Position numbers and translations under genes: made by a program. From positions 54,025 through 74,024 of the forward strand of contig CAJNYD010000400.1 in NCBI GenBank assembly GCA_905331295.1: a stretch of DNA of 20,000 bases. Direction: 5' to 3'. Source of the DNA: Rotaria socialis. Its lineage: Eukaryota. Positions 1 to 20,000 of this stretch are shown here, piece after piece. A model generated the notes under the pieces. The model did no database searches. It worked only from the letters and a program-made list of their open reading frames with translations, and had not been told where the DNA came from. Numbering within the stretch: position 1 is the first letter of the stretch; each line of letters starts with the position of its first letter.

Positions 1-150
1 TCTCATTAAAGTATTTATTTTCACTTTGGACACGAAAAGAATGTAGTTTTTTCGAGTCACCTATGAATATGTCGAATTTACGTCACTCCGACCCATATAG
101 TTTTTCTTTTATTACATAAAAGAAAACATTGGAACTGCTGGTAAGTATCT
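1..150 (+). repeat. Left arm of an inverted repeat pair (partner 3683-3831); continues beyond the window start
   Basis: The reverse complement of 1-150 aligns to 3683-3831, including the shared core GTCGGAGTGACGTAAATTCGACATATTCAT and AAAGTGAAAATAAATACTT-AATGAGA, with scattered substitutions and indels. Confidence 0.9.
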
Positions 151-1241
151 TGTAGAGAAAGCAAAAAACATATTGAATCACAGTATTCAATATAAGAAAT
201 ATTGCAGGCGCAATAGTCTTTGTTCATTCAAGTATTTAACCGAGTACCTACCTTTGATATACAAAATTATGATTCACATCATACAGATTCTCATCATAGA
301 TGAAAAGAAGTTCGTGTCAATTAAAATACTCTAAATAATATTCGCTTTCATTGAATATATTTGTTGAATACTTTTGATCAGATGGATTGTGGGCGTTGAT
401 CTTCATGTTGTACATTTGTTGTGTTTATAGGTTTCAGGGAACTGATTTACGTTATTTGGCAATGGTGATATATACGAGGAACAAAAATGTGCACCATGAA
501 GTCTTTGCTTAATTATGCAATTAGCTTCTTACAAATACTAATGAATATTACGATGTTCTTTCCTATATTCAAGGAGTAAAAATTAGATGCATTCATTTCA
601 TAATTGGTATCGATCTTATTTCTCTTTAATTTTGTGATAAAGAACAACTGCAGCGACGTAGGATTTTAAGTCAAATCATCAATTCCATTGGTGACGAACC
701 AAACGTAAGTGACCAAGTCTCGTATTGTAGCTACTGGATGTTGTATTTGGTCGAAACAGAAGTTATTCAAAATAATAAAGATAGAATCCAATTGTTTTTG
801 TTGCCATTACATATAAGAATTGTGTAAAATCAACAGAAAAAAGCATGTATCGTTGATTGATTTTGATGAATAAATGTTCAGATTTTATTGATTATTTTCA
901 CTCTTTTTGTTTAAAATCGATTTAATATTTGGTATAAGCAATGCTTTCAATGAATATTGCTTTATTCGAAAACACTATAGAAATTGAGTGCAGCTGTTTC
1001 ACTTCTGAATAACTCATCTGCAATTTCTTTGTGCTTACTATATCGACTTTAATCAAAAATAATCAAAACGATCAATAAAAACTCGATGGTTTTGGTCACG
1101 CTTTGATTAGAATTGATTTTTAACCGCGTAGAAATCGATTTAAAATTCATTATTCTGATCTGACTTTTCACATAACCGCCACTTATTCCTCGTACGATTC
1201 TCTATATTTTCTGTCTTATTCGTGTTAGTTTGAGACGGTAA

Positions 1242-1620
1242 ATGAATGATATCAGAAACAGCATGATGATAAAAGAAAAGGCTTTAGTAGAAATGCGATA
1301 TCTTTCATTACACCGACGAGGATTGGCTCAAGCAATTAAAATGAAACAAAGCTAACTGGAAGATCCCATTTAATTGAATCAGCTTTGTGCAGCATAAAAT
1401 GTAAGTAAATTAGAAATTTAGGATTGTTGCAATCATCACTAGTTGTTTAATAATTTTGTTTTGTTTTTCTCCTTAACGTCTTCATAGACTAATACTGGCA
1501 TAAGAGACTAAATTATATTATTTTTTTTTTCGAATTTTAGAAGGCAAGAATCAATAAACGAGAGAACAACCAAGGACGGGGCTATTCAAGTGTTGTTAAA
1601 CAAGCAAGTTCCAATAGCTC
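1242..1620 (+). pseudogene. Possible decayed coding fragment of unknown family
   Basis: ATG-initiated frame MNDIRNSMMIKEKALVEMRYLSLHRRGLAQAIKMKQS* with further in-frame stops, a GTAAGT donor at 1401 and a polypyrimidine-AG acceptor at ~1540. No recognisable motif. Confidence 0.25.
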
Positions 1621-2217
1621 TAGTATCATCTAGATTATTCTACCGTAGCTTATATTATTTTCCATTGATAAAATGTTGATTAAAAAGACACAGTGAAAGA
1701 AAGCATTCAGATAGTTTATCTATTATTATCGTTGTGAGTGCTATACTTTGTTCTTTGTAATATTATCTATTAAATCTATCAAGAATTAGAATGAGCATCA
1801 TTATTAACTTATTGTTTGATGATGTTCAGTTTTGAATAGAATAAAAAAAAATGATATCAAAAATATCGAAATCGATAAAAATAAAGATTCCCATGTAGCT
1901 GTAGCTCTCTGTGTACACTCCCTCTATAGAGTTTGCCTATCATACAGTATAAGAGCCGATGAATTGAAGGTTCTTTATTATTTCAGTGACAAATTGGTTG
2001 CGCTGTAATTTGTCCTTATCATCCTTCGTATACAATTGTGTGTTTTTATCTAGGCTAGATGTTGTATGATAAAAGAAAATGCCAACGCAATAAATACACA
2101 TTGAAAGTTCTGTTTTCGTTTACGTTTATCAAAAAGTGTTTATTCACAAAAGGCAGCTTTACTCGTCTTGTCACATATTTCAACAGCCTAGCATTTTTTA
2201 ATTGCCTCTTTTCAATT

Positions 2218-2962
2218 ATAAAAAAAAAACTAGCCGTATTGGTTGCGTTTCCAGTCATAGTCATTCTGATTTGTTATAATTCAACAAATCCAAAATATTT
2301 GGGGCTACACATTTTACACTCTTTAATATCAATTAAAAATAGTTTCGTGCCCGATACAAACAGACCTATGTTGAGTCCCGAATATCGAGCACTTGAAAGT
2401 ATGCTTTGAGGAAGACCTCTCTTTCAAATCGATCCAAATCTGGATCCGCTAAAGCAAGCGAAAAATATACGTGCATCCTTTCCACTTGATACAATTGTTC
2501 CTCGTTCATTTTCATGCCACGCAGACAAACATGCATATGAAAACGGAGGACACACAGTTGATGCACATTGGATTCATCATGAAAGAGCTAAACCAAAATA
2601 AAATACTGATAGAATCATCATTTATCTGATTGGTGGAGGTTACACAGTCGGCGATGTGCAAGGCAGGTAAGCATGAATACCTTGACTGATGAAAAGAAAA
2701 ATAGGGAGTATCATGTAAGATAGTTATTACATTATTGCTGTCAATCCTATGTAAATATGCAAATTTTGTATTTTGTTTACTAGTCTATATCTATAGTGGT
2801 CTTGAATGTGATTTTTCTTGACTTTTCGATATCACTGTAATTCATTTGGACTATCGTCTTGTTCCTGAACATTCATTGTCATCAGCAGTTGATGATATAC
2901 TCACACTTTACCATGCACTTCTTCATGATGAGATTTATACTTCTCGGCTACCAATTATGGAA
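2218..2962 (+). pseudogene. Alpha/beta-hydrolase (HSL/Abhydrolase_3 esterase-lipase family) pseudogene, truncated before the nucleophile motif
   Basis: Hydrophobic N-terminus KKLAVLVAFPVIVILICY; IIIYLIGGGYTVGD at ~2611-2655 (HGGG oxyanion motif with H>I); an intron; then YSGLECDFS*LFDITVIHLDYRLVPEHSLSSAVDDILTLYHALL (DYRLAPEH motif, 2849-2872). Stops and frameshifts are present, and no GDSAG follows. Confidence 0.8.
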
Positions 2963-3384
2963 GTTTAGCATTTATACTACTGACGAGAACATTTCAGATT
3001 CAAGTGGTATTGATATGGGAGTTATAAATATATGTCGATAGTTTTTCCTCCAATGAATATTGATTGAAAAATAGGATTTATTTTTTTCAAAATCTTAATA
3101 GAAACGATGATATTCTATTGTAATTTATTCATCGCATTAAGTTCCTCGGCAACTATTCAATGTTAACTATCATATTAGTTCTGTGATAGTTTCATACAGT
3201 TGTCAATAGTTGCAGTGATAATATCTCACTAACAACTTAATACTCGTTGTGCACGGTCTCATAGAATGCATTCATTTACAATATGTTTTATTTACAAAGA
3301 ATTGAATTAACTATACTGAACATTGCTTGTCGTAGACTTTCTATTTAACATCTCATTCATGGTAGATATTCAGTTGTTATCAAT

Positions 3385-3475
3385 CTGGCCTCGGATTCCT
3401 CCTATATTTTCTATATTTAAAAAAATTCCTATTTTTTCTCCTATATTTCGATGAATTTTCCTGTATTTCCTATAA
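3385..3475 (+). repeat. Cluster of CCTATATTT-like motifs, probably one end of a decayed MITE
   Basis: Repeated cctatattt / cctatttt / cctgtattt / cctataaa within 90 bp. No partner end found. Confidence 0.35.
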
Positions 3476-3682
3476 AAATGAAAAAAAAGTAGAAAATTGA
3501 TAAAAAACCGCTCTTGTTTTAGTATAATTTTCATGTTTTTTAAACAAATCTATTCGATAATTATTGATTCTTTTGTATTCTTAGAATTTTTTTACAGGGA
3601 CTATTTTATTTACAATCTCTTTTCACATTATCAAACGGACAAAATGAAAATAACTGACTATTTTAAGTATAGATATTCAAAC

Positions 3683-3831
3683 ANATACTTACAAGCAGTT
3701 CTAGTGTTTCCTTTTATGTAATAAAAAATCTATATAGGTCGGAGTGACGTAAATTCGACATATTCATGACTGGCTCGAAAAAAGTACATTCGTTTTTTTT
3801 GTCAAAAGTGAAAATAAATACTTCAATGAGA
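3683..3831 (-). repeat. Right arm of the inverted repeat pair (partner 1-150)
   Basis: Reverse-complement match to 1-150. The repeat may extend further right, but its partner would then lie outside the window. Confidence 0.9.
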
Positions 3832-6730
3832 ATTTCTGGTAATCTACACCATCGTGTTCTCTAGAAAACTTTATACTTTTAAAAATCACCTGAATAAGAA
3901 ATTTCTAACGATCACCTACGGAAACATTATCTTTTTCATTCGTGTCAAGTATGACTTAAAACCATTTACATAAAAAAAAAACAGTTGTTGATGTATACTA
4001 ATTACATTCTTATTTTTGATAACAATGGAATATACTTTTTCGAACTTTTTGAACCATTATATTCGACTTTTAACTCACTGAGATCTAAATAGAGTAAAGA
4101 AAAACGAACTTCGTAATTGTCTGTATGTGTTTTAAGGAATCAAGAAAGAGGTATTCAGTCTCACTATGGAATTGAAACAAAAAATATTTAAAAAATTCAC
4201 AATCATCAAAATATGGACAATAATATGATTCTTTGACGTTGAGATAGATTTTTGAAGAAGCTGATGATCATTACAAAACGATCGTCACATAAGTCATTCT
4301 GCACTACTGTAGTAAGTTTCGCATTTTGACTTTCAACGGATTGCGTAATCAAACGTTTTCATGAAGCATACATCTTAGCATAGGTTAGATTGAGATTGAC
4401 ACAATGTTTGGACTCTTTTAACCAAAAGGTAGCTCAGTCATGACAAACTATTTTTCCACAGCCATCTTTTTCAAAGGATCTGTAGATTTATTAGTTATCT
4501 TTGAATCATACAAAATAGACAATAGAATATTTGATTATGCAAGCTTTATAAAGATAGCAACATTCCACAAATAAATTTAATAAGATTGGTGTTATTTGTG
4601 GTAATGAGAAGACGCATTCGATTAGCAGTTTTATGTGAAGAAAATCGCTTGAGGTAAATTCTATTTGATGATTGTCAATGAATTATTGTTAATCACTGAC
4701 CACATAGTATCACAATCAGATGGGATAACGTTGTTCCAGAAAAATTGACAATATTTGTGATATTGGTCTCAGCTTGTTATAGCGTTTTTTTGCAACTCTG
4801 TGTTGATGAATAGATTCATTCTTAATGTTATGCGTTGCTCATTGCGATACTTGAGTTTAGCATAGCAATAGTTTTCTAGTGCATATTTTCTTGTAGCGTT
4901 TTAAGAACCAACAAGCGTACTATGAAGTTCTCGGATTCCAACAATATGCTTCAATAAAGTCAACATAAAATATGATTCAGATGAGGACAGAAGCTTAACA
5001 TATTGAAGTAAAAGTTATCGGATTGAAAAAGTTTCTTCAAACGCTATTGTCAAAATCTCAAAAGGAGCAAAGTGTAATGAAAAGTTGGCAAAATACATGC
5101 CGTCATTCTCTCTATCTGGTATGAAAATCATCAGATGTTTAGGAATAAATCTTTTTCAAATGTCAAAATTTAATAAGAAGCATGTACTGATTCGTTTCGA
5201 TTGGTATTTTCTCTCACAAATCAGTTCTACTCTAGATCAATACCCGGAACGACATTTTTGTTTATTTCTTGAGAAGCATTTGCACAATATGTTTCAAAGA
5301 GTTGTAAGATGTTATAGTCGCCATTTAATAACAAAATAGTTGAAGAACACGCCATATTCGATGGATGCATACCTTTGAATCCTCCTTCCAAAGAATGCTA
5401 TGTGATGTATGAGCTGGATAATCATCTGCGACGATCATTGACTTTTGCACATCTATCGTGACATCGATCATGAATAACTATCGATTGAGGATGAGAGCTA
5501 TAGTTCAATATTTTGATAAAGAATGGCAGATAAAATAATACACATACTGATACTGCGCATTATCGATGGATTTTAATCACAGCTATGTGACATCTATTTG
5601 TATAACTCTATCAGAATCAAACATGTTCAAGGTTCCAGTGTAATCGAACGAAAGCTACAAAAAAAACTGGTGATTTTCTATCTGGGATAGTCAGCAGTCT
5701 AAGTGATAATACTTTTTTCAGCACATTTGATTTTGGTACTAACCAATGATTGTGTACCTGTGATTTTTTTTCACTAAACTATCAAATGTCAGAAAAATTG
5801 ATAATTTTTAAAGAGATCAGGATCATATTACTACAAAAAAACCACTATCCACGCGGTTGATACATGAATCGATCATTTTTTTTTATCGAGTTTTACTAAA
5901 AATAACTAATCAAATCTGATGCTCATCGTTTCTTAACTACTTGTTTTTATTGATATCACGCATTATTTCATCTTTGAAATATAATACATTCACTGTTATT
6001 TCAAAGATTAACGATTCGAAAATCTTGTGTTATGTGAACTAATTAATGTTCTAAAATAATTACCCATACGAAAAACTATATATACTCAATTGAGACTAAT
6101 GAGAAAACGGGTACCGACCTTCTCTAACGAACCATATCTTCTGGTGATACAATACCGGCCCAACTGATTTGCTCAATAGTGTTCAAAACTTTTTTACTGA
6201 AATGCTCAATAATACAATGAAATGCAAGTCTTTGATACGGGTGATTTTTTTCCTAGTCGGCGTTATTGATTTGATAATGTTCTACGTCCAAGCAGCAGCA
6301 TTAAATCCTTGTGGAAGTCTCGGTTCTCAAGAAAGCACTCTTCAATTGATACAAGAACAAAAAGGGGTCACTTCTTTTGTGGATTCGTCATCTTAAGTAT
6401 TTGATATTTTTGTTAAAAAAGTTTTAAGACTTAATTCATCTTCATCGTTCTCTTCGAATTTGTTGGAGATAGAAAATATTTTAAAGAACTTTTTCGCTTA
6501 TCACATAATAGTCTGTTCTTCTATTTCTGATCAATATACTAGGTATAAGAGTAATCGAATTACACAAATTTAACGAGTCTTCGTCTAGAATAGCTTGCTA
6601 ACGCGCAGAGTTATGTATTCCTTATAATATGGTATGACCAAATCGGAAATATTTTGCTTGAATTATACTGTTTCATCGATCATTGTTTTCTTGTTCTCGT
6701 TCTAAACGACGAGATAGATAGGATTATTAA

Positions 6731-7417
6731 GGGCTCCCCCCCTCAGAAAAGCCGATTTTTCAAAAAAAAACGGAATCGAGTTTTTATCATAGGAAGATTC
6801 CCCGTGATTTCCTCTCTCAGAATATATATAATTATTTGAAAAAAAGGTTACGTTTTGACAGACTTATTGAAGAAATACTCTTTCATTTCCCTTACTACCG
6901 CACACCTTTCTAAAAATTCCTAAATGTTGGTCTGAAAACATGGGTCTCAAGCAGAAAAATTGTTATAACTTTCGTTTGGCTTTAGCTTTCCCCGATATTT
7001 TTATTTATTTTAAAGGTTTGAATCTGAGCTAACTTTTCATCGACCGGATTTTCGATATTTGATTCCTGCACTGAGAAAAGTCTGATTTAGTGCGTTTTTT
7101 ATACCTAATTTGGCTGTCATACGGAATAAAATGCTGATAAAAAATAAATAGAAGAGAATTTAAAAATTCCGTCCGATGAAACGTTGCGTATGGATGCTAG
7201 CTTTAATTTGAAATCTACTCGACCTCGATAACTTTCACAGTCAAAAGAGTTATTTCGATTCTCGTGAAAGCTATAAAGCAAGTCGTAAGTCCAGTTTAGT
7301 AAGGTATACATGGCTGAAATTGTTACCACAAGCGTTTCTCACTGCCACCATGTATCCCTGAAAGTTTCAGCTCAAACCTATGCTCAAAACTGGCAAGTCG
7401 ATTCTGAAAGGGGGCCC
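6731..7417. mobile_element. Non-autonomous DNA transposon (MITE) with TTAA TSD and GGG...CCC termini, Kolobok-like
   Basis: TTAA(6727-6730)|GGGCTCCCCCCCTCAGAA ... TTCTGAAAGGGGGCCC|TTAA(7418-7421): an imperfect TIR with TTAA on both sides. Purine-starting termini fit Kolobok rather than piggyBac (CCY). Confidence 0.8.
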
Positions 7418-7599
7418 TTAAATTCTTCCAATTTCTTTTTCACTCATAATTGTCCTTAACACAAAAATACTGAGTAAAAAGTCTGATACATATACTATAG
7501 ATAAAATATTGTATTTATAATGATCGATACATATTGACTGGCTCACTAAACGTTTTACTTCCATTTTAGTTGAATTACACATATTTTTTCATCAAAACG

Positions 7600-7792
7600 A
7601 TGTACTCAAGTATTCTCTACAATATTGCTTTGATGATTTTTCTCATTAGCATTCCTGTGCGATATACATTAGCAATCTAGTGTTATACATCAGATCTGAG
7701 AAATATCTTTGCCTGACGTACATCTAAAATCTTCGAACATAAAGATATTAATGTTGATAGTGATTGAAGGTGCGCCGTTCTCGATATTGTGG
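7600..7792 (+). pseudogene. Decayed first exon of a secreted protein (signal-peptide-like)
   Basis: MYSSILYNIALMIFLISIPVRYTLAI*CYTSDLRNIFA*RTSKIFEHKDINVDSD*RCAVLDIV: a hydrophobic leader followed by three in-frame stops and a GT donor-like site near 7794. Confidence 0.3.
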
Positions 7793-8144
7793 GTATAAGT
7801 TGGCTATGAACTATATTTTCAATGAAATATTCAACATTTTCAGGTTATAGTTAGACGCTGCAATGTTTAGTTATTCTTAAAAAACAGGGAGCTCTTTAAA
7901 AACTCTATTGTCTCTTCGATTCTTTTAAAGCTCTGAGTATTGATTAATAAGCTAAAAGTTTATTTCACTGTCACATTAGTCATCATATCATTTATCGTGG
8001 CCAAAATAATAGTTACTATAGAGTACACGAAATAAATGAATTAGATGTACTAAATTTTGACCTTCGTAGTAACAGTTCATTACATCGATAGTTTGAAAAG
8101 GTAGACACTTAGAATTACGTATCCTAGCTGTTGTTAGCTAAAAA

Positions 8145-8517
8145 TAGGAGTGTGGATGCATTGTTATCGATATCAATAACAATAACTTTTTTTGTGGTTT
8201 ATTATTGATAACAATAACATTTTTTACTATTTGTTATAAATAACAGATAAATAGCAAATAACTTTTTTTTCTGAAAAAGATCATGTCTCAGTTCGTTGTA
8301 TGTTTTAATTGTATCCACTATATGAGCTGATGCTTGAGAACCAATTTTTAGCTTCTATATTGCTACTTAGCATAGTATAATGGATAAAAACAATGAACTG
8401 AGTTTTCACAAAAAAACGTTGATGTTATTTATCTTTGATTTATAACAAATAACTATCGAAAAAAGTTAGTGTTATTGTTATTAATAACAACAAGATAACA
8501 ATAACTTTTCACCCCTA
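8145..8517. mobile_element. hAT-type MITE (373 bp) with 8-bp TSD
   Basis: GCTAAAAA(8137-8144)|TAGGAGTG ... CACCCCTA|GCTAAAAA(8518-8525), with many subterminal AATAAC/GTTATT motifs at both ends. Confidence 0.9.
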
Positions 8518-8568
8518 GCTAAAAAATAAGCCTACATTTAAGTTTTCAGAACTACCAAAAGAAAGTGA

Positions 8569-8836
8569 CAATTTAGGGAATATTATAGATCCAAGTTTGA
8601 ACTGGAATATGTTGTCACCTTTAGGTATAGCCAGATTGAAACCCTTCCTAATCGCTTCGAAGCATCCGATGTTTTACTGTATCGTGACAACCAAATGATA
8701 TTCGTAGTTTTCGACAACACATATCATATTGGCACCTTTTGTACACCATTTGGCCAATCTTTCAACTGTACCGATCAGCTACTTGCTTGGCCAGATGCAT
8801 CATTAGCCACGACAGACTCCCAGTTCGAAGGGATTA
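8569..8836 (+). pseudogene. Host exon of an uncharacterised, possibly beta-propeller-like protein, cut at the left edge of the large element
   Basis: Open frame ...IETLPNRFEASDVLLYRDNQMIFVVFDNTYHIGTFC...LLAWPDASLATTDSQFEGI, with repeated FEAS/FEGI blade-like motifs. It switches abruptly to a T-rich tract and the 63-bp array, with no splice donor. The remainder of the 118-aa track ORF is translated repeat. Confidence 0.55.
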
Positions 8837-8866
8837 ATTTATTTTGTTTTTATTTTAATGTGTATG

Positions 8867-9005
8867 CATTTTTATGTATCCTCAGAGCTGAGGAATTTGA
8901 GTGCATTTGGTGTAACGAGAATGGGTATCCATTTTTATGTATCCTCAGAGCTGAGGAATTTGAGTGCATTTGGTGTAACGAGATGGGTATCGGAAATGGA
9001 TACCC
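8867..9005 (+). repeat. Two tandem 63-bp units plus a short inverted partial unit (left array)
   Basis: Unit CATTTTTATGTATCCTCAGAGCTGAGGAATTTGAGTGCATTTGGTGTAACGAGAATGGGTATC starts at 8867 and 8930. It is followed by AAATGGATACCC (8994-9005), the reverse complement of GGGTATCCATTT. Confidence 0.95.
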
Positions 9006-9886
9006 TATTGTAAGAATGCGTGTCTTCATAATTATAAATAAGGAAAAGTGATGCTATGTTGAAATTTATTGTATTCATGTAGTCAGCTTTATGCCAATGT
9101 TTATGGATGTGTTCAGATTTGTTTAATGAGTTTTGTAGATGGCGTGCAATTGCAGGTAAGTGTTCGTTGAACAACTTGATTTTCACCGGGTCACAATTTA
9201 TTACAACTTTGATCACAATGACTCGTTGAAGTCGTGTTGAAACTGTAGCATGCTGTGTGGTTGGTGTTATTGTGGATTGTCACATGTATGTTATGTGAAT
9301 TGTGCCTTATATTATTTTGTTTGCAGTAGGACCTGTCAGTAGGAAAATTCGTGATTCGTTCTCGAGAAGTTTTTTGAAAATGGTAGTAGTATCCTAGTTT
9401 GATTTTTGAACTAAACTTATTGAATTCGACGGAAGCGGTAAAAAGGATGTGAAGATAAGTGCACCTGTGTGGAAACACTATCAATAAAAGACATCTCTGG
9501 CTATTCACATACAAATACGCTACCGAGTTGTGTAGCAATCCACGGTGGATGACGAACAAAATATTAATCAATATAAGCCATCAACAAATATCCGAAAATA
9601 TTTTTCAAAACACAACATATTCCCATAATAGAGCATTGAGCATGAAATTATGAAGAACCTATAGTATCGTTAACTCGTTAATCGTTTAATTGCAACACAT
9701 AAACTTCAAAAGACCATATTCACTTATTTTAACACAACTATTTCACCGTTAGAAAAATTTAGTTGAAAATCTAACTTGATACATGAATGTGTTTGATAGT
9801 TAAAAGTTTTTCTGATTATATTCTTCTGCTCAGATTTATTTTAAACAGCGTCTCCATTCTCAGCATGAACGAAATTCGAATCGATA

Positions 9887-10223
9887 GTCGACATCAATCT
9901 TCTTGCTTTAATACAAGTTATCGAATCGTTTATAAATGAATTAATTCGAAATTCGAAATTATCTGCACTTTTTTTCACAGAATTCAATCTATTGAATGAT
10001 TCGTATGTGTAACTGTTTTTAATTTTAATTACGTTCATCTTTTAAGGCATATTCCGATATTTAGATTTCTGATTGTTCTGAATACATCTCAATGGGTGGT
10101 CGACATCTATCTTTATTCTTCAATAGATACTATTATATCGTCTGTCGATGAATTAAAACGAAGTTATCTGCGCCTTTTTCACAGAATTCAATCTAGTGAA
10201 TGATTCGTAGGTGTTATTGTTTT
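9887..10223 (+). repeat. Diverged direct duplication, period ~212 bp
   Basis: GTCGACATC...ATGAATTA...TTATCTGC...TTTTCACAGAATTCAATCTA(T/G)TGAATGATTCGTA(T/G)GTGT occurs at 9887-10020 and 10099-10223. Confidence 0.85.
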
Positions 10224-10995
10224 ACTAATGATTTTCATTTCTTTTGGGATATCTCAATTGTACAATGACTATTAGAAGAAATATATTTTTATGTCCATAT
10301 GGTACTTGTCAGTACATTGAAATCGATCATATTGAATTGTGTCAAATCAAACATTTCGAAATCATGTTGTGGTGTTCTGCGTTTTAGCCAAACTATTTAA
10401 GAGTTGGTCGGTTAGAATGTTTGTGTTTCAATAGCTTTTCTTTGTATTCAGATGTCGGAAAAGTAGCAATGTGTATAGGAACAAAAACTAAAACCAGGTT
10501 GATGTGAATGTTTGTCTGTGGTATGTTCGAAACTTTTTTTTAATGAATAGGACTTGTTTTTTATTGACCTGGAAAATATATGCAGTTACCTCTAGGATGT
10601 GTATATGGAAGTTTTTGTTTTTTTACAGTTTAACAGGTTAAATAAAATATAATAGAACACCTTGCTTTTAGGAAGGGAGAATGAAGAAAATGCGTTTTGG
10701 TATTTCTTTAGCTTGGAATTAGTTTGTTCACAAACGACTGTATTGATGTTTTTGAGTTCTTCGTAGGTGTAGGGGTTGGTTTGAGTAGAACACATGGCAC
10801 GTTTATGGTTGCCTATGTGAAATTTATCAACGACGAAAGTGAAGTTAGATCTAAAGTATTTGATTTAGATGCAAGAAATATATTTGTTGCTGGTTCTTAC
10901 AATGCATCTGTCCTTTGCGATTTTGTTATTTTGCCACGTTCTAATCGATTCCGTAGTGTGAGAATCAGGCCACATGCATTATCGTATATCAAGTA

Positions 10996-11474
10996 GGGGT
11001 CATTCACTTTTTTTCTCTTCACTATAACGGGGGGGGGNNNNNNNNNNNNNNNNNNNNNNNNNNNNNNNNNNNNNNNNNNNNNNNNNNNNNNNNNNNNNNN
11101 TGGGAAAGCAACCAGATACTATGTACAAAATTTATTCATAGGATTCTCTCTTTTAATGTAATTTTAATCATTTATACCTTGGAAACTTTGTGACACTTTG
11201 TTTAAAAAACAAAATGTCACTTTACACTGTAATGGCAAAAGTAAAACGTCATTTGACTTTTTGTTTTAGATTCCTATTAGAAACGCTGGTGAGGTGTTCT
11301 AGTTCCTGGTTGTTCTCTATTGAAAAGATGATAATAAAGCAGTTAGTCCTTCACAGGCAAACAGAAAGCAACTAATTCTTCAGATGCCTACAATGAGAAA
11401 AGAGATGACATATAGGGTGGGAAATGAGATTCTAAAATCTAGTAAATATGTTGACATAATAGGTGATTGTCACC
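10996..11474. mobile_element. Nested insertion with TA TSD and imperfect TIRs, spanning an assembly gap
   Basis: AAG-TA|GGGGTCATTCACTTTTTTTCTC ... GACATAATAGGTGATTGTCACC|TA-TTTCGG; the termini match at 15 of 22 positions. Removing the insert plus one TA restores minus-strand CCG AAA TAC TTG ATA TAC GAT AAT GCA TGT (PKYLIYDNAC). Confidence 0.85.
11038..11100. other. Assembly gap (N run) after a poly-G tract
   Basis: 63 Ns; the true length of the nested insertion is therefore unknown. Confidence 1.
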
Positions 11475-13552
11475 TATTTCGGTACTTTACTAGAAAATAA
11501 ATTAATGAAATTCGTTCGTATCATGCATTTCTCCGGAAAAGTTTGACTTACGCTGCTGGTGATAGATGCTCGATCGTATTTAGTAAATGATGAATTACAC
11601 GCATCGGTGATTCCGATCGGTATAATTCATCAAAATTCACGATTATTCCACAATTGTATATTGTCAATATTATACCGTACGATGTTTTTCGACTTGCATA
11701 ACGATCATTCCTAGAAGAAATTATGTAACATACATATATAAATGTCAAGTTAAATGTTACCTTGAAACGTTGCAGTCGATATTATCATAATCATTGCTGT
11801 TGTTAATATCTTCAGTTGATTGGTCATTATTTAGATGAACGTGTTTCGGACAAAAATTGGTGTTTTTCCAAAATCCAGGATTTTTTTTGTCTTGTATCAT
11901 CTCTGGACGAAACCCACATCCCCAATCTATATCACCTAATCAGAAAAATGTTAACGTTTTCAAATAGTTTAAATTTGTTTTTACCTAGTTCATTTGAATG
12001 AATAACATCAGTGAATTGACAAACAAATCGATCTGGTTTTTGAAAGCCGTCAATGACAATTGCACCTGAACAATTATCACCACAGCTGTTTCGAACAGAA
12101 TGATTTGACCAGAATAAAATAAATTGGTGTTCCCATATTGGCAACGTTTCATTAAAGTAAGTGTTCATTTGGTGTCTATCACTCATGTTTAATGGAATTT
12201 GTATTTCTTGTGTTTTTGACAAGAAAATTGTTATTAATGTGGAAGAATATATCATCCAAATATTCTCGAACAATCGACGTTCTAATAGTGGTGGATTTGT
12301 TACTTGATTAGATTGCATATTTGAACGAGATAACAATAATGAGAGCATGGTGTCGTTGTATCCCTCAGCAAAATTTTCAAAACCTGAATACTAAAAAGAT
12401 TTGATTGAAAAGATTTTTCCATTCGTATGATAGAATGGATCATAAGAAACCCAGATCTCTTTCGTTACAATTCTCAGTTTAATTATGCTATCTTTTTTCT
12501 TACCAAGTTTACTAAATCAGCAGCGTATCGTAATACTATCTCAATAGTTAGAACAGATTTTCCACCAAAATGAATATATTTTTTATTTTGTATCGAGCCT
12601 GGAACAACAAATCGCTTCGACATTTTAAGAAAACTATTTGGAAAATAGTCTATTTGACAACAGTTAGCAATGTAAATTGTTCCGTTTTCTACACGATCAA
12701 TCAAAAAAACATTGACTTTTTCTTTAAACTGAAGCTTTAATGATTTGCCACAATTTAAACAAACTGAAGTAAATGGTTTAATAGTATGTAAAGATGATAA
12801 TGTAAGAACATGATGATTATTTGAATAATTGTTAATAAGAACTTTTGCATCCACTTGTGAAAAGAGAGGAAACGCAATTTGCTTGGATTTCAACAAGTTT
12901 AAGATACATTCTATAAAACTAGGATCATATGTTTTGCCAAATACCATATCAATCATATTCGATATATCAATATATTTTGATAATATGCAATCATCAAGTT
13001 CAACATCTAGCTGATTCACAAGATTCAAGTGTTGAATTGGAATATTCCTATTCAAGGATACAATAAATATTTCATTTTCATCGGAATTGCTGTTGTAAAC
13101 ATTGGAAAACATCGGAAAAAAATAAAGCATAAATGTGATTATTCGTATCTTTGATTCAATTATGTGTATTCTTATCAATTTTCAATAAATAACCGTTTTG
13201 GTTTTAACTTCTATTTTTATTCTGCTGATCTAATAAAATGAAAGTCAATTCGAAATTCTCTTTCATTGTTGAATAATATATATATTTCAGAAAAAGACAT
13301 AAATATCAACAAACAGATAAAAGCAAAGCCGTACAATCTTAAATAAAAAGTGATCTGTTTCTATCGCAAATACACATAAGAAAAAAAAGTAAACATGAAA
13401 CTTTCGTTTCATGTGCTCCACATGAAAACGACCGAATTAATCACAACAACGTACATCTAAATTTCGTCCAACTAATTTTCATAAAATACATTTCATATGT
13501 TCAATCAAATATTGTTTCAAACGTTTTGAAAGAAAGTTCATTTCTACTGTCA

Positions 13553-15830
13553 TCATGGTAAAACGTTCTTTTTTTTCTTCAATTTTGATCGTTGTGCTTG
13601 GTATTCTTTCCCTGCATTGGTAAGGTTACGCCATCTCTTAGATTTTCTATTGGAATTTGTCAATTCTGGTTGTTCAGAATCCATTGTTTCATTACACTCC
13701 ATGGACGATGCTAAATATAACTTTGATTAATAACATGAGCTTGAAAATAAAATTGTGAACTTACACTTTTCGTCGTCGAGTTGAGTTATTTCTGTTGAAG
13801 CGCTAAATAATTTACGATGATTTGATGTTGAGGGATCAATAATTTCGTTTTCATTAACGATAATTTCGAGATTAGCATATGGCTTGGCTTTAAAAATTGA
13901 TAGACCATATGAAGTAACATATGTATTGTTTCGTGTATCAACTAAAATATGTTAAACATTTATATTGATGTATAATGTTGTACATAGATTGCTAGCTCGT
14001 TCATATTTGAACATTACTCATGCTTGAACGTTTATAGTCATTTGAGTTATAAAAAAACTTGATGTTTGAACAATATTAGATTATGGCTGATAATTTTCTC
14101 CTATTGATAAGAAAAGTCTCTTATAATAAAAATCATCAAAAGAAAATTTATTCGCTTAAGAAAAGTCTTATAATTGAGAATAAAATGATATTTTTATCGC
14201 AAACAAATCGTTCTAATTTAAGATGATGTTTCATTTATGGTGCAATATTGCTCTAGTACTTATAATAGTGATTTTTGATTGTTTCTACCACACGAGGGAA
14301 AGGATTTGTTCTAATTAGTATGAATAAACAATTTAATCTTCGAAAGAAAAGTTACATATATTTTTATAGATCAAAAAACGTATAAAACATATAATTCGAA
14401 AAAGATTAAAGTTTTGGAATCTTTATTTCCTAATATCATACTATATTGGCATCATCGAATTACTCGAAGTCCATTCGTTTTAGTAAAACGAAGATTAAGT
14501 CAATTTCTGTTTATATTCAAAAATATTTGTAAATATGATCATATGAAACTAATTTAGATTGTCTAGAATAGTCCAATATTTTTCTACAAATTTTACACAA
14601 AATTGTTTTCGTTGCCAATGTATTCTACACATATGCATTAAAGAAGATCTTCTATAATTAGTATGGTTGCCTACACCTGATAATACAGATATTTGATTAA
14701 TGTTTAACATCAAAAGCAATTCTTTTTTTATCAAACTATTTTTCTTGAAATCAGTAAGAAAATTCTATAATAGATAAAACATAGGACGAATGTTTTTCAT
14801 GATATGAAAATAATATTTCAAATACTTGAAAATTAAATGAAGAGTTACGCATCGATAAGCATATCATTTAGCTCAAAGTAAAATGAAACGAATTAATAAA
14901 TACTATACGAATGATCTATTGTATGACATAAATGATCGATGTCAATCAAATACAGCTTACCAGTTTTTAAAGTTGAATAGTAGGTATCCAAATTATATAT
15001 TCCGAATTGGGCTAATAATAATGTAAATTCAATCATATCTGCAACAGATTGTGGAACTTGCTTGAGATAAGCATCGCAGTAGCTGGATTTGTTTGCAAGC
15101 ATTTTATCTTCAATGGTTAATAAGCCATGATCAATCAAGATTTGGCATGCTTTATGAACATCAATCATGTTTGTTTTACACGTTCTATTCAATTTAGTGT
15201 TTGACAGAATAACACTTTCAACCAGTAAAATCTTTTTACACAAAAGTTTCATGCCCTCGGACACAAGTGGATTTCTTACAATGCTAATTTTATTTTCATT
15301 GTGAATCGGAACTAGAACAATATGTTAATAATGAATATGCAAATGTTTTAAAAATTACCAATTTGTTGTTTTGTTACTAAAGTAACATTTGTCGCTGTAA
15401 TGGAATTCAAAGAATTTGCTACTTGTGTGATTATATCAGACAAAATATCATGAATCACAATATCGTTTTGTATTTGATCGCTGTACAATCCTCGAGATGA
15501 GCTTGAGTATTCTAAATACAAACTAAAATTATCATAAAAAAATTGTATGTAATATCTCACGATCATCAAATTTGTTAGAAATCAAAGATTGTTGTCGTTC
15601 AGTACTTTCGATCACAACATCATTCTGCTGAATTTTGCCAATAGTATCAAGTTGATCGAAAGATAATACTGGTAAGTCATATGGATTGTAATTGATACAA
15701 TCCAGAATATCATATAAATCATCTAACAAGAATGAAGTCAAACGAATGATATAACAAATTGACTTACTTTCTTTCGCTAATAAACTATCTTTAATCATCA
15801 CGTTTGTTGTAGAACAACGATTAGTTATAT
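13553..15830 (-). CDS. Spliced coding region with a winged-helix-like repeat and a basic NLS-like tail; either the 3' half of the AAA+ gene or a separate gene
   Basis: Exons 15830-15561, 15511-15359, 15311-14961, 13941-13765 and 13710-13553, in frame with GT-AG introns (one of 1019 bp). Core: KKILLVESVILSNTKLNRTCKTNMIDVHKACQILIDHGLLTIE...AYLKQVP. Tail: RKSKRWRNLTNAGKEYQAQRSKLKKKNVLP*. The 5' end is unresolved. Confidence 0.7.
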
Positions 15831-16367
15831 CTTAACGGAGAGAAAAAAATATTACAATGCTATATTGATACATTCTGTAATTGATAGGCATGAGTAGAGA
15901 TCTATTGTTTATTCGGTCTATCAATCTTCATTAAAAATTCGAATTCTGCATTACTGGCTACTAATGATAATAAATATACAAATTGCGACAAGATAATCGT
16001 TCTCTGTAGAGCAAATATACCAGTTTCATTAGATTAAAAACCGCACGTTTACAAAGGCAATAATAATACACATAAAAATGAATTAACGATTAGGCTTTGT
16101 GTAGAGAATTGTGACGAATCAGTATTCATATGATCTAATTTTTCTGCGCAGTTTATGGTTAAATCTTTAAGCAAATTCTTTATGTTAATAAAAATAATAT
16201 ATTCATTTTAAGAACTTGATCTGTTTATAATGGCTGTGATTGAATAGATTTTTTATCAAATATTGTATTCCTGTATTCATTACGCGATAAGTTCTTAAAT
16301 CATCATAGCTGTTTTAATCGTGCAAACACTGGTTCATAATAGAGAATTTCAATACCGATGCAAAGCT

Positions 16368-18919
16368 TCATTCACCTGTATTTTACAGTCTCAATGTTCT
16401 CAAAACAAAGTCGAACTGGTTTCAACCAAAATACTTACTTGAAAAGGTTAAATCGAAATCAAACCCATTTAGTTTTTCTTTCAATAGACTAATCCATAAT
16501 CTTTGTGTTTCTAAAAGTTCTTTGCCACTTTGACACAACGTTGTACTGTTGCAATCAATGCTTTTAGTATATGTATCTAAATATTGTTTCAGTGTTATTT
16601 CGTAGTTGTAATGCAATTCATTTTGAAAACATAAGATTTGTTCATCATTGGATGGATCAGGCAATTGCTTAATCCAACTTTCAATTGCTCGTGATCCAGC
16701 TTTAATATATTTGCCTCTCTTAATGAACGATTTCTTTTCCAAATTCGATAAGACTTCCTTTACATCAATCTTATTTCTTTTATGATCTAAAAGTATAAAA
16801 ACAATGAGATATTGGTAATTGATAAACTGATCAAATTAATTACTATGAAATACACCACTATGAGTAAGATCACTAATCGAGAAGCAATTGACATGATGTT
16901 CAATTATTTTTAATTCGTTAATGGTATTATTTTTAGCTACATTTGTATCAGTGTTAAATAATTTTATTGACTGTGGTAATAAAAGTTTATCAAAAAAATA
17001 AACAGCTGCTTTGGCTGCTGACAATGTAACTTTCATCGAAGATAATGGTGATTTCAATACACTTTTTATTTGAACTTCAGGTAAGTCTTTCAAGTCAATA
17101 TGATCAGGATATAAGCCACTTTCTGTATGAATATCACTAATAATGAATAACCATTTCAAATATACATATATATACATATAATTATCCTAAGGGCATTGAA
17201 AAATAAGTTCTCTGTTTTCTACTTATGTAATTTCACAGTTACTCTGTAGGAAAAAATAGATACTACGGAAACCTTTTTTCAAAACGTTGATCTATGCATT
17301 GTAAAATGACTCCTTTTACCAGCATTATTTTTTATTCGAACACACTCCGGTAACAAAAGGAGAGTCGATAGATTTACTGCTAACATTCATAGAATAAAAA
17401 GTAGATGAATGATTTATATACATACTTATTCTTTTTTGATATTTAAAAGGCATATGAGATATTAACAAAGCAAAAATAAAATCGCAGATGAACATTTGTT
17501 TTAAGTTTCATGTTCTTCTCTATTAGTTTTATACTTACCTATTATCTTTTTGTTGATAGAAATTACGATCAACATTGGCCTTAATTTTTTCAAAAGTATG
17601 CTTTTGAATACGATGAAAATCGATTGAATCAATGTCTTGCAAAACCATTACTGTATCAAAAAGATTCTGAAAAATAACCGCAATGCGTTCGATTAAATCA
17701 GCGCTACGCCGTTGACATGCCTCTAAAAAAAAGATTTTTTTTTGATAACATAAAAATAAAATAATGACCTGCTCGTTTATTAGATGGAATAGTTGTTGAA
17801 ATTTCATCACAACTGTGATTGCTTCGCATCGCCGATAAGATTGGTTTTAGATAAGCTGATGTATCTTCATCATAAATATATATGCGGTGACCGATTTCCA
17901 TACGGGTAATAAATAGATACTCGAGTGATGGTAAGTTGTTTTTCATATCATGCTTTTCTTCAACAAAGTTCTTCTTACTAATGACCCAATATAGAAATCT
18001 TTCATATAAACCTAATAACCAATCAAAATATTTAAAAAAATACTATATTTTAAAAAGAATTTTACTTACCATTCGTCTGATGTGCATCGTAGAAATGCTC
18101 CAATAATTGTGGCCAACGATCCCCAGTAGTTGGTATTAAGACGGTTAGGCTTCGATCGTGAATATTATTGTTTTGTCTCACTGTTGATCGCTGCAACTTA
18201 TATACTCCATTGAAACCACATATTAAGTTAGGATGTATTTCTTTCGCTTTTATTGAATTTGGTTCAAAAAAAGCGAAGTCTGTCAACGGACGATCTTCAT
18301 CAGATGAGATGAATTTCTAAAGCAAAATTAAGCATTTTTCAATTCGAAAGTAACAGCAGTATAATCGTACCGACGACATTTCTAATTCGGAAATTAGTTT
18401 AGCAGTAGTTAAACTTTCCATGCATGTAGTAGAAAATTTGTTATTATTATCAATAAATTGTTCTCTATAATAACGTTCAACAAAATCAAAAGCTTCTCTA
18501 ACAGGTTTTATATAACCGGATTTATGAGATACTATGCAGAAAACAATAATATACTTATTCAATAGAAAATTAAAAACATATACCTGAATTTCCACGTAAA
18601 ATACCATACAACTTTAAATTAGTATATTCCATTTTATCTTTGTCATATAATTTTGATTCAGAAGACCTATAAAAGCAAAAACTATCTAGGATGTTTTTAG
18701 AATAAGAATTTACCAATGCATAAATGAAATTAACACGCACCAGAATAGCGTTAAATCATTTAGTTTTTTACTTCGATAGTTTTCAAAGATCTTTACCAAA
18801 TAAGGTTGATCAGGAAAAAAATCACTTAAGTTATAAGATGCTGTTAATGCCTCACAAAATTCCACGTTGAGACAATCAAGTTCATTTAATTCCTTTATCC
18901 ATTCCGTTCGTTTAGACAT
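16368..18919 (-). CDS. DUF3987/YfjI-like (MCM-related) AAA+ P-loop NTPase with a C-terminal winged-helix-like domain, ~590 aa
   Basis: Exons 18919-18714, 18666-18584, 18531-18371, 18316-18070, 18011-17769, 17722-17539, 17136-16844, 16786-16439 and (tentatively) 16375-16368 join in frame. Motifs in order: Walker A-like LYGILRGNSVSHKS, Walker B KFISSDE, Arg-finger-like NGLYERFLYW, lid helices ADLIERIAVIFQ and VTLSAAKAAVYFF. The exon structure is solid; the family call is by eye. Confidence 0.7.
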
Positions 18920-19880
18920 AATAGAAATCAATAAAATTACAAGTAGCTAAAAGTAAATCTATAAAGAGTAAATGATGAGGGATACTAGACAAATCGATTC
19001 CAAAGAACATTTCATTGAAGATATCTAAGCACAATTTATTAAATAAGTCCTTTTCTTCAATAAATAATTATTCAACAGGTGCTTTATGTTGTAGATATAT
19101 TCTCGCATGTGGAAAACAAAGCATATAAGCAACAGGTACTATACACAGATATTGAAAATCTACTAGTTACATTAGAATCTTAAATAATATTATCAATACA
19201 TGTAACAGGTAAAATAAAACATACATACTACTGGTAACATGGTTAACAAGAATCAACAGTAATTTAGAAGTCATAAGATACAGAAAATCACATAAAATAT
19301 CTATCACAATAGGAACGCAACATTCTAAATACTACCATAGAATATCCGATGTTGTATTTTACAACCAAATGATCTATTTAGATTAAAATTTGGTATATAT
19401 ACACCGACTAATAGAATATACGGACAACAAGGGTCCATTATAAAACAAAGCAAGCAAAAAAATGAATATATTGCCATTACAGACGGAGAGTGGTGACAAT
19501 GCTATCTAACAAACACCTCAGATAATGGCCCATAAGTACTAGTCCGTAACCGTAAAAGCCCTTAAAAAAATTTATTAGAAGAAAAAACTTTTAAGAATAT
19601 ATTTGAATCATATGTGACGGAATAAAATTCTACAGACTACAAATTTCCGCAAAAGCCTTCAAACTGCTAAAATCAAATACCACTCGACAGATGGCAGTTT
19701 ACATTACATTGCATTCGTAAAGCAATTTGATCTTCGATGCATTTCATATAACTAATCCTATCAATACAAAAATTTCAAAAAAATTCCAATGAATTAGCCA
19801 GGTTCACAATCCACTTCGAAAAATCCATTCAATACCAACTCGACAAAAATTCTCCTCAATTCCCCAATATTGAAATAAAA

Positions 19881-20000
19881 CCAAATGCACTCAAATTCCT
19901 CAGCTCTGAGGATATACAAAAATGGATACCCATTCTCGTTACACCAAATGCACTCAAATTCCTCAGCTCTGGGGATATATAAAAATGGATACCCATTCTC
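19881..20000 (-). repeat. 63-bp tandem array (right), inverted relative to 8867-8991; runs off the window
   Basis: CCAAATGCACTCAAATTCCTCAGCTCTGAGGATATACAAAAATGGATACCCATTCTCGTTACA starts at 19881, and a partial second unit starts at 19944. It is the reverse complement of the left unit with only a few substitutions. Confidence 0.95.

Follow-up and report, generated by a model that had tools for sequence, protein, structure and literature searches.

The window analyzed here, a stretch of 20,000 nucleotides of Rotaria socialis DNA, contains what looks like a two-gene KDZ (Kyakuja-Dileera-Zisupton) DNA transposon from bdelloid rotifers; its genes for a transposase and for an AAA+/winged-helix NTPase very probably move together. 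The best overall explanation, to which we assign a probability of about 0.7, is that the partner of the transposase is a predicted MCM/DUF3987-type ring helicase aiding the copying of the element. Eukaryotic DDE transposons are usually regarded as one-enzyme machines, and the helicase-carrying exceptions found in the literature, AcademH and KolobokH, use DEAD/Helicase_C enzymes. The KDZ lineage described here has retained an AAA+ gene of the predicted MCM clade across families that have diverged to about 50% identity, and it offers a two-protein system in which to ask if replicative movement, or control over its own repair, is open to a eukaryotic DDE element. If this reading is correct, a transposon accessory gene would seem to have come from a phage or plasmid, and "uncharacterized" DUF3987-like rotifer proteins would be explained as transposon genes.

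Organization and ends of the element

Two arrays of 63-bp units, both reading inward, bracket the element. The left array (8857-8991, plus strand) holds 2.2 copies of the unit and the right one (19880-20000, minus strand) holds 1.9 copies, truncated where the window ends. The two are mutually inverted over 118 nt at 95% identity and are spaced by 10,905 nt, as the first-pass annotation had stated in speaking of near-identical inverted 63-bp arrays about 11 kb apart. Enclosed between them are two minus-strand genes of the same orientation, both with introns, the NTPase gene lying upstream and the KDZ gene downstream of an intergenic gap that consists of a stop and 440 bp. The earlier description of two or three co-oriented, intron-containing genes stands as to orientation and introns, and the count is two, 18919-13553 being one 942-aa gene. 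A third gene has been rejected: Pfam matched neither of the two long ORFs at 8935-9580, and the 942-aa model covers all of 13553-18919.

Every 63-bp unit holds one 14-bp and one 16-bp near-palindrome. A 16-nt core of the array is confined to the four units in the window (mean of 0.00 in shuffled sequences), and a search of metagenome contigs for exact matches to a 24-nt core gave 0. The left array is likely a subterminal transposase-binding array. In one run the summed contig depth at the arrays was hundreds of times the interior depth; the arrays are very abundant and not unique to the element, and may flank the genes by chance. In run X22, guessed to be RNA, coverage was seen over repeats and short pieces only.

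Contig comparison has placed at 8837-8856 an AT-rich junction, where a flanking coding stretch gives way to the left array. The matching of related contigs ends at 8831 and the outer sequence differs in other copies (8832-8867 were skipped as repeat); the left terminus is probably clipped at 8837-8856, and the coding stretch is apparently interrupted at this edge. Contig joints and depth delimit a left subterminal segment (8992-9351) common to likely internal-deletion derivatives. A contig joint from 9351 to 19923 (side 63) fuses this segment directly to the right array, the segment has about 10-fold summed depth in run X5, and loose contig ends at 8927 and 8997 match, on comparison by eye, the reverse complement of 9325-9350. 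Contigs in which the left end is linked to the right array thus resemble products of internal deletion.

Transposase and AAA+ genes

The KDZ transposase gene (10592-13112, minus strand) has been modelled with 571 codons from the exons 13112-12504, 12390-11985, 11935-11761, 11710-11552, 11489-11475 + 10993-10901 and 10850-10592, skipping a nested MITE-like insert of 481 nt (10994-11474) with a TA duplication and imperfect inverted ends. This insert was delimited by a contig of run X9 that connects 10993 straight to 11475, i.e. lacks it. A gap of 63 N (11038-11100) falls inside the insert; mis-scaffolding at the gap was rejected, both sides being joined in an X9 contig. The insert truncates the transposase with a stop at codon 455 of 571, and the window copy is non-autonomous. 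The two R. socialis transposase models both break off there, so the pair may be one old fixed locus.

The transposase carries the D of IVIDG, the D of YDNAC, DKFH..H and the E of CEQ, which we take to be the catalytic residues on the KDZ motif pattern. Pfam KDZ (PF18758) was seen in three of 12 transposase relatives, at or below curated cut-offs (E 5.6e-06 and 26.7 bits against a cut-off of 26.6 in the full-length relative P0070), and matched the last transposase exon of the window at E 0.0056; CxC5 (PF18718) was found in 9/12, with a best E of 5.6e-05 and all matches below the curated cut-off. Pfam CxC6 was listed for none of the 12, though a Cys/His insert (C327, C345, C367, H370) follows the first Asp at the expected CxC6 place; of the full CxC5/CxC6 KDZ motif set claimed at first, Pfam recovers KDZ and CxC5. 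Comparison with the transposase of another family, L003, gave dN 0.157 and dS 1.54 over 551 codons, values showing that the transposase has been under purifying selection as the families diverged.

The NTPase gene (13553-18919, minus strand) is intact, with 14 exons and 13 GT-AG introns, and its 942-aa product is identical (942/942) to the annotated bdelloid rotifer protein P0003. The predicted domains are an MCM/DUF3987-like AAA+ domain (about 36-438), a winged-helix-like region (441-580), a disordered linker, a winged helix (733-824) and a basic tail. In a structure search with the predicted model the top 11 matches were MCMs (Z 12.6-15.5, the best with rmsd 4.1 over 269 aligned residues), followed by BrxL (Z 11.8) and ComM (Z 11.2); initiator-type ORC/Cdc6 proteins scored Z 5.9-6.4, and IstB, MuB and TnsC were absent among the best 50 structural matches listed. 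Region 733-824 matched winged-helix proteins at Z of about 6, and a winged-helix-like helix-hairpin pattern is present in the model at 441-580. Profile matches comprised phage helicase, primase-helicase and DUF3987 models with E down to 2.4e-10, and Atlas gave a score of 0.97 for DUF3987, where the match may be to the cluster of the protein itself; two phage/bacterial clusters scored 0.95. A Pfam search of the window NTPase returned no match, PF13148 (DUF3987) included; this family matched 4 of 109 NTPase relatives (best E 5.1e-11). PHROGs matches were weak (E 0.012 or worse), sequence searches of solved structures with both alignments gave nothing significant, and a structure prediction from the single sequence reached pLDDT 32. 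The protein is predicted to combine an MCM-clade AAA+ domain with a C-terminal winged helix, and the first identification as an AAA+/winged-helix protein is upheld by the fold of the model.

The Walker A motif of the window NTPase reads G-N-S-V-S-H-K-S and not GxxGxGKS. Among aligned NTPase relatives K100 is kept in 28/32 and S/T101 in 31/32, and the glycine preceding the lysine is present in 4/32 and missing in 28/32, which makes ATPase activity uncertain. A Walker B-like SSDE (D156 in 24/30, E157 in 22/34), an Arg-finger-like ERF and the arginines R237 (36/38) and R319 (50/52) were also found. The Walker B and Arg-finger motifs noted earlier are thus present, and the Walker A motif, though conserved, is atypical. 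The element encodes no primase, in contrast to phage DUF3987 modules. A complex prediction for a cognate transposase-NTPase pair, in which alignments were not used, scored 0.00 and speaks neither for nor against a complex.

Pairing of the two genes across bdelloid rotifers

Neighbouring accessions, an indirect sign of adjacency, or merged gene models place the NTPase next to a KDZ transposase in nine families from five bdelloid species. Of 67 listed KDZ accessions, 27 are no more than 25 numbers away from an NTPase accession, of which 90 were compared (25/46 for records with a contig of at least 8 kb); the chance is about 0.001 for each, and the neighbouring partner was family-specific in every case. 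In Adineta vaga the pair occupies consecutive locus tags (I4U23_004309 and 004310) on an 18-Mb contig. The merged models (9 of 233 proteins) all have the NTPase first and most likely arose when gene prediction ran two genes together; real fusion of NTPase and transposase was rejected, the merge points differing and the window having a stop and 440 bp between the genes. The first-pass annotation had named a single-copy host NTPase unlinked to KDZ transposases as the finding that would speak against a two-component element; the gene is KDZ-linked in nine families.

The gene trees, whose comparison had also been suggested, share all well-supported splits over 12 pairs, and a Mantel test over 9 families gave rho 0.65 (p 0.0004). 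The two-component KDZ element proposed at first holds in this sense, with the NTPase upstream of the transposase in nine families and matching trees. Linked host genes, too, would be expected to give matching trees. In a quick 25-row tree, with long branches among distant rows, four linked families with 44-71% identity occur under the label R. magnacalcarata, the species labels pooling several assemblies, and three other species have at least two linked families each. Two sister species share both genes at 95-98% identity.

Near the listed NTPase accessions there were 0/11 long-contig records of a second R. socialis KDZ family and 0/2 of an A. steineri KDZ cluster, and no NTPase cluster was retrieved for either. 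A KDZ locus search of 252 candidate stretches yielded 5 loci of 1-3 kb, too short to hold the NTPase, and these loci gave no NTPase match in tblastn, whether the query was one of three NTPase-only proteins or a merged model. Among viral contigs there were 0/50 candidates.

Role of the AAA+ partner

IstA/IstB, MuA/MuB and TnsB/TnsC each join a DDE transposase to a dedicated AAA+ partner, as does the rotifer element; IstB, MuB and TnsC are initiator-clade AAA+ proteins, whereas the rotifer partner is eukaryotic and, on its predicted model, of the MCM clade. That the AAA+ protein of the same two-gene element captures targets and activates the transposase in their manner is unlikely. The fixed pairing and gene order with a DDE transposase, two winged-helix-like regions that could bind target DNA and the missing primase partner would suit such a role, but the fold ranks with MCM/DUF3987 helicases, far above ORC/Cdc6, and the three proteins are not among the 50 structural matches listed, a weak point since absence alone decides little. 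The first analogy with target capture by MuB, TnsC and IstB is the weaker part of the early reading. Still less probable is that the partner has little or no catalytic activity and serves as an AAA+ scaffold, binding the arrays or protecting the element from silencing: the atypical P-loop, G-x-S-V-S-(H/N)-K-S, is clade-wide and Walker B varies in more distant relatives, but families at 44-71% identity retain the Lys, the Ser/Thr, the Asp-Glu pair and the two arginines, and MCMs likewise depart from the consensus at the P-loop.

It would be quite surprising if the genes were an immobile domesticated host pair, with an unrelated high-copy MITE or satellite landed on either side. The close similarity of both genes in the two sister species, the abundance of the arrays, the numerous short introns and the fact that no target-site duplication was seen (the right end lies beyond the window and the left junction was skipped as repeat) agree with it; the several diverged linked families under single species labels, the insert disrupting the R. 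socialis transposase, the contigs fusing the left subterminal segment to the right array and the coding stretch seemingly cut at the left edge speak against it.

The rotifer element shares a CxC-plus-KDZ transposase with the described KDZ transposons (fungal TET/JBP elements, Cryptococcus KDZ1-3, the giant Ectocarpus KDZ). KDZ1 of Cryptococcus is of similar size, about 11 kb with 241-bp TIRs (PMC12810828), and KDZ elements with accessory genes and nested insertions have been described (PMC12477816). The second gene of the rotifer element is AAA+ superfamily-6-like, in place of TET/JBP. Kyakuja is described as lacking TIRs and as having CA..TG ends with 7-bp duplications (PMC12730594), as against the inverted tandem arrays near the ends of the rotifer element; in the same paper "ATPase" is absent and "helicase" appears a single time, with reference to Helitron, and its Table S1 contains neither. 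Searches of the literature found no KDZ-DUF3987 element, and an NTPase-carrying KDZ element is likely undescribed.

AcademH and KolobokH are DDE-type transposons with their own helicase, the role we infer for the rotifer partner, but theirs are of DEAD/Helicase_C type (PMC10799480) and not ring-forming AAA+, and their transposases belong to superfamilies other than KDZ; in AcademH the duplication length has been linked to the helicase (PMC10045372). An MCM-related AAA+ core with a C-terminal winged helix is found in DUF3987/superfamily-6 helicases (PMC4889955), and for one DUF3987 protein 5'-3' helicase activity in an oligomeric form has been described (PMC11724360). The rotifer protein has this core and winged helix in common with DUF3987 (PF13148) helicases such as AgaPH, and with MCM, ComM and BrxL. 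It differs from the DUF3987 helicases in being eukaryotic and intron-rich, with an atypical Walker A and a second winged-helix-like region, and in pairing with a transposase where phage DUF3987 proteins pair with a primase.

Given a co-mobile element, a helicase-type role of the partner is somewhat favoured. The transposase would bind the palindromes of the 63-bp arrays and would cut and join the element ends; the partner would assemble as a ring on DNA via its winged helices, travel 5'-to-3', as does the one assayed DUF3987 protein, and unwind DNA at the transposition junctions, and host polymerases would copy the element. A strand-transfer or excision-gap intermediate would lead to new synthesis, copies being gained replicatively or by gap repair. 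Short array-flanked derivatives would be mobilised in trans. More tentatively, and with the odds rather against it, a widespread animal KDZ lineage might have acquired an MCM-like ring helicase of phage type, made it an obligate second subunit and come to move replicatively. No eukaryotic DDE transposon before it would have had an AAA+ motor of its own, and the pair would parallel the two-component systems of Mu, Tn7 and IS21, but with an ATPase of the helicase clade. In the L003 family, 41-bp arrays of its own lie about 550 bp past the stop.

The NTPase gene and its predicted fold

The element enclosed by the inverted 63-bp arrays is real: a new form of KDZ transposon whose partner gene is of the MCM/DUF3987 type. 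Its putative traits are helicase action of the partner and joint movement of the two genes. Spliced alignment placed the NTPase gene (gene A) at 18919-13553 on the minus strand, in 14 exons with 13 GT-AG introns and without an internal stop. The exon search led to a 942-aa Rotaria protein whose cluster includes P0003, an annotated protein under the R. socialis label, and the gene A product is identical to P0003 at 942/942 positions, which identifies the window as DNA of a bdelloid rotifer. The possible third gene of the first-pass annotation is thus a part of this single spliced gene.

A Pfam search of the gene A protein gave no match; PF13148 (DUF3987, a phage and mobile-element helicase family related to MCM) was matched by 4 of 109 relatives, and the Atlas groups residues 40-600 with DUF3987 clusters. 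The model built from a 109-row alignment (pLDDT 73, pTM 0.53) predicts an AAA+/winged-helix fold. In structural comparison of its residues 36-438 the first 11 rows were all MCM helicases (highest Z 15.5, with rmsd 4.1 and 269 aligned), followed by BrxL and ComM, with ORC/Cdc6 rows at Z ~6, and the modelled residues 733-824 resemble winged-helix proteins. The Foldseek comparison proposed at first pass returned MCM chains throughout the PDB matches listed, and in a viral library models of phage helicases, primase-helicases and DUF3987 ranked highest (lowest E 2.4e-10). The Walker A/B and Arg-finger-like motifs read earlier from the sequence held up for the lysine and serine of Walker A, the Asp-Glu of Walker B and two arginines, all conserved in relatives; the loop itself (G-x-S-V-S-(H/N)-K-S) is atypical, with a glycine preceding the lysine in just 4 of 32 rows.

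The KDZ transposase gene and its nested insert

Gene B, the KDZ transposase gene (10592-13112, minus strand), starts 440 bp 3' of the gene A stop. The full CxC5/CxC6 motif set ascribed to it was recovered in part: Pfam found CxC5 in 9 of 12 relatives and KDZ in the three whose models contain the last exon, and CxC6 was listed for none of the 12. Most annotated relatives end at the intron 10851-10900 and lose the last catalytic exon, which probably explains why many of them carry just the name CxC5 or uncharacterized.

A contig of sequencing run X9 connects 10993 directly to 11475, so that the TA-flanked segment 10994-11474 is a nested insert. A mis-join at the N gap was ruled out, as the gap lies inside the insert and the contig spans both sides. 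Without the insert gene B has 571 codons with the motifs IVIDG, YDNAC, DKFH and CEQ, and its presence brings a stop at codon 455; both R. socialis transposase models end at the insert and the R. magnacalcarata models continue through. Deep short contigs of run X22 (guessed to be RNA, possibly DNA) cover 11101-11288 within the insert, a depth consistent with an abundant MITE family.

Codon comparison with L003, a metagenome locus with a related transposase, demonstrated selection on the transposase (dN 0.157, dS 1.54, 551 codons); dS was saturated against three other loci. In L003 (~180-210) a pyrimidine tract that resembles a splice acceptor and ends in CAG lies immediately before the transposase ATG; the tract is present at 13113-13130 of the window and ends in CCG instead. 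An upstream exon, or a transcript shared with the NTPase gene, is possible.

Linkage of the two genes and the proposed role of the partner

Linkage was measured by accession-number distance in three cluster look-ups, whose listings stop at 15 members with up to 4 accessions apiece, so misses weigh little. Among the accessions listed, 27 of 67 KDZ accessions had one of the 90 NTPase accessions no more than 25 numbers away; adjacency held for 25 of 46 records with a contig of at least 8 kb (chance ~0.001 each). By KDZ cluster, the long-contig counts among these accessions were 12/17, 0/11 (a second R. socialis family), 5/7, 6/6, 0/2 (A. steineri), 1/1 and 1/2, each cluster with partners having just one NTPase cluster. 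No NTPase cluster matching the second R. socialis family or A. steineri was present among 18 matches from the best 7,992 candidates. Many KDZ-NTPase accession pairs have an identical size of the longest contig in both records. In A. vaga, excluded from the count, both genes lie on an 18-Mb contig with consecutive locus tags. Nine of 233 proteins matched both profiles, the NTPase first in every one, and add four further named families. The pairing suspected at first pass recurs elsewhere, and the anatomy of the element, the pairing and the gene order are shown.

The gene trees proved congruent, as had been proposed for checking: over 12 pairs all well-supported splits agree, with disagreement at two weak nodes (51-71%), and the Mantel rho is 0.65 (p 0.0004, 9 families). 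Congruence by itself would equally fit linked host genes. Bdelloids are tetraploid and two old copies of a gene are expected. On a quick tree, with labels that pool assemblies, four linked families (44-71% identity) fall under R. magnacalcarata and at least two under each of A. ricciae, R. sordida and R. sp. Silwood1; these multiple families exceed two tetraploidy copies, though labels pool assemblies, and argue for a mobile unit.

In such a unit the transposase would act on the 63-bp arrays, and the partner may be a ring helicase or translocase that lets host synthesis proceed by opening a strand-transfer or gap intermediate. Proteins of the DUF3987 family are relatives of MCM and have a winged helix at the C-terminus (PMC4889955), both features being shared with the gene A model; one of them, a 5'-3' helicase that forms oligomers, binds its partner enzyme (PMC11724360). 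Rival readings make the partner a target-capture protein or a dead scaffold. The window copy could only be moved in trans, yet it encodes an intact partner. KDZ and DUF3987 were not found together among the papers listed, Repbase and Dfam being outside this search; the DUF3987 literature, mostly judged by title, has prokaryote, phage or dsDNA-virus subjects throughout.

Arrays, element ends and neighbouring features

The left array (8857-8991, 2.2 copies) and the right array (19880-20000, 1.9 copies, ending at the window edge) are in opposite orientation and 95% identical over 118 nt, as the first-pass annotation had noticed. Each unit holds two near-palindromes, and its 16-nt core, with up to two mismatches, matched the four array units alone in the window and nothing in shuffled sequence. 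Beyond the arrays no significant similarity was found between the left and right ends. Contigs of run X5 add up to a depth of 28,000-50,000 at the arrays vs 40-60 across most of the interior; such depth does not equal copy number, yet the abundance of the unit is clear. Contig joints from 9351 to 19923 (side 63), 8915 to 19939 (side 27, 37 letters between) and 9833 to 19696 (side 30) form the pattern that internal-deletion derivatives would give. Loose contig ends beside the array match the reverse complement of 9325-9350.

A coding-looking frame (8569-8836, plus strand) extends to the left junction. Contigs 92-95% similar to it in three of four runs are themselves longer, match as far as 8831 and continue differently, which fits a host gene interrupted by the element, the comparison having skipped 8832-8867. 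Other copies carry 94-145 letters beyond the first unit that differ from the window, so the left terminus of the window copy is probably clipped. A diverged tandem duplication (9879-10223, period ~204-212 bp) lies in the stretch that separates the left array from the stop of the transposase gene. The L003 family (74% DNA identity) has arrays of its own ~550 bp past the transposase stop, two distinct 41-bp tandem arrays at 2780-3090, whose sequences show no relation to the 63-bp unit.

Elsewhere in the window, a ~150-bp inverted repeat (1-148 and 3685-3831, 87-90%), beside a single N, encloses 3.5 kb. Within it, at ~2366-2950, are decayed coding pieces that resemble an alpha/beta hydrolase; a Pfam scan of one piece gave no match. 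The repeat and what it encloses are possibly a non-autonomous element with cargo. Short coding-like pieces at ~4085-5500 (minus strand), without significant Pfam match, are possibly a further decayed element. Two inserts are MITE-like: 6731-7417, with TTAA flanks and GC-rich imperfect inverted ends, and 8147-8515, with TA flanks, internal inverted repeats and numerous related contigs.

Follow-up and report, generated by a model that had tools for sequence, protein, structure and literature searches.

How does an ATPase gene of phage-helicase affinity come to lie, divided by introns, beside a transposase in an animal genome, and what could it do there? Transposons of the cut-and-paste type are not known, in eukaryotes, to depend on an ATP-driven motor that they themselves encode. 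The locus lies in a 20,000-nt stretch of AT-rich eukaryotic DNA (GC about 0.3), referred to here as the window, in which the original prediction had recognized a spliced DUF3987/YfjI-like AAA+ gene inside a eukaryotic transposon.

Gene structure and splicing

With one exon as query, a 942-aa Rotaria protein was retrieved whose cluster contains P0004 (Rotaria socialis). The spliced alignment of P0004 (942 aa) to the window has no mismatches, 13 GT-AG introns and a single terminal stop, and it defines a DUF3987/SF6-like AAA+ gene of 14 exons on the minus strand at 13553..18919 (18919-18714, 18666-18584, 18531-18371, 18316-18070, 18011-17769, 17722-17539, 17136-16844, 16786-16439, 15830-15768, 15722-15561, 15511-15359, 15311-14961, 13941-13765 and 13710-13553). 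The introns are 45-1019 nt long, with a GC content of 0.13-0.30. Agreement with P0004, a database gene model, is not independent proof of the introns; their support comes from contigs of run X1 and from homologous loci. The X1 contigs (95-99% alike), from a run that is classed by guess as probable RNA, skip exactly introns 6, 9 and 12, so that transcript support for the predicted junctions extends to these three; the X1 joints listed include none for the other 10 introns, the Walker A intron and intron 8 among them.

In L003 and L005, the two metagenome loci that cover introns 1-5, with about 55-75% protein identity, all five interrupt the corresponding residue in an unchanged phase (2/2), and introns 4-5 keep position and phase in L001 and L004 too. 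The homologous loci show pS 0.75-0.79 (saturated), pN 0.14-0.26 and no stops. Because introns 1-5 are kept despite saturated synonymous sites, and pN is low without any stop, neither the intron positions nor the coding frame are due to chance. To judge from these substitution patterns, the gene is under strong purifying selection.

The junctions of the original prediction proved exact in the P0004 alignment. GILRGNS|VSHKS is joined across intron 2 (18583-18532, 52 nt, phase 1), which interrupts Walker A, MSS|KFISSDE across intron 3 and NG|LYERFL across intron 4, all on the minus strand. A spliced gene is thus real, but the range first assigned to it, 16368-18919, covers exons 1-8 only. The gene continues to 13553, and the stretch beyond that range encodes another winged-helix-like domain and a tail of basic character. 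With intron 8 left unspliced, as in one database model (P0013), the protein would have 593 aa and end at 16422; this form was set aside. The long 942-aa form is preferred because homologues and other bdelloid families extend into the second domain and because X1 contigs skip introns 9 and 12.

Family, predicted fold and active site

Direct searches gave little. Neither the exons nor the full protein had a DUF3987 or MCM match in direct Pfam and PHROG scans, and a direct Pfam scan assigned P0001/P0004 to no family and detected DUF3987 in none of 16 close members. Nothing significant came from PDB sequence searches with protein and profile queries, tblastn of the Adineta homologue P0018 against phages and plasmids and an IMG/VR scan with the family alignment had no match, and an Rfam scan found nothing. 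The known DUF3987 members N4 gp43 and Corndog gp22 likewise fall below the Pfam cut-off (24.2 and 21.5 versus 27).

Profile-profile comparison was more informative. When 84 bdelloid rows were aligned by hhalign with 8 YfjI-like, phage and bacterial DUF3987 rows, the match reached 97.1% (E 6.6e-11) and spanned 345 columns, from the N-helix through the winged helix; the 84-row profile alone succeeded. Shallow profiles stayed far from significance, at 0.5% and 0.3%, and an HMM built locally from the bdelloid family missed all 8 prokaryotic rows. A profile of 11 close relatives found 160 matches among 1.84 billion representatives; for Pfam DUF3987, in 41 of the 150 profile matches listed, 6 scored above the cut-off and 6 more below, and the distant matches checked for taxon were all bdelloid (10/10; Rotaria, Adineta, Didymodactylos). 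Atlas (language-model) features gave DUF3987 at 0.97/0.95.

The window's own protein, modelled from 11 rows, gave a poor structure (pLDDT 36.7), and the fold is taken from an AlphaFold model of P0018 (63% identical) with a deep alignment (pLDDT 85.4, pTM 0.88). Against the PDB, this homologue model matches MCM chains (Foldseek E 1.5e-4); the best VIA match is an MCM ATPase domain (Z 16.2, rmsd 4.2, 271 aligned residues), and all 50 VIA matches listed are MCM chains. Against the viral models of BFVD, the top matches are phage DUF3987 proteins and primase-helicases (E 1e-10). The profile-profile, language-model and structure searches agree, though direct Pfam and PHROG scans were blank, and they support the AAA+ fold and the DUF3987/YfjI-like, MCM-related identity that had been proposed from the letters.

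The profile and the model place a first winged-helix-like domain at aa ~441-590 (16439..16940, minus strand), and some MCM5 matches reach over it. A second, duplicated winged-helix-like domain (aa ~726-865; 13841..15279, minus strand) follows a ~135-aa linker and precedes a Lys/Arg-rich tail, which is likely a nuclear signal. The two domains match each other by hhalign (95.6%, E 1.3e-8) and by HMM (16.7 bits versus a maximum of 4.9 in 200 shuffles), and the second copy is present in distant bdelloid families too. Bdelloids, and Didymodactylos above all, have many diverged DUF3987 families (proteins P0128-P0258) whose P-loops are canonical and whose winged helix is likewise doubled.

In the profile alignment, Walker A (G94-N-S|V-S-H-K100-S101, interrupted by intron 2) lies at 18518..18593 and Walker B (F-I-S-S-D156-E157) at 18296..18313. 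R237 (17998..18000), the predicted arginine finger, aligns with the arginine of GFFAR in YfjI, and R326 (17685..17687), the predicted sensor-2 arginine, with that of ARLAALL in YfjI; all four lie on the minus strand. Residues were counted in an 84-row alignment split into 41 close and 42 distant rows, with 1 dropped; many rows are fragments or near-copies, and the rows are not independent. Close rows keep K100 in 17/18, S101 in 18/18, D156 in 21/22 and E157 in 20/22, R237 is found in 24/24 close and 30/30 distant rows and R326 in 29/30 close rows, and position 193 is basic (R/K) in 21/21 close rows. The Lys, the Ser, the Asp-Glu pair and both trans arginines are retained across 45-60% identical relatives, so that the K-S, D-E and R positions singled out at the outset are conserved, near-invariantly in close rows.

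The P-loop itself, G-N-S-V-S-H-K-S, departs from the canonical glycine-rich form in that both glycines are replaced. Close rows read G-[NDE]-S-V-[STC]-[HNY]-K-S and distant rows mostly G-P-S-G-S-G-K-[ST]; V97 is found in 16/16 close rows and H/N/Y at position 99 in 17/18, where other bdelloid DUF3987 rows have G in 14/16 and 13/18. The 8 prokaryotic DUF3987 rows deviate as well, with Arg before Lys in 7/8 and, at position 4, Ser in 3/8 and Val in 0/8, which makes the His before Lys unremarkable and the Val the odd residue. In a quick tree, the V/H form is one branch nested among bdelloid rows (SH-aLRT 99). Its nested, well-supported position indicates that the V/H P-loop has been derived and maintained, and, judging from this tree, it is a derived trait of the subfamily. 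The original prediction had called the P-loop degenerate; two glycines are indeed replaced, but the term is overstated, since phage DUF3987 proteins have non-Gly residues at both positions and the other catalytic positions are conserved. On these residues, the protein is probably an active ATPase.

In a tree of 35 rows, made by a quick method and with long branches, the bdelloid rows stand apart from the phage and bacterial rows and no donor is named. The initial idea was an old capture from a prokaryotic or viral element. Such a capture may have been direct, though the tree resolves no donor, or the immediate source may have been another eukaryotic transposon.

The transposase neighbour and the element

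The adjacent gene, 440 bp downstream and on the same (minus) strand, encodes a CxC5-(CxC6-like)-KDZ transposase (10592..13112). Its approximate exons (13112-12504, 12390-11986, 11936-11760, 11712-11551, 11489-11477, 10995-10901 and 10850-10592) are identical to R. socialis P0044, match CxC5 and KDZ weakly in the correct order and carry the motifs IVIDG, YDNAC, DKFHIGNH and CEQ. In the homologue P0036 (58% to the orthologue), KDZ scores 30.0 against a cut-off of 26.6 and CxC5 falls below its cut-off. The CxC5 and CxC6 domains are presumably linked to the Kyakuja clade. Most database models of the transposase (P0037, P0033, P0032 and relatives) end at 'TDAL', without the last exon with DKFH and CEQ, and its absence may be why Pfam rarely labels these models KDZ.

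Just before YDNAC the gene is broken by a 479-bp MITE-like insertion (10996..11474) with TA duplications at 10994-10995 and 11475-11476, short imperfect inverted ends and an internal N gap. An X2 contig skips 481 nt here, and the R. magnacalcarata orthologue reads through the site. Apart from this one insertion the exons show no decay and are 98% identical to the intact orthologue; the ATPases of R. socialis and R. magnacalcarata are 95% identical. The listed full-length R. socialis transposase models end at the insertion, and the ATPase is intact. With its transposase interrupted, the present copy is probably immobile in cis. The insertion has a very high summed depth in run X5.

Inverted arrays of a 63-bp unit, 10.9 kb apart, enclose both genes. 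The left array (8857..8991, plus strand) has 2.2 copies, and the right one (19880..20000, minus strand) is 95% identical over 118 nt and runs off the window. Given its high depth, the unit may be a repeat unrelated to the element. KDZ transposons make a 7-8 bp target-site duplication; neither true termini nor such a duplication was found here, with the right end beyond the window and the flanks not settled by the contigs. A probable internally deleted derivative lacks 9834..19695, with 9833/4 joined to 19696; in the one study that contains the joint, its short side is 29 nt in X2, and in X4 a loose end of 62 nt aligns with the window from 19697 on. The outer parts have a higher summed depth than the interior (X2 and X4 contigs), and together with the joint this fits a deleted, non-autonomous derivative.

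Between the arrays, frames within 8990-10590 are at most 129 aa long and those within 18950-19880 at most 58 aa, though a heavily spliced small gene could escape such a search. The frame scan, and Pfam on the ORFs scanned, turned up neither a primase nor a polymerase in the element, and the only adjacent gene is the transposase. An endogenous virus was considered and rejected, as only two genes and no capsid, polymerase or primase signal were found. A placement of the AAA+ gene in an ~11-kb inverted-repeat element is supported, and the adjacent CxC5-KDZ transposase, the inverted arrays and the recurrent linkage described below bear out its location inside a eukaryotic transposon.

Several other features lie in and around the element. 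Inverted repeats of 150 bp (87%; 1-148 and 3685-3831), the left arm cut by the window start, bound about 3.8 kb that is probably a second DNA transposon or a derivative, with ORF fragments that lack a useful Pfam match. An AT-rich palindromic MITE-like repeat (8161-8517) lies immediately left of the element, and the contigs of three runs break at 8517 with differing continuations. A diverged direct duplication (9879-10019 and 10091-10223, 76% over 141 nt) lies in the interval that separates the transposase stop from the left arm. The part retained by the deleted derivative holds a 129-aa frame on the minus strand (9194-9580) without Pfam match, and a 320-nt contig of X5, a probable RNA run, is about 90% identical to 9260-9579.

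The locus appears to be about single-copy per assembly and is common to R. socialis and R. magnacalcarata. Outside the window, pairing means adjacency inferred from database numbering, not read from DNA: neighbouring locus tags in A. vaga (I4U23_004310/004309), and accession numbers that nearly follow one another in R. socialis (6 pairs), R. sordida (3), R. sp. Silwood1 (at least 5) and R. magnacalcarata (6 of the window's family and 1 of another family). Several of these accession pairs sit on equal-sized contigs, and two gene models, P0030 and P0084, are fused ATPase-transposases. A partner was seen for 5/6 ATPase clusters checked; the remaining cluster, P0029, had none among the 6/14 transposase clusters looked up. 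Of those 6, 3 had an accession-level partner, 1 a shared contig size only and 2 none among the clusters seen. The partner transposases are only 44-60% identical to that of the window, which implies that the pair is old. The ATPase-KDZ pairing thus apparently exists in five bdelloid species, the window's included.

Proposed role and relation to known systems

The phage- and MCM-like predicted fold and the transposase neighbour, found here and apparently in four other species, suggest that the protein is likely the transposon's own DNA motor. The model that we favour, and consider moderately probable, is that the spliced DUF3987-family protein is an active, ring-forming ATP-driven DNA motor and a dedicated helper of the adjoining KDZ transposase. 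We infer that the protein would assemble as an oligomer on DNA, with contacts through the winged-helix pair and the pre-sensor-1 basic residue, and that ATP would be hydrolysed at the subunit interfaces through R237 and R326. The motor would then unwind or remodel a transposition intermediate (the donor ends, the strand-transfer product or the gap left behind), and host polymerases would finish or copy the unusually long element. As the primase partner of its phage relatives has been lost, the protein would not replicate the element alone.

It is tempting to go further, to a tentative picture that we hold possible but would not count on, in which eukaryotic DNA transposons have taken over an MCM-like ring motor of phage origin as a second protein devoted to transposition. 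These KDZ elements would then move by an ATP-dependent, helicase-coupled and possibly replicative route that eukaryotic cut-and-paste transposons are not known to use, and the motors would have radiated in bdelloids, one branch with a rebuilt P-loop. If true, the pair would offer a two-protein system, reconstitutable, with which to ask how elements of 10-30 kb are mobilised. The reported range of DUF3987 helicases, to date phages and bacterial elements, would widen to animal genomes, with old introns, and the naturally altered P-loop would test what an SF6 active site tolerates.

The same observations can be read differently. The ATPase may be a target-capture switch like MuB, TnsC or IstB, which would polymerise on target DNA with ATP, recruit or activate the transposase and turn over slowly, tuned by the altered P-loop. 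A single AAA+ gene that keeps its order and orientation relative to a single DDE-type transposase, without a primase, a subfamily-wide P-loop change under selection and an extra DNA-binding domain would all suit such a switch. However, the MCM/DUF3987-like fold is that of a helicase lineage, MuB, TnsC and IstB belong to other AAA+ clades, and no target preference was observed; we regard a switch as unlikely, if worth keeping in mind. The derived replacement of two P-loop glycines throughout the subfamily could also mark a catalytically weakened scaffold or DNA clamp that binds DNA and transposase with little or no ATP hydrolysis. This is very unlikely, given that relatives so diverged retain the Lys, the Ser, the Asp-Glu pair and the two trans arginines and that prokaryotic DUF3987 rows also deviate, at position 4 and before the Lys.

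An intact ATPase, a broken transposase and a shared locus also fit a stationary or domesticated gene pair, that is, an ancient fixed element whose ATPase now has a host role unconnected with transposition, DNA repair being one example. The presence of about one copy per assembly in both Rotaria species, and an unbroken ATPase, spliced in what is probably an RNA run, next to an interrupted local transposase, speak for this possibility. It is nevertheless quite unlikely: each species has several diverged families, each with its own transposase neighbour, inverted arrays stand at both ends, a probable deleted derivative occurs at higher depth, and the transposase exons are otherwise undecayed. 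KDZ elements often bear unrelated cargo, as the available portions of PMC12477816 and PMC11343200 describe, and the ATPase might be a passenger that serves neither transposition nor the host. Strong purifying selection and a linkage kept across 44-60% transposase identity make this extremely improbable. We thus retain the dedicated motor as the preferred reading.

In the literature searched, which excluded Repbase, subscription journals and supplements, no eukaryotic DUF3987 protein or KDZ-helicase pairing was described. The papers naming DUF3987 or PF13148 concern, in the text available, phages and bacteria; the terms KDZ, Zisupton and helicase are absent from a bdelloid TE survey (PMC7943196) by term count, and the accessible parts of PMC6431247 and PMC9297572 do not describe the pairing.

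In the portion of PMC4889955 available, DUF3987 proteins are placed among the SF6 helicases related to MCM; they end in a winged helix, mostly go together with a primase, and none is reported from eukaryotic viruses. One of them, AgaPH, is an oligomeric ATP-dependent 5'-3' helicase according to an excerpt of PMC11724360. Like the phage and bacterial DUF3987 (PF13148) helicases, the rotifer protein has N-terminal helices, an AAA+ core with Walker A and B and arginine-finger and sensor-2 equivalents, a C-terminal winged helix and carriage by a mobile element. Unlike them, its gene has 13 spliceosomal introns and no primase or PriCT fusion or neighbour was found; it also differs in the second winged helix, basic tail, V-S-H P-loop and eukaryotic transposase partner. 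With MCM it shares the best solved-structure match (P0018 model, Z 16.2, 271 residues) and a winged helix after the ATPase domain, but identity is about 12-14%, the N-terminal OB/zinc region is lacking (the match begins at MCM residue ~290-360), and it is not a core replication gene.

The pairing of an AAA+ ATPase gene with a DDE transposase recalls MuB, TnsC and IstB, which in contrast are prokaryotic and of other AAA+ lineages; the likeness is one of arrangement, with no homology implied. Among eukaryotic elements, AcademH is a helicase-carrying cut-and-paste transposon. KolobokH bears a RecQ helicase (PMC9587614, in the part available). Like both, the rotifer element is a transposon of the DDE type that brings along a helicase-like gene, whereas theirs is an SF2 RecQ and the rotifer gene encodes a ring-type SF6 AAA+ protein of phage affinity in a KDZ element. 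From the available text of the respective papers, Cryptococcus KDZ1 is ~11 kb long with TIRs and an 8-bp TSD (PMC11343200, PMC12810828), and further KDZ elements carry extra genes, namely the fungal TET-carrying Kyakuja (PMC12730594) and a giant Ectocarpus KDZ (PMC12477816). The rotifer element shares with KDZ transposons the CxC5 and KDZ transposase, the ~11-kb size, apparent inverted ends and an accessory gene. It differs from fungal Kyakuja, reported without TIRs in that same text, in its inverted arrays, and from all of these in that its accessory gene encodes an MCM-like ATPase, no helicase or ATPase cargo appearing in the available parts of PMC11343200, PMC12810828, PMC12730594 and PMC12477816. 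Beside the known ~11-kb KDZ elements with extra genes and the RecQ-carrying KolobokH, a DUF3987/MCM-like ATPase next to a KDZ transposase is thus, within the literature searched, a new combination.
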